NCBI GenBank assembly: GCA_963666365.2
Contig: CAXXNF010000001.1
Span: 1,248,001-1,312,000 of the forward strand
Source of the DNA: Syntrophales bacterium
GTDB taxonomy: Bacteria; Desulfobacterota; Syntrophia; Syntrophales; UBA2210
DNA: 64,000 nt
Direction: 5' to 3'
Shown here: positions 1 through 64,000 of the stretch, one piece after another
How the letters are laid out: the number at the start of each line of letters is the position of its first letter
Numbering within the stretch: position 1 is the first letter of the stretch
Position numbers and translations under genes: made by a program
Notes under the pieces: model-generated
Databases searched by the model: none
What the model was told of the DNA's origin: nothing
Seen by the model: only the letters and a program-made list of their open reading frames with translations

Positions 1-1349
1 CGCCTGAACAGATTCTGTACATGATGAATCATGCCCAAGACACCGTCGTATTGATCCACGAAGATTTTCTGCCCATCCTTGAGGAAATATGGGATGAGCT
101 CGCCACGGTAAAGAAGGTGGTGCTCTTTTCGGACAGCGGCGCTGCACCGGATACGACGATTCCCATCGATATTGAATATGAGGCCCTGGTCGCAAGGGGT
201 TCGGCAGATTACACATTTCCTGAACTGAACGAAAACACCCCGGCCACTCTCTTCTACACCACAGGGACCACGGGACTTCCCAAGGGCGTTCATTTCGCCC
301 ACAGGCAAATAGTGCTCCATGTAATGAGCGAAGCAATCATGACGGGAAGTTATCACTCCGACGGACGATTCCACTCCAACGACGTGTACATGCCCATCAC
401 TCCCATGTTCCATGTGCACGCCTGGTGCTTTCCCTATGTCGCCACACTGCTGGGGGTAAAGCAGGTCTATCCCGGCAAATACGAACCGGAAATGCTGCTG
501 AAACTGATTCGCGACGAGAAGGTCACCTTCTCGCACGGCGTCCCCACGGTGCTCCTCATGATTTTGTCTCATCCCCTGGCAAAGGAAGTGGACCTCAGCA
601 ACTGGAAGGCCATTATCGGCGGTTCGCTCTTCCCAAAGGCCCTTGCAAAAATGGCCCTTGACATGGGCGCCCAGGTCTACGACGGATACGGCATGTCCGA
701 GACCTGTCCCATTCTCTGCCTGGGAAACCTGAAGTCTCACATGATGGACTGGGATAATGACAGAAAGGCGGAAATAGTTACCAAAACCGGTCTCCCCATT
801 CCGCTTACCGATCTCCGCATTATTGATGCCGAGGGGAAGTTCCTCCCCCATGACGGCAAGGCAGCCGGCGAACTGGTCGCACGCACGCCCTGGACTACGA
901 AGTCCTACTGGAACGAGCCGGAAATGACGAAGGAACTGTGGAAGGATGGCTGGCTCCACACCAAGGATATCGCCGTTATTGATGAAGAAGGGTACGTCAA
1001 GGTGACGGACCGCCTGAAAGACGTAATCAAGACGGGCGGCGAATGGATCTCCTCTTTGGATCTGGAGAATTGCGCAAGCCAGCACGAGGCGGTACATGAG
1101 GCGGCGGCCGTGGGAATTCCCGACGAGAAGTGGGGAGAACGACCCGTCATCATGGCAACGCTGAAGGAAGAATACAGGGGAAAGGTCAGCCCCGACGAAT
1201 TAAAATTATTCATGAAGAAATTCGTTGAAGAGGGCGTGATTCCCAAATACGGCATGCCCGACAGGTTTGAACTGGTCGATGCCATCCCCAAAACCAGCGT
1301 AGGAAAATTCAATAAAATTGAAATCAGGAAAATCATGGCTGCTGCCTGA
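1..1349 (+). CDS. Fatty-acid--CoA ligase (AMP-binding), 5' end truncated by window edge
   Basis: YTTGTTGLPKG P-loop, GYGMSET, DRLKDVIKTGGEW and PKTSVGK motifs; frame is open upstream of position 21 (PEQILY-M). Confidence 0.93.
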   Translation, partial: PEQILYMMNHAQDTVVLIHEDFLPILEEIWDELATVKKVVLFSDSGAAPDTTIPIDIEYEALVARGSADYTFPELNENTPATLFYTTGTTGLPKGVHFAHRQIVLHVMSEAIMTGSYHSDGRFHSNDVYMPITPMFHVHAWCFPYVATLLGVKQVYPGKYEPEMLLKLIRDEKVTFSHGVPTVLLMILSHPLAKEVDLSNWKAIIGGSLFPKALAKMALDMGAQVYDGYGMSETCPILCLGNLKSHMMDWDNDRKAEIVTKTGLPIPLTDLRIIDAEGKFLPHDGKAAGELVARTPWTTKSYWNEPEMTKELWKDGWLHTKDIAVIDEEGYVKVTDRLKDVIKTGGEWISSLDLENCASQHEAVHEAAAVGIPDEKWGERPVIMATLKEEYRGKVSPDELKLFMKKFVEEGVIPKYGMPDRFELVDAIPKTSVGKFNKIEIRKIMAAA

Positions 1350-1360
1350 GACCCTGTAAG

Positions 1361-1407
1361 GACGGGAATGACATTTGGGTGCAAGATTTTGTTATTCCCG
1401 TCTTTTT
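1361..1407 (+). terminator. Probable intrinsic terminator after the ligase gene
   Basis: GACGGGAATGACA...TGTTATTCCCGTC stem followed by a T-tract. Confidence 0.55.
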
Positions 1408-1556
1408 GTATCTTGAAGTCCTTATTCCCCCGTCCCTATTTGTCTTGTGATCAAAGCACATATTGCGTATAATGGCGACGCATTGAAAGAGCGGTGTGTT
1501 GTATGACCGGCTTTCGCGTTTCGACTGATTCGCAAAAAAACTGAAGGAATTGAAAA

Positions 1557-2447
1557 ATGAAAAGAGTGTTGCTGTTTCTGCTGACAAATATCGCCGTGCT
1601 CATTATTCTGAGTATTGTCTTGCGATTGTTGGGTGTTGACCGCATCCTGGACCAAAGCGGCACAGGTTTGAATTATTGGAATCTGCTGGTTTTTGCGGCC
1701 GTGTTCGGCTTCGGAGGATCTTTTATCTCATTGGCCATGTCCAAATGGATGGCAAAAAGGATCACAGGCGCCCAGGTTATCACCCAGCCGCGTTCCGCCC
1801 ATGAAATGTGGCTGGTGGACACGGTGAAAAAACAGGCGCAGATGGCGGGAATCGGGATGCCGGAGGTCGCTGTTTTTGACTCTCCCGCGCCCAACGCCTT
1901 TGCCACTGGAATGAACAGGAACAAAGCGCTGGTGGCTGTGAGCACCGGGCTCTTGCGCACCATGAATCGCGGGGAAGTCGAGGCGGTGCTCGCTCACGAA
2001 GTAAGCCACGCAGCAAACGGCGACATGATTACGCTGACGCTGATTCAGGGCGTTGTCAATACATTTGTCATCTTCATTTCGCGCGTTGTTGGTCATTTTG
2101 TTGATCGCGTGATTCTGAAAAATGAGGAAGGCCATGGCCTTGGCTTTTTCATCACCACCATCATCGCCCAAATCGTTTTCGGTATTCTGGCCAGCATCGT
2201 TGTTCTTTGGTTCAGCCGCGCACGTGAGTTTAGAGCGGATGCCGGCGGCGCAAAGCTGGCGGGCACATCCAATATGATCGCTGCACTGGAAAAACTCAAA
2301 AAAGGTGTCCAGGAGCCCCTGCCGGAACAGATGTCCGCATTCGGCATATCCGGAAAGCCCGCGAAGCACGGCCTGATGCTTCTCTTTATGAGCCACCCCC
2401 CCCTTGACGATCGCATCGAAGCGCTGAAACGCTTCGGCGGCATATAA
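1557..2447 (+). CDS. htpX: Membrane zinc metalloprotease HtpX (M48)
   Basis: [31 protein letters not shown] motifs; TM segments. Confidence 0.95.
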
Positions 2448-2471
2448 AAACAGTCGGTCTGGAGCAAAACC

Positions 2472-3872
2472 ATGCACACATTAAGAGCCCGCACCTTGCG
2501 GGAACTCAAGAGCACAACAGCCCGCCTTCCCGGCGTCAGGGAAGAGATGCGGATCAATCTTATGAAAAGGCTCGCCAGCGGCGAACATCTGTTTCCGGGG
2601 CTTATCGGATACGATGACACGGTGATTCCCGGTCTCATCAACGCCCTCTTGTGCGGCCATAACATCATAATCCTGGGAGAGCGTGGACAGGGGAAAAGCC
2701 GGATCATACGGCAGATGATGGATTTTCTTGACGAAGAAATTCCCGTCATAGAAGGATGCCCCATCAATGACAATCCCTTTGCCCCGATTTGCAGGGACTG
2801 CCGAAGGAAGGCCGCCGAGATGGGCGATGATCTTCCCATCGACTACATCCCCCGTGAACAACGGCTGGTTGAAAAGCTGGCCACTTCCGATGTCAGCACC
2901 GCCGATCTGATCGGCGAGGTGGACCCGATTAAAATCGCCGAGGGAAGAACCCTCGATGATGAAACCTCGATCCACTTCGGCCTTGTCCCTCGGGCGAATC
3001 GGGGCATTTTCGCCGTCAACGAACTGCCCGATCTGGCGGAAAAACTGCAAGTGGCTTTTTTCAACGTCATGGAGGAAGGAGATTTTCAGATCAAGGGATT
3101 TCCTGTCAGGCTTCCCCTGGACATTCTGGTGATCGCCACAGCAAATCCCGAGGATTACACCAGCCGCGGCCGCATTATCACTCCTCTCAAAGACCGCTTC
3201 GATGTGCAGCTTCGCACCCACTACCCGAAAAAACGGGACGAAGAAATCGCCATTATGGAGCAGGAGGGGCGCATTCCTGCCCTTGATGGAATTTCCATGC
3301 ACATGCCCTCCTTTATAAAGGAAATTATTGCAGAAATAACGCTGATGGCGCGTCACAGTCCCGAGATAAGTCAGCATTCGGGCGTGAGCTGCCGTGTGTC
3401 CATTCGGGCCTTCGAGTCCATTATCGGAAGCGCCGTCGCACGCTGTCTGGAAACGGGAGAAACCCGTGCCGTGCCCCGTATCACCGACCTTGAGTCCACA
3501 TACCCCGCCATGAGAGGAAAGCTGGAACTGGAATATGAGGTGGACGAGGAGAAAATAGAACAGATACTGGAAAATTTGAAATCAAGGGCGCTCAAAACCG
3601 TCTTTGACGAGCGATTCTCCATTGAAGACCTCTCTTCAGTGGTCAACACCTTTTCAAACGGGATGTCCGCCGAAGTCTCCCGGTCGCTTCCGTCAAAGGA
3701 CTACCTCGATGGCTTTTCCGTGATACCCGGTTTGAAACAGGCGGTGGGAAGGGTTGCCGATCCTGACAGTCACCCCGAAGCGGCCTCTGCCATTGAATTC
3801 ATTCTTGAAGGACTGCACCTGTCAAACAAGCTCAACCGCGAAATCAAAGAGGGAAGGGCCGTATACCGATGA
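2472..3872 (+). CDS. AAA+ ATPase, Mg-chelatase ChlI/MoxR-like
   Basis: GERGQGKS Walker A, RANRGIFAVNELPDL, ATANPEDYT, PLKDRF. Confidence 0.88.
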   Translation: MHTLRARTLRELKSTTARLPGVREEMRINLMKRLASGEHLFPGLIGYDDTVIPGLINALLCGHNIIILGERGQGKSRIIRQMMDFLDEEIPVIEGCPINDNPFAPICRDCRRKAAEMGDDLPIDYIPREQRLVEKLATSDVSTADLIGEVDPIKIAEGRTLDDETSIHFGLVPRANRGIFAVNELPDLAEKLQVAFFNVMEEGDFQIKGFPVRLPLDILVIATANPEDYTSRGRIITPLKDRFDVQLRTHYPKKRDEEIAIMEQEGRIPALDGISMHMPSFIKEIIAEITLMARHSPEISQHSGVSCRVSIRAFESIIGSAVARCLETGETRAVPRITDLESTYPAMRGKLELEYEVDEEKIEQILENLKSRALKTVFDERFSIEDLSSVVNTFSNGMSAEVSRSLPSKDYLDGFSVIPGLKQAVGRVADPDSHPEAASAIEFILEGLHLSNKLNREIKEGRAVYR

Positions 3873-5461
3873 AAAAGTCCTTCGTCTATAAAAAATGGGA
3901 CGGCATGCAACATCCCTTTGACAGCAGGGAAAAAGAAATCGTCGATGCCTTCATGGAGAATATCCTGAAGGGGCTGTCGCCGGAAACATCGATGGCCGGC
4001 ATGTTCTGGGACGGATTTACTCTCGCCGGCATGGATTTCAGGGTGATGGGGCTCGAAGAGATGCTGGGCGAGCTGCAGGAGGCACAGGCGCAACTCTTCA
4101 ACCGGTACAGCCTGGATAAAATATTCGACCGCCCCCTGGAAGATATCAGGACGCTGCTGGAAAGAGAGAACAGCCTTCGGGAGGAAGAGGAAATGGAAGC
4201 GCTCCCTTCATACGGGGAGCTTCCCCGCGGTCTTCTTGAAAAGATTCGCTCTCTTGCCCAGGTATCCTTTATTGACGAGGAAAGTGAAGCGCTCTTTGAA
4301 TCATGGCGGTCGCGACAGCAGGAGATCGTCGACCTTTATGAATTTTACGGCGCCTGGGCGTCGAAATTCACCGGCGATGAATCGCTGGATTTCGATCAGG
4401 CAGTGGAACTGATGCGCCGGATGGAAGAACTCACCAGGCTTCAGCGAAAGTTGCAGATGGGAAGAATCGGTGAAATCGACCAGAAAGATATCCTCAACCT
4501 TTTAGGCGAGCATGCCGGCCGGTCCTTCAATATTCTTCTGCAACTTCCCCGCATCGTCAACGACGCGGGCATCGCCACCCTCGATCACAAGGGACTCCGC
4601 GTGACCCCCCGGGGAATGCGCCGCCTGGGGGAAATGGCCTTTGGCGGGCTGTACCGCCACATCAAGAGGGATGGGGCGGGCGACCATCGAGGAAATGCGC
4701 CGCTCGGAGGCGAAATCGAACCGGACACGTCACGACCTTATCAATACGGGGATCGGTTCGACCTTGACATTACAAAGACTGTCATAGAGGCGGTGACGCA
4801 CCGGAGAGGCGGTCGGGACGGCGTCACACTTGCCCCTCAGGATTTCTACGTGAGAGAGCGGGAAACCCAGGTGGTGTGCACCACCGTGGTGCTTCTGGAT
4901 CTTTCCTGGTCCATGGCCTGGGGAGGGCGGTTCGAAGCGGCGAAAAAGGTCGCCCTGGCGCTGGACCACTACATAAGAACCAGATTCCCCAATGATCGCC
5001 TTCACATTATCGGGTTCTCCACCCTGGCGCGTGAGTTGAGAGGCCGGGACCTTGCCCTGGCTGTCTGGGACAGTGAACGTCCCTTCACAAATCTGCAGGA
5101 CGGGCTTCGCCTTGCCATGAAAGTGATAAAAAAAAGCGGGGCGCGAAACAACAGGGTCATTGTCATTACCGATGGACAGCCGACCGCCTATTTCCGGGGG
5201 CCTCATCTCCATGTGGAACTGCCCAACGACAGCCTGGGCATAAGCCCCAGCGCCTGTAAAGCGACTCTGACGGAGATACGAAAGGTCACCGCCCAGGGGA
5301 TGCACATCGATACCTTCATGCTCGACACCAACCCGGCCTTAGTTGAATTTACGAGGGAACTTTCACGATTGAACGGCGGAAAGGCCGTCATATGCAGACC
5401 CGATACATTGGGAGAACTGATCCTGGTGGAGGAGATTCGACGACGGCGGGGCAGAATATAA
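3869..5461 (+). CDS. VWA-domain protein, partner of the upstream AAA+ ATPase
   Basis: MIDAS DLSWSM, TNLQDGL, VITDGQPT; ATGA overlap with upstream gene. Confidence 0.88.
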   Translation: MKKSFVYKKWDGMQHPFDSREKEIVDAFMENILKGLSPETSMAGMFWDGFTLAGMDFRVMGLEEMLGELQEAQAQLFNRYSLDKIFDRPLEDIRTLLERENSLREEEEMEALPSYGELPRGLLEKIRSLAQVSFIDEESEALFESWRSRQQEIVDLYEFYGAWASKFTGDESLDFDQAVELMRRMEELTRLQRKLQMGRIGEIDQKDILNLLGEHAGRSFNILLQLPRIVNDAGIATLDHKGLRVTPRGMRRLGEMAFGGLYRHIKRDGAGDHRGNAPLGGEIEPDTSRPYQYGDRFDLDITKTVIEAVTHRRGGRDGVTLAPQDFYVRERETQVVCTTVVLLDLSWSMAWGGRFEAAKKVALALDHYIRTRFPNDRLHIIGFSTLARELRGRDLALAVWDSERPFTNLQDGLRLAMKVIKKSGARNNRVIVITDGQPTAYFRGPHLHVELPNDSLGISPSACKATLTEIRKVTAQGMHIDTFMLDTNPALVEFTRELSRLNGGKAVICRPDTLGELILVEEIRRRRGRI

Positions 5462-5474
5462 CAAGGAGACGCAT

Positions 5475-6053
5475 ATGAACATTCTGGGAATTGTCTGCAG
5501 TCCCCGAAAGGGGGGCAATACGGAGATACTGGTCCGGGAGGCCCTGGAGGCAGCCCGTGGATCGGGAAGTGAAACGGAGCTCTTTCTGGTGGCCGGCACA
5601 CACATTACCCCCTGCGACGGATGCGACGCCTGTATGAAAACCGGCCTTTGCGTCATCGATGACGACATGACGCCGCTCTATCGCCTCCTCGAAGCGGCCG
5701 ACGGCATTATATTCGGCACACCCGCCTATTTTATTAACGTGAGCGCTCAGGCGAAGGCCATTATCGACCGCACCTACTGCATGCTCCGGTCCGGGGCACT
5801 TAGAGGCAAATCAGCCGCCGCCCTCGTGGCCACGCGCAGAATCGGCGGCGGTCAAATCCTGAGTCTTTTGTACAGCTATTTTGCCGTGCAGGGCATGTTC
5901 ATCGCCGGCGGGGGAATCGGCTATGGTCGGGAAAAGGGAGAAGTACGCACCGGCCCCGGAGGAGCGCCCGTCTTTACCGCTCTCGAAGAGGCTCAGGCGG
6001 TGGGAAGAAGGATGGTGAAAACCATTCGGAAGCTCTCCGGTTCACCCCAGTAG
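5475..6053 (+). CDS. Flavodoxin-fold iron-sulfur flavoprotein (Isf-like)
   Basis: SPRKGGNT, CDGCDACMKTGLC, ADGIIFGTPAY. Confidence 0.88.
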   Translation: MNILGIVCSPRKGGNTEILVREALEAARGSGSETELFLVAGTHITPCDGCDACMKTGLCVIDDDMTPLYRLLEAADGIIFGTPAYFINVSAQAKAIIDRTYCMLRSGALRGKSAAALVATRRIGGGQILSLLYSYFAVQGMFIAGGGIGYGREKGEVRTGPGGAPVFTALEEAQAVGRRMVKTIRKLSGSPQ

Positions 6054-6073
6054 CGAGGAAAGGAGCATTGCTC

Positions 6074-7075
6074 ATGGCCGTATCGTATAAAACGCTGGGA
6101 TTCGTCAATACCCGCCCCATGTTCAAAAGAGCGCTGAAGGGCGGTTTCGCCATTCCGGCGTACAACTTCAACACCATGGAACAGCTTCAGGCAATCGTCA
6201 TCGCCTGCCTCGAAACCCAGTCACCGGTAATTTTACAGGTATCGAAGGGCGCGCGGGAGTATGCCGACGCGACACTTCTTCGCTATCTGGGACAGGGCGC
6301 CGTGGCGATGATGCGGCAGCGGGCGGCCGACAGCGCTGCCGGCGAGATCCCCATGGCGTTGCACCTCGATCACGGCGATTCTTATGAACTCTGCGTTTCC
6401 TGCATAGAACAGGGGTTTTCATCGGTCATGATCGACGGCTCTTTCCTCCCCTATGAAAAAAATATTGCCCTCACCAGAAAAGTCGTCGACTATGCCCGTC
6501 AATTCGATGTCACCGTTGAAGGCGAACTGGGGGTTCTCAAGGGCATTGAAGATGATGTGCAGGCGGAGGAACACGCCTACACCCGCCCCGAAGAGGTGCA
6601 GGATTTTGTCGAACGAACCGGCGTCGATTCCCTGGCGATTTCGATCGGCACATCCCACGGCGCCTATAAATTCACCAAGAAGCAGAATCCATTGCTCCGA
6701 TTGGATATCCTTGAAGAAGTCCAGCGCAAGATCCCCGACTTTCCCATTGTACTTCATGGATCATCATCGATTCCGCAGGACGCCGTCGACACTATCAACC
6801 GCTACGGAGGCTCGCTGAAAGACGCCATCGGGATTCCGGAGGAGCAGCTGCGCGAGGCAGCCCGCTCCTCCGTGTGCAAGATTAACATTGATTCAGACGG
6901 CCGCCTTGTCATGACGGCGGCGATTCGCAAAGTGCTGTCCGCCGCTCCGGAGGAATTCGATCCGCGCAAATATCTCGGACCGGCGCGTGAGGCATTGAAG
7001 AAACTCTACGCCCGGAAGAATATCGCTGTTCTGGGAAGCGCATCGAAGGCTCCCGAGATCATGGCGCTCATCTAA
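6074..7075 (+). CDS. fba: Fructose-bisphosphate aldolase class II
   Basis: LHLDHG, SSVMIDGS, VEGELG, GTSHGAYK, VLHGSS, KINIDSD, FDPRKYL; AGGAG RBS. Confidence 0.93.
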   Translation: MAVSYKTLGFVNTRPMFKRALKGGFAIPAYNFNTMEQLQAIVIACLETQSPVILQVSKGAREYADATLLRYLGQGAVAMMRQRAADSAAGEIPMALHLDHGDSYELCVSCIEQGFSSVMIDGSFLPYEKNIALTRKVVDYARQFDVTVEGELGVLKGIEDDVQAEEHAYTRPEEVQDFVERTGVDSLAISIGTSHGAYKFTKKQNPLLRLDILEEVQRKIPDFPIVLHGSSSIPQDAVDTINRYGGSLKDAIGIPEEQLREAARSSVCKINIDSDGRLVMTAAIRKVLSAAPEEFDPRKYLGPAREALKKLYARKNIAVLGSASKAPEIMALI

Positions 7076-7090
7076 CCGGGGCAGTCGGGG

Positions 7091-7924
7091 CTATTCCCCC
7101 CGCAGGTAGGCGGGAAGGTCTTTTTCTTCCATGCCCTGGAAACTGCAGAGAAGGGGACAGGTCTTGCAGGGCTCCTTCACCGCCCTCAGTGGCGGCTCCC
7201 CTTTTATGCCTTCGATAAAATCGACGCATTCGTTCACGTCCCCGTCGTTGCCGTCGATTATAATGGTCACGGACCCTTCAGCGCCCCCGTATCCCCCCGA
7301 TGCAAAGTGAACGGCGTCCACGTCGAAGAGATCCTCCAGTGCGTCAAGTTCGGTATAGACAATCCCGTCGGCAACGCATACCATGCCCACCCTGGCGCCG
7401 ATGCTCCGTTCGATGGCAAAAATACCGCCCATCCGCGAGGCCTCTTCCACCGATGGTATCATTTTTTCTAGTCCCACGGGGTAGACGATCATGCCCCCCC
7501 GCGCCTGCATTGCCAGATAAAACTCACCCATGGTGCCCCCGACGGGACTTGCCATAAAGACGCCGACCTTCCCCGTGTGATCCATTGCATTGACCCCTTT
7601 GAGAAGAATATCCCCTGGTCCCAGTTTGTCCAGCACCGACGAGGGCTCCACCTCGAGAATTTTACCCTTGTGGAAGGTAACCGGCTGGAGCCGCACCCCC
7701 TGGACCAGCGCGCAGAGGACCCCCCTGATTACCTGGCCGGCGACATATTTTTCCTTTTCAATCGTCTTTTCCAAAAGCTCTTCAGCGATGTAGGCATTGG
7801 TGGACCCGCGCCCCACAATCAGATACCCCTCGTTCATCGCTTCCTGAACTTCGGGCATCGCAGCCACCGCCTTGGCAATAAGTCGTTTTGATTCCGAAGA
7901 CGTCAATGTAAACAGGGCCTGCAT
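7091..7924 (-). CDS. Hypothetical protein with C-terminal CxxCxxxC (possible CoA-transferase/isomerase-like fold)
   Basis: 277-aa ORF with AGGAGG RBS; LTSSESKRLIAKAV, GSTNAY, KGVNA, PVGLEK, CKTCPLLC. Confidence 0.75.
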   Translation of the reverse strand: MQALFTLTSSESKRLIAKAVAAMPEVQEAMNEGYLIVGRGSTNAYIAEELLEKTIEKEKYVAGQVIRGVLCALVQGVRLQPVTFHKGKILEVEPSSVLDKLGPGDILLKGVNAMDHTGKVGVFMASPVGGTMGEFYLAMQARGGMIVYPVGLEKMIPSVEEASRMGGIFAIERSIGARVGMVCVADGIVYTELDALEDLFDVDAVHFASGGYGGAEGSVTIIIDGNDGDVNECVDFIEGIKGEPPLRAVKEPCKTCPLLCSFQGMEEKDLPAYLRGE

Positions 7925-8034
7925 AGCATAACCTCCTTTTCACTGTTGTTGGCGGGACGGACAGTCCCGTCACCCCCGATATTTTCACTGCAGCCGTGTG
8001 GAAAACTCCTGTAGGTCCGGCAGGACAGTAATTA

Positions 8035-8176
8035 TGACGCCACCGTAAAAAGACCCATTCCCCTCCCCCGGGGGGAGGGGATGAAGGGAGGGAAATCTTA
8101 AGCGCTCGTAATAACCTCACCCCAGCACTCTCCTCTCAAGGGAGAAGGTGATATCCGGCTTTTTACAGGATCGTCA
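8035..8176. repeat. MITE-like palindromic intergenic element
   Basis: Imperfect terminal IRs TGACGCCACCGTAAAAAGAC / GGCTTTTTACAGGATCGTCA (15/20), internal GC-rich hairpins, ATTA on both flanks. Confidence 0.6.
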
Positions 8177-8266
8177 ATTATAACGGATGTCACTATACCA
8201 CCTTTTATTCCCTTTACGCAAAAGACTATCGAAGCACTTGCAATGAAATTCTGAAGAGGGTACAAG

Positions 8267-8929
8267 GTGGGCAAGCACAGTTCGGTGAAAGGCAGGAGGA
8301 ACGGTTTATTGAGATTGACACTGGTGCGGCACGGACAAACACCATGGAATCGAGAACAGAGGGTGCAGGGAATCAGCGATATATCCCTGAGCAACCGGGG
8401 ACTGGCACAGGCGAACAATCTTGCGCTGGCCTTAAAAAATGAGCGGATTGCAACCATCCTTTCAAGTCCCTTGCGGCGCGCGCTGCAAACCGCCGAGGCA
8501 ATCAACCGTTTTCACGGTCTCGCCATAGAAAGGGATCAGAACCTGATGGAGCTCGACCAGGGGGATTTCGAGGGACAGACCTTCCCGGAAATTATGAAAA
8601 CCCATAAAGCGTTCCTCCAACGCTGGGCTGCCGACCCTGCATCGGTGATCATGCCGAACGGCGAATCACTGGAGCAGCTTCAAAGGAGGGCATGGACTGC
8701 GGTGGAACGCATTCTCGCAACAGAAACACACCACGCGGTCCTCGTCTCGCACAATTTCACCATTATGACCATCCTCTGCAAAATTCAGGACCTGAGCCTT
8801 CGCCATGTCAGGAAGGTCCATGTGGATGTGGCGTCGCGAACGACCGTGCAATTCAAGGAGGGGAGGGGGGAAATCATCCTCTTTAACGATGTGTCACACC
8901 TGAAAGGATCTGAACAGGTTAAGGATTAG
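8267..8929 (+). CDS. Histidine phosphatase family protein (CobC/GpmB-like); exact start uncertain
   Basis: LVRHGQT, SSPLRRALQTA, ELDQGDFEG, PNGES, VSH. Confidence 0.9.
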   Translation: MGKHSSVKGRRNGLLRLTLVRHGQTPWNREQRVQGISDISLSNRGLAQANNLALALKNERIATILSSPLRRALQTAEAINRFHGLAIERDQNLMELDQGDFEGQTFPEIMKTHKAFLQRWAADPASVIMPNGESLEQLQRRAWTAVERILATETHHAVLVSHNFTIMTILCKIQDLSLRHVRKVHVDVASRTTVQFKEGRGEIILFNDVSHLKGSEQVKD

Positions 8930-8944
8930 CCGGTTTGATCAACC

Positions 8945-10165
8945 TCAGAGCATTACCTCCAGCACGGAATCGATGCGTCGAAGGGCGGCGGCAACAGCCG
9001 CCGCCTCTCCCTGAGAAAGACCTTCGACAGTCTCCTCTGATACAAGTTCAACAATTCCATCAAAGGCCTTTCGGACGTTCAAGTCGTTATCCATGGCCTC
9101 GGTGAATACTTCCGTCATCTCGTCGGCAAGGGGAGACAGCTGCGCCTTTTGTAGGGCGGCGCCCTTTTTCGCAAGCTTCCCCATCACCGACCGGAACCGG
9201 CGAAGCAGGCATGCCTTTTCCTTCATGATTGTTTTCGAATAATTGAGGTTCTCCCGATAGTGTCCGTAAATCAGGAAAAAACGAATTTCTTCCGCGCTGA
9301 AACCCTCATCAAGAAGGGTATCAGTGTAATATACATTCCCCAGGCTTTTGGACATTTTTTTCCCCTCCACAAAGAGATGACGGCAATGCATCCAATAGCG
9401 GGCCATGGGATAGGGCCGTATCGATTCAAGAACAGCCATCGTATAGTCATGATGGCGGATAAGATTGTCAACGCCGCCGCAATAAATCGACAGAGGCTCT
9501 TCGATATAATGCCTGAGCACGCTGGCATCCTGAATGTTCCATGAGGGCCTCCCCGGACCGAGAGAACTGTCCCAGCAGACCTCGCCAAGGTCTGCACATC
9601 CGTGCCAGAGTATGAAATCACCCCGGTTCCAACGCATGCCGGGATAGGTGTCTTTGTGGAAACGACGTCTCTTCTTCGGCCATGTGCGCATATCGAGGCC
9701 GTAGAGTGTTCCAAAAAATGGATATTTCAGGGGGTCGAAATAAATATTTTCACGGTGCCGATAGGCAATTCCCCGGGCAAGCAGCTCTTCGATGATCGCA
9801 ACTGCGTCGTCCACCGCTTCGGAAGCCCGTCCCAGATAATCGGGAATTGTCATTTTGAGCAGGTGCATTTCTTTTAAGAAGGTTTCAATATTCATCTCCG
9901 TCAGAAACTTCACATCGGTTCCTCTTTTTTCGGCTTCGGCGATCGCCTTGTCTTCCACGTCGGTAAAGATGATCCCGCGCCGCACCCGGTACCCAAGAAA
10001 ACGAAGGTACCGCACAAGAATATCCTCAAAAAGAAAGGTGCGATGATTCCCTATATGAGCCCGCTGGTACACGGAGGGTCCGCAGGTGAAGATATTGACA
10101 ACATTCGAATTCATCGGGGTGAACTTTTCCATCTTCCGTCCGAAGGTATTGAAGAGTTGAAACAT
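8945..10165 (-). CDS. Cysteinyl-tRNA synthetase-like protein (divergent, short)
   Basis: TCGPSVY, HIGN, TDVEDK, KMSKSLGN, AMDNDLN; zinc-site motifs altered. Confidence 0.85.
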   Translation of the reverse strand: MFQLFNTFGRKMEKFTPMNSNVVNIFTCGPSVYQRAHIGNHRTFLFEDILVRYLRFLGYRVRRGIIFTDVEDKAIAEAEKRGTDVKFLTEMNIETFLKEMHLLKMTIPDYLGRASEAVDDAVAIIEELLARGIAYRHRENIYFDPLKYPFFGTLYGLDMRTWPKKRRRFHKDTYPGMRWNRGDFILWHGCADLGEVCWDSSLGPGRPSWNIQDASVLRHYIEEPLSIYCGGVDNLIRHHDYTMAVLESIRPYPMARYWMHCRHLFVEGKKMSKSLGNVYYTDTLLDEGFSAEEIRFFLIYGHYRENLNYSKTIMKEKACLLRRFRSVMGKLAKKGAALQKAQLSPLADEMTEVFTEAMDNDLNVRKAFDGIVELVSEETVEGLSQGEAAAVAAALRRIDSVLEVML

Positions 10166-10262
10166 TGCACAATCTCCCATCAATTGGTTTCTCTGTTGTA
10201 TCATTACCACTGCAGTTACATAACATCAAGGTCATGAACTCAGCAGGAATCGCACCACGCTC

Positions 10263-10291
10263 TTGACATGACCAAAGGAAAGATGCATTAT
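10263..10291 (+). promoter_or_regulatory. Putative sigma70 promoter for the DHDPS-family gene
   Basis: TTGACA-N17-CATTAT. Confidence 0.45.
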
Positions 10292-10380
10292 TCGTGAGGC
10301 TTACAGGCAGTCGTCACAATGCCGTTCCGACGCCGGGTCCGTGAGCCCGGGCCTATGCTCATAGCTGAAAGGAAAGAACC

Positions 10381-11427
10381 GTGAAAGAAACCGAATCACA
10401 GCGCGGGACCTTGGCGGGTGCGCTTTTCCCCGAAGGCATCCCCCGACTCTGGTGCCCCCTTCTCACGCACTACCGGGAAGACGGAACCATCGATATCGAT
10501 CGCATGATTGCCCACATGCACCAAATTTCCCCCGATGTGGAAGGGTTTCTCATCCCGGGGTCCACCGGTGACGGATGGAGGCTCGATGACGAACAGTCCC
10601 TCATACTGGTCGATTGTGCCGTATCGATGGCCCGCCGCACGGGAAGTCACCTTCTTTTAGGCGTGCTGAGGCCGGATGCCCGAAGCATGACGGCTCTGAT
10701 CGATTCAATGCTGCGTTTCCTCAAGAAAAAAACGGGAATCGAAGCTGACATGGACTGCCTTATCGCTGCTCATGTCAGCGGATTTACCGTCTGCCCCCCC
10801 TCAGGCCGGGGCGACGATCAGGAGGCAATCTATGACGAACTTGCCGCGGTGGCCGATACGGCGCTGCCCCTGGCGCTTTATAACATTCCCTTTATTACGA
10901 AAAGCGAACTGGCGCCGGCCGCATTTCAAAGACTGGTGGCACGCTACTACAATATTTTCCTTTTCAAAGATTCCAGCGGGAAGGACCTGATCGCACATGC
11001 ATCTGTCGATCATGGCGGCGTCTTCCTTTTCAGGGGCGCCGAGGGAAATTACGCCGACGCACTGAAAGATAACGGCGGCGCCTACGACGGACTCCTCCTC
11101 AGCACGGCAAACTGCTTCGCCGGAGAACTTGCCGCGATTATCGACTACGTGGAGCGCGGCGCATTTCCCGCCGCCGCACATCTTTCAGATGCCATTACCC
11201 ATGTCCTGACCGAGGTCAACCGGCTTACGGCGCCCCTTCACAGCGGCAATCTTTTTGCGGCCACCATGAAGGCGATAGACCATTTTTACGCCTTCGGTCC
11301 CGGCGCCGTTCGTAAAAAGGGCCCGCTCCTCTATGGCGGCCTGCGCATACCGGAAGGGGTAATCAGAACTACGGGTGAACTGCTGCGTCAATTCGATCTT
11401 ATGCCGGCGCGGGGATACACCGCCTAA
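10381..11427 (+). CDS. Dihydrodipicolinate synthase-family aldolase/lyase
   Basis: PGSTGDGW, LYNIP, FKDSSG (Schiff-base Lys). Confidence 0.82.
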   Translation: MKETESQRGTLAGALFPEGIPRLWCPLLTHYREDGTIDIDRMIAHMHQISPDVEGFLIPGSTGDGWRLDDEQSLILVDCAVSMARRTGSHLLLGVLRPDARSMTALIDSMLRFLKKKTGIEADMDCLIAAHVSGFTVCPPSGRGDDQEAIYDELAAVADTALPLALYNIPFITKSELAPAAFQRLVARYYNIFLFKDSSGKDLIAHASVDHGGVFLFRGAEGNYADALKDNGGAYDGLLLSTANCFAGELAAIIDYVERGAFPAAAHLSDAITHVLTEVNRLTAPLHSGNLFAATMKAIDHFYAFGPGAVRKKGPLLYGGLRIPEGVIRTTGELLRQFDLMPARGYTA

Positions 11428-12707
11428 ATACCGCGGTAGGAACTGCTGGAAAGGCCGAAGAGAAGTACCACCAGCGCAAGGAGAATGCCGCCGCATCCTA
11501 CCGTTGCCGGTGCGCCGAAGGCGTCGGCAAAGAGGCTCATCACCATGTTCCCCAGGGGCAATGCCGAAAAGGTAAGCATATAGACGCTCATGACGCGGCC
11601 ATGATAGCGCCGGTCGGAACGGTCCATAAGGAGGGCGGCGTTCAGCGCCAGATAGGATGAAGACACGATGCCCACGATCACCAGTAGTGCCAGGGCAACA
11701 TAGAAGGAATCACTGAAGGCGAAGAGAGCCACCGTCGCCCCGAAGAGCACCCCAAGAACAAGCTGCACGATCCCGGGACGCTCCAACCTGCGAATCGAAG
11801 CGATCGCGAGAGATCCGATAAGGGCGCCGATGCCGTTTGCCATCATAAGCATGCCCAGTCCGCCGGGACCGACTGAAAATACCTTTTTCGCAAAGACGGG
11901 CATCAATGCTTGAAAGGGCATGCCGAGTATAATGGGGGCAATGCTCAAAACCAGCAGGACCAGCAGAACCGGGTGCCTCCAAATATAGAGTATGCCTTCG
12001 CCCATTGCGCTCCACCCTTTTGTGTCCTCTGCATTCGAAGGAGACCCGCGGTCGGGAATGTACAGAAGCGTCGCTATTACCAGCGCATACATACCAGCCA
12101 TAAGGAGATAGACGCCCCCCACATTCATCCAGGGGCCGCCGATCAGCCACCCCGCAAGAGGGGGACCGATCACCCGGCAGGCATTGAGCCCGGCCCCGTT
12201 TAATGCAACGGCGTTCATCAGCCGCTCACGACTGATTATCTCGGCCACGAAGGATTGACGGGCCGGCATGTGAAAGGTGAAGGCGCTTCCCATGAAAAAG
12301 GAAAGAACCACCATGTGCCATATTCTGATCGCGCCGCATATCACCAGCACAGCCATAATCAACGCGCCGGCGGCAGTGATCCACTGAGAAATCAGGAGAA
12401 TACGCCGCCTTGAATTCCGGTCGGCAACGACTCCCCCAAAAAGAGAAAAGACGAGCATGGGAACCCCGAAGCCCAGTGAGATGAAACCGATCGACGAAGC
12501 TGCCCCCGTCAGTTCAAAGGCAAGGTAGCCGTTGGTGAAGAAATTCATCTGCATGGCCAGAACGCCCGGCAGCATCCCGATCCAGAGTACGCGAAAATCC
12601 CGCTCCTGAAGCGCCGGAAAGGCCCGTAACCAGGACGCCGGAGGCTTTTCTTTCCCACCACTCTCCGCTTCAGCGGCCCGAGACCCCTTCTCGGCTTGAT
12701 TGCCCAT
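11424..12707 (-). CDS. MFS transporter
   Basis: About 12 hydrophobic segments, GGVVADRNSRRRIL, PARQS, GRVMS. Confidence 0.9.
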   Translation of the reverse strand: MGNQAEKGSRAAEAESGGKEKPPASWLRAFPALQERDFRVLWIGMLPGVLAMQMNFFTNGYLAFELTGAASSIGFISLGFGVPMLVFSLFGGVVADRNSRRRILLISQWITAAGALIMAVLVICGAIRIWHMVVLSFFMGSAFTFHMPARQSFVAEIISRERLMNAVALNGAGLNACRVIGPPLAGWLIGGPWMNVGGVYLLMAGMYALVIATLLYIPDRGSPSNAEDTKGWSAMGEGILYIWRHPVLLVLLVLSIAPIILGMPFQALMPVFAKKVFSVGPGGLGMLMMANGIGALIGSLAIASIRRLERPGIVQLVLGVLFGATVALFAFSDSFYVALALLVIVGIVSSSYLALNAALLMDRSDRRYHGRVMSVYMLTFSALPLGNMVMSLFADAFGAPATVGCGGILLALVVLLFGLSSSSYRGI

Positions 12708-12746
12708 TTCGCTCGTCGTTTCGTCCCCTCAGTTTCTTGTCTGCAC

Positions 12747-13817
12747 TCAGACACTGAACCGTATATTCAATATGTCGCCGTCACCGACAATGTATTCTTT
12801 CCCCTCGAGGCGAAAACGGCCCTGATCCTTGACGGCTTTTTCTGACCCGCACTCGATGAGATCCTGATAGGAAAAACACTCGGCACGGATAAATCCACGG
12901 GCCAGGTCGGAATGGATCGATCCGGCCGCAGCAAGCGCGGTATCTCCGCGGCGGATGGTCCAGGCCCGCACCTCGTCCGTACCCACCGTGAGAAAGCTGA
13001 TATAGCCGAGGGTCTCATAGGCAAAACGGGTCAGCCGGTCGCGGGCGGAATCGGTGATCCCCATGTCGTCCATAAACAGCCTGGCCTCTTCCTCATCGGT
13101 CAGTCGGGAGAGTTCCATCTCGAAAGCGCCGGCAAACTCGATTACCCGGCATCTTTTTTCAATTTCTTGAAGCAGATCGCCGTTGTTGCCGAATGTGGCC
13201 TCACCGGAATTGAGCACGATGAGCACGGGTTTTTTCGAAACAAACTGAAAACCGGCAATGATCTTTTCTTCGCCGTCACTGAAGGCCATTTCTCTGATCG
13301 AACGATTATCGTTCAATTGTTCCTGAATTTTCCCGAGTATACGCTCCTCGGCCTCCAGTTCGGCCGTCTTTTTGCCTCGCTTATAGCTCCACTCGATGCG
13401 TTCGAGACGGGTTTCGATAACGATAAGATCGGCCAGAATAAGCTCCGCTTCAATTGTTTCGATATCCTGCAGGGGGTTCGGTTCTCCCGAAAGGTCGTCA
13501 TGAAAGTTCCGCAGCACCAGCGCCAGCGCATCAAGGGTTTTTATCAACGCCATCTGACCGGCGGAGAACCCGCCGCCCCGGACCGAACCTCCCGAAAATC
13601 CGACGAAGTCAACCACCTCGACGGTTGCATAGGTTACCTTTTTCGGTGAATACATTCCGGCAAGGCGCTCAACCCGCTCATCGGCTACGGTGACTACGGC
13701 GATGTTCGGTTCCGCCTTGGCCGATGCATAAGCGGCGACCTCCGCGTTCGATTTAGTCAGGGCGTTGAATATCGTTGTCTTACCGGAGTTGGGAAGACCC
13801 AGTAACCCGATTTTCAT
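12747..13817 (-). CDS. ychF: YchF/Obg-like ATPase
   Basis: GLPNSGKTTIFNALT, EVRAWTI, AGSIHSDLARGFIRAE, RLEGKEYIVGDGDI. Confidence 0.9.
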   Translation of the reverse strand: MKIGLLGLPNSGKTTIFNALTKSNAEVAAYASAKAEPNIAVVTVADERVERLAGMYSPKKVTYATVEVVDFVGFSGGSVRGGGFSAGQMALIKTLDALALVLRNFHDDLSGEPNPLQDIETIEAELILADLIVIETRLERIEWSYKRGKKTAELEAEERILGKIQEQLNDNRSIREMAFSDGEEKIIAGFQFVSKKPVLIVLNSGEATFGNNGDLLQEIEKRCRVIEFAGAFEMELSRLTDEEEARLFMDDMGITDSARDRLTRFAYETLGYISFLTVGTDEVRAWTIRRGDTALAAAGSIHSDLARGFIRAECFSYQDLIECGSEKAVKDQGRFRLEGKEYIVGDGDILNIRFSV

Positions 13818-14061
13818 TCTCTCTTTACTCCTCCATGTATCCGGTCAATTGCTGTCATATCAAAAGGATGGAACGTAGGTCCAACGGGGCGGTTTGTCAA
13901 GGATTATTTACCGGCAACCGGCGGGCCGGCATGGACATTCCCGCGGATGGCTTGTGTTTCGGACATGCATGACTATATTATAGGGACAACGGCTTCAAGG
14001 AGGATGTGTGCGCATAATCATGTCGCCCCTCTGATCCCTTGAATCCTCAAGAGGAGGCATT

Positions 14062-14211
14062 ATGCAGGAAATAGTAATTCTCATCCTTATTGTGGGCGGC
14101 TGGTTTGCGCTGCAGAAGTGGATCCTTCCGAAGATGGGGGTGGACACCTGAATGAGCAGGGCCTGTCAGGTGACAGACAAAAAACCGAAAGAAGAAACAG
14201 GAAAAGACTGA
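14062..14211 (+). CDS. Small single-TM protein, candidate selenoprotein (U30; UxxxxC)
   Basis: GAGGAGG RBS; MQEIVILILIVGGWFALQKWILPKMGVDT-TGA-MSRACQVTDKKPKEETGKD; hairpin CTGTC-AGGT-GACAG 11 nt after the TGA. Confidence 0.72.
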
Positions 14212-14243
14212 GGCGTCTCGCGGCGCGACATCCCTCAGATCCC

Positions 14244-14939
14244 TCAGGGCAATTTTCTTTCTCCCTCCGCAAGGGCCTCAAGGCCTTTGCGGTTTTCAAT
14301 TTTAATGCGGGCACCATGGCCTTCGATCAGGCCCGCCTCTTCCATTCTCGCGAGAATTCGGGAAAGCGTCTCGGGAGTGGTCCCCAAAAAGCTCGCCAGA
14401 TTGCCCTTTGACATGTCAAGGACAACCATGTCCCTGTCCGGCTGCTGCGCTTCCAGAAAGAGGAGATATGCGGCAAGCCGCCCCGGCGCCTCGCGCAGAG
14501 AAAGCCCCTCGATCACCCGCACAAAACGTCGCAGGCGAAGAGAAAGCACCCCGAGCATGGCCATTGCAAACGAGGGGTCGTCGCCGATAAGACCGATCAA
14601 CGATTCGCGGCCGACAAAGAGAAGGCGACCGGCCTCGAAGGCCTCGGCATAGGCGGGAAAGGCCGTCCCCGAAAAGAGGGCGCCCTCGCCGACGGTTTCT
14701 CCCGGGCCGGCGAGATGGAGGATCTGTTCCTTCCCCTCGGGGGAAAGCTTATAAATTTTGACCCGCCCCTCCAGCACCATATAAAGACCGCCTGCCCTCT
14801 CCCCCTCCGAAAACACCGCCTGGCCCCCGGCATAGGAACGGACCAGGGCGATCTTCGCCAGCCGCTCCCGCTGGGCGGAAGAAAACCCCGAAAAGAGGGG
14901 AACGGAAGATATATGCTGAAGAATATTATTCCGGTTCAT
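14244..14939 (-). CDS. Crp/Fnr-family transcriptional regulator (HcpR-like)
   Basis: cNMP-binding domain (EGRVKIYKLSPEGKEQIL) and HTH (LGTTPETLSRIL). Confidence 0.92.
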   Translation of the reverse strand: MNRNNILQHISSVPLFSGFSSAQRERLAKIALVRSYAGGQAVFSEGERAGGLYMVLEGRVKIYKLSPEGKEQILHLAGPGETVGEGALFSGTAFPAYAEAFEAGRLLFVGRESLIGLIGDDPSFAMAMLGVLSLRLRRFVRVIEGLSLREAPGRLAAYLLFLEAQQPDRDMVVLDMSKGNLASFLGTTPETLSRILARMEEAGLIEGHGARIKIENRKGLEALAEGERKLP

Positions 14940-15131
14940 TCGACTGAGAGTTTTTTGCGCTGCCCGGACAGTCTGTCGTTAATGAGTTTCAAGACATGGA
15001 AATGATCACCCACTGGTTGCCTTCGTAAGATGACAAGATACAGCACTGATATATGCGGAAGACATATACATGGTGATGGATGCAACCCATGAAAATCTGA
15101 AAATCCGGGGTACATGCCGGATCAATTTATC

Positions 15132-15416
15132 TTAGCCCGATCTCGAGTAATGGACAGCTACCTGGTCCCCGTAAATATACACTCGTGTCACCGAATAACC
15201 GTTATTCCTATAGCACTCGGGAATATTATAGGTGATCGTAAATTCGGGATCGGGAATATTGCCCGTCATACCCTGGGCATCAAGATCCTGACGGATGCAG
15301 GAATACTGATCCGCAACGGCCTGTGGCGTGCTGAAAAGCCACATCATCAGCATCGATGCAGCCAGCGCCCCGGCCAGAAAATACGATATCCCCCGAAATC
15401 GTTTTATTGTTTTCAT
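15132..15416 (-). CDS. Small hypothetical exported protein
   Basis: AAGGAGG RBS; signal-peptide-like N-terminus ending QAVA; two Cys. Confidence 0.6.
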   Translation of the reverse strand: MKTIKRFRGISYFLAGALAASMLMMWLFSTPQAVADQYSCIRQDLDAQGMTGNIPDPEFTITYNIPECYRNNGYSVTRVYIYGDQVAVHYSRSG

Positions 15417-15523
15417 GGCTGCCCTCCTTTGAGCGGTTTTCACTGTACAGGTAAAATTATTGCACGGGATTTCCGGTTTTTTCAACTATAAAAGCAACAT
15501 GTCAGCCTGATGAACGATATTTT

Positions 15524-15537
15524 TTGACATACATCAA
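15524..15537. promoter_or_regulatory. Fnr/HcpR-type binding box
   Basis: TTGAC-ATAC-ATCAA resembles TTGAT-N4-ATCAA; lies upstream of the ferredoxin-domain gene and near a Crp/Fnr gene. Confidence 0.65.
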
Positions 15538-15620
15538 AGCACTTCGCCTCAGGAATGATTATTGTACGAACAACAGTGCAGGGACCGACAGGGAACAGTA
15601 CATCGAAAGGGGAAGACGCC

Positions 15621-16370
15621 ATGAAGATACGAAGAAAAATCATTACCATAGATGAAGAAAAATGCGACGGCTGCGGGCTCTGCACCGAGGCGTGCAGTGA
15701 AGGCGCCATCAGGATCGAAGGCGGCAAGGCCAGGCTGATCGCCGAAAAATATTGCGACGGCCTCGGCGCCTGTCTGGGAGAATGCCCGCAGGGTGCAATC
15801 ACCATCACCGAGCGGGATGCGGAGGCCTTTGACGAGATCGCCGTGGAGGCCCACCTGCAACAGCACGTGGCGCCTGTCGCCGACGCGTTACCCATGGCCT
15901 GCGGTTGTCCCTCCTCCCATATCGAGACCTTTTCACGCCCCTCTGCAGGCGACGCACCACCACTATGTGCCGCAGCACCTCGAGGCGGCTCATCGGAACT
16001 CACCCACTGGCCCGTCCAGATCAGGCTCGTGCCCCCCACGGCGCCGTTCCTTGAAAACGCCGATCTTCTTGTAGCGGCCGACTGCACGCCGGTGGCCTGC
16101 GGGCGGTTTCAGGAGGACTTCGTGAAGGGACGGACAGTGATGCTGGGATGTCCCAAATTCGACGATGTCGAGGACTACGTGGAAAAATTCGCCCGGATAT
16201 TTCAGCAGGCGCACATTCGAAGCATCGTCGTCCTTGTCATGGAGGTTCCCTGCTGTCAGGGACTGCCGATCATTCTTCAAAGGGCCATGGCGCTCTCGGG
16301 AAAGCGGATTCCCGTGGAAAGGGTGGTTGTGTCAACCCGGGGCGAAATTGTGGAAAAACAGACACTATGA
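15621..16370 (+). CDS. 4Fe-4S dicluster ferredoxin-domain protein
   Basis: CDGCGLCTEAC, CDGLGACLGECP, WPVQIRLV, GCPKFD, MEVPCCQG. Confidence 0.92.
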   Translation: MKIRRKIITIDEEKCDGCGLCTEACSEGAIRIEGGKARLIAEKYCDGLGACLGECPQGAITITERDAEAFDEIAVEAHLQQHVAPVADALPMACGCPSSHIETFSRPSAGDAPPLCAAAPRGGSSELTHWPVQIRLVPPTAPFLENADLLVAADCTPVACGRFQEDFVKGRTVMLGCPKFDDVEDYVEKFARIFQQAHIRSIVVLVMEVPCCQGLPIILQRAMALSGKRIPVERVVVSTRGEIVEKQTL

Positions 16371-16517
16371 CAGGAGCTTTGCACCATTCCCTCGGGCGTC
16401 ACTCTCGTCATGGGGGCAAACGGTCTTACCTGCACGGACACGTGCATCGTTCTGCATCATCATGCAGCTCCTGTGACGTATTTCATCAGAAAGGCCGCAG
16501 AAATGGCCCTGTTGACG

Positions 16518-16997
16518 TCACGGCTCGAGTTGCGCCTTTTTGATTTCCTTCAGTGCCTTTGGAATCGTGTCCTTGGGACTGACTTTATACCAGGCGTTTC
16601 TCACCCTTCCGTTCTCGCCTATCAGAAAGGAAGAGCGGATTATGCCCATGAATTTTTTCCCGTACATATTTTTTTCGCCCCACACATCGTAGGACCGGGC
16701 AACGTGGCGATCTTCATCGGCAAGCAGAGGAAATCCCAGTGCCTCCTTGTCGTCGAACTTCTTCTGGGCCGACGGGGCATCGGGACTGATGCCGATTACC
16801 GAGACCCCCAGAGACTCAAGCTCATCTTTGGCATCCCGCACCGCCCGGGCCTGGGTGGTACATCCCGACGTGCCCGCCTTCGGATAAAAGTAGATCAGCA
16901 GCTTGCGCCCCTTGTAGTCGGATAGTCTGACCATGTGTTCGTTCTGATCGTTAAGCGCGAAATCGGGCGCCCTGTCTCCCCGCTTGAGCTGAGCCAT
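16518..16997 (-). CDS. bcp: Peroxiredoxin Bcp/PrxQ
   Basis: YFYPKAGTSGCT, GISPD, IIRSSFLI; GGAGG RBS. Confidence 0.92.
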   Translation of the reverse strand: MAQLKRGDRAPDFALNDQNEHMVRLSDYKGRKLLIYFYPKAGTSGCTTQARAVRDAKDELESLGVSVIGISPDAPSAQKKFDDKEALGFPLLADEDRHVARSYDVWGEKNMYGKKFMGIIRSSFLIGENGRVRNAWYKVSPKDTIPKALKEIKKAQLEP

Positions 16998-17001
16998 CGC
17001 T

Positions 17002-17637
17002 TCACCTCCCTTGAATAGAGTTGTCAGCGGCCAGGTACTCGTCAAGATAGCGGATGATATCCTGTTCTCGGCCGAAATAAAAGTGGTCGGCGCCATCGAC
17101 CACTGAAAGCAGGCCCCCCGCGCGGGGGGCCTCGTTGCGCAACACATCGAGGGGGCAGAATTGATCCCGGTCGCCGCATATGATAAGCCCGCATTTTCCT
17201 GAAAGGGTCGCAAGATCGAAGGGAACATACTCGATGGGCGGCGACACCATAATACAATCGGCAAAGACCGCCCCTCCGGAGAGAACCCGCGAGTTCACCC
17301 AGGCGCCGAAGGAATACCCCGACAGGATAATGTCGCCGATCCCCTTCTCTTCCAGAAAGGACCGCGCGCCCCTGACATCCTCCTGCTCTCCGATGCCGTT
17401 ATCGAAGCGCCCCTCGCTTCTGCCGACCCCTCTGAAATTGAAGCGGAGCGTCGCATATCCCCGTCCCTGAAAAGCGGCAACCATGGCTTCCACCACGTTG
17501 TTGTGCATGCTGCCCCCCATCTGGGAATGGGGATGGGTAATCAGTGCCCCGCCGGTGCCGGCGCCGGATTGGTAGAACCCTTCAAGAGATAGTGATCCGC
17601 TTTTAAACCACACCTTCTCTTCGTTCATGATCATCAT
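17002..17637 (-). CDS. Alpha/beta hydrolase
   Basis: HPHSQMGGSM, RFNFRGVGRSEG, GYSFG, GADHF. Confidence 0.9.
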   Translation of the reverse strand: MMIMNEEKVWFKSGSLSLEGFYQSGAGTGGALITHPHSQMGGSMHNNVVEAMVAAFQGRGYATLRFNFRGVGRSEGRFDNGIGEQEDVRGARSFLEEKGIGDIILSGYSFGAWVNSRVLSGGAVFADCIMVSPPIEYVPFDLATLSGKCGLIICGDRDQFCPLDVLRNEAPRAGGLLSVVDGADHFYFGREQDIIRYLDEYLAADNSIQGR

Positions 17638-17640
17638 CCT

Positions 17641-18948
17641 TTATACGAGATAGAGATCCTCCGCCTGGCGCAGCAGTTCTTCCCTGAAATCGGGGTGCGC
17701 GATGCCGATGATGGCAAGGGCCCGCTCTCTGGTTGACTTCCCCTTAAGGTTGACGGCGCCGTATTCGGTCACCAGATAATGTACATCCATCCGGGGCGTG
17801 GTCACCACCGTTCCCGGCGCGAACCGGGGAACGACACGCGAAACCGCGCCCTTCTCCGCCGTGGAATAGAAGGCGAGCATGGATTTTCCATCTTTGGAAT
17901 TGAAGGCGCCTCTCACAAAATCGAGCTGCCCCCCCGTACCGCTGTACTGCGCTCCGGCCAGAAATTCCGCGTTTGCCTGCCCCAGAAGATCCACTTCCAA
18001 TATGGAGTTGATGGAAATCATGCGGTCGTTTCGTGCAATTACGGACGGGTCATTGGTATAGGAGACGGCATAACTCTCCATACTGGGATTGTTGTCCATA
18101 AATTCATACATGCGGGTGTCCCCCTGGGCTACAGTAAACACGTTTTTCAACGGATGAAGGGTTTTTCTCCGCCCCGTCACCACCCCCTTCTCAATAAGGT
18201 CCACCATGCCGGGAACGAAGAGTTCCGTGTGAATACCCAGATCCTTGTGGTCGGTAAGATAGGCCGTAATCGCATTGGGAATCGCCCCGAAACCAAGCTG
18301 AAGCGTTGCACCATCGGGAACCATCTCGGCGATGATGCCACCTATCGTTTCGGCCTCCGGTTTCGCATCGCCGAGACCCATCTCCAGCAACGGCCGGGTA
18401 TTTTCAATCACGGCATCCACTTCCGAGATGTGAAGAAGGGAGTCGCCGAATACACGGGGCATCCGTTCATTGACCTCAACAATAAGCCGCTCGCAATGAC
18501 GGGCCGCGGTGGAGGTGAAATCATTCGCCGTGCCGAAGCTGAAAAAGCCTGCCTTGTCCATAGGGGATACCGTCGTGACCATGCAGTCAATTTCCATGAA
18601 CTCTCGACAGAGACGGGGAACCTGGTGAAAGTAGTTGGGAATAAAATTATCGAGACCCACCCTCACCATGCCTCTGTCCTGGACGCTGACAAACCAGGTA
18701 TAGGCTTCTATGCAGTCGCTCAGTTCCGGCGCCAGCACCGTCGATGCGGCATGTGCGAGGGGAAGCAAAGAATAGACCTTTATTCCCCTGAGATCGCCGG
18801 CCCGCGCCCGTTCAGCAACTGCCGCAAGCAGAGCGGGCGGTTCGGCGATGCTCAGCCCGTGGACGAGCGTATCTCCGTTTTGTATCGCCGCAACGGCCTT
18901 CTCGGCCGTGGTGAGCTTGCTGCGGTATTCCGCGTAATAGTCTCCCAT
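17641..18948 (-). CDS. Acetyl-CoA hydrolase/transferase (4-hydroxybutyrate CoA-transferase-like)
   Basis: DGATLQLGFGAIP, LGIHTE, SGTGGQLDF, VTEYG, IAHPDFREEL. Confidence 0.93.
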   Translation of the reverse strand: MGDYYAEYRSKLTTAEKAVAAIQNGDTLVHGLSIAEPPALLAAVAERARAGDLRGIKVYSLLPLAHAASTVLAPELSDCIEAYTWFVSVQDRGMVRVGLDNFIPNYFHQVPRLCREFMEIDCMVTTVSPMDKAGFFSFGTANDFTSTAARHCERLIVEVNERMPRVFGDSLLHISEVDAVIENTRPLLEMGLGDAKPEAETIGGIIAEMVPDGATLQLGFGAIPNAITAYLTDHKDLGIHTELFVPGMVDLIEKGVVTGRRKTLHPLKNVFTVAQGDTRMYEFMDNNPSMESYAVSYTNDPSVIARNDRMISINSILEVDLLGQANAEFLAGAQYSGTGGQLDFVRGAFNSKDGKSMLAFYSTAEKGAVSRVVPRFAPGTVVTTPRMDVHYLVTEYGAVNLKGKSTRERALAIIGIAHPDFREELLRQAEDLYLV

Positions 18949-19371
18949 GGGTCGCCTCCTTGTTTACCGCATTATAGTTAATGATTGATTGTCAGGTGTC
19001 AACAAAATAATCTGCGGGAGCTAAGCGCGGCCTACTAGGGCTCTTTTATAAAAAACTTTACAAACAAAATGTGCCAATCCTTTTCAAAGTAGGATGCTTC
19101 AAAGTACAGAAGGCGACACATGGTAAACACGGGGCGAAGCCCAGAAGGAATTGCATTGAGCAAAAAGGGCCTGAACAGTGTGACTCCCATATTCACTCCC
19201 GTTCTATCTCAAAGAGGCTGAGTAATCGCTTCAGTATAATTCCTCTGCCACAGTCATGCGAGGAAGAGACTATATGTTGGAACAAAGTTCTTGACATATC
19301 TGTTTGTTGTTAAGAATATCCCCGATTATTTTACCAGCATTTTATTTGTCGTAAGAAACAAAGGACTTGCA

Positions 19372-20283
19372 ATGATGACAGCTAGAATGAATGAGGACCT
19401 GATTAGAGAGAACAAACAGTTGCAAAGACAGATTAATGAATTAAAATCATTGATTAAATGTCCATTTGACAATGACGAACATAATATTCAGAAACTTCCT
19501 ATAGAATTAATCGCAGAAACAGCTCAAGAGACTATTGTGGTGATACAAGATGAAAGATACATGTATGCCAATAAAAGAGCTGCAGAAATAACTGGTTATT
19601 CGGTTGAAGAAATGTATAGCAAACATCTCAGAGATATAGTGTATCATGAAGATTATGATAAGGTAATATCCAGTAATATTAAAAGGATAAATGGATATAA
19701 AATAAAATACCGGCACAGGATTATTGATAAAAAAGGACAGATGAAGCATCTGGAGAGCTTCGGAATAGGCATCTTATGGGAAGGACAACCAGCAACCTTG
19801 TGTTTTCTAAACGACATAACCGCTCAAATTAATGCAGAAAATGCATTACGCAAAAATTCACAGATACTGGAACAGACAAACACCGCCTTAAACGTATTGT
19901 TGAAACATCGGGAAGAGGATCTAAACGATGTCGAAGAAAAGGTGATAAATAATATCAATAAACTCATTCTTCCATACCTAGAAAAAGTGAAGGCGTTTCC
20001 CTTGAACTCTGATGTTGCCTCTTATATAGATATTATCGAAAGACATGTACATGAAATTACATCTCCTTTTTTGCAAAAGCTGTCCCGACAATTTTTAAAT
20101 CTTACGCCTCGAGAAATTCAAATAGCTTCTTTGATTAGAAGTGGCAAGCCAACCAAAGAAATCAGCACAATAATGAACATTGCAATCAGCACAGTAGATA
20201 ATCACAGAAAAAGCATTCGGAAAAAACTGGGATTAAAATCTAAAAAAGACAATCTTCAATCCTTTCTCATGTCACTTAAGTAA
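19372..20283 (+). CDS. PAS-domain LuxR-family transcriptional regulator
   Basis: PAS (YANKRAAEITGYS) and LuxR HTH (LTPREIQIA...HRKSIRKKLG). Confidence 0.88.
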   Translation: MMTARMNEDLIRENKQLQRQINELKSLIKCPFDNDEHNIQKLPIELIAETAQETIVVIQDERYMYANKRAAEITGYSVEEMYSKHLRDIVYHEDYDKVISSNIKRINGYKIKYRHRIIDKKGQMKHLESFGIGILWEGQPATLCFLNDITAQINAENALRKNSQILEQTNTALNVLLKHREEDLNDVEEKVINNINKLILPYLEKVKAFPLNSDVASYIDIIERHVHEITSPFLQKLSRQFLNLTPREIQIASLIRSGKPTKEISTIMNIAISTVDNHRKSIRKKLGLKSKKDNLQSFLMSLK

Positions 20284-20381
20284 CAGCTATATCATATAGC
20301 TAATATTATACCAATATTGGCTTATTGCCTTTTCTATTCCCATATGCTCATACTCACCGAAACATTACTAGAGGTGAGATT

Positions 20382-22049
20382 ATGGAGTATAGGTCATGGC
20401 ATAAGCATTATGATTTTAACGTCCCTCCATCAATTCGATACCCCCGCATACTCGTGCAAGATCTAATTCAAATCCCGGCAAATACATATCCAGACAAACC
20501 GGCACTTATTTTTGAAGGCCGAGAAATTAATTACTGGGAGCTGAGGCAACAGACACTTCGATTTGCGAATGCATTATCTCGATTGGGAATCAGCAAGGGA
20601 GAGAGGGTCGGGATTCATTTACCTACCTGCCCTCAATATATTATAGCCTATTATGCTGTCCTGTCACTGGGAGCGATCGTTGTTAATTTGAACCCTCTCT
20701 ATACCGTAGAAGAGTTGCAAGGCACAGCACATGCGACGGGAATGTCGTCTCTTATTACTTCGGATATGTCACTTGCCACATCTCGCATTCTTGCCAAATC
20801 GGCTGACATCAGAAAGGTTGTTGTGACCAGGGTTTCCGATTATGCAGGGAATCGAGTACATTCATCAGAATCATCCCTGGAACTCGAACCCGGATGGCAT
20901 TTGTTTGATAAAATCCTTGAAAGCTGCAGCGATACACGAAAGCCTCGCGTGAATGTGAATTCGGGAGATATCGCCGTGATTCAATTTACTGGGGGAACCA
21001 CAGGCATTCCAAAGGGCGCCATGTTAAGTCATGAAAACATTATTGCCGCAACAGTGCAGTACTCTTTCTGGCTATCTTCGCTTTTACAGCTTATCCCACC
21101 GGAACGTCGTTCAGTTCTGGTTATTCTGCCTCTTTATCACGTATATGGGAATCTGGTGATGAATTGGTCTATTTTCAATTGTGCCATGCAGATTCTGGTG
21201 CCCCGATTTCAGATTGACGAACTGATAGATCTGATGGCGGGTTTTAAAGAAATATCCTTTTTCCCAACAGTGGCAACCGTGGTGAGCGCGCTCCTTAACC
21301 ATCCCAAAATCGACCCTTTGAATCTGGGAAAAAAATTAACCTACATCAATTCAGGAGGTGGTCCCACTGCACTGAGTCTGATAGAAAAAATAGAGGATAT
21401 GGGCCTGTATTGCAGCCAAGGGTGGGGCATGAGTGAAACAGCGGCACTTGGCACAAATAACCCTATTTTTGGTCCCAAAAAGGTCAACAGCATTGGAATA
21501 CCTTATCCTGATACAGATATAAGGGTTGTAGACCTGGAAAATGGCGCCGATGATGTCCCCAGGGGCAAACCGGGTGAAATTATAATAAAGGGGGCTACTG
21601 TAATGAAGGGATATTGGAATAACCCTGAAGGTACTGCGGAACAGATGAAAGACGGGTGGCTCTACACGGGAGACATTGCCATTCAGGACGACGACGACTT
21701 CTTATATATAGTGGATCGCAAAAAGGATATGATCATCTCTGGCGGATTCAACATATATCCGAGAGAAGTGGATGAAGCACTATTCCAGCATCCTAAGATC
21801 GAATTTGCTGTTGCCGTGGGGATTCCCGATGATTACCGGGGCGAGACCGTAAAAGCCTTCATTGTCTTAAAAAAGGGAGAAAAGGCCACCGAAAAGGAAA
21901 TTATCACCTTTTGTAAGGAAAAACTTGCTCCCTATAAGGTGCCCAGATTTGTTGAATTTCGAGAATCGCTGCCGCAATCTTCGGTAGGAAAGGTGCTTCG
22001 CAAAGAGCTGAGAGCTGAAGAGGAGGCAAGGTTAAAACGAACAAGATAA
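20382..22049 (+). CDS. Long-chain fatty-acid--CoA ligase
   Basis: FTGGTTGIPKG, GWGMSET, YTGDIA, DRKKDMI, VGKVLR. Confidence 0.93.
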   Translation: MEYRSWHKHYDFNVPPSIRYPRILVQDLIQIPANTYPDKPALIFEGREINYWELRQQTLRFANALSRLGISKGERVGIHLPTCPQYIIAYYAVLSLGAIVVNLNPLYTVEELQGTAHATGMSSLITSDMSLATSRILAKSADIRKVVVTRVSDYAGNRVHSSESSLELEPGWHLFDKILESCSDTRKPRVNVNSGDIAVIQFTGGTTGIPKGAMLSHENIIAATVQYSFWLSSLLQLIPPERRSVLVILPLYHVYGNLVMNWSIFNCAMQILVPRFQIDELIDLMAGFKEISFFPTVATVVSALLNHPKIDPLNLGKKLTYINSGGGPTALSLIEKIEDMGLYCSQGWGMSETAALGTNNPIFGPKKVNSIGIPYPDTDIRVVDLENGADDVPRGKPGEIIIKGATVMKGYWNNPEGTAEQMKDGWLYTGDIAIQDDDDFLYIVDRKKDMIISGGFNIYPREVDEALFQHPKIEFAVAVGIPDDYRGETVKAFIVLKKGEKATEKEIITFCKEKLAPYKVPRFVEFRESLPQSSVGKVLRKELRAEEEARLKRTR

Positions 22050-22115
22050 TATTTTCATTATGGTATGAGCATTAAAGCAACAAAGGATGGTTAGCACTAA
22101 CAAAAGGAGGAACAA

Positions 22116-23471
22116 ATGGTAAAAAAAAGATTTGAGTGTTCAAAGAATGTTTTTTGGTCTGTGATGTGTATCTTTCTTCTGATGGGGTTTTTAATTACCG
22201 ATTCGGTGTGGGCTATGCCAAGCTTTGACCCTAGTAAAATGTCTGACATGTCAGATTTTGATCCCAACAATCCAGTTGAGTACTCTGGAGACACTGTCAA
22301 AATAGGACTCATGGACACGTTCTCCGGTCCGGCTGCGGGCACTGGGTATCTCTATTGGTTGACATCGCACTGGGTTGCCCATGATCTCAACAAGAGAGGG
22401 GGCATCATGATTGATGGGAAACTGAAAAAAATACAGATCATCAAAGGCGATACCCAGGCAAAGCCGGCAGTAACAAAGAAAATTGCAGAAAAACTCTGCC
22501 TCATCGACAAGGTTGATGTGTTATGGGGACCGTCAGGGAGTCATCTCGCACTGGTTATGCAGACTGTTGCAAAAAAATACAAAATTATCTATCAGAACCC
22601 CCATAATCAGGCGGATGGCACTATGGATGGGGTAAATTTCAATAGATATACGTTTCGCACCTGTCTGAATTCAAGCATGTTCGGTCTTGCTATGGCCTAC
22701 TATTATTCCAAGCAGCCTGTAACAAAATTTTACATTTTGTGTCAGGATTATTCCTTTGGTCATGAAATGGCAGATCGCTTTAAGAACGGATTGAAAAAGT
22801 ATAAACCGGATGCCGTCATTGTTGGAGAGGAATATCACCCACTCTTTATGAAAGACTTTGCGCCTTACATGACAAAAATCAAAGGAACTGATGCACAGGT
22901 GATTTACACGGGAGACTGGATGCCTGACGGTCCTAATCTGATCCGTCAATCTGTGGAAATGGGTGTCAATTTACCTGTGGCAAATCTTTACTGCGATGTG
23001 CCAGAAGCCTATCAGACCATTGGCGGAGAAGCAGGTCGAGGGCACATAAATGGTAACGATTATATGATCACTGTGGACACACCAGAAAACAAGTTTTTTG
23101 TGAAGCTATGGCATGAGCAGTGGAAGAAATGGGGAAGTCCTTATAATTCTGATCAGTATAAGCACCCTGGTGGCGTACTGGGATCAACATCAAACCAATA
23201 TTACTGGCTCTATAGTGTTATCGAAAGGGCCGGCACAACTGACCCTGAAAAGATCATTCAGGTATGGGAAGATGACGAATACAAAGGATTTACCGGTGTG
23301 ATGAAGATGCGGGCCTGTGATCATCAGGTGGTAAAGGATATGTTTGTCACTGAATTCGAATATCCCAATCCATGGTTTGAGAATGCTGCCTTTTACGGCA
23401 AAACTATGGTGATTCCCTCTGAGTATTGTACCCCTCCAGTTCCGCAGGATCTTGACCGGTGCAATAAGTAA
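22116..23471 (+). CDS. ABC substrate-binding protein, LivJ/branched-chain family
   Basis: Signal peptide, VKIGLMDTFSGP, QDYSFG, MRACDHQ. Confidence 0.88.
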   Translation: MVKKRFECSKNVFWSVMCIFLLMGFLITDSVWAMPSFDPSKMSDMSDFDPNNPVEYSGDTVKIGLMDTFSGPAAGTGYLYWLTSHWVAHDLNKRGGIMIDGKLKKIQIIKGDTQAKPAVTKKIAEKLCLIDKVDVLWGPSGSHLALVMQTVAKKYKIIYQNPHNQADGTMDGVNFNRYTFRTCLNSSMFGLAMAYYYSKQPVTKFYILCQDYSFGHEMADRFKNGLKKYKPDAVIVGEEYHPLFMKDFAPYMTKIKGTDAQVIYTGDWMPDGPNLIRQSVEMGVNLPVANLYCDVPEAYQTIGGEAGRGHINGNDYMITVDTPENKFFVKLWHEQWKKWGSPYNSDQYKHPGGVLGSTSNQYYWLYSVIERAGTTDPEKIIQVWEDDEYKGFTGVMKMRACDHQVVKDMFVTEFEYPNPWFENAAFYGKTMVIPSEYCTPPVPQDLDRCNK

Positions 23472-23573
23472 TCACTGGAGGAAAAAGTTTCCTTGCTACT
23501 TGTCCTGTTCGGATGTCTTCATTCTGACAGAACCGAACAGGACAGCCTTCTTCTCTGTCATTGCTCATTCCCA

Positions 23574-23948
23574 CTACGCCGCCTTCGGCAGATGCGGTTC
23601 TCGCCACGAATCGGGAGTCAGCGGCGCCATTCCCCAGGCGGCGCGGGCCTTGTCACAGCGAGGATTGTGCAGGCCGTTCTCCCAGGATGGGGAAAAGGAA
23701 CGGCAGATTGATGACCTGGAAGGATAGATGCTGCAGTAGACCGCAGACCCGATGGTCCCTTGAAGGGCGACACAACGGGGATTCGCACCCCGTGTCCCCC
23801 TCATAAGAACGCGAAACTCATCCATTTTCTCCGTAAGAGCCACGGGAACGCCGCCGGCGGTCCCCTCTTCGGTTTCAGCCCAGTAGAAGGATGCCCGGTA
23901 AAAGGCGCAGCAGGCGCCGCAGGTAAGGCAGGGGTTGACAATCTCCAT
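23574..23948 (-). CDS. YkgJ-family cysteine-cluster protein
   Basis: NPCLTCGACC, RCVAL, CSIYPSRSSICRSF, CDKARA. Confidence 0.88.
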   Translation of the reverse strand: MEIVNPCLTCGACCAFYRASFYWAETEEGTAGGVPVALTEKMDEFRVLMRGTRGANPRCVALQGTIGSAVYCSIYPSRSSICRSFSPSWENGLHNPRCDKARAAWGMAPLTPDSWREPHLPKAA

Positions 23949-24212
23949 ATAAAAGCCGCTCCTTCAGGACCGATGGTGAAAATCGCGCAGACTATACTCT
24001 TCTTTTTACAATTCACAAGCATTATTTTTATGATGCCGCCTTCGGGAACCCCCATGGTAACTCACTTCTTAACTGTAAAAATATAGTTGTGGTTTTCTCC
24101 TTCGGTTTCTGCTACAAAGCACCGCTTATATCTTGAAGGCATCTCAAGATAAAATGAAACACAGACATTGAATGCAGGTGCCGCAGAAGGCACTACTTTA
24201 TAAAGGTACACT

Positions 24213-26021
24213 ATGAGAAAAGAAACCATCAGAAATATCGCAATTATCGCACACGTCGATCACGGAAAGACTACGCTGGTCGACGGAATGCTGAAACAGA
24301 GCGGCATCTTCCGGGACAACCAGCAGGTGGCCGAACGGGTCATGGATTCCATGGATCTGGAACGGGAGCGCGGCATCACCATCATGGCAAAAAACACGGC
24401 CGTCTGGTACGGCGACACAAAGATCAACATTGTCGATACGCCGGGGCACGCCGACTTCGGCGGCGAAGTTGAACGAAGCCTCAATATGGTAGACGGCGCG
24501 CTCCTTCTGGTGGATGCCAGCGAAGGACCGCTTCCGCAGACCCGCTTCGTCGTAAAAAAGGCCCTCGCCAAGGCACTGCCCATTATCGTGGTGATCAACA
24601 AAATCGACCGCAGTGACGCCCGCATCGACGAGGTGGTCAACGAAATCTACGATCTCTTCATCGATCTTGACGCAACGGAATCGCAGATAGAGTTTCCCAT
24701 TTTTTACACAAACGCAAAAACGGGCGTGGCCCATACCGTGCCGGGGGATGACTCCGATTCTCTGCGCCCTCTTTTTGAAGCAATTCTTTCCTATATTCCC
24801 GGTCCCGAAACCGACGACGACGCCGTTCCCCAATTTCTGATAACCAATCTCGAGTACGACGCCTACGTGGGACAGATAGCCGTGGGGAGATTGTCAATGG
24901 GAATGCTGGAAATGCAAAAATTCTACGCCCTTTGCGGCGCCGAAGAAACGACAAAGAACATAAAATTTTCCGCCCTCTATACCTTCGACGGCCTGGGCAG
25001 GGTAGCCATCGACCTCGCAGAGGCGGGCGACATCATTGCGCTGGCAGGCGTCCCCCAGGTGGCTATCGGCGACACGATTTCCGCGGCGGAGAATCCTCTG
25101 CCGCTTCCGCGCATTAATGTGGACGAACCGACGGTCGCAATGATTTTTTATGTCAACACCAGCCCCACGGCGGGCAAGGAAGGAAAATTCCTCACCTCGC
25201 GCCACCTCGGCGATCGTCTTCAGAAGGAAACGCTTCACAACGTCGCATTAAAGGTCAAATTGCTCGAGCGAAAAGACATGTTCGAAGTTTGCGGTCGCGG
25301 CGAATTGCAAATGGCCGTGCTTATCGAAACCCTTCGTCGCGAAGGATACGAGTTCATGGTTTCCAAACCGCGGGTCATCACAAAGGAAGAAAAGGGCGCA
25401 ATCCTCGAACCGGTGGAGCGGCTCCTGATCGACATTCCCGAAGAGTATATCGGAACGGTAACGGAAAAACTGGCCGTCAGAAAAGGGCGCATGACCAACC
25501 TGGTCAACAAGGGAAGCGGCCGGAGCACCATGGAGTTTCTGATCCCCTCGAGAGGGTTGATCGGATTCCGCAGCCATTTTATGACCGATACCAAGGGCGC
25601 CGGCATCATGAATACGCTTTTCGAAGGGTATCATCCCTGGTTCGGCCCCATTCCTCAGCGGGCAAACGGCGCCATGGTCGCCGACAGGGCAGGGCGGGTC
25701 ACCGGCTATGCCTGCTACGCCATGACCGATCGGGGTGAACTGTTTGTAGAGGTGGGCTCCGATGTCTACGGCGGCATGATCGTAGGGGAACGGAACAAGC
25801 CGGGCGACCTTCCGATCAACATCACCAAGGAAAAACATCTCACCAACATGCGAAGCGCCACCTCCGACGCCACCATCACGCTTCGCCCTCCGCGGCGGCT
25901 CTCGCTGGATCAGTCCATTGAGTTCATCGCTGAAGACGAACTCATTGAGGTGACCCCCCTGAGCGTGCGCCTGCGGAAAATGGAACTGGACAAGGCGAAG
26001 CGGCCTTTGAAAAGCGCATAA
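24213..26021 (+). CDS. typA: Translational GTPase TypA/BipA
   Basis: [38 protein letters not shown]. Confidence 0.97.
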
Positions 26022-26022
26022 G

Positions 26023-26116
26023 ACAATTCCGGGGACAGTATACATAATTAACTGCAAATCCCTCCGGTGAAGGGAAACGAGACAGATTGAATTATGTATA
26101 CTGTCCCCGGAATTGT
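26023..26116. repeat. Perfect 27-bp inverted repeat with 40-nt spacer between convergent genes
   Basis: ACAATTCCGGGGACAGTATACATAATT (26023-26049) and its exact reverse complement (26090-26116). Confidence 0.9.
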
Positions 26117-26120
26117 ACCG

Positions 26121-28385
26121 TTACGGCTCGCACTCTAAACGTTCATTAGTGTCATAATCGTACCTGTAGTTACAGGTGTCATCATCGTTGTAATATGTCC
26201 ATATGCCGCTTCGTACCCAGTTCGTGAACTGTCCCTCGGTCTTGCGAGCTCCGTTGTCGTACCATTGTTTGTATGGTCCATGCGGCTCGCCGTTGACCCA
26301 GTAGGCCTCCTCTTGTATGTTTCCGTTTTTGTACCAGACCGTCCAGAGCCCATCCCTTGCTTGTTCTTCTCCGGTTCCCCACGTTCCCTCCTCACGCTTT
26401 TGCCCGTTATCCCACCAGGTAGTTTCAAGACCCTCCACTTTACCCATATTATAATAATACTCTTGATTTTTTACGCCGTTCTCATGCCATGTTGTACGGC
26501 GTCCATGAGAGGTGTTTTCATAATAACACTCCGCAACAAGGAGCTGGCTTCGAGAACTGTCCCACCACAAATAATAGGGCCCGTGTTTTACATACACATA
26601 ACCATACCCATCGACCCATGTTCTCTCTTTGTAGTAAAATAATTCACTGTTATAATCATAAACCAATAACCCGGCAAAGTCCACATCCCACCCGCAGTTA
26701 TGTTCGTAAGGGGGCGGCTCAATGTCTTTGACATCGCCGCTTTCCTGTAACAGGAGATCGTCACCGGAAAGATTCGGCAGCAGGGTTCCTGCAGTGGACG
26801 CGGTCACCGTAAAGGATGTTTCCGTTTCATTTTCATCCTTGGCCGTATAGTCGCCGTTGGGCAGCATATTGTCCGGTGAGAGGCGTTTGTAGACCAGATC
26901 TTTTCTGATCGATTCGCCTGCGGGATTTTCAGGGCGCTGAACGGCCTGTGTGAGATTTCCCCCCGGGGTCTGCAGAATACTGATAATGTGACCCGTGGTA
27001 TCGACGGTGGTTTTGGTGAAATCGGTCAGATTCGAAATAACCAGTTTCGCCTGGCCGGTGAAGGCGTCCTTCACCGAAAGCAGGCAGTACCCGTCGTAGG
27101 TCAGCCCCTTGGCAATGCTCAACCCGCTCCAGATGGTTTTCGCCGTTTGCAGATTTGCCTGCCCGTCGGGACCGAAGGCGCCCTCCAGGGCGGGATTTGT
27201 GAGAACGCCCATAATGCCGTCACCGAAGCTGAACCCGCCGTTTATCGCCCCCTGAATAATATTTTTCCCCTGGGTTCTCAGTATGTAGTCCGCGGTCCTG
27301 TACCCCAAGGCGCCCGCCTGGTACATTTTTGTCGTCGTGCGGATTGTCTGGGCGGCCTTAAACACGCCCAGGGCGGCCTGCCCGCCGGCAACGAACGAAA
27401 GGGCCGTGTTGGCCGTATCGGCGGCTATTTTTATTTCCGTGGCCGTCTTTTCCGCCGCTTCATACTGAATTGCCTTGGCGTTTTCCTGCTCCGCCACGAC
27501 ACTGTAATGTGTCTTCAACACGGAATAGGCCTTCCGGACACTTATTTTATTGCGCTCGGCAATGGTCTTGACATCGATCTTGTGCCCGCCGGGGGTGGTT
27601 TTCCCATAGTTATCGATATACCATTGCAGTTTGGGGTCCACATTCAATTCCAGCGCTGCGCGGGGCAGTTGCTGCGCTGTCCGTATGTCGGCGGCTTCAA
27701 TGCCTTCGTGGATGCGAATGATTTCATCATACTTCCCTTCGGCAATTTCGAAGCTTTTCATCATGGCCCGGTAACGGTTCAACAGCGTCGCCGCAGGGGT
27801 GCTTTCGGCCACCATGTAAAAGGAATTATAAAGAATCACACTCTGCAAGTCGGCCTCATTGGCCGCCACTATCGCCCGGGCCAACGCGTCTTCATCTGCC
27901 GGGGAAATGCCCGAGACGGCGCTGTCGCGGGGTGTCAGGGTTTCTTCTTCCAGTGTTTCGGCAACGGCCAGTTCCGTCGCCGGATCAGCCCAGATCTGTC
28001 TGACCACATACTGCATGGAATAGAGCGCGTCGCTCATGTCGATCTTTCCGTCGTTCGTGACGTCCCGTGCCTGTGGAACCGTCCTTCCGGACACCACCTG
28101 GAGCGACATGATCACATCGGCCAATTCCGGCAGGACCAGATCCGCGGCCCGTGCCGTCGAAGGAAAAAAAAAGAGCGCAAGGGATATGAGGCTGACAAGA
28201 ATCAGCGCATGTCGAGAAAGTCCCGAAGAACCTCCGGCACGGCGGCGCCCCCTTGCATGGAACTGAGTGGATGGTCTGTGGTATGGTGGCTGGTCGGAGG
28301 GCATGCCCTCCCCATCGAATCCGTCATTTGCGTAACCCGACATGGCTGGCGTTCCTCCTGAAGCGTAGGATACTTTTTCCCGCAC
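26121..28385 (-). CDS. Large exported modular protein with dockerin/EF-hand-like motif and C-terminal MORN-variant (YwqK-like) repeats; start uncertain
   Basis: Hydrophobic signal ending ARA, DVTNDGKIDMSDA, repeated W-x-x-N-G units (WHENG, WWDNG, WYKNG, WYDNG). Confidence 0.75.
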   Translation of the reverse strand: MREKVSYASGGTPAMSGYANDGFDGEGMPSDQPPYHRPSTQFHARGRRRAGGSSGLSRHALILVSLISLALFFFPSTARAADLVLPELADVIMSLQVVSGRTVPQARDVTNDGKIDMSDALYSMQYVVRQIWADPATELAVAETLEEETLTPRDSAVSGISPADEDALARAIVAANEADLQSVILYNSFYMVAESTPAATLLNRYRAMMKSFEIAEGKYDEIIRIHEGIEAADIRTAQQLPRAALELNVDPKLQWYIDNYGKTTPGGHKIDVKTIAERNKISVRKAYSVLKTHYSVVAEQENAKAIQYEAAEKTATEIKIAADTANTALSFVAGGQAALGVFKAAQTIRTTTKMYQAGALGYRTADYILRTQGKNIIQGAINGGFSFGDGIMGVLTNPALEGAFGPDGQANLQTAKTIWSGLSIAKGLTYDGYCLLSVKDAFTGQAKLVISNLTDFTKTTVDTTGHIISILQTPGGNLTQAVQRPENPAGESIRKDLVYKRLSPDNMLPNGDYTAKDENETETSFTVTASTAGTLLPNLSGDDLLLQESGDVKDIEPPPYEHNCGWDVDFAGLLVYDYNSELFYYKERTWVDGYGYVYVKHGPYYLWWDSSRSQLLVAECYYENTSHGRRTTWHENGVKNQEYYYNMGKVEGLETTWWDNGQKREEGTWGTGEEQARDGLWTVWYKNGNIQEEAYWVNGEPHGPYKQWYDNGARKTEGQFTNWVRSGIWTYYNDDDTCNYRYDYDTNERLECEP

Positions 28386-28528
28386 TATAAATGAAATATC
28401 CCTTACAGGTCAATGCCTATTTAAGAAACATAGAGGATATATTGCCCCCAAAACCGTTATTCTGTATACTGATGTGAAACCGGCTTATAACAAAGGATCG
28501 TTCGACCATTCGGAAAGGACGCATTGCC

Positions 28529-29323
28529 ATGGCACACGTTCAGTATTGTTTCTGGAGTGGCGGCGGTATTCACAGGGGTGCCTTCACATCATCACTATCG
28601 GCGCTGCGCGGTCTGTGCCTCGCGATCGCAGGTTGTTGTATGCTCCTGTGGGCACTCGATTGTCGGGCCGATGCCGATCCTCCAGATACCTATACCCCGG
28701 CGAGAGAACGCATGGTAGTCGAGCAAATCGAAGCCCGGGGAATTCACAACCCGCAAGTCCTCACTGCCCTGAGAACCGTGAAACGGCATCTCTTTGTTCC
28801 CGAGGAACGCCGCGACGAGGCATACGAAGACTATCCCCTCCCAATCGGCGAAGGACAAACGATTTCTCAGCCCTACATCGTCGCGTTGATGACGGAAGTG
28901 GTCGATCCGAAACCGCATATGAAGGTACTTGAAATCGGGACCGGCTCAGGCTACCAGGCGTCGGTACTGGCCGAGGTGTGCGGAAGTGTGTACACGATCG
29001 AGATAGTCGAAACACTGGGCAGGCGGGTGGAAAAGATGCTCTCGGAGCTTTATAAAAACGTGCATGTCAGAATCGGCGATGGCTATCAGGGATGGCCGGA
29101 AGCGGCGCCTTTCGACGCGATTCTCGTCACCTGCGCACCGACAAAGGTTCCTCAACCGCTTGTGGACCAGCTGAAGGAGGGCGGCAGGATGGTCATTCCC
29201 GTGGGAGGCGCCTGGATGCAGAAGTTGGTGGTGCTTACGAAAAAGGAAGGTCGCATTCGGGAGCACGCGATCATTCCGGTCCGTTTCGTGCCCATGGTGG
29301 ATCGCAAAGGAAAAACATATTGA
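28529..29323 (+). CDS. pcm: Protein-L-isoaspartate O-methyltransferase; start uncertain
   Basis: PLPIGEGQTISQPYIVALM, VLEIGTGSGYQA, GDGYQGWPEAAPFD, VRFVPM. Confidence 0.95.
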   Translation: MAHVQYCFWSGGGIHRGAFTSSLSALRGLCLAIAGCCMLLWALDCRADADPPDTYTPARERMVVEQIEARGIHNPQVLTALRTVKRHLFVPEERRDEAYEDYPLPIGEGQTISQPYIVALMTEVVDPKPHMKVLEIGTGSGYQASVLAEVCGSVYTIEIVETLGRRVEKMLSELYKNVHVRIGDGYQGWPEAAPFDAILVTCAPTKVPQPLVDQLKEGGRMVIPVGGAWMQKLVVLTKKEGRIREHAIIPVRFVPMVDRKGKTY

Positions 29324-29401
29324 AATAGTGGCGGGAAAAGCAAGGACAAGTCACAGGATATTACGGATACTGTTCCCGCACTATTCGTTCCGGGTGAAAA
29401 G

Positions 29402-29812
29402 TTAAATTACTGCCGTTGCTTCAATTTCGAGCAACATACCGTCGAACATAAGCCTCTTGATCTCCACCAGGGTACTTGCCGGATAATAGTCTCCGAAGTA
29501 TTTGTTATAAATCCGGCTGAGCTCTCTTCCTTGTGACAAAAACGCGTCCCGGTCGGTGCAGTATACCGTCATTCTGACTATATCGGTCATCTTTGCACCC
29601 CCGGCCGCCATTACCTCCTGAATATTTGACAGTATCTGTTCATACTGGCGGCACATGTCCCCTTCGCCCACGAGATTCCCATTGACGTCGGAAGCCCCCT
29701 GACCTGCGGCAAACAGAATCGCGCCACCTGCAGTCTTAACCAGATTCGAATATCCGCGGGGACTTTTCCAGGCCGCTGGATTCAAGACTTCCTTGACAAT
29801 GCTACTGCTCAT
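29402..29812 (-). CDS. RidA/YjgF-family protein
   Basis: GYS, AGQ, YPASTLVEI, LLEIEATA. Confidence 0.9.
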   Translation of the reverse strand: MSSSIVKEVLNPAAWKSPRGYSNLVKTAGGAILFAAGQGASDVNGNLVGEGDMCRQYEQILSNIQEVMAAGGAKMTDIVRMTVYCTDRDAFLSQGRELSRIYNKYFGDYYPASTLVEIKRLMFDGMLLEIEATAVI

Positions 29813-29883
29813 ACTTTTTTATCCTCCTTATTAGTATGCAATTTAATAGCAGTGAAAGGAGGATAAAGTCCAGAAAATAGAAG

Positions 29884-30135
29884 TTATCGCAATTTCCGGA
29901 ATAGTGCCACAGCCATGCCCGCAATGACCAGCGCCGTAAGTCCGTAGAGAAACAGGTCGCCCCAACGCGCATAGTCCTCCAGAATTCTCTTGCGCTTCTT
30001 GCGAACGATTCCTCCCTCTTTAATCAAACGGGTCGTCTTCTTTCTCGACAACCCCAGCGCATCCGCCGTCTGGCGAATGCTCAAGCCCTCCACTTCCCGA
30101 AGATGACGCACCTGATTCACTAAATGATCCTCCAT
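29884..30135 (-). pseudogene. Truncated IS21-like transposase N-terminal HTH fused to an unrelated hydrophobic tail
   Basis: VRHLREVEGLSIRQTADALGLSRK resembles an IstA N-terminus; no DDE core; tail YARWGDLF plus TM helix. Confidence 0.55.
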
Positions 30136-30891
30136 TTCCCGAACTCCTTTCCTGTGGATTCTCTCCCCAATAGGGGCGTCACGGTTCGGTGTAAATCACG
30201 CCGCCTCCTTTCGTCCATCTCGTCTTGTATCACCAGCCATGGGTCACAAAAGTAATGCCGTCAAGCTTTCGCAGAATGATCTCGTCTTGTATCACCCCCG
30301 TCTTCTCTTCCGGGATCAGTAAAGCATACTGCCTTACTGGCTTTGCGCGGGGTCTCTCGTCTTGTATCATCTCTTGACATTTTTTCCTCCGCCGCCATTC
30401 TTTCACGTACGCATACCGATTCTTGAAGTAGCCTTCGTTCTGTGCCACCCATCGCTTCTGGGCCTCCTGCTTCCGCTTCCGTCGACAGTCCGAACGGCTG
30501 CATGCCTTCTGCCGCTCGCCCACTCGTCGATCAGGCGTAAAATACCGCCCGCAATACACACATCGCTTTCTCAACGGCCGCCTCCCTTTGCGTTGCTCCC
30601 CCCGGGGCAGCCTTCGTTCTACCTGCTGAATATTATTTTTATAAATATGGATTTTAAAAAGATTGTACCTGAATGCGAATGCTTTGGTTGGGTAACGGGT
30701 GTCTCTATGCTCTCTAAATCCTCATCGTAATCCCCCGCATATCTTCTCTCCCCCGAACCCCTGGAACCGCTCCTGCCGTTTTTGGCCTACTTTTCTCTAC
30801 CGCTAACACACACGAAGGGATTGCGACTTTATGCCAGTCGCTAAAGCCTTCCCATGTTCTAGGGTATAGTTCTATCGGAAACGACCTGACA
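29970..30891 (-). mobile_element. Remnant of an IS21-family-like element (one end only)
   Basis: Possible TGTCAGG... terminus at 30891 on the minus strand, accessory ORF, IstA-like fragment; no istB or second end seen. Confidence 0.45.
30230..30574 (-). CDS. Basic Cys-rich hypothetical protein of the type found upstream of IS21-like transposases
   Basis: CVYCGRYFTPDRRVGERQKACSRSDC; directly upstream of the IstA-like fragment. Confidence 0.6.
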   Translation of the reverse strand: MRKRCVYCGRYFTPDRRVGERQKACSRSDCRRKRKQEAQKRWVAQNEGYFKNRYAYVKEWRRRKKCQEMIQDERPRAKPVRQYALLIPEEKTGVIQDEIILRKLDGITFVTHGW

Positions 30892-30924
30892 TACGAAGGG
30901 ATCTTATTATTGAAAGTACCTGAT

Positions 30925-31018
30925 GTCATTGCAAGTGACCGAAGGAAGCGCGGCAATCTCATCCGTGCACTGCACTCATGTTATGAGATTGCTTCGCCGC
31001 TTCGCGTCTCGCAAAGAC
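30925..31018. repeat. Palindromic intergenic repeat (GTCATTGC...GCAATCTC / GAGATTGCTTCG...CTCGCAAAGAC type)
   Basis: Nested inverted arms visible in the sequence. Confidence 0.7.
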
Positions 31019-31130
31019 AAGAGGGGAGGGTCTTTCGTCGCTGCGCTTCTCCAATGACCCATATGTGTTATGCCCATAAAGATTCTCAGGATAGAGGACC
31101 GATGTGCGCTTTGTGAGTAAGCCCTTCATT

Positions 31131-31205
31131 TTCTCCTGAAGAGACGCCATTGAGGCAGAGAAAAATATTTTTTTCTCTTTTCCTCAGCGCCTCTGCGTAA
31201 AGAAA
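31131..31205. repeat. Dispersed repeat, copy 1
   Basis: TTCTCC..AGAGACGCC..GAGGCAGAGAAAAA..CCTCAGCG shared with 42853-42935. Confidence 0.6.
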
Positions 31206-31445
31206 TATGATGGTATGATGTGTGCTGTAAATTTATAAGGAGCATGATGACCGCCGTCTACAGGCGCGTATCATGCTGTTATAAAAGAGATTAATAGAAC
31301 GCTGAACGGCGAGGATGGAAAGAAATGTCGAATATTTTCTGTCTACTGTTCCGATATCTTCATTATTTCAATGATGTACCGCGTATTCGCAATTTGAGAC
31401 AGTCGACAAATTCGTCGAATAGAGGACGGAATTCAGGCTCGTGAG

Positions 31446-31850
31446 ATGCACAGTCAGCACATACTGATCGTTGAGGATTGGGAATCACAGCTTTTTTTAC
31501 TCAAGGGATTTCTTATTCGAGAGGGATTCCTGGTTGGCGAGGCGGAAAACGGTCTACAGGCCATCCAATGCGTGAGTAAAACGCATTTTGATACCATACT
31601 TCTCGATTACAAGATGCCGGGCATGGACGGCCTGGCAGTGCTGAGAGCGATCAGAAAAATCGACCCCTCACTCGACGTTGTGATTATTTCCGCATATGGA
31701 ACGATCGAGCGCGCCGTTGAGGCGATGGAAACAGGCGCCTATTCCTACATGACAAAGCCCGTTGATCTGGACACACTGCTCACGCTTCTGGACCAGCTGT
31801 CGAAACGTCGCGTGCGGCGTACACAGGCGCGTAACCCGAAGGCGCCGTAA
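31446..31850 (+). CDS. Stand-alone response regulator receiver domain
   Basis: ILIVED, LLDYKMPGMDG, ISAYG, KP; no output domain. Confidence 0.88.
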   Translation: MHSQHILIVEDWESQLFLLKGFLIREGFLVGEAENGLQAIQCVSKTHFDTILLDYKMPGMDGLAVLRAIRKIDPSLDVVIISAYGTIERAVEAMETGAYSYMTKPVDLDTLLTLLDQLSKRRVRRTQARNPKAP

Positions 31851-32021
31851 AATTTCGCGGAGATTGACGGTTCAATATCTGAAGGGTTTTGTGGTAACTA
31901 CTCTGTTTTTCAACTCCTTGACATTGAGGCATTTATTGTCGTAAGTTCGAATCTCAAGGGCACTGCTTGTATCACATCAACGGCCCTGTGGTCTGATCGG
32001 GGGAAGAACAAGGGAGAAAAC

Positions 32022-32435
32022 ATGAAGACAATCATCGGGATTGCAGGTAGAGTGTGTATCGTCCTTATCGTGGGATTCATAGCGGCCTATCCCGCAATTC
32101 TCAATGGAGGAGGCTCCATTCACCACACTGTCTCGGTTTTGAATGCCACTGACAACACCATTCTGGTGGTGGTGGAGCGGGGGGCCTTGCCGTCGCCCGT
32201 CAGCGGAGACCTCGGGCCGCATGGGGAAATTGTGCTCGATTGCGGCAGCCTGTGCCCCACGAAATTATACGGCGTAATAGCAAGTACCGGAGAGACGGTT
32301 GAGCCTGTGTGCGTCAACTTCGGGAACTCGCCTGGCCCGGCGGGAGTGTGCGGCGCCGCCTGCTGGTCATCAAAATGGATGGTCGTGACGCAGCAGAGTG
32401 GTAGTTATCACTACGGCTTTCGGCCCCGTTCGTGA
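32022..32435 (+). CDS. Small Cys-containing exported hypothetical protein
   Basis: AGGGAG RBS, N-terminal hydrophobic segment, five Cys in the mature part. Confidence 0.65.
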   Translation: MKTIIGIAGRVCIVLIVGFIAAYPAILNGGGSIHHTVSVLNATDNTILVVVERGALPSPVSGDLGPHGEIVLDCGSLCPTKLYGVIASTGETVEPVCVNFGNSPGPAGVCGAACWSSKWMVVTQQSGSYHYGFRPRS

Positions 32436-32491
32436 CGGGAAACTGCCTTTGGCCGAGACAGGCGTCAGGAATTGCAAAGGGAATAAATGCT

Positions 32492-32686
32492 ATGTTCGGA
32501 CTTTTGAACAAGAAAAAAATCGAACGGCCCGATCCGTGCCGGGACGACCGGTGGGAGGACCTGCTTGACGAACCTCTCGGCGGCGGATGAAGCGCCTCTT
32601 TTGACGGGAGGTCGGTCGATTTCTCATTTCAGTTCTTCCGGAACATCAAGCTTCTTATTCAAAAATTGAGGAAGAGGGGGCGCTGA
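32492..32686 (+). CDS. Small hypothetical protein, candidate selenoprotein (GGG-U33-S)
   Basis: MFGLLNKKKIERPDPCRDDRWEDLLDEPLGGG-TGA-SASFDGRSVDFSFQFFRNIKLLIQKLRKRGR; hairpin GGGAGGTC-GGTC-GATTTCTC 15 nt after the TGA; ends 4 nt before the convergent gene. Confidence 0.5.
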
Positions 32687-32690
32687 ATCC

Positions 32691-33779
32691 TCATCTTTTT
32701 TTCAGTACCACCTCAAGTCTGTTCGTTCCGTTTACTCGTCGGAATGCGATAGCCTGCGCTTTTCTTTCGATAAGCATCCGACCGATATCGTCATCCCCGG
32801 CGCTCTCCAGGATCTGTCTTTCTTCACCGGCGAACTCGAAGCTGATTTCTACGGTGTCCTGTTTTTCGGAGTAGGCGACCTGCAGATGCGCGTCGATGGT
32901 GTCCACCTGCGATTGATAGAGCACCAGCAGTTCTTCGACAATTAAGACAATGTCATGAGCCGTTTTTTTCGACAGCGCATGCTTCTCGCAGAATTGCTCG
33001 ATTTCGGCATTCATTGTGTAGAGATCGTAGTGAAGACCGAAAATGTGATAGTTGAAACTGCGCACTCGATGGATAAATGCCCTGGTTTTTTCCCTTTTCG
33101 GATGTTCAAAAATCTGCTCCGGTGGACCGTCTTCGTAAATGAATCCCTCATCCATGTACAACACCCTGGTGGCGACGTCGCGGGCAAAGGCCATTTCATG
33201 GGTGACGATCACCATGGTCATTCCCTCCCGGGCGAGACGCCGAATGACGGCAAGCACTTCGCTTGTCATTGTCGGGTCAAGGGCGGAGGTCGGCTCATCA
33301 ACGAGCATAATTTCGGGGTCCATTGAAAGGCATCGGGCAATGGCCACTCGTTGTTTCTGGCCGCCCGACAATTCGTCGGCATAATTCTCCGCCTTTTCTG
33401 CAAGTCCCACCATTGCAAGCAGCTCCATCGCGTGCGCTTCTGCTTCGCGGCGCCCTTTCCCCAGCAGTTTTACCTGTCCGATAGTCAAATTTTCCATAAC
33501 GGTAAGGTGGTTGAAAAGATTGAATGATTGGAAGACCATCCCCATTTTCCGGCGCATCTTCGGCACGTCAGTATTTTTATCGAGCATATCAATGTCGTCG
33601 ATCCATATTTTTCCCTCCGTGGGCATCTCAAGCAGATTAAGACAGCGTAAAAAGGTGCTTTTTCCCGTGCCGGAGGGACCGATGACGGCAATGATTTCTC
33701 CTTTGCGTATTTCGACGGTCACGTCCTGCAATACCGTAAGGGCGCCGAATCTTTTTTTCAGATGTTCCACCCGTATCAT
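32691..33779 (-). CDS. Polar amino-acid ABC transporter ATP-binding protein with C-terminal extension
   Basis: [30 protein letters not shown]. Confidence 0.93.
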
Positions 33780-33780
33780 G

Positions 33781-34575
33781 TCACTGCACCCGACCGGTTT
33801 CAAGTTTCGGATTTGTTTTCCGCTCGATGTACTCCAGCAGCAGCATGAGCAGCCATGCGATGAGAAAGTACAGCACCGCGACCATCACGAGGGGGAAGAA
33901 GGCATCGAAGGTGCGGCTTCGTATGATGTCGCTTGCCTTGGTAAGATCCTGGACGGCGACATAGCCGACCACGGAGGTCATTTTCACCAGTGAGATCATC
34001 TCCCCCTTATAGACGGGCACTATGCGCCGCACCGCCTGGGGAAGCACGATATACACAAACGTTTCTATCCTGGAAAACCCCATGGCGATGCCCGCTTCCG
34101 TCTGCCCCTTGTCGACACTCTCGATGCCGGCCCGGAACATTTCGGATACATAGGCCGCAAAATTCAGACCGAAGGCAATGACGGCGACAAACAAGGGATC
34201 GATGTCTATTGATGCAAAGACGACATAAAATATGATCATCAGCAACACGAGCACGGGGGTGCCGCGCAATATCGAAATATATATCCGTGCGGGGACGTGC
34301 ATAATTTTTTTTCGTGACATCCGCAAAAAACAGATTCCCCCACCCAGCACAGTACCCAGGAGGATGGCAAGCACCGAGAGTAGTACCGTGGTCCTTAACC
34401 CGTCGATTATAAGCAAATAGCGATTTTCCTTGATAATATTGTTGTGAAAACTTTCGACGACGGCGCGGAGGACCGAGGCGGTCCCGGCGTCGGCCGATGG
34501 CGCGGCATCGCCGCACCCCGCGGCACAGAAGAGTGCGACGAGCACCAACAGTATGACGATACCGAAATGTTTCAT
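33781..34575 (-). CDS. Polar amino-acid ABC transporter permease
   Basis: [31 protein letters not shown]. Confidence 0.93.
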
Positions 34576-34585
34576 TGCTTCCGGG

Positions 34586-35368
34586 TTATTCTTTCACAAG
34601 GGCCGCGATGCCGCCGGTATAATAGGGCTTGGAGAACAGTACCTTTTTGGCGCGCTCTTCGCTGATGGTGATGCAGGCGCCGATCATATCCACTTTACGC
34701 GCGATCAGCGCCGGAATCATGGCGCCGAAATCCATGTTGACCACTTTCAATTTTTTGTTGAGCTTCCTGGCAACAAGGGCGGCGATTTCAATGTCGAGAC
34801 CGACGATTTTCTGCGATCCGTCAACAAAAGAGAAGGGTTCCGTAATCGCCGACGTGCCGAATCGCAACAGGCCCTCCGTCCCGGGTTCTATGTGTGGCAT
34901 CGGTCGAGGGGCGCCTTCATCGGGCAGCCAGCGCTTCAGCATGAGATCGTAGGCGCCGCTGGCCTTCATATCGTCCACCACCCTGTCGATTACTCGCTTT
35001 AATTCTTTATCTTCCCTGCGCACGGCAAAACCGTAATTGTCGACGGTAATCATTTGTGGAAGCACGACCAGGCCGGGATTTTTGGCGGCAATATTCTTGA
35101 GGAGCGGTTCATCGTAGGCGGCGGCGTCCGCCTTTCCCCCCTTCACCGCCATACAGGCGTCAAGAACGCTGTTGAAATACTTGAAGGTGGCGTCCGGAAA
35201 GGTAGACAACACCAGCTGATCGGCAATGGTGCCTGTCGGTACGGCAAATTCCTTGCCTTTCAGTTGTTCAAATTTCGTGATTTTTTCCCTTTCGCCGCAG
35301 CCGCCGATCGATAAGAAAATAAGTGCCAGTACTCCGACACATACTAATGTCGCCTTGCTGTAGGTCAT
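34586..35368 (-). CDS. Polar amino-acid ABC substrate-binding lipoprotein
   Basis: Lipobox-like IGGC, EPFSF, GLDIEIA, ITISEERAKKVLFSKPYY. Confidence 0.9.
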   Translation of the reverse strand: MTYSKATLVCVGVLALIFLSIGGCGEREKITKFEQLKGKEFAVPTGTIADQLVLSTFPDATFKYFNSVLDACMAVKGGKADAAAYDEPLLKNIAAKNPGLVVLPQMITVDNYGFAVRREDKELKRVIDRVVDDMKASGAYDLMLKRWLPDEGAPRPMPHIEPGTEGLLRFGTSAITEPFSFVDGSQKIVGLDIEIAALVARKLNKKLKVVNMDFGAMIPALIARKVDMIGACITISEERAKKVLFSKPYYTGGIAALVKE

Positions 35369-35672
35369 TGTTGCTCTCCACTGGTGTAAACTATATTGGC
35401 ACGAACCGGCGTCATCAAGGAACTATCACATGCGTGAGCACCAATTCGGCAGGAGTGTCATGGGAGAGTCGAAACAATCAATGCAACGATATTATTTACC
35501 TATTTGCTCTCCCCATGGGAGACTCTATACACTCCCGGGAGATGAGGCGCAATATATTTTTCCATTTTCCTTTGCCCTTTAAACATGAATGACGGTATCG
35601 ATGATTTGACAACGGGCGCCCCCTTCTGCTATTTTTTGTACAGAAGCCGGTGGGGGTAACGGGGAATACATA

Positions 35673-37268
35673 ATGTGCAAGCCGCGATATACACGCCGCC
35701 TCGACAGAGAGCGGAGAGATCCCCGCAGGTTGGGATCTGTGCTCATCGTCACCGTGACGGTGCTTGCTTTTTTTACGCTCACCTCGTGCAATAATTCCGA
35801 CTGCGTCCAGTGGGGACCCTGCGGGGACTATTTATTTCTCGAAAAATCGGCCGAATGCCGGACCTACGCGGTACCCCTCGATTACAACACACCGGGTGAA
35901 GCCTCCATCTACATCAATACCTTCAGATACCCGGGAACCAGTGAACCGATCAAGGGACAGATCTGGTTTCTCGAGGGAGGACCGGGGGGATCGGGGCGCC
36001 TGCTGTCGCGGGCGATGGTGCGAGTAGCCGAGTACTATCCTGATTTTGATCTCTATTCGATGGATCACCGGGGCGTCGGATTCTCGACGCGTTTCGGCTG
36101 CGCCTGCGACAACGATATCGGCAATGACTGGGAACTGTATAGAGAGTGTTACAAAAACCTTGACAACGACTGGGGAGCACAGATCAGGTTGTTTTCCACC
36201 ACCAATGCGGCCAGGGATTTGCATGAAGTGATTGCCCGTTCCCGAGAGAAGGGAAAAAAGGTCTTTATCTGGGCCACCTCCTACGGCACCTACTGGCTCC
36301 TGCGATATCTTCAACTCTATCCCCACGAAGTGGACGGGGTGATTCTCGACTCCATCTGTACCCCCGGAGACTGCTATCTCGATCGTTACGATCAGTGGAA
36401 TGACATGGTTGGCGCACAATTCCTTCAATTATGCGAAGCCGATCCTCTATGCAACGCAAAGATGCAGACCATCGCCGAGACGCCGCAGAAGGCACTGCAG
36501 GAGGTGTTCCGCGAGATCGATGAAGGCTCGTTGCCCTGCGAATGCACTGGCCTGTTCACCAGGGAAGAACTCCGTCACACCCTGGCGCCGCTGCTGAACA
36601 ACTGGTCCACCAGGATTCTGATACCGCCGCTGATCTACCGGCTTCACCGATGCAACGCAGAAGATCGAAAGGTCCTGGACTTTTTCCTGCAGGGCCTGCA
36701 CGTCGAGGGACCGGACAAAACCTACTTGAATTCGCCCATGCTCTGCGATCTGATCTCTCTGTCCGAACTATTCAGCGGCAGCACCTCCGAAGAACTGAAC
36801 GCCTTTCTGCAAAGTGCCTGTTTCGCCGAAGATGTCTCGCTGCGATTTGCCGAACTGTACGAAAGGGGGCTTTGGGACCTTTACCAGGACGACGAGTACG
36901 CGCAGAAACTACCCGAAACCGACATTCCCATGCTCATGCTCAACGGCACTACCGATCCCCAGACCCCTCTCGAAATCGCCGGGAAAATGAAGCTCCATTT
37001 CACCGGCGACTATCAGCATTTCGTCACCATCCCCTATGCAACCCACGGCGTGCTGGTCAATTCACCCATCACCCCGCCCAACTGGGCCTTCGGCGGCACC
37101 GATCAGACCTGCGGCTCGTTGCTGCTCGGCCAGTTCATCAACAATCCGAAGGGTCCTCTTGACACATCCTGCACCGGCATGGTGTATCCGGTGGACTTTG
37201 ATCCCGCCACTGCGAACAACAGGTTGATAAGCAAAGATACCTTCGGCGCCGACGACATGTGGGAGTAA
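35673..37268 (+). CDS. Exported alpha/beta hydrolase (TAP-like peptidase), probable lipoprotein
   Basis: LTSC lipobox, EGGPGGSG, DHRGVG, TSYGT, NGTTDPQTP, HG. Confidence 0.85.
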   Translation: MCKPRYTRRLDRERRDPRRLGSVLIVTVTVLAFFTLTSCNNSDCVQWGPCGDYLFLEKSAECRTYAVPLDYNTPGEASIYINTFRYPGTSEPIKGQIWFLEGGPGGSGRLLSRAMVRVAEYYPDFDLYSMDHRGVGFSTRFGCACDNDIGNDWELYRECYKNLDNDWGAQIRLFSTTNAARDLHEVIARSREKGKKVFIWATSYGTYWLLRYLQLYPHEVDGVILDSICTPGDCYLDRYDQWNDMVGAQFLQLCEADPLCNAKMQTIAETPQKALQEVFREIDEGSLPCECTGLFTREELRHTLAPLLNNWSTRILIPPLIYRLHRCNAEDRKVLDFFLQGLHVEGPDKTYLNSPMLCDLISLSELFSGSTSEELNAFLQSACFAEDVSLRFAELYERGLWDLYQDDEYAQKLPETDIPMLMLNGTTDPQTPLEIAGKMKLHFTGDYQHFVTIPYATHGVLVNSPITPPNWAFGGTDQTCGSLLLGQFINNPKGPLDTSCTGMVYPVDFDPATANNRLISKDTFGADDMWE

Positions 37269-37275
37269 GAAACTA

Positions 37276-38514
37276 TTGAGAACCCCTAAGCGGAAAACGA
37301 TTCTTATTTTGACAGTGTGTCTCTTTATCGCCTTTATTTGCCTTCTTGGGTGTGAGGGTGGAGGCGGGAACGGCGTTCTTTCTCAGAAAAAGTGGACGGT
37401 AATGCTGTATCTGGATGGAGATAATAATGAAATGCAGACTGATTTTCTCAAGGCCTTTCAGGAGATGATTCAGGACGGTATCGGGAGCAGCGACAAAGTG
37501 AATATTGTGGCTCAGTTCGACAGATACCCCGGGAACAGTGCCTACGGAGGCTGGGAAATCACCCACAGGTTTTTCATAAAGGCGGGGATGGAACCGACCG
37601 AAGAGAACGCAATCGACGACTGGGGTGACGGAACGGGAGGAAGGGAAGTAAATATGTCTGATCCTGGCGCCTTGCGGGATTTTATTACCTGGGCTGTGAG
37701 CACCTATCCCGCTTAGCATTATGCACTTTTTCCTGCCGATCACGGGTTTGGCTGGCAGGGCATATTGATTGACGACACGAATTATCGACGCACCATGTCG
37801 GTACAGCAATTCCGAAAGGCGCTCATAGATTCACAGGTTTCTTTAGACCTTCTTGGCCTTGATGCCTGTACGATGCAGATGATCGAGGTTGCATATGAAA
37901 TGAATGATGTGGCCATCGATGTGATAATTGGATCCAAGAACACGGGAACCACATGGCCGTTTGCGGAAATTCTCGATGCTGTTATCGTCACCCCTCAAAT
38001 ATCGGCAGAAGATTTCGGAAAAATCATTGTTGACAAATATAATGTCTATCATGAGGGAAAAACAGGGATCACCCTGTCTGAACTGAAGCTCGGGAATATC
38101 TCCATGGTGGTGGACGCCGTGGATGAACTTGCTGCAGGTATCCTGAACGAATCCCCTTTCTCAGAGATCCAGGAACAGGCGGCGTGCGTTATGGAACAGA
38201 TACAACGCACGGTCTTGTACGTAAAAAACAGTCCCGACTGGGAACGTGCAAGGGGCATCTCAGTGTATTTTCCCCCCGTTGGCGGAATTGGTGCTACGAT
38301 ACCTCCTGAACTGCAGTATTTTTATAAACGCGACGTCGTGAGCTTCTCTGAGGACGCTTCATGGCACGATCTCATCGCCTCATTATTGGGCACGCAAGAG
38401 CCGTCATCAACAGCGATAAAGATGATGAAGATACGGTCTTCTATGGCTACCTTTGATGATGACAAGATTGATCTGTATGATTTCTGTAAACGTATAGTAG
38501 AGTATGATTCGTAG
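37276..38514 (+). CDS. Clostripain-family (C11) cysteine peptidase with in-frame TAG at 37714-37716 (readthrough, pseudogene or sequence error)
   Basis: KWTVMLYLDGDN, EVNMSDP, YPA*HYAL, DHG, LDACTM in one continuous frame. Confidence 0.8.
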
Positions 38515-38643
38515 TTCCCGGTGAGGAAAGATGAGTATCGGGGGGCCTGACCGTTTTCCTGAAGAGCCTGTACACCGAGGAACCGGCCACAACCTGCGTG
38601 AATTCGCCCATGCGCTGCACTCCTGTTTCGCTGTCCGGGAACG

Positions 38644-39297
38644 CTAGAAAAAGAATTGCACGCCCACCTGGAACCCATGGATGTGGATGGATTTTCCATA
38701 AAGGGGCGCTCCCCCCGTTTGAAAATCCGGGCCCTCCATGCCCAGCAACCGGTAGCCCATCAGCAGACGAAGGGAGTCCGTCAGGGAATAGGTAACGCCG
38801 GCCGTGACATTATATGCAAAGAGCGTGCTTGTACCGTTTGTCGGTGGAAAAGCGGCCAGCGTAATATCGTCGGCCTCGAAACGGACGCCTCCCAGTCCCG
38901 CTCCCACATAGGGTCTCACTCCGACGCCGGTGGGGATGTCATAGTACAGATTGATCAGGGCGCCTGACCATTCATAGCGCCCCGTCACATCGCCGCCGCC
39001 CCCGGCAAAAGAGATATCATTGCCGTCGTTCCGGCCATAGAGGACTTCACCCTCGACGCGGAAGTCGCCGTATCGATACCCCAGCCCTCCGCTGATGCCC
39101 ATCCCCCATTCGGATTTGACTTCTGCCGGCGAGAGACCCGGCGAAGTGGTATCCACAGAAAAAGGACCGAGCACCGAAGGAGTGAATGAAATATACCATC
39201 CGCTTTGCGGGGCGTTGCCGTGCCCCTGGTCGGCCCACACCGCTCCCGCCGTCAACAAGAAACACACCACCGACGTGACAACCATAAAAATTCTCAT
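38644..39297 (-). CDS. Outer-membrane beta-barrel protein (Opa/OmpW-like)
   Basis: Signal peptide, FRVEGE, NLYYD, PYVGAGLG, terminal Phe. Confidence 0.85.
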   Translation of the reverse strand: MRIFMVVTSVVCFLLTAGAVWADQGHGNAPQSGWYISFTPSVLGPFSVDTTSPGLSPAEVKSEWGMGISGGLGYRYGDFRVEGEVLYGRNDGNDISFAGGGGDVTGRYEWSGALINLYYDIPTGVGVRPYVGAGLGGVRFEADDITLAAFPPTNGTSTLFAYNVTAGVTYSLTDSLRLLMGYRLLGMEGPDFQTGGAPLYGKSIHIHGFQVGVQFFF

Positions 39298-39434
39298 TAC
39301 TTTCTTTTCACCTCCCTGTGCCGCAGGTATCAGTCGCGCAAAATCGACCTCGCAGACACGTCATATGCCTTTAAAATATCAAAAAATCCACTCCCGCCAG
39401 GGGAACCGTGACGCTTTTCGGGTTCATCATCCAT

Positions 39435-40679
39435 TTATTCGTGCAGGTGCATGTGATGCACCTGAGGATTCCAGTGTTCTATTTCCGGTTTTATTTTTAA
39501 CAGCCCCGCTTCCTGACCTATCTCAAATATGAGGCAGAAAAAGAACAGACAAAGCATGAGAATCCCAAAAGCCTTTTTCGCGGCGCCGGCGTTCTTCATA
39601 ATAAAGATCAAACTCGGCAGTATGCCAAAAAGTATCACAATGCCTACGCCCCCCACCACATTGATGGCGGCGAGAAAGATTTCGGGCCAGATGAGGGTTA
39701 CCGCCAGAGGGGGTAAAAAGGTAAGGCCAATTTCGAGGGCCCCGTTTTTGACGCCCACATGATTCTCGAGCATATCCGCGATGAACCCCCGCAGCCCGAT
39801 CCCGTTTGCAAGGTAGGAACTTATAATTGCCAGCAGCGAAAAGGCCAGCGCCCATATCATGAAGAATTTTGATTTCACTATATGGAACAGGGGAACCGTT
39901 GCGGGAAGGCTCTTTGTAAAGGCCTGGAGCAGGCCGTCCTCTGAATTGTCCATAGGCAGCACCCCGATGCCGACCTGCACCCAGAGTGCGTTCATCACAA
40001 GACCGATTATCACTCCGATGAGCATCGACTTCCAGACAAGGCTGAAATTCCAGTCCAGGCTCCGGCAGATATTGGGAATAATATTATGAAAATGAAAGGC
40101 CGTGACGATGATGGGCGCCGCCACGGGCAGGAAATGCCAGTCGGAAAAACAGTAGTGTCGGCTGTCAACCTCGGGTTCTCCCATCACCACCATCATCAGA
40201 AAAAAAATAAACAGGCATATCATTATCAATGTGTTGTATTTGAGTATCAGGCTCACGTTCATAATGGTGATGCCCGTCACCACAACGAAAAGACCCAGGG
40301 TAATCAGCGGTGTATATGTGGCCGGCACATCAAAGAGATTTGCAAGAATAGTGGCGCCGCCTGTTAAATAGGCAACGAGCAGTCCGTATAATATCAGCAT
40401 GTTCGTAACGACGGCAATCCATTTTCCCCCGTTGCCCAGGTAGCGCTGATACAGACTCGGGTAATTGAAGGTTTCCTTCTTTGCCTCCACAGCCTCTCTG
40501 CCGAGAATCAGCGCGGAAAAGAACATGGCGCCGCCGAGCACGAGCATGCCCGCAAGCGAGGGCAGCAGACCGGCCAGCCCTGTATTGATAGGCAATGCCA
40601 GAATGCCCACGCCGATCAGGTTTCCCACAATCAACAGACTTATCGTAACAACAAGAAACGCCTGTGATGTTTTCTTCAT
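39435..40679 (-). CDS. Aromatic amino-acid permease (TyrP/Mtr family)
   Basis: GNLIGVGILALP, AFHFHNIIP, multiple TM helices. Confidence 0.88.
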   Translation of the reverse strand: MKKTSQAFLVVTISLLIVGNLIGVGILALPINTGLAGLLPSLAGMLVLGGAMFFSALILGREAVEAKKETFNYPSLYQRYLGNGGKWIAVVTNMLILYGLLVAYLTGGATILANLFDVPATYTPLITLGLFVVVTGITIMNVSLILKYNTLIMICLFIFFLMMVVMGEPEVDSRHYCFSDWHFLPVAAPIIVTAFHFHNIIPNICRSLDWNFSLVWKSMLIGVIIGLVMNALWVQVGIGVLPMDNSEDGLLQAFTKSLPATVPLFHIVKSKFFMIWALAFSLLAIISSYLANGIGLRGFIADMLENHVGVKNGALEIGLTFLPPLAVTLIWPEIFLAAINVVGGVGIVILFGILPSLIFIMKNAGAAKKAFGILMLCLFFFCLIFEIGQEAGLLKIKPEIEHWNPQVHHMHLHE

Positions 40680-40820
40680 AGCATCGGCCCTGGTCCTCCC
40701 CCATGCAGGGTGCTGACGTTCCGCGAGTCACTCACACTTTTCTGTCAAATAAATTTAAATGTGTATCGACCTCCATGTTCACCCATGATTTCGCACAAAG
40801 TAACATACTCATACTATATG

Positions 40821-41120
40821 TCAATTGTGAAACTCCGAGAGCACTTCTTTCAGAAGTTCATCGAGATACTTGATATTTTCCATGACGTCTTCCGGAGCCC
40901 TGCCCTGCATGCAGATTTTTATGATTAAAACAAATGAAGGCATCCTTCGTAAATTGCGCACCACCTCCCAACTCATCGCTTCATCAATGTGAAATATGAC
41001 ACGATCCCAGCCTTTAAAGCCTGCCGACGCAACCACAGAGTCTCGCAATATACTCCATGCACCTTGAAGATCGGAAAGGATCGTTTTGTCGTATCCTCGC
41101 GGTCTTTGTAAAAACGGCAT
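40821..41120 (-). CDS. Hypothetical protein
   Basis: 99-aa ORF with GAGGTG RBS, co-oriented with neighbours. Confidence 0.65.
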   Translation of the reverse strand: MPFLQRPRGYDKTILSDLQGAWSILRDSVVASAGFKGWDRVIFHIDEAMSWEVVRNLRRMPSFVLIIKICMQGRAPEDVMENIKYLDELLKEVLSEFHN

Positions 41121-41201
41121 ATTTTCACCTCACCTCTATCATGCCGCGCAACGGGCAGGCCACACAGGGCGCCGGTACAGTGGAACGTTCTTTCGATTCT
41201 C

Positions 41202-42815
41202 TCAATATTTAACGAAGGGGCTTTCGGGAAAGCGCTCCACAAGCTCGATGAGACGCATCTCCTTCGATTCGAGGGCCCTCTGAAGCGCCGCCTCCAGCGA
41301 CTCAGGTGAATCGACCCGGGTCGACGTAACGCCGAAGGACCCCGCAAAGGCGCAAAGATCGGGGTTGTCCAGCTTTGTTTCGTAGCCGCGGTCGTAATTC
41401 AGCCTTTGCAGAAAATCGATCACGCCGAAGGCCCCGTCATTGACCACGATCAGGGGAAACCCGATACCGTGACGCACACATGTGGCAAGTTCCTGTGCTC
41501 CGTAAAAGAATCCGCCGTCGCCGCTGATCGCAACTACGGGACGATCGGGGCAGGCGAGTCTGTGCCCTATGGCTGCGGGAAAGGAAAACCCGATGATGGA
41601 GGAACCCTTGGCGGTCACGAAGCTCCCCGGTTCGTAGGAGGGATAAAAGTACTCCGCCCAGTATCCCAGCATGGTATTGTCGATTACCAGATGCCCGTCT
41701 CGGGGAATTACCCGGCGAATCGCATCAAGATAGGCAAGCTCTTTTCTCTCGGCGCGAATGGCTTCCAGTTCTTCACCGGCTTTCTTTTTCAATGCTTCCA
41801 CCCAGCCCCGCTCCCTTTCGGCCGTCCCGCCGGCGGAGGAAAGCCCTTCGGAAAGCCGGCGGGCAATCTCGCCTATGTCGCCTGTCAGTTGTATCGTGGC
41901 GGGAAAATTCTTGTCTATCCATGTATCATCCCAGTCGACATGGATAAGTTGCGGGAGCGTGACCCCTCGCCTCGTGTAATCGACATTGCGAAGCCTGGTG
42001 CCCAGGGCAAGCGCCACGTCGCAGGAACGCACCATTTCGCGCACCACGCCTCGTCGCGCCGCATTGCCGAAGGCAAGGGGATGATCTTCGGCAATAGATC
42101 CCTTTCCTTCGGCGCCGGTCACCACCGGCGCCTGCAGGGCTTCGGCAATTTTTGTAATGGCGGACCCGATGCCCGCGCGCACTGCACCGGCGCCGGCGAC
42201 AATCAGGGGCCGCTTCGCCTGTCGCAGCAGAGAAAGTGCCTCGTCGCAATCGCCCTTGACGGCGTCTCCTCCCGTATCATTTTCGATATCGCCCTTCGTA
42301 ACGGCATCCAGATCCCACAGGTCGGCAGGCACTTCGAGATAGACAGGGCCCGACCGTTTTGCAAGGGCCGTTGCAACGGCGCGGCGCACCGTCGATTCGG
42401 CATCATCCGCGTCGCGCAGACAGAAGCGCTCCTTGGTGATGTGTGCAAACATTCTGTCCTGCTCGTCCAGTTCATGCAGGGTTCCCGTGCCGGCGCCGAT
42501 CTTTCTGGTTGCAATATTCGATGTCATCGCAAGGACGGGAGAGGAACTCCACCACGCTTCGATGAGAGGCGCAATCATGTACCCGGCCCCCGGTCCCGTG
42601 GAACTTATTATCGCACCGACGCCTTTTCCCGCCCGGGCATAACCGTCTGCCATATGCGTGGCGCTTGATTCGTGCCTGCATAGAATATGGCGAATCGACG
42701 GCGCCTCCCGAAGGGCATCGTAGAGCCCGATATTGTGTATGCTGGGTATGCCGAATATGTGGGTAACGCCAGCCTCCTTTAACGCACGAACAATGACTTC
42801 CGAAACCTTTGCCAT
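41202..42815 (-). CDS. Thiamine-pyrophosphate-dependent enzyme (acetolactate synthase-like family)
   Basis: IFGIPS, RHESSATHMADGYARA, GPVYLEVP, GDGGF...VVND. Confidence 0.92.
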   Translation of the reverse strand: MAKVSEVIVRALKEAGVTHIFGIPSIHNIGLYDALREAPSIRHILCRHESSATHMADGYARAGKGVGAIISSTGPGAGYMIAPLIEAWWSSSPVLAMTSNIATRKIGAGTGTLHELDEQDRMFAHITKERFCLRDADDAESTVRRAVATALAKRSGPVYLEVPADLWDLDAVTKGDIENDTGGDAVKGDCDEALSLLRQAKRPLIVAGAGAVRAGIGSAITKIAEALQAPVVTGAEGKGSIAEDHPLAFGNAARRGVVREMVRSCDVALALGTRLRNVDYTRRGVTLPQLIHVDWDDTWIDKNFPATIQLTGDIGEIARRLSEGLSSAGGTAERERGWVEALKKKAGEELEAIRAERKELAYLDAIRRVIPRDGHLVIDNTMLGYWAEYFYPSYEPGSFVTAKGSSIIGFSFPAAIGHRLACPDRPVVAISGDGGFFYGAQELATCVRHGIGFPLIVVNDGAFGVIDFLQRLNYDRGYETKLDNPDLCAFAGSFGVTSTRVDSPESLEAALQRALESKEMRLIELVERFPESPFVKY

Positions 42816-42852
42816 TTCTATCTCCTCTGGGATGTTTTCCCCCTTACTTTGG

Positions 42853-42935
42853 TTCTCCCGCAGAGACGCCGAGAGGCAGAGAAAAAAATTATATTGCCTC
42901 TTGTCCTCAGCGTCCCTGAGACTCTTTGCGAAAAT
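42853..42935. repeat. Dispersed repeat, copy 2
   Basis: Similar to 31131-31205; imperfect palindrome CGCAGAGA...CTCTTTGCG. Confidence 0.6.
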
Positions 42936-43023
42936 TTGTTCTTTTTCCCCGAACTCTGCCAGGAAACTGTAAGTCATTTTCCATTATAATGCAGACCCGG
43001 TCGGCTTAGTGACGCTTTTTAAA

Positions 43024-43626
43024 TTACCGGTTGACTATCCAGAAACAGAAATCCTCCCATTTCCTTTGTATGATGCCCTTCCGTCGTTTCTCATAGTGCG
43101 CGGCGACCTCGCCCCAGAGTTCCGAAGGCGGGGTGACGACGCGGTCGCAAAGCGCCATTATCCCGGTATCCGCAAGCAATCGCGACAGAATGAGGTCATC
43201 CATGGACGATCCCTCATAGCCTTCGGTCACCGTAAGTCCGTTGGCCAGAAACGTGTCGGCGACGGATTCTTTCATGGTTCGTCCCGGTGACGAGGGATAG
43301 GATATATTTGCAACAATCCGTCTGACGGCAATTCTCGCAAAATGGGAAGGACGAAAGACCCTTTTCGATCCGGCAATCATTGCCAGATACTCTTTTCTCC
43401 CGAAGGCCGGCATACGAACCTGATAGAGGAGAAAGATCTGACAGATAAGCGCCCAGGACAGGCTCTTCACCCCTCCAAAGCCAATGGGAAGATCCTGTTC
43501 CAATGATTTCGCACTGAGGGCCTCAAAAAGGGGAGGCAATGCACTCTCGCCTCGGTGCGTGACCGCCCTTGCAACCAATTCCCAGAATTGAGAATCTTTC
43601 GCATGTGTGAAGGATCTGTTCGACAT
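43024..43626 (-). CDS. Hypothetical protein
   Basis: About 200-aa ORF downstream of the TatD-family gene; no recognised motif. Confidence 0.5.
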   Translation of the reverse strand: MSNRSFTHAKDSQFWELVARAVTHRGESALPPLFEALSAKSLEQDLPIGFGGVKSLSWALICQIFLLYQVRMPAFGRKEYLAMIAGSKRVFRPSHFARIAVRRIVANISYPSSPGRTMKESVADTFLANGLTVTEGYEGSSMDDLILSRLLADTGIMALCDRVVTPPSELWGEVAAHYEKRRKGIIQRKWEDFCFWIVNR

Positions 43627-43648
43627 ATCAACACGCACCGTTTCTGCG

Positions 43649-44431
43649 TTATTCACATTTCTCGCAGTGCCCCTCAAGAGAAAAGAGCGCTCGCGCTTCC
43701 GCCGTGGTCACCGCGGCTACTTCTGCCGGATCAGCGCCCTTGATCCGCGACACCTGGTCAAGGGTCACCAGCACGTCGGAGGGGGTGCTTTCCCGCCCGC
43801 GGAAGCTGACGGGACAATCCGTCTCCAGCAGTATCCGCTCAAGGGGCGCCGTCCTTACGGCCTCGCGATGGGGCTCGCTGTAGAGGAGCGCCGGCGTTGC
43901 GGATATGTAATACCCTGCCGCGAGCACATTCTCAAGGATATCGGCAGGACCCGCGTACCAGTGAAATACGGCCTTCTTGACGCCGTACTTCACCACCGTT
44001 GAAAATACCCTCTTATAGGAGAGCCTGCTGTGGAGGATCAGCGGGGTGTCGGAGTCGGCGGCCAATTGTACGATCCGTTCAAAGACCTCCCGTTGCAGTG
44101 TTTTTTTCACCTTCACCTTGTAATCCAGCCCCACCTCGCCCAGGGCGACGACCTCACCGAGGTGCGCTTCGAGAAAGGCGAGAGTTTCATCGACCCTTTC
44201 CTCGCGGATATCCCAGGGATGAAAGCCGATGGCGGGAAAGACAAACCCCCGGTGATGACGGGCGATATCGAGGATTTTTTTGTTTGACTCAAGATTCATC
44301 CCCACACCGATAATCGCATGGACCCCGCTCGCCTGTGCATCGGCCAACCGATCATCAAGGTGAGCAAGCCCGTCGAGGTGGGCGTGACCGTCCACAGGCC
44401 CCATCAGTGAGAGATTTTTTTCCATTTTCAT
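43649..44431 (-). CDS. TatD-family hydrolase
   Basis: DGHAHLD, GFHPW, GEVGLDY, LHSR, FHWY, ETDCP. Confidence 0.92.
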   Translation of the reverse strand: MKMEKNLSLMGPVDGHAHLDGLAHLDDRLADAQASGVHAIIGVGMNLESNKKILDIARHHRGFVFPAIGFHPWDIREERVDETLAFLEAHLGEVVALGEVGLDYKVKVKKTLQREVFERIVQLAADSDTPLILHSRLSYKRVFSTVVKYGVKKAVFHWYAGPADILENVLAAGYYISATPALLYSEPHREAVRTAPLERILLETDCPVSFRGRESTPSDVLVTLDQVSRIKGADPAEVAAVTTAEARALFSLEGHCEKCE

Positions 44432-44435
44432 ACTC

Positions 44436-45770
44436 CTAGAGCTTTTTCTTTAAGACCTGCGCCGCCGTCTGCATCACATCCCAGGCGCCGCCGAACGGGG
44501 GGGAGTAGGCGAGATCCATATAGCCGATCTGATCGAGATCCATCTCGGCCCAGAGGCAAGCTGAAAGGGTATTGATGCGGCTGACGGCGCCTCCCGTACC
44601 GACGGCCTGGGCGCCGAGGAGCCGTCCCGTCGATTTGTCAGCAATAAGTTTAAGATCCAATGAGGCATCGCTGCTCATTGAGCGAGCAATGTAACTTCCC
44701 TTTACAATCGTGCTTACGGGATGATAGCCGCTTCTGACGGCGTCCCGTTCGTCAAGCCCCGTGGCTGCCACCTGAAGATCGAAAATCTTGAAACACTGGG
44801 CTCCCACCACGCCAGGAAAGATCATGGGTTGCCCGCCGATGTTGCGGCCGGCTACCCGTCCCTGCCTGTTGGCAATGTCGCCCAGGGGAATACTGACCCA
44901 TGATTTGCTGATGCGGTGAAATACCTCGGCGCAATCGCCGACGGCATACACCGCTTCGGTGTTGGTGCGCTGAGAAAAATTCACCTGCAGCGCCCCCGAT
45001 TTTCCCAGGGCAATGCCTGCCTCAGCTGCCAGAACCGTTTCGGGTTTTGTACCCAATGCCAAAATTATGATATCGCCTTCCACGTCGCCGTTGTTGGTGA
45101 TAAGCCTCAGGGCGTCGTTGTTGCTCTTTTCGATTGCAAGGGGACTCTTGCCGGTAAGAAAGGATACTTCATTCCGTTGAATCTCGTCGAGCACGCGTTT
45201 CGAAAAGACCTGGTCCCACTTTTTAACGGGCAGCTCCCCCCGATAGACCACCTTGGTTTCCATACCTCTCAGCCTGAAGGCCTCGCTCATTTCCATCGCG
45301 ATGAAGCCCGCGCCCACGATGACGGCGCTTCGGCAGGAGTTGCGTTCGATGTACCGCTTGATCGCAATGCCGTCAGTAAGATTTTTCAGAATAAAGACGC
45401 CTTCCAGGTCTATCCCCGGAATGTCGGGCTTCGTCGCCGTTGTTCCCGTCGCCACTACCAGCACATCGTAGGGAACCTGTTCACCGCCGTTGAGTAGAAC
45501 CTGCGCCTTGTCAGTCTCAATGGCTTCTACCGTTGTATGGAGCCGTACCGTGATGCCCTGTTTGGCAAATTCCTCCGGTGTTCTCGCCTGAAGCATTCGT
45601 GAATCTTTTATTACATCACCGATGTAATAGGGCATGGGTCAGGCTGCATAGGAGACATATTCCCCCGCCTCCAGTATCGTCACCTCGAGAGATGGATCTC
45701 TTCGTTTCGCCTCGGCCGCCGCAGAGGGCCCGCCAGCCCCTCCTCCGACTATTACCAGGTTTCTTTTCAT
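44436..45770 (-). CDS. CoA-disulfide reductase/NADH oxidase-family flavoprotein, selenocysteine-containing (U44)
   Basis: Upstream in-frame VIVGGGAGGPSAA...YVSYAA-TGA-PMPYYIG places TGA at the catalytic Cys; hairpin TATTACATC-GGT-GATGTAATA; C-terminal DLAYSPPF. Confidence 0.92.
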
Positions 45771-45818
45771 TTCCGTCCTCCTGTAATTTTTCCTCATCGT
45801 TACTATTATCGACGATTC

Positions 45819-47519
45819 TCATGCAGCATGATGGAACTCCGCGAAAGAAACACCGCCTAAAATTGTAATTCTCTTTTCTTTGTCCTGTGTAAGCACTTCA
45901 GGATTGAATTGTATATACCTAATCACCACATCACGCATAAAGAGCGACGTATCGTAGGCATTACCCGCTTCCTTCAGAGACGCATACCCGTCTCCGCCGC
46001 TCGCGAGAAAGCTGTTCGTCACTAGCCTATATGTCCGCTCCGAGTCAAGCGGCGCACCGCCGATCATGATGTCACGGCAGACACCGGCCCCATGGTCAAT
46101 GGTAAAGGACATGCCCGCCACCTGAGGGAATCCCCCCTCTCCGGGACTGATCGTCGCGATATGATCAAAGAGGCTCTTCAGCTCCGTTCCTTTGAGAGCT
46201 ACAAGAACCACCGTCACGTCAAAGGGAAGCACATTGTAGATATCCTGTTTTGTGATGGTCCCCGCGGAAATATCGTAACGGATGCAACCGCCGTTGACGA
46301 GCGCGCACTCCGCCTTGAGCGGTTGTGCATGCCAGAGCAGTGCATCGGCCACAAGATCTCCCAGAGCCGTTTCGGCGCTTCTCACCTCCCGAAATGACAG
46401 TCGCTTCGTACTTATTCCCACCACCTCGGAAAGGGTCGCCGCTGCCTTGTGCGCATAAGGCTCGAGCAGTGCCAGCAGTTTCTTGTCTTCTTCAATCCTC
46501 TTCCCCTTGTAGTGAAGGGCGGTGTGCCCCGTGGCATCCTTTTCAATTCGCTTCAGGTTAACGGGGAGGGAGGCAAACCGGTAATCGATCACCCTGCCTC
46601 CCTGAATCGAAAGATCCAGCCGCCCCAGCACCAACCCCCACATCCATGCCTGGACGATGATGGTATCCCGATCGTCGCCGGGTCGTCGAATCACGATGGG
46701 CGCATCCAGCTTCGTGTGAGAATGTCCGTCCACAATGACATCGATGCCGGCCACCTGAGCGGCCAACCGCCGCGATCCCCTGTCGTTCGACGGATAGATC
46801 CCCAGGTGAGTCAGCGCGATCACGATATCGACCTTGTCGCGAAGCTGAGGTACGATTCGGCGTGCCGTTTCCACCTCGTCATCGAACACAAGACCCTTCG
46901 TGTTGGCGGGATTGGCCGATGTGCGTGTTTCCACCGTTGTCAGACCGATGATGGCAACCTTCACTCCATCAAGCTCTTTTATGAGGTAGGGCCGTGCCAG
47001 CAACGTTCCGTCGGACCTGCGGATATTCGCCGAAAGAAAGGGAAACTGTGCCTGTTGCATCTGCTTTGCGAGTATGTCAAGGGAGTGATCGAATTCGTGA
47101 TTGCCGATGGCCATGGCATCATACCCGATATAATTGAACCCCCTTATGTCCGGTTCGGCATCGAAAAGATTCGATTCGGCCCGTCCCGTATTGATATCAC
47201 CCGCATCAAGAAGAAGAACCCGCTTTGACTCTTTGCGAATCTTAGCGACCAGGGAGGCCCGCGCGGCGAGTCCCCCCACGTCAGGCGCTGGATACTTATA
47301 GAATTTAAGGGGATGGCCGTGGGTATCATTGGTATGCAGGATCACCAGGTCGACGGCGGTGGATCCGCTCCGGTCATCTGAAGATCCCCGCCCGTTCACT
47401 GCACATCCCGCGCCAGCGAGGATTATGAAAAGGAACAGAACGATCGCCCTTCGAAGGAAAGGGTGTCCGCTTTTTATATGAGGTAGCCGTACCATACAAT
47501 GAAATTCTTTCTTGTACAC
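45819..47519 (-). CDS. Exported 5'-nucleotidase/UDP-sugar hydrolase (metallophosphoesterase)
   Basis: HTNDTHG, DAGD, GNHEFD, LTHLG, DGHSH, GGDGY. Confidence 0.92.
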   Translation of the reverse strand: MYKKEFHCMVRLPHIKSGHPFLRRAIVLFLFIILAGAGCAVNGRGSSDDRSGSTAVDLVILHTNDTHGHPLKFYKYPAPDVGGLAARASLVAKIRKESKRVLLLDAGDINTGRAESNLFDAEPDIRGFNYIGYDAMAIGNHEFDHSLDILAKQMQQAQFPFLSANIRRSDGTLLARPYLIKELDGVKVAIIGLTTVETRTSANPANTKGLVFDDEVETARRIVPQLRDKVDIVIALTHLGIYPSNDRGSRRLAAQVAGIDVIVDGHSHTKLDAPIVIRRPGDDRDTIIVQAWMWGLVLGRLDLSIQGGRVIDYRFASLPVNLKRIEKDATGHTALHYKGKRIEEDKKLLALLEPYAHKAAATLSEVVGISTKRLSFREVRSAETALGDLVADALLWHAQPLKAECALVNGGCIRYDISAGTITKQDIYNVLPFDVTVVLVALKGTELKSLFDHIATISPGEGGFPQVAGMSFTIDHGAGVCRDIMIGGAPLDSERTYRLVTNSFLASGGDGYASLKEAGNAYDTSLFMRDVVIRYIQFNPEVLTQDKEKRITILGGVSFAEFHHAA

Positions 47520-47656
47520 TGGGCCTGTTTTTCAACTATGCTCTCGAAGAACATCGTCACAGGGCGTCGCTTTCACTGCCATCTCTGCGATCAGGCATGT
47601 CTGACGAAGGGATGGTATCAATTTGTTGAGAAACTGTAAAGGCGACTCTTTACTGC

Positions 47657-48613
47657 TTACATCGCCCTGTTGGTCACGGCATGTCCTCCTGACCGGTTCC
47701 GGGGGACGCTCCGTAAAAATATTTTCCATCCCGCCAGCATTGAGCCCGGCCGTAAATCGAGTGCCTTCGAAGCTTCAGCAACCGGCGTAAATCCGCATTC
47801 GTCGCAGCATATTTCCCCCCGGCTCTTCACATAACACCCTGTGGTGATGCCTCCGTCCGGATCAACGTTTATCAGTAGGTCGTCATGGCATTTCCATCGG
47901 TTATCGATCATCCCGAGAAGCGCACCCTTTGAATTGGCAATGGGGTACCCCTGCTCCTTCAGGGCGATTACCCGTTCGATGGCCGCTCTTCGCTGATGCG
48001 GCAGCAGCGTCAGCGGCGCTTCTCCCTGCCCGTAAGGATAAAAGAGCTGCACCGTGACGGCTCGGACCGAGGAAAGATTCCGCAAAGACCGGCACAGTGC
48101 TTCCGTTTCGGTCCAGTTTTCCCTGTTGAGGGTGAGATGCACCATGATATTGCGATGATCCGTCCGTTGCAGATTCGACCACACCCTGTCGAAGGAGTCG
48201 CTTCTCAGTCGGTCATGGGTGCCTTTCAGTCCATCAAGGCTCACCCACACTATGTGAGCAGGCACATTGAGCGGATAGGTGCCGTTGGTGGTGGCGGCGA
48301 CGCGAAGAAAACGTTTTTTGGCATAGGCGACAAGATCGCTGAAATCGTAACCGCCGTCTCTCCACAGGAAGGGTTCGCCCCCCTCGAATACCACAATTCT
48401 GGTCCCCTTTCGGGACAGTGCAGAAAGAGCCTCTGTCGCCTCCCCCCAGGTCATCTGTACCGTGCCGCTTTCAAAGGAGCGCTGGTGAAAGGGACATCCC
48501 GCACATCGGAGATTGCACCTGTAGGTCACTTTGAAACTGGCGATAAGAGGTATCGGTCTTCCCAGCACCTTTCTTCTGAAGTAGAAATCGATAAGACTCA
48601 CTACCCAGTTCAC
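47657..48613 (-). CDS. Radical SAM protein
   Basis: CNLRCAGC, GGEPF, TTNG, VSLDG, C-terminal Cys cluster. Confidence 0.9.
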   Translation of the reverse strand: MNWVVSLIDFYFRRKVLGRPIPLIASFKVTYRCNLRCAGCPFHQRSFESGTVQMTWGEATEALSALSRKGTRIVVFEGGEPFLWRDGGYDFSDLVAYAKKRFLRVAATTNGTYPLNVPAHIVWVSLDGLKGTHDRLRSDSFDRVWSNLQRTDHRNIMVHLTLNRENWTETEALCRSLRNLSSVRAVTVQLFYPYGQGEAPLTLLPHQRRAAIERVIALKEQGYPIANSKGALLGMIDNRWKCHDDLLINVDPDGGITTGCYVKSRGEICCDECGFTPVAEASKALDLRPGSMLAGWKIFLRSVPRNRSGGHAVTNRAM

Positions 48614-48713
48614 TTGTCGCTCCCCGGTGCTGCATATGCTGGGAAATCACCGTAACGCGGGAACAGGGCACCTGCAGAAGGGGCACACAAAAAATGCCAA
48701 TAGTCGAACGGTC

Positions 48714-49175
48714 TCATCGTGAAGACATCTTTCCGGTCATGTGATCGATGGTCAGGCAGATCACCTCCATCTTTTCCAACAGTTCATCGGGATACTCATA
48801 TGCGGAGTTGCCCGAATAGTGCGCCATGATCAGATCAAGCCCCCGTCGTTTTTCCTCGGGATCCGTGATAAATCTCGCATGACCGAAGCCGATGACGCTT
48901 TGATACCTCGTCGTCCACTGACATGCGCGGGACGCCTCGACAATTGCGTCGCACAGATCAATTTCGACGCAGACGGGGGTGTGCATACGGAGAATCTCTA
49001 TTTTTTTACCTTCCCGCGCCGAATGAAGATAGAACGATCCCTCTTGATAGCCGAAATTCATGGGCACCACATAGGGGCAGGCGCCGTCGAACAGGCCAAG
49101 CCTCAGAACCTTTGCACGGGCAATGATATCTTCAATGAGGGTATTGTCTTTGATTTCTTTGTCTTTTTTTCGCAT
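48714..49175 (-). CDS. Pyridoxamine 5'-phosphate oxidase-like FMN-binding protein (NimA-like)
   Basis: MRKKDKEI, PYVVPMNFG, HSAREGKK, YQSVIGFG, TGK. Confidence 0.9.
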   Translation of the reverse strand: MRKKDKEIKDNTLIEDIIARAKVLRLGLFDGACPYVVPMNFGYQEGSFYLHSAREGKKIEILRMHTPVCVEIDLCDAIVEASRACQWTTRYQSVIGFGHARFITDPEEKRRGLDLIMAHYSGNSAYEYPDELLEKMEVICLTIDHMTGKMSSR

Positions 49176-49236
49176 CGATCATTTTCTCTACAGGAACGTT
49201 CGTGCTGTGACCGATCATCTCAACTTTTGCGAGGGC

Positions 49237-50082
49237 CTATGCACTCCGGCCTTGCACTCTTCGCCAGGTCAGGAATAAAAGGCCGGCGATTATCATGAGA
49301 AGGCAGAGAATCTGTCCCATGGTGAGACAGCCCCAAAAGAGCCCCAGCTGGGGATCGGCCTCTCTGACAAACTCGATACAAAAACGGGCCGTACCGTAAC
49401 CGATACTATACAGCGCCAGCAAGGAACCGTCTCTGGGAATTTTTTTTCGCACCATCCAGAAAATTACAAAGAGTGCCAGTCCTTCAAAAAAGGCCTCGTA
49501 CAGTTGCGACGGATGGCGAAGCCTCCCGGTCCCGTCCAGGGGAAAGTACATGCCCCAGGGAACCGTGGTGACCCTTCCGAAAAGTTCCCCGTTCAAAAAA
49601 TTTCCTATTCTGCCGAAGGCGTACCCCAGAGGCGCCGCCGCAGGAAAAAGATCGGCGAAGGGCAGAAACTCTATGTTACGCTTCCGGCAGAAGATCACCG
49701 AGGCAAGAAGCACCCCGACCAGACCGCCATGATAGGACATGCCGCTTATACCGGTAAACTGCATACCGTCGGAAGAAAAGGTGAAAGGGAGTACAATTTC
49801 CAGGGGATGCTCCAGAAAATAGGCCCCGTTATAAAAGAGTACATAGCCGAGACGGGCGCCCACAATAAGCCCGAGCATAGTCCACATCAAACAGTCCTGA
49901 ATGGTTTCTTTTGAATATTCAAGATGTTCCGTACGGATGCGGTACATGACCAACCAGTAGGTCACGAAAAAGGCGACGAGATACATCAACCCGTAATAGC
50001 GAATCTGAAAGGAACCGATACTGAAAAGTGTCGGATCGATATGCATCGGCAGATGTTGCCAGCACTGTAGAAGATCTTTCAT
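49237..50082 (-). CDS. lgt: Prolipoprotein diacylglyceryl transferase
   Basis: RYYGLMY, GARLGY, GMSYHGG, GRIGNFLNGEL, RHPSQLYE. Confidence 0.96.
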   Translation of the reverse strand: MKDLLQCWQHLPMHIDPTLFSIGSFQIRYYGLMYLVAFFVTYWLVMYRIRTEHLEYSKETIQDCLMWTMLGLIVGARLGYVLFYNGAYFLEHPLEIVLPFTFSSDGMQFTGISGMSYHGGLVGVLLASVIFCRKRNIEFLPFADLFPAAAPLGYAFGRIGNFLNGELFGRVTTVPWGMYFPLDGTGRLRHPSQLYEAFFEGLALFVIFWMVRKKIPRDGSLLALYSIGYGTARFCIEFVREADPQLGLFWGCLTMGQILCLLMIIAGLLFLTWRRVQGRSA

Positions 50083-50247
50083 GGGCGCTCTCGCGGGATA
50101 GGGTAGGGGACTCTTTACGGGTATCGCCGCTGCTCCGAGGCCCCCTCAGCCTCCGATATCAGCCCGGGGCCGGCACGCAGCCCATTCCCCTGCAGAGTGT
50201 GAAATGTCTCTGCGCCTCTGTCTGTGTGCCCTGCCGGAATCACAGGA

Positions 50248-50502
50248 TCATTTTGAAGAACATCCGCTGCAGGAGGCGGCCGTACAGCCTGAACAGCTAC
50301 TGCTTGAGCTGGAAGAGGAGGCGGCCATATTCTGGTAATCGGAAAAGGACATCTCCATCTTTGATTTGCAAATCGACATCAGCTTTTCCGCCGCTTTTGC
50401 ATTGCATCGGGGACACTCGATATCGGCATCAAGATCCTTTGTCGAACGGATCATTTCAAATTGATGGTTACAGCTTTTGCAAACATATTCATAAATCGGC
50501 AT
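50248..50502 (-). CDS. FmdB-family zinc-ribbon protein with Cys-rich tail
   Basis: MPIYEYVCKSC...CPRC...CSGCTAASCSGC. Confidence 0.88.
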   Translation of the reverse strand: MPIYEYVCKSCNHQFEMIRSTKDLDADIECPRCNAKAAEKLMSICKSKMEMSFSDYQNMAASSSSSSSSCSGCTAASCSGCSSK

Positions 50503-50609
50503 TGGTTTCTCCTCATATCTTCCAAATAATAGTACTCGTTCATCCTCTCTTTGCAGAGGCTTTTTTCCTCCCGTGATACAAACCGTCCGGTGGACCACCG
50601 GAACGTCTG

Positions 50610-50810
50610 TCAGCCTCAGGTAAAGGGCGACGAGGAAGAGCAGGCTGCTCCTCCGTCCCTCGAAGGTCCCGATCCGAAAAGGGACAGCTTCTTTTGCGCC
50701 TTCTTTTCACCGCAGGAAGGGCAGACGACTTCGCAATCCTCATCTTTCGACGATCGAATCTCCTCAAATTCATGGCCGCAGTGACCGCATCGGTATTCAT
50801 AAATGGGCAT
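50610..50810 (-). CDS. FmdB-family zinc-ribbon protein, probable C-terminal Sec-Gly (…PFT-U-G-stop)
   Basis: MPIYEYRCGHC...CPSC; TGA-GGC-TGA followed by hairpin TCCGGTG-GTC-CACCGGA. Confidence 0.8.
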
Positions 50811-50854
50811 CGCATTCTCCTTTTCTTACGAAAAAACCTCGAATCATTCAGCCC

Positions 50855-51820
50855 CTAATAGGCCTGACCCTTTAATTCGTCGACATAGAGTTCCGCCTCG
50901 TGAGCCGCGGTGGCGCCGTCGCCACAGGCGGTTACTATCTGTCTCAGGGATTTGACGATACAATCGCCGCAGGCAAAAATGCCTTCTTCCGAGGTCTTCA
51001 TCGCGTTGTCGGCGATAATATAACCATTCTTATCGACGTTGACAACCCCCTGCACAAAATCGGTAATCGGATCGAGGCCGATAAACACAAACACGCCGTC
51101 AACAGGGATTTTCTTAATCTCATCGTAACAATTGATGTTTCTTACTCGTACACCGGTCACATACTCCTGTCCTTCTACCGCATCGACTTCGGAATCCCAG
51201 GCGAAATCGATCTTTTCGTTTGCAAAGGCCCGCTTTTGAAGAATATCGGCGGCCCGAAGACGGTCCCTGCGATGGATGATCGTCACTTTATCCGCAAATT
51301 TTGTGAGAAATATCGCCTCCTGCACCGCCGTATCTCCCCCGCCGACCACTGCAACGTTTCTGTTTCGATAAAAGGGGCCGTCGCAGGTGGCACAGTAGGA
51401 GATTCCTTTTCCGATGAAGTCCTCTTCTCCCGGCACCCCGAGGGAACGCCATTTGGCGCCGGTGGCGACAATCACCGCAAGGGCCTGGTATTCGGCCCCA
51501 TCGGTTACTATCTTCCACCCCGGATATTCTCCGATCCGAATTTTTTCAATGGAGTGCGCCTCTTCTGCTTTGGCGGTCGCACCGAAACCGAGGGCCTGTG
51601 TTCTTAGACGGTCATGCAGTTCAAATCCGCTCACATCGGGAACTCCCGGATAATTTTCGATTAAATCGGTAATCGTAATCTGACTGACCGTCACCTTTCC
51701 CTCTAAAATAACGGTTTTCATACCGGCCCGCGAGGCGTAAAGCGCCGCCGTCAATCCTGCCGGTCCTCCCCCGATTATTACAAGATCCTGTGCCGAATCG
51801 GGCATCACTATCGCTGTCAT
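50855..51820 (-). CDS. trxB: Thioredoxin-disulfide reductase
   Basis: GGGPAGLTAA, GISYCATCDG, GGGDTA, HRRDRLRA, RQIVTA. Confidence 0.95.
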   Translation of the reverse strand: MTAIVMPDSAQDLVIIGGGPAGLTAALYASRAGMKTVILEGKVTVSQITITDLIENYPGVPDVSGFELHDRLRTQALGFGATAKAEEAHSIEKIRIGEYPGWKIVTDGAEYQALAVIVATGAKWRSLGVPGEEDFIGKGISYCATCDGPFYRNRNVAVVGGGDTAVQEAIFLTKFADKVTIIHRRDRLRAADILQKRAFANEKIDFAWDSEVDAVEGQEYVTGVRVRNINCYDEIKKIPVDGVFVFIGLDPITDFVQGVVNVDKNGYIIADNAMKTSEEGIFACGDCIVKSLRQIVTACGDGATAAHEAELYVDELKGQAY

Positions 51821-51912
51821 AGTACTCCTCCTTTGTCGTTGTATACACTATATAACTATAGGGCAGGGGGCGTCTGCAGTGCACAGGGTCATCAGCGGCC
51901 GCCTGCCGTCCC

Positions 51913-53355
51913 TTATCCCTTAATGCAGCCGAGGGATCTCAGACGGGCCACTTTCCGCGACAGACCGCTTGCCTGCACTATCCGCACTACCTCGTCGATG
52001 TCCTTGTATGCCTCGGGAATCTCTTCGTGAAGCGTGCTTTTGCCCGCAGCCATCACCACGACGCCGCGTTGTGCCATATCCCGGGCAATCGATCTTCCCT
52101 TACTCACCTTTTTTGCCATCGTCCGGCTCATGACGCGCCCGGCGCCGTGAGCGGTGCTGCCGAAGCTTTCTGAAAAGGCGCGCTCCGTCCCGACGAGCAC
52201 ATAGGAACCTGTGCCCATATCACCGGGGATCAAGACGGGCTGACCCACAGACCGATACCGCACAGGAAGATCGGGATGTCCCGGCGGATAGGCCCTGGTG
52301 GCGCCTTTCCGATGCACACAGACCCGCCTGCGGACTCCTTCGACCGGAAGGTCCTCCATCTTTGCAATGTTGTGACATATGTCGTAGACGAGCCTCAGGC
52401 CTACATCACGGGGAGAACATTGCAACACCCTCTGAAGGGTTTCACTGGTCCAGTGCATTAGAAGCTGACGGTTCGCCCAGGCATAGTTTGCCGCACAGGC
52501 CATGGCTGCAAGGTAATCCCGCCCTTCGGGGGATTCGATATAGGCGCAGGCCAGCTGGCGATCGGGCAGTGCAAAATCGAGGCGCCCCATCCCCTTGACC
52601 ATGCGAGCCAGGTAATCGTCGCATATCTGGTATCCGAGGCCCCGTGATCCCGAATGGATCATTATCACTATCTGCTCCGCCTCGAGGCCGAATACCTCCG
52701 CAACGTGGGGATCGTAAATCTTCTCCACCATTTCTATCTCAAGGAAATGATTGCCCGAACCGAGGGTGCCCAATTGCCGACGCCCCCGCTCAAGAGCCCG
52801 TTCACTTACACAGCCGGGATCGGCGCCCTTCATGCACCCGCCGTCTTCCGTCGATTCCATATCCTGCTCAGTTCCAAATCCTCTGTCCACTGCCCATTGC
52901 GTCCCTTCCCGCAGCACCTTTTTTTCTTCGGCAACGGAAAGCGCAACTGGGCCCGTGGATCCCACTCCGCTGGGGATTTCACGGAAAAGCCCACCGACCA
53001 GATCCTCCAGCCTGTCAGTGATGTCATGGAGGCACAGCTTCGTTGCGACAAGTCTGACCCCGCAGTTAATATCATAGCCGACGCCGCCGGGAGATATCAC
53101 GCCTTCGACGACGTCGAAGGCAGCCACCCCGCCGATGGGAAACCCGTAGCCCCAGTGCATGTCAGGCATGGCCAGGGAGTATCCAAGTATTCCCGGCAGG
53201 TGTGCCACCTGCGCCACCTGTTTCGGACTCTCGTCCCTTTTCAGGACCTTCATGGTCCGATCGCTTCCGTAGATCATGCCGGGGACGCGCATCCCCCCTA
53301 CAGGTGGAATAATCCACCGATTTTCATCAATTTTTTCAATCCGCACTTCAGACAT
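51913..53355 (-). CDS. rtcB: RNA ligase RtcB
   Basis: MPDMHWGYGFPIGG, GYDINCG, GSGNHF, HSGSRG, HRKGAT, HGAGR. Confidence 0.95.
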   Translation of the reverse strand: MSEVRIEKIDENRWIIPPVGGMRVPGMIYGSDRTMKVLKRDESPKQVAQVAHLPGILGYSLAMPDMHWGYGFPIGGVAAFDVVEGVISPGGVGYDINCGVRLVATKLCLHDITDRLEDLVGGLFREIPSGVGSTGPVALSVAEEKKVLREGTQWAVDRGFGTEQDMESTEDGGCMKGADPGCVSERALERGRRQLGTLGSGNHFLEIEMVEKIYDPHVAEVFGLEAEQIVIMIHSGSRGLGYQICDDYLARMVKGMGRLDFALPDRQLACAYIESPEGRDYLAAMACAANYAWANRQLLMHWTSETLQRVLQCSPRDVGLRLVYDICHNIAKMEDLPVEGVRRRVCVHRKGATRAYPPGHPDLPVRYRSVGQPVLIPGDMGTGSYVLVGTERAFSESFGSTAHGAGRVMSRTMAKKVSKGRSIARDMAQRGVVVMAAGKSTLHEEIPEAYKDIDEVVRIVQASGLSRKVARLRSLGCIKG

Positions 53356-53767
53356 CGAGGATCACTCTCCCTCTCCACCCTTCTTTCGACTCGTTCACTT
53401 CCGCACGGTGGTAGGTGACGGCTTTGATTTCTTTTCTTACCTCATGCCGTGAGGGGTCAAATCCCTCCCCCTCGACGCGGCACCGGAGCTGTCCTCCTTC
53501 GATTTCGATAGACGAAATCCTGTTGATAAAAAACCACTCACCTTCAATCAGATACAAAAGTTCTCGCAGAAAATTGACCAGAAGCACTGCCCTGTCTTCA
53601 CCCTCGACCTCCAGGGACCGCCGTTCTTTTACGGTGACGGAGGTTCTCTCCGTAATAAGATCGACAAGGGCGTAGGCTGCGTTGGTGAAAAAAACCCGCT
53701 CGTTCTCACCCACTATCTCCAGTCCCACATCAGCGGTATGGTCAAAGAGCCGGTATGTTGTGCCCAT
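53348..53767 (-). CDS. Archease
   Basis: DHTADV, EIKAVTYH, VILDV; overlaps the rtcB start. Confidence 0.92.
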   Translation of the reverse strand: MGTTYRLFDHTADVGLEIVGENERVFFTNAAYALVDLITERTSVTVKERRSLEVEGEDRAVLLVNFLRELLYLIEGEWFFINRISSIEIEGGQLRCRVEGEGFDPSRHEVRKEIKAVTYHRAEVNESKEGWRGRVILDV

Positions 53768-53821
53768 CGTCGGTTCCTTTTTCTTCAGTCTAGTAGTAAC
53801 GCCGTTCTTTGGCAAGTCAAA

Positions 53822-54574
53822 TCACAACAGCGGTTTCACGCACAGATAGAGGGCAATTAATGCCGTAGCCACCTGCATGACGCGATCGAACAGCCGTTGC
53901 GGTATGCGGTGTACTGCGGCAACACCGAGCAGCGCACCGATTACGATAAAGGGGGCCATGGCGAGATTGGTCAGAAGAGAGGCGGAGGTGATGAGATCAA
54001 GTTTGGAACTGAACGGCATTTTTGAAAGATTGAGAAGCAGGAAAAAGACGGCCGCCGTCCCTATAAAATTTTCCTTATCCAGTTTCATCGACAGGAGATA
54101 GATCACCATAATGGGACCGGCGGCATTTGCCAGCATGCTGGTTGTTCCCGCCATAATGCCCATGATGGCCGCAAACCACCAGTTATGGGGTATGCGAGCG
54201 CCGTAGTCCGGTCTGCTTTGCTGCCAGAAATGCATAGAGACCAAAAAAAGGACGATGGCACCGATCTCGGGCATAAGGAACTGATCGGTAATGCGTCCAA
54301 GCCATAAAAAACCGAGATACACCCCTATAAGCGTCCAGGGCATGAGGCGGATGAGCTTTGGCCAATCGGCGTGCCGCCTCCAATAGAGTGTTGCCGTGAT
54401 GTCGCCGATGCTCAACATGGGGAGCAGAAATCCTGTCGATTCGCGGGCCGGCATGATGGCGGCAAGAAGGGGCACAATCAGGGCGCCGGCGCCCATAATT
54501 CCCGCTTTGGAAAAACCTATCATCATGGCACAGCAGATAATAATAACCCAGCTGACTGCATCGAAGTGGAGCAT
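53822..54574 (-). CDS. TauE/SafE-family membrane transporter
   Basis: GFSKAG, LLPMLSIGD, ANAAGP, about 8 TM segments. Confidence 0.85.
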   Translation of the reverse strand: MLHFDAVSWVIIICCAMMIGFSKAGIMGAGALIVPLLAAIMPARESTGFLLPMLSIGDITATLYWRRHADWPKLIRLMPWTLIGVYLGFLWLGRITDQFLMPEIGAIVLFLVSMHFWQQSRPDYGARIPHNWWFAAIMGIMAGTTSMLANAAGPIMVIYLLSMKLDKENFIGTAAVFFLLLNLSKMPFSSKLDLITSASLLTNLAMAPFIVIGALLGVAAVHRIPQRLFDRVMQVATALIALYLCVKPLL

Positions 54575-54659
54575 GGAATACCTTTAAAAAAAGATCCTCC
54601 CGTGCAGGATAGACACGGGAGGTTAATTGCAGTGATACTAATGTCGCCTATAGCGGTGC

Positions 54660-57179
54660 TTATTCCGAAGGCTCCGTGGACGAGTCATCATCGAACAACG
54701 CCGTTTGTATCTCCTGTTCAAAGATCTCCGCTATGGCGGATGCCTCCGATCCTTCCTCCCGTTCCACCCGGGCAAGGCCGACCAGCCGCTCATCGTCGTC
54801 AATCTCTATCAACTTGACTCCCTGGGTGCTCCGGTGAAGAAGTGGAATTTCCGAAGTATTCAACCGTATGATTTTACCGGTATTGCTGATCAGCACGACG
54901 TCCTCCTCACCGGATACCTGCAGTATCTTGGTGACAAAGCCCACACGGGGCGTCGTTTTCAGGTTGATGATGCCCTTGCCGCCCCGCGACTGCAGCCGGT
55001 ACTCCGTCACGTCGGTTCGTTTACCATAGCCGTTTTCCGAAATGGTAAGAATTGAATTCCCGTCGGTGACAATTTCCATTCCCACGACTTCGTCGTTCTT
55101 TTTCATTCTTATGCCGGTTACACCCCGTGCGGTCCGTCCAATGCCTCTCACATCGGTCTCCTTGAAACGAATGGAATTCCCCTGTCGCGTACCGAGAAAC
55201 ACTTCCTGATCGCCGTCTGTCTGATCCACTTCAATCAGTTCATCTTCTTCATCGAGGGTGATGGCAATAATGCCTCCCGCTCTGGGACGAGAATAGGCGG
55301 TGAGTTCCGTCTTTTTGACCACGCCGCGTCGTGTTCCCATTACAATGTACTTGCCTTCTTCAAAATTTCGGACGGGAAGTACTGCGGTGATGCGTTCACC
55401 GCTTTCGAGCCCGATGAGATTGACGACCGCCTTGCCTTTTGCAAGCCGTCCCGCTTGGGGGATCTGGTAAATTTTCAGCCAGTGCACACGGCCCCTGTTG
55501 GTGAAAAAGAGAATGAGACTGTGGCTTGAGGCGATAAAGATGCGTTCGACAAAATCGTCTTCCTTCGTCCCCATTCCCATCTTTCCCTTTCCGCCTCTAT
55601 GCTGACTGGTATAGAGACTGACGGGATTGCGCTTAATGTACCCCTGATGCGATATGGTCACGACCATATCCTCCTCGACAATCATGTCCTCAATGTCGAT
55701 GTCCTCGCTTTCATGTACGATTTCCGTTCTCCGCGGATCGCCGAATCGCTTTTTCAGATCCTCAAGTTCATCAATTATAATCGCTTTGACTTTTCCAGAA
55801 TCCGCAAGTATGCCTTCCAGCTCAGACACAAGGGCCGTGACTTCACGGTGCTCATCCCTTATTTTATCCTGCTCGAGACCGGTGAGGCGCTGCAGGCGCA
55901 TATCGAGAATTGCCTTTGCCTGAATCTCGCTTAGTCCGAATTGCGCTATCAGTGCATCAGCGGCTTCTTTCGGACCTTTCGATGCCTTGATAAGGGCGAT
56001 GATTTCATCAATGTGGCTAAGGGCCGTCAGAAGACCTTCAAGGATATGAAGTCGTTCGCGTGCTTTTCTCAGATCAAAGCGGGTTCTTCTGATCACCACT
56101 TCCGTTCTGAACTCAACAAACGTATCAAGGTAGTCTTTCAGATTGAACAGGCGCGGCTGTCCCCGGTCGATGGCAAGCATAATGATGCCAAAACTGGATT
56201 CCATCTGCGTTTGCTTGTAGAGTTGATTGAGAATGATGCTTGACGCCTCGTCCCGTTTCAGATCGATGACAATTCTCATGCCTTCACGGTCGGATTCGTC
56301 TCTCAGATCGGCAATACCGCTTATTTTCTTTTCCTTGACCAGTTCCGATATCTTTTCGATCAGCGAGGCCTTGTTGACCATGTAGGGAATTTCTGTGACC
56401 ACAATGCTTTCCCTGTCGTTTCGCGCCTTCCGTTCAATAATGGCGCGAGCCTTCATTCTGATGATTCCCCGTCCCGTTTTGTAGGCGGATACGATTCCCG
56501 ACCGACCGTTGATAAAGCCGGCGGTGGGCAAATCCGGCCCCTGGATGAATTGCATGAGACCCTCTATGGTTATGTGGGGATTGCGAATAAGCGCGATAAT
56601 GCCGTCACAGAGTTCTCCCAGGTTATGCGGGGGAATATTGGTGGTCACACCCACGGCAATGCCCGATGAACCGTTTAAAAGCAAGTCAGGTATTTTGGCG
56701 GGTAACACCATGGGTTCCGTGAGCGATTCGTCGTAATTCGGCTGAAAATCGACTGTCTCCTTATCGAGATCGGCAAGCATCTCCTCAGCAATACGGGCCA
56801 TCCGCACCTCTGTGTACCTCATGGCGGCCGGCGGATCGCCGTCGACGGACCCGAAGTTTCCCTGGCCGTCGATCAGGGGATAGCGCATCGAAAAGTCCTG
56901 TGCCATACGCACTATCGTGTCATAGGCGGCCGAATCGCCGTGAGGGTGGTATTTACCGATAATGTCGCCGACGATACGGGCCGATTTCTTATAGGGCCGG
57001 TTCCAGCGATTCCCCAGTTCGGACATGGCAAAAAGCGCCCGTCTGTGAACCGGTTTCAAACCGTCTCTCACATCGGGAATCGCCCGTCCTATGATGACGC
57101 TCATGGCGTAATCAACATAGGACTTTTTCATTTCATCTTCTATATTGACTGGTAAATTTCGTTGTCGAAGCTGATCCAT
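54660..57179 (-). CDS. gyrA: DNA gyrase subunit A
   Basis: [24 protein letters not shown], GyrA box QHRGGKG. Confidence 0.97.
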
Positions 57180-57287
57180 TCTTTCTTCATCCTCCTGACA
57201 AAAAGAGGGGCCGGGCGTTCCATTGCGTGATTGTCCTGAAGGCTGCGCCGACCCCGAAAGGGTGCATTACACCCCGATCCTCAATCG

Positions 57288-59705
<2,418 letters not shown>

Positions 59706-60823
59706 TTACTCCTTTCCCAACTTAATCGGCATTACGACACAGCAATATGCGTCGGTTCCCGCTGCCCTGATAACACCGGGTCCTTCATTACTCCTCATCT
59801 CAAAAGAAATCAACTCTTCCTCTATTACCTCAATTGCATCAATAAGATACCGCACATTGTATCCGACGGTCATCGGCGACTCTCTATAGTCCACTTCAAT
59901 TTCATCGTTCGCCTCGCCCACATCGGGATTAATTGAGTTCAATGTCATTTTACCATCGGTCAGATGAATCTTTACGCCATTGAACATTTCAGTGGACATA
60001 ACGCTCATCCTTCTCAGCGAATGCAGCATCGTGTTCCTATCCACCTTCACGATTGTTCCCCCATCCTTCGGTATCACCTTTCCATAGTCAGGATATGAGG
60101 CGTCGATGAGACTTACCCTGAGAGTGACGCCGTCCCTTTTCACGATACAGACATGATTTGAAATACCAAACTTAATGGAGTCAGCTTCTTCCTCCACTAA
60201 TCGTCGTATCTCATTGATACCCTTTTTCGGTATAATTATCCCCTCCACATCCCTGTCTGAGGGTTCAGAAAGCGCAATCTCCTGGGTAATCATCGCCAAC
60301 CTGTGCCCGTCTGTGGCCACCATTTCCATTTTCTTTCCCTTTTTGAGAAAATAGGCCCCATTCATACGGTCCTCATATCGTCCGTTGACATGGCAAAATA
60401 GGTTTTTCCCACCATTTCTTTCATAAGGCGACAGGGAAAAGAAAAAAAGGACACGTCCTCATCTTCACGCACTTCAGGAAAGTCGTCCGCCGTGATGCCC
60501 GGAATTCGATAATGCACCTTATCACAGGTAATGGACACCCAATTGTTAGGATTTGTTTTAAAATTAACGGTGTCGCCTTCCATTTCGCGCACCATTTCAT
60601 ATAATTTTCTTGCCGCCACGGTAATATCGCCAGGCTCTGTTATGCGGGCATCGTAATCGGCAATAAGTCCAATCTCCCGGTCGGTTGCCACCACACGAAT
60701 TTTACCGTCTCTTGCCTGAATGAGAATATTATTCAGGATTGCGATAGTAGTCTTTCGCTCTACTATTCCAAGCGTCTTTTGCACTGCTTCCTGAAGTATG
60801 CCTCGATCAACAGTAAATTCCAT
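59706..60823 (-). CDS. dnaN: DNA polymerase III beta clamp, split by an apparent 1-nt frameshift near 60366
   Basis: N-half (ATDRE, STDDMR) and C-half (NGAYF, ATDGHRLA, YPDY, VVMPI) are contiguous pieces of DnaN in different frames. Confidence 0.9.
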
Positions 60824-60952
60824 TTTATCACCTTAAGTTTTTCTAAATTAATATAATCAGTAATAGTAATAAGAACTGTGAATTTGTGCACTGTTACTGA
60901 AAAACACTTATTTTTACTTTCTTATTGACCACACCATCCTGTGGGCAACCTG
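60824..60952. promoter_or_regulatory. Probable oriC unwinding region (DnaA-trios plus degenerate DnaA boxes)
   Basis: AT-rich tract, CAG-TAA-TAG-TAA-TAA followed by TGTGAATTTGTGCAC; TGTGGGCAA near dnaA end; located between dnaA and dnaN. Confidence 0.7.
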
Positions 60953-62296
60953 TTAACCCCTTGTTTGCAGTTTCTCTTCAATTTCCTCTATTGCTTTTTT
61001 TATTTCAAAGTCCTTTGCTATCACCTTCTTGATCTTATTGTTTGCATAAATCACGGTCGAATGATCGCGACCTCCTATTTTCGTTCCTATGTCGGGAAAG
61101 GAGCAATCCGTGAGTTTGCGTGCAAGAAACATCGAAATCTGGCGTGATAATACAAGATCTTTGTTTTTTTTCTGTGATTTGATATCGGCGACTTTGACGC
61201 CGAATTTCACTGCCACGGTCTTTACAATGTCTTCTATTGAGACATTCTGTTTTTGCACATGCTTTAAAAGCTTCCTTATTATGTCTTTTACATTGTCTAT
61301 GGTGATTTCACTTCCCGTTAATGAAGCATATGCCGCGATTCTTGTGAGTATTCCTTCCAGCTCCCTTATGTTTGAGTCCGCCACCGATGCGATATAGTGA
61401 ATGACATCACTGGACAATGCAATTGTGTTTTCGGCGGCCTTTTTTTCGATGATAGCGATTCTTGTTTCTATTTCAGGAGGTTGTATATCGGCAATCAATC
61501 CCCATTCAAAACGGGAACGGAGACGCGCCTCAAGGTTTTGAATTTCTTTTGGAAATTTATCACTTGTGACCACAATTTGTTTTCCCGAATCGTGGAGGGT
61601 GTTGAAGGTGTGGAAGAACTCCTCCTGTGTTCTCTCCTTGCCGGCAATGAATTGTATGTCATCAATGAGAAGGGAATCGATTTTGCGGTATTTTTCTCTG
61701 AATTCCGGCATTTTGTCGTAACGGATCGAGTTGATAAGTTCATTCATAAACTCTTCAGCTGAGACGTAGAGCACATTTTTCTTAGGATACAATATCGTGG
61801 TAAGAAGTCCGATGGCATTGATAAGATGTGTTTTTCCCAGTCCAACGCCTCCGTATATAAAGAGAGGATTGTAGTTATGCGCAGGGTGTTCGGCGACGGA
61901 TCGAGCAGCCGCATGGGCAAACTGGTTTGAAGCACCGACGATGAAGCGTTCGAAGTTGTAGTTCAGGTTCAGGGACGAATGAGTGCGCTGCACAGTGACG
62001 TTCTGATCAGATGCCGCCACAGTAGTGTTTTCAGGTGGTTCGGCAGGTATCGGTTCGGATTTTTGAATGATGAAATTTACTGAAACAGGGGCGCCTGCGA
62101 CATTGGACACCGCTTCGCTGATGACGGTAAAATAATTTTCAACGAGCCAGTCACGAAAAAATTTATTCGGTACCGATAAACCGGCGCGACTCTCCTCAAG
62201 AGAGACAATTTTGATCGGTTTAATCCAGGTATCAAAATTCTGTTTACTAACTTTTTCTTTAATAATTTTAGTACTTTCAGACCAAATAGCTTCCAC
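60953..62296 (-). CDS. dnaA: Chromosomal replication initiator DnaA
   Basis: YNPLFIYGGVGLGKTHL, LLIDDIQF, QEEFFHTFN, RLRSRFEWG, GGRDHSTV. Confidence 0.98.
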   Translation of the reverse strand: MEAIWSESTKIIKEKVSKQNFDTWIKPIKIVSLEESRAGLSVPNKFFRDWLVENYFTVISEAVSNVAGAPVSVNFIIQKSEPIPAEPPENTTVAASDQNVTVQRTHSSLNLNYNFERFIVGASNQFAHAAARSVAEHPAHNYNPLFIYGGVGLGKTHLINAIGLLTTILYPKKNVLYVSAEEFMNELINSIRYDKMPEFREKYRKIDSLLIDDIQFIAGKERTQEEFFHTFNTLHDSGKQIVVTSDKFPKEIQNLEARLRSRFEWGLIADIQPPEIETRIAIIEKKAAENTIALSSDVIHYIASVADSNIRELEGILTRIAAYASLTGSEITIDNVKDIIRKLLKHVQKQNVSIEDIVKTVAVKFGVKVADIKSQKKNKDLVLSRQISMFLARKLTDCSFPDIGTKIGGRDHSTVIYANNKIKKVIAKDFEIKKAIEEIEEKLQTRG

Positions 62297-62308
62297 GTCC
62301 CCGCAATC

Positions 62309-62350
62309 CTATAAACAATATTATAAACACCTGTTGATAAGTGTTTACGA
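62309..62350. promoter_or_regulatory. Cluster of degenerate DnaA boxes upstream of dnaA
   Basis: CTATAAACA, TTATAAACA, TGTTGATAA compared with consensus TTATCCACA. Confidence 0.55.
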
Positions 62351-62385
62351 GACCTTGTGCCCTGTTGTGTTCCTGTGCGATCCTC

Positions 62386-63243
62386 TTACCCATCCGAAGC
62401 ATTTAGAATGTAGTGTGCCAGTCTGCTGAGCTCGTCCTGGGAAAGATACCGGATTTCGATAGCACCCCCGCGTTTTTTTTCTTTTATACTGACCCGCGTC
62501 ATCATCTTTTCCGAAAGTATATTCTCAAGATTCTTTATATTTTGATCTTTGTTCCGCACGATGCTTCCGTGATCAGATTTAGACGTTTTTTTTACTTCCC
62601 TTTCGGTTTCTCTCACACTCAGTTTTTTTCGTATGATTTCTCTGAGCAGTTGTTTCTGCAACTGTGCGGAATCAAGAGACAGAAGCGCCCTCGCATGTCC
62701 TGACGATATGGCCTTTCCTGTAATTGCGTCCTTTACTTCCTGAGGGAGTTTCAATAAACGTAAAGAGTTGGCAATAGTTGATCGATCCTTCCCGACACGC
62801 AGGGCGATTTCTTCCTGGGAAAGGTGAAACGTGTGAAGCAGCGTATTGTAGGCTTCCGATTCTTCTATGGGATTTAATTCTTCGCGCTGAATATTTTCTA
62901 TAAGTGACAGCTCAGCCAAATCGATATCCCGGGCCTCTCTTACAATAACGGGCACTTCCTGCAGTCCCGCATCCTGGGCAGCTCTCCAACGGCGCTCTCC
63001 TGCAATAATTTCATAGCCCGAATCCGATCTTCTTACGATAATCGGCTGAATGATTCCGTTCTTCTTTATTGAGGCCACGAGGTTTTTGATTTCTGTTCCG
63101 TCAAAAGAGCGTCTCGGCTGAAACTGGTTCGGTCGCAATTCTTCAATGCCGCACATCACGAAGGAGGATCTTGACGGTTTGTTTTCAACAAGGTCGGTGA
63201 ATATAGCACCGAGACCCTTGCCCAAGGCGTTCCTCTTTACCAT
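62386..63243 (-). CDS. parB: Chromosome partitioning protein ParB/Spo0J
   Basis: ALGKGLGA, PNQFQPR, IAGERRWRAA, ENIQRE, RSTIANSLRLL. Confidence 0.96.
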   Translation of the reverse strand: MVKRNALGKGLGAIFTDLVENKPSRSSFVMCGIEELRPNQFQPRRSFDGTEIKNLVASIKKNGIIQPIIVRRSDSGYEIIAGERRWRAAQDAGLQEVPVIVREARDIDLAELSLIENIQREELNPIEESEAYNTLLHTFHLSQEEIALRVGKDRSTIANSLRLLKLPQEVKDAITGKAISSGHARALLSLDSAQLQKQLLREIIRKKLSVRETEREVKKTSKSDHGSIVRNKDQNIKNLENILSEKMMTRVSIKEKKRGGAIEIRYLSQDELSRLAHYILNASDG

Positions 63244-64000
63244 TTACATTCTCCCATTGGCGAGAATTTCCTGAGCGAAACTCATGTACGAGATTGCCCC
63301 ACGAGAATTAACGTCATATTGAATAATCGGCAATCCGTGACTCGGACATTCGGAAAGCCTGACGTTTCTCGGGATAATAGTGTTAAACACGTTTCGACCG
63401 AAATATTTCTTCACCTCTTCCGCGACACGGTGGGAAATGCGATTGCGCGTATCAAACATGGTCAGGAGTATTCCCGCCAGCGAAAGAGATGGATTCAGCC
63501 GTGTTTGAACCAGCTTGACCGTGTTAAGCAGTTGACCAAGCCCCTCGAGCGCAAAATATTCGCACTGAAGGGGAACAATGACACTGTCGGATGCAACGAG
63601 AGAATTTACGGTCAAAAACCCCAAGGATGGAGGACAATCGATTATAATAAAATCGTATTCTTTGTCAATGTTTTTCAAAAGCTCCTTCAGCTTCTTTTCA
63701 CGATCCTTCAGTGACACAAATTCCACCTCAACACCGATAAGATCCTGGCTTGAAGGAATGATATCGAAACGCTCCACGGCAGTATTCAGTATCACCTCGC
63801 AGGGAGGAATCCGTCCGATAAGTGTGTGGTACAGGTTGCGGTCCTTCACTTTTTCTTTTTCAATTCCTGAACCGCTGGTTGCGTTTCCCTGAGGATCGCA
63901 GTCGATAAGAAGGGTGCATTTCTCCGCGGCCGCAAGTGAAGCCGACAGGTTTATGGCAGTCGTGGTTTTACCGACCCCTCCTTTTTGGTTGGCAACGCAT
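63244..64000 (-). CDS. parA: Chromosome partitioning ATPase ParA/Soj, 5' end just beyond window
   Basis: ANQKGGVGKTTT at the window edge, IDCDPQGN, IDCPPSLG, PLQCEYFALEG, IPRNVRLSE. Confidence 0.96.
   Translation of the reverse strand, partial: CVANQKGGVGKTTTAINLSASLAAAEKCTLLIDCDPQGNATSGSGIEKEKVKDRNLYHTLIGRIPPCEVILNTAVERFDIIPSSQDLIGVEVEFVSLKDREKKLKELLKNIDKEYDFIIIDCPPSLGFLTVNSLVASDSVIVPLQCEYFALEGLGQLLNTVKLVQTRLNPSLSLAGILLTMFDTRNRISHRVAEEVKKYFGRNVFNTIIPRNVRLSECPSHGLPIIQYDVNSRGAISYMSFAQEILANGRM

Follow-up and report, generated by a model that had tools for sequence, protein, structure and literature searches.

The question raised by this locus is whether a TGA codon inside a very short reading frame is decoded as selenocysteine (Sec) and, if so, what kind of protein the read-through product might be. 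The frame lies in a 64,000-nucleotide stretch of the genome of a Syntrophales bacterium, referred to below as the window. On the plus strand, positions 14062 to 14211 comprise 49 codons and a terminating TGA (14209 to 14211); codon 30 (14149 to 14151) is a TGA as well. Translation of codon 30 as Sec gives MQEIVILILIVGGWFALQKWILPKMGVDT-U-MSRACQVTDKKPKEETGKD, a protein of 49 residues in which a single hydrophobic segment is followed by the motif G-V-D-T-U-M-S-R-A-C, that is, by a Sec and a Cys separated by four other residues (U-x4-C). The extent of this candidate selenoprotein ORF follows from its translation and from orthologs of the same architecture. The gene is found in a single copy in the genome.

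Several features of this segment had been pointed out in a preliminary description made from the letters of the window, and they are indeed present. The ribosome-binding site, described there as strong, is the Shine-Dalgarno-like GAGGAGG, which can be read directly at positions 14051 to 14057 of the plus strand, 4 nt ahead of the ATG at 14062; GGAGG-like motifs stand 5′ of the start in most of the listed orthologs. The in-frame TGA, followed by MSRAC, is where it had been placed, and the hairpin reported behind it is confirmed to the base, with CTGTC at 14163 to 14167, AGGT at 14168 to 14171, and GACAG at 14172 to 14176. The remark that the ORF track misses the gene also holds, the table 11 list giving only a 29-residue stump from 14062 to 14151.

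The small gene is flanked on both sides by genes of the minus strand, one encoding a YchF ATPase (12747 to 13817; TIGR00092, 294.3 bits) and the other a Crp/Fnr regulator (14244 to 14939), the latter in a convergent orientation. A gene for a ferredoxin-like protein of about 245 residues, with Fer4 domains at its N terminus, is found nearby (15555 to 16370). A sigma-70 scan for a promoter found none, and alignment of the upstream region with that of the same-genus relative shows that the two have diverged, with no defensible shared regulatory site. Downstream, a consensus scan detects a terminator-like hairpin of 11 pairs followed by TTTTCAATTT (plus strand, 14267 to 14292), which lies 55 nt past the stop, overlaps the 3′ end of the Crp/Fnr gene, and is located past the second TGA, not the first. 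The scan gave one site against 0.9 expected in shuffled sequences, so that this site carries little weight alone.

The AlphaFold2 model, based on a 72-sequence alignment, contains a helix spanning residues 2 to 24 (plus strand, 14065 to 14133) with pLDDT values of 85 to 89, in agreement with the N-terminal transmembrane helix proposed at the outset. The mean pLDDT of the model is 69.8, and the U-x4-C segment and the tail appear as low-confidence coil. This single hydrophobic, predicted transmembrane helix includes the conserved residues W14, L17, Q18, L22, and P23; the polar residue at position 18, either Q or N, is conserved inside the helix. The segment with Sec30 and Cys35 is followed by a short charged tail. 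An N-out, C-in topology is suggested by the K and R residues that come behind the helix, and the Sec/Cys pair would then be on the cytoplasmic side of the membrane. A lipoprotein signal was considered and ruled out, as no lipobox precedes either the Sec or the Cys.

Similarity searches show that the reading frame is conserved across the TGA. When the read-through peptide was searched in six frames against 61 related genomes, 41 match rows from 39 genomes were obtained (accepted at E ≤ 1.1e-4, the weaker rows with E ≥ 0.03 being noise), and in all 41 the in-frame TGA is present and crossed by the alignment. An even sampling of the phylum of the window, 301 genomes in all, gave matches in 138 genomes and in 94 of 201 genera; the exceptions to the in-frame TGA were five match rows, four without any internal stop and one with TAA only. 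Judged from the sequences compared, the recurrence of TGA at the same codon across genomes is far beyond chance.

Conservation beyond the TGA, which had been set beforehand as a test, is also evident. The positions that are invariant in 17 orthologs (W14, L17, Q18, I21, L22, P23, G26, T29, U30, and C35) include the Cys on the far side of the TGA. This residue (codon TGT at 14164 to 14166 of the plus strand) completes the U-x4-C pair with Sec30; none of the 66 Sec-form sequences lacks it, and its codon is TGC in 47 and TGT in 19 of them. Ser32 is found in 47 of the same 66 sequences and is specified by codons from both families (AGC or AGT in 34, TCN in 13), and Gly33, present in 39, uses all four GGN codons. 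Such synonymous codon use at residues 32, 33, and 35 indicates that the residues past the TGA evolve like protein. In every ortholog the frame stays open for 17 to 40 codons beyond the TGA, and the ortholog frames close at the equivalent site by TAA, TAG, or TGA. Because the hairpin overlaps codons 35 to 39, the conservation seen in that part (C-Q-V-A/T-D) may partly be RNA conservation.

Homologs with Cys in place of Sec, which the preliminary description had named as the relatives to look for, proved to be numerous. A word-indexed protein search finds 292 relatives at E ≤ 0.01, and an exhaustive one finds 1101 cluster representatives at E ≤ 0.001. At least 42 of the 263 family proteins stored in public collections have Cys at the Sec position, with the consensus L-P-x-F-G-I-x-T-C-M-S-G-A-C, and in 21 Cys forms the segment T29-C30-M-S-G-A-C35 is invariant or nearly so. 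A profile of the Cys form confirmed 537 loci in contigs from one genome per species. The best 80 of these were used and 79 could be parsed; at the Sec position, 48 of the 79 have TGA and 31 have a Cys codon. As for the other stored proteins, 142 of the 263 end at the TGA with ...G-x-x-T, and 35 have a Trp at the Sec position, likely because some annotation pipelines applied a table with TGA as Trp to short contigs. The database names of family members are “hypothetical protein” or blank.

The hairpin at positions 14163 to 14176 of the plus strand is a candidate minimal SECIS element, in which a 5-bp stem (CUGUC/GACAG) closes an AGGU loop; the distance from the UGA is 11 nt to the start of the stem and 16 nt to that of the loop. 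It is marginal when taken alone, with an energy of -4.7 kcal/mol (the MFE of the UGA plus 60 nt is -8.0 kcal/mol), and the 76-nt fold around it is not unusual compared with shuffled sequences (z = -1.15), so that its significance rests on comparison with relatives. In the bacterial SECIS model (PMC13188914, Fig. 2 legend), the loop has 3 to 9 nt, the stem has 4 to 16 bp, the UGA-to-loop distance is 16 to 37 nt, the first two loop positions include a G, and the MFE is at most -7.5 kcal/mol. The hairpin of the window agrees with this model in its loop of 4 nt, its stem of 5 bp, the position of the G, and the 16-nt spacing, but its energy falls short of -7.5 kcal/mol, a value that is reached in 41 of 68 Sec rows and missed in the other 27.

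Within the taxonomic family of the window, a hairpin CUGCC-AGGU-GGCAG is found at a fixed place, with 15 sequences giving 75 of 75 paired cells. A single compensatory change, from C:G to U:A, is shared by the window and its same-genus relative and consists of a synonymous TGC-to-TGT substitution and a GCA-to-ACA substitution. The covariation in this clade is thin, the observed score being reached by 3 of 500 shuffles. A covariance model built from the clade retrieved no more than 18 sites, almost all of them from the order to which the clade belongs, and did not align the hairpins of other clades. RNAalifold predicted 0 pairs for the ungapped alignment of 66 Sec-form sequences, as the hairpin is in different registers in different clades. 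An Rfam search gave no relevant match, only a 15-bit chance match to an lncRNA.

In place of the covariance model, hairpins were therefore counted mechanically, as perfect stems of at least 5 bp starting 8 to 21 nt past the Sec or Cys codon, with Cys forms and shuffled sequences as controls. By this count, a hairpin is in place in 63 of 67 Sec forms, which come from two phyla and other groups, compared with 11 of 31 Cys forms. The 67 Sec forms are the 68 rows less a spurious regular-expression match in locus L052; loci L051, L092, and L108 were not scored. After mononucleotide shuffling, hairpins were counted on average in 19.0 (at most 32) of the 68 Sec rows and in 10.7 of the 31 Cys rows, which puts the Cys forms at the chance level. 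The Fisher and Mann-Whitney values for the contrast between Sec and Cys forms are too favorable, since related genomes do not count as independent samples. The Sec-form hairpins have more than 40 different stem sequences and G-rich loops, with a G in the first two loop positions in 62 of 63. The element just 3′ of the UGA, first put forward as a SECIS on the strength of its position, thus stands as a conserved candidate. A separate observation concerns the Cys form at locus L074, which still has a hairpin of the Sec type and looks like a recent conversion.

The machinery for Sec insertion, which the preliminary description had asked for, is present in the genome: tRNA-Sec (76.3 bits), selA (608 bits), selB (361.5 bits), and selD (382.8 bits) all score over their cut-offs, and selD itself carries an in-frame TGA. 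selB is above the cut-off in 57 of the 61 related genomes. Outside the phylum, this is the case in 4 of 5 genomes with the Sec form versus 2 of 5 with the Cys form. Specifically, the complete record of Tundrisphaera lichenicola has a Sec form and selB, and that of Lacipirellula limnantheis has a Cys form and no selB. Four lines of evidence, namely the TGA kept in the orthologs, the protein-like evolution past it, the Cys found in the same column of the homologs, and the Sec machinery, agree that UGA-30 is decoded, and the segment from 14062 to 14211 is very probably a genuine selenoprotein gene. The three outcomes named beforehand as refuting the proposal were each looked for, and none of the results went against it.

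Searches of Pfam-A and NCBIfam 20.0 with the window peptide (E values up to 10) returned only sub-threshold noise, as did searches of Pfam and NCBIfam with 15 Cys forms (E values up to 1). The PDB contains no relative (best E value, 0.68), and the nearest cluster in the ESM Atlas is an unnamed “hypothetical protein” with 123 members and a score of 0.85. Neither the window peptide nor the 15 Cys forms match the MerT-type mercuric transport selenoprotein (PF02411) or the TsoA model (NF045695, searched at E ≤ 10 with the window peptide and at E ≤ 1 with the Cys forms). A review of May 2026 (PMC13188914) lists 119 prokaryotic selenoprotein families in its Table 1, each with a domain identifier. 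None of these is a small membrane protein with U-x4-C, and the text of the review does not mention Planctomycetota. No such family appears in the passages covered of the preprint by Haft and Gwadz. In the portions of the literature covered, the motif “CMSGAC” and related terms retrieved nothing; the OS_HP1 and OS_HP2 figures in the 2007 Olavius paper and the work of Haft and Tolstoy (2025) may show a member. The family is large and widespread and apparently undescribed. The protein appears to be new, and its recoding would follow the ordinary bacterial mechanism, with a very small SECIS.

The clues to its function come from the gene neighborhoods. The best 80 of the 537 loci found with the Cys-form profile belong to phyla other than that of the window, mostly Planctomycetota, with some Desulfuromonadales and Geobacteraceae and one LCP-89 record; the counts in this paragraph refer to genes within three positions of the small gene in the 79 parsed loci of these best 80. 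At least one sulfur-type neighbor is found in 52 of the 79. The most frequent is a protein combining an MBL fold with rhodanese, of the persulfide-dioxygenase type (37 loci), followed by TauE/SafE (23 loci), the gene for which, in seven loci, overlaps the small gene or is no more than 4 nt away from it. DsrE-like proteins (11 loci), ArsR/BigR-like regulators (10), thioredoxin (9), type III SQR-like proteins (8), CoA-disulfide reductase-rhodanese (5), and YeeE/YedE (5) are also found. An ECF sigma factor is encoded near only 12 of the 79 loci; an anti-sigma factor was accordingly rejected as a candidate function, the N-terminal tail being 1 to 3 residues long.

In the phylum of the window, the neighbors at 58 loci are variable, and the largest neighbor cluster accounts for 9 of them. 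The ferredoxin-like gene is found at 9 of the 58 loci, on either side of the small gene and always in the order of the window, the window included, and the Crp/Fnr regulator is found at 8. Thioredoxin or a TlpA-like redoxin is encoded at 5 of these loci, a CcdA-type DsbD_TM protein at 4, and CoADR-rhodanese at 2. Prismane/Hcp (L048 and L049) and YgbA_NO (L048 and L050) are found at two or three loci each. The neighbors in the window itself, ychF, the Crp/Fnr gene, and the ferredoxin-like gene, include no sulfur genes, and the only TauE gene of the organism is about 40 kb away.

The recurrent neighbors share thiol, persulfide, and sulfite chemistry, which favors a membrane-tethered selenol/thiol shuttle for reactive sulfur. 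This assignment is tentative, and its reach is limited by the fact that the neighborhood support comes mostly from another phylum, in loci dominated by Planctomycetota. As for the recoding itself, UGA-30 is very probably recoded by the SelB/tRNA-Sec system of the organism, with the minimal hairpin inside the coding sequence as the candidate recoding signal, and the second TGA, 60 nt downstream and with no hairpin after it, would terminate translation even though it is the same codon. In the shuttle reading, the Sec/Cys pair would cycle between the selenol/thiol and the selenenylsulfide at the cytoplasmic face of the membrane and might, while tethered there, pass on sulfane sulfur or sulfite or exchange disulfides, working with rhodanese-type sulfurtransferases and thioredoxin. 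In some lineages the protein might be an accessory subunit of TauE/SafE-type exporters. The most far-reaching version of this proposal, in which the proteins make up the first single-pass “micro-selenoprotein” family in bacteria and act as a relay or gate for sulfane sulfur or sulfite, with TauE/SafE exporters and rhodanese-dioxygenase in sulfide detoxification, is possible but rather doubtful. Taken as a whole, the explanation of the locus by selenoprotein identity, SECIS recoding, and, more tentatively, the shuttle role is quite probable. The original wording, a redox- or metal-binding membrane peptide, is still a fair description.

The latter half of that wording points to a different function for the same selenoprotein. 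The Sec/Cys pair might bind a metal (Cu, Hg, Zn, or Ni) or, in an oligomer, an Fe-S cluster, which would make the protein a membrane metallochaperone; this possibility concerns only the functional half of the explanation given above. A flexible stretch that carries two soft ligands at a spacing of five residues would suit thiophilic metals, and Q/N18 is of the kind that drives association of helices, so that a dimer would offer four ligands. Several bacterial selenoproteins are metal handling (PMC13188914, Table 1). The neighborhoods can be read in the same direction, with a CsoR-family repressor in locus L055, HlyD/RND efflux proteins among the neighbors, and ArsR/SmtB regulators near 10 of the 79 parsed loci (best 80 of 537). 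However, the CsoR and ArsR families also include persulfide and sulfite sensors, and the second-best NCBIfam match of the ArsR neighbor is BigR (50.9 bits, below the cut-off). No metal transporter, for example a P-type ATPase, and no MerT/MerP recurs among the neighbor clusters of the 58 and 79 loci, and sulfur enzymes dominate the neighbors. A metal-binding role is therefore unlikely, although it survives better than the other alternatives.

A still less probable reading of the selenoprotein is suggested by its immediate surroundings in the window. Hcp, YgbA, and HcpR are members of nitrosative-stress regulons. In this lineage, the small protein might belong to an HcpR-type (Crp/Fnr) regulon and function in nitrosative or redox stress alongside the hybrid-cluster protein and the ferredoxin-like protein that partners it; it could, for instance, be a membrane anchor or an NO-reactive selenol. 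The ferredoxin-like and Crp/Fnr genes found by the small gene at 9 and 8 of the 58 loci, along with the Prismane/Hcp and YgbA_NO genes at the loci named above, fit this idea. Yet the association is seen in a single order and is absent from the other loci of the phylum and from the 79 loci of other phyla, and the upstream regions of the window and its same-genus relative share no defensible regulator-binding site.

Two alternatives that deny Sec altogether also have to be weighed. Translation might stop at the TGA to give a 29-residue hydrophobic peptide, with the hairpin and the conservation around it belonging to an RNA element, such as a terminator, an attenuator, or a stability element. That is the very ORF that gene callers report and at which 142 of the 263 stored proteins end, and the hairpin is small, in a region that folds no better than shuffled sequences. 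What makes this reading very improbable is the protein-like evolution past the TGA, seen in the codons of Cys35, Ser32, and Gly33, together with the 17 to 40 further open codons in every ortholog and the Cys homologs that have no stop at this position. In addition, the hairpin is followed on the plus strand by an A-rich run and not by a T-run, the terminator-like site is located further on (14267 to 14292), and in the Cys forms the hairpin is not found beyond chance. The remaining alternative, that an alternative code or general suppression reads the TGA as Trp or Cys, has in its favor the W in 35 of the 263 stored proteins and is extremely improbable, as the same ORF terminates by a TGA 60 nt further on, TGA is a stop in the orthologs and neighboring genes, the genome has a full Sec system, true homologs have Cys and not Trp in this column, and a position-specific hairpin accompanies the TGA.

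The annotation of this family is affected throughout, as pipelines miss or shorten the gene: 142 of the 263 stored proteins stop at the UGA and 35 have a false Trp. A family profile would correct many of these annotations and raise selenoproteome counts in the phylum of the window and in Planctomycetota. With a presence in almost half of that phylum's sampled genomes, and in Planctomycetota as well, the protein would be among the commonest selenoproteins missing from annotation. A 49-residue membrane peptide with Sec-x4-Cys is a minimal system within reach of chemical synthesis, and the family could be used to probe what a site at the membrane surface gains from selenium in place of sulfur and how small a bacterial SECIS can be and still work. 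Should the association with rhodanese-dioxygenase, TauE, and SQR prove true, the protein would be an unrecognized component of bacterial sulfide and persulfide detoxification.

Among known systems, the closest parallels are other bacterial selenoproteins with a Sec/Cys pair, for example the UxxC and CxxU proteins with a thioredoxin fold. In common with these, the family has an in-frame UGA, homologs in a Cys form, a dependence on selA, selB, selC, and selD, and a nearby Cys that could resolve a selenenylsulfide. However, the protein of the window has neither a thioredoxin fold nor any other globular domain and consists of 49 residues with one transmembrane helix and U-x4-C. TsoA (NF045695), named the “LULAXC motif selenoprotein,” has a Tso neighborhood that includes a rhodanese/DsbD-like selenoprotein and an ArsR-type regulator (PMC13188914). 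It resembles the family described here in having a Sec with a Cys a few residues on and, going by the names of the partners, in its rhodanese- and ArsR-type partners. The two differ in their motifs, U-x3-C within L-U-L-A-x-C in TsoA versus T-U-[ML]-x-x-[AS]-C here, a comparison that is based on the table entry and the model of TsoA.

With bacterial selenoproteins that have the SECIS inside the ORF, the gene in the window shares a candidate hairpin directly downstream, a G early in the loop, and a loop located 16 nt past the UGA. The minimal SECIS of Escherichia coli fdhF, in work attributed to Liu et al. in 1998, is reportedly the upper stem-loop 11 nt past the UGA. The stem in the window starts at exactly this distance, and its loop holds G-G-U, but it has only 5 bp, a 4-nt loop, and no bulged U, the likeness being one of sequence.

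In overall architecture, the family is similar to eukaryotic SELENOK and SELENOS, single-pass proteins with a Sec near the C terminus, a disordered cytosolic segment, and a SECIS in the 3′ untranslated region. As in these proteins, a small size and one transmembrane helix are combined with a Sec in a predicted disordered segment on the cytosolic side, and the family may work likewise. The similarity is one of architecture, and here the Sec is found six residues past the predicted helix and the SECIS inside the ORF. The bacterial proteins AcrZ, KdpF, and MgtS, transporter modulators of about 50 residues with one helix and with no redox-active pair or selenocysteine, provide another parallel. 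The family has the same size and the same single helix, and in seven loci of other phyla the small gene adjoins or overlaps the gene for TauE/SafE.

The small selenoprotein family is systematically misannotated in the public protein collections. Among the deposited family proteins (P0002 to P0263), 35 carry a Trp residue at the selenocysteine (Sec) position, 142 are 29-residue stumps, and several have spurious N-terminal extensions. These Trp substitutions, stumps, and false extensions represent a systematic annotation artefact.

The genome's own selD gene (G000:C1:483557-484486, outside the window) also contains an in-frame TGA, and the selenophosphate synthetase here is therefore a selenoprotein form. 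In a related genome, G017, the small selenoprotein gene occurs twice, at loci far apart (L051 and L052), and one copy adjoins a gene for a CoA-disulfide reductase-rhodanese.

In the window, positions 15555 to 16370 of the forward strand encode a 271-aa ferredoxin-like protein. It combines an N-terminal 2x[4Fe-4S] ferredoxin domain with a Cys-rich C-terminal part, for which no family match was found. In related genera, homologs of this protein adjoin the small selenoprotein gene and also hcp. Immediately downstream, on the reverse strand, are two ORFs, tentatively assigned from their translations as Bcp-type peroxiredoxin-like (16518 to 17264) and alpha/beta-hydrolase-like (17002 to 17637). The 64-kb window also contains the sole clear TauE/SafE gene of the genome (53843 to 54538, reverse strand; 116.5 bits), at a distance of ~40 kb from the small selenoprotein gene.

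At one locus from a metagenome-assembled genome (L085:4001-5485), the small Sec-form ORF is continuous in frame with a type III SQR-like ORF downstream of it, with no stop between them. The joined ORF is either a natural fusion or the result of a stop missing in a GC-rich assembly; a natural fusion would provide Rosetta-stone support for the proposed link of this family to reactive-sulfur chemistry.

Another family member, L074 (L074:1523-1570), is a Cys form, with TGC at the Sec position, that still contains a hairpin, GTGCGGT-GTC-ACCGCAC. In related records such a hairpin is characteristic of Sec forms, and the one in L074 looks like a fossil SECIS element left by a recent Sec-to-Cys conversion.
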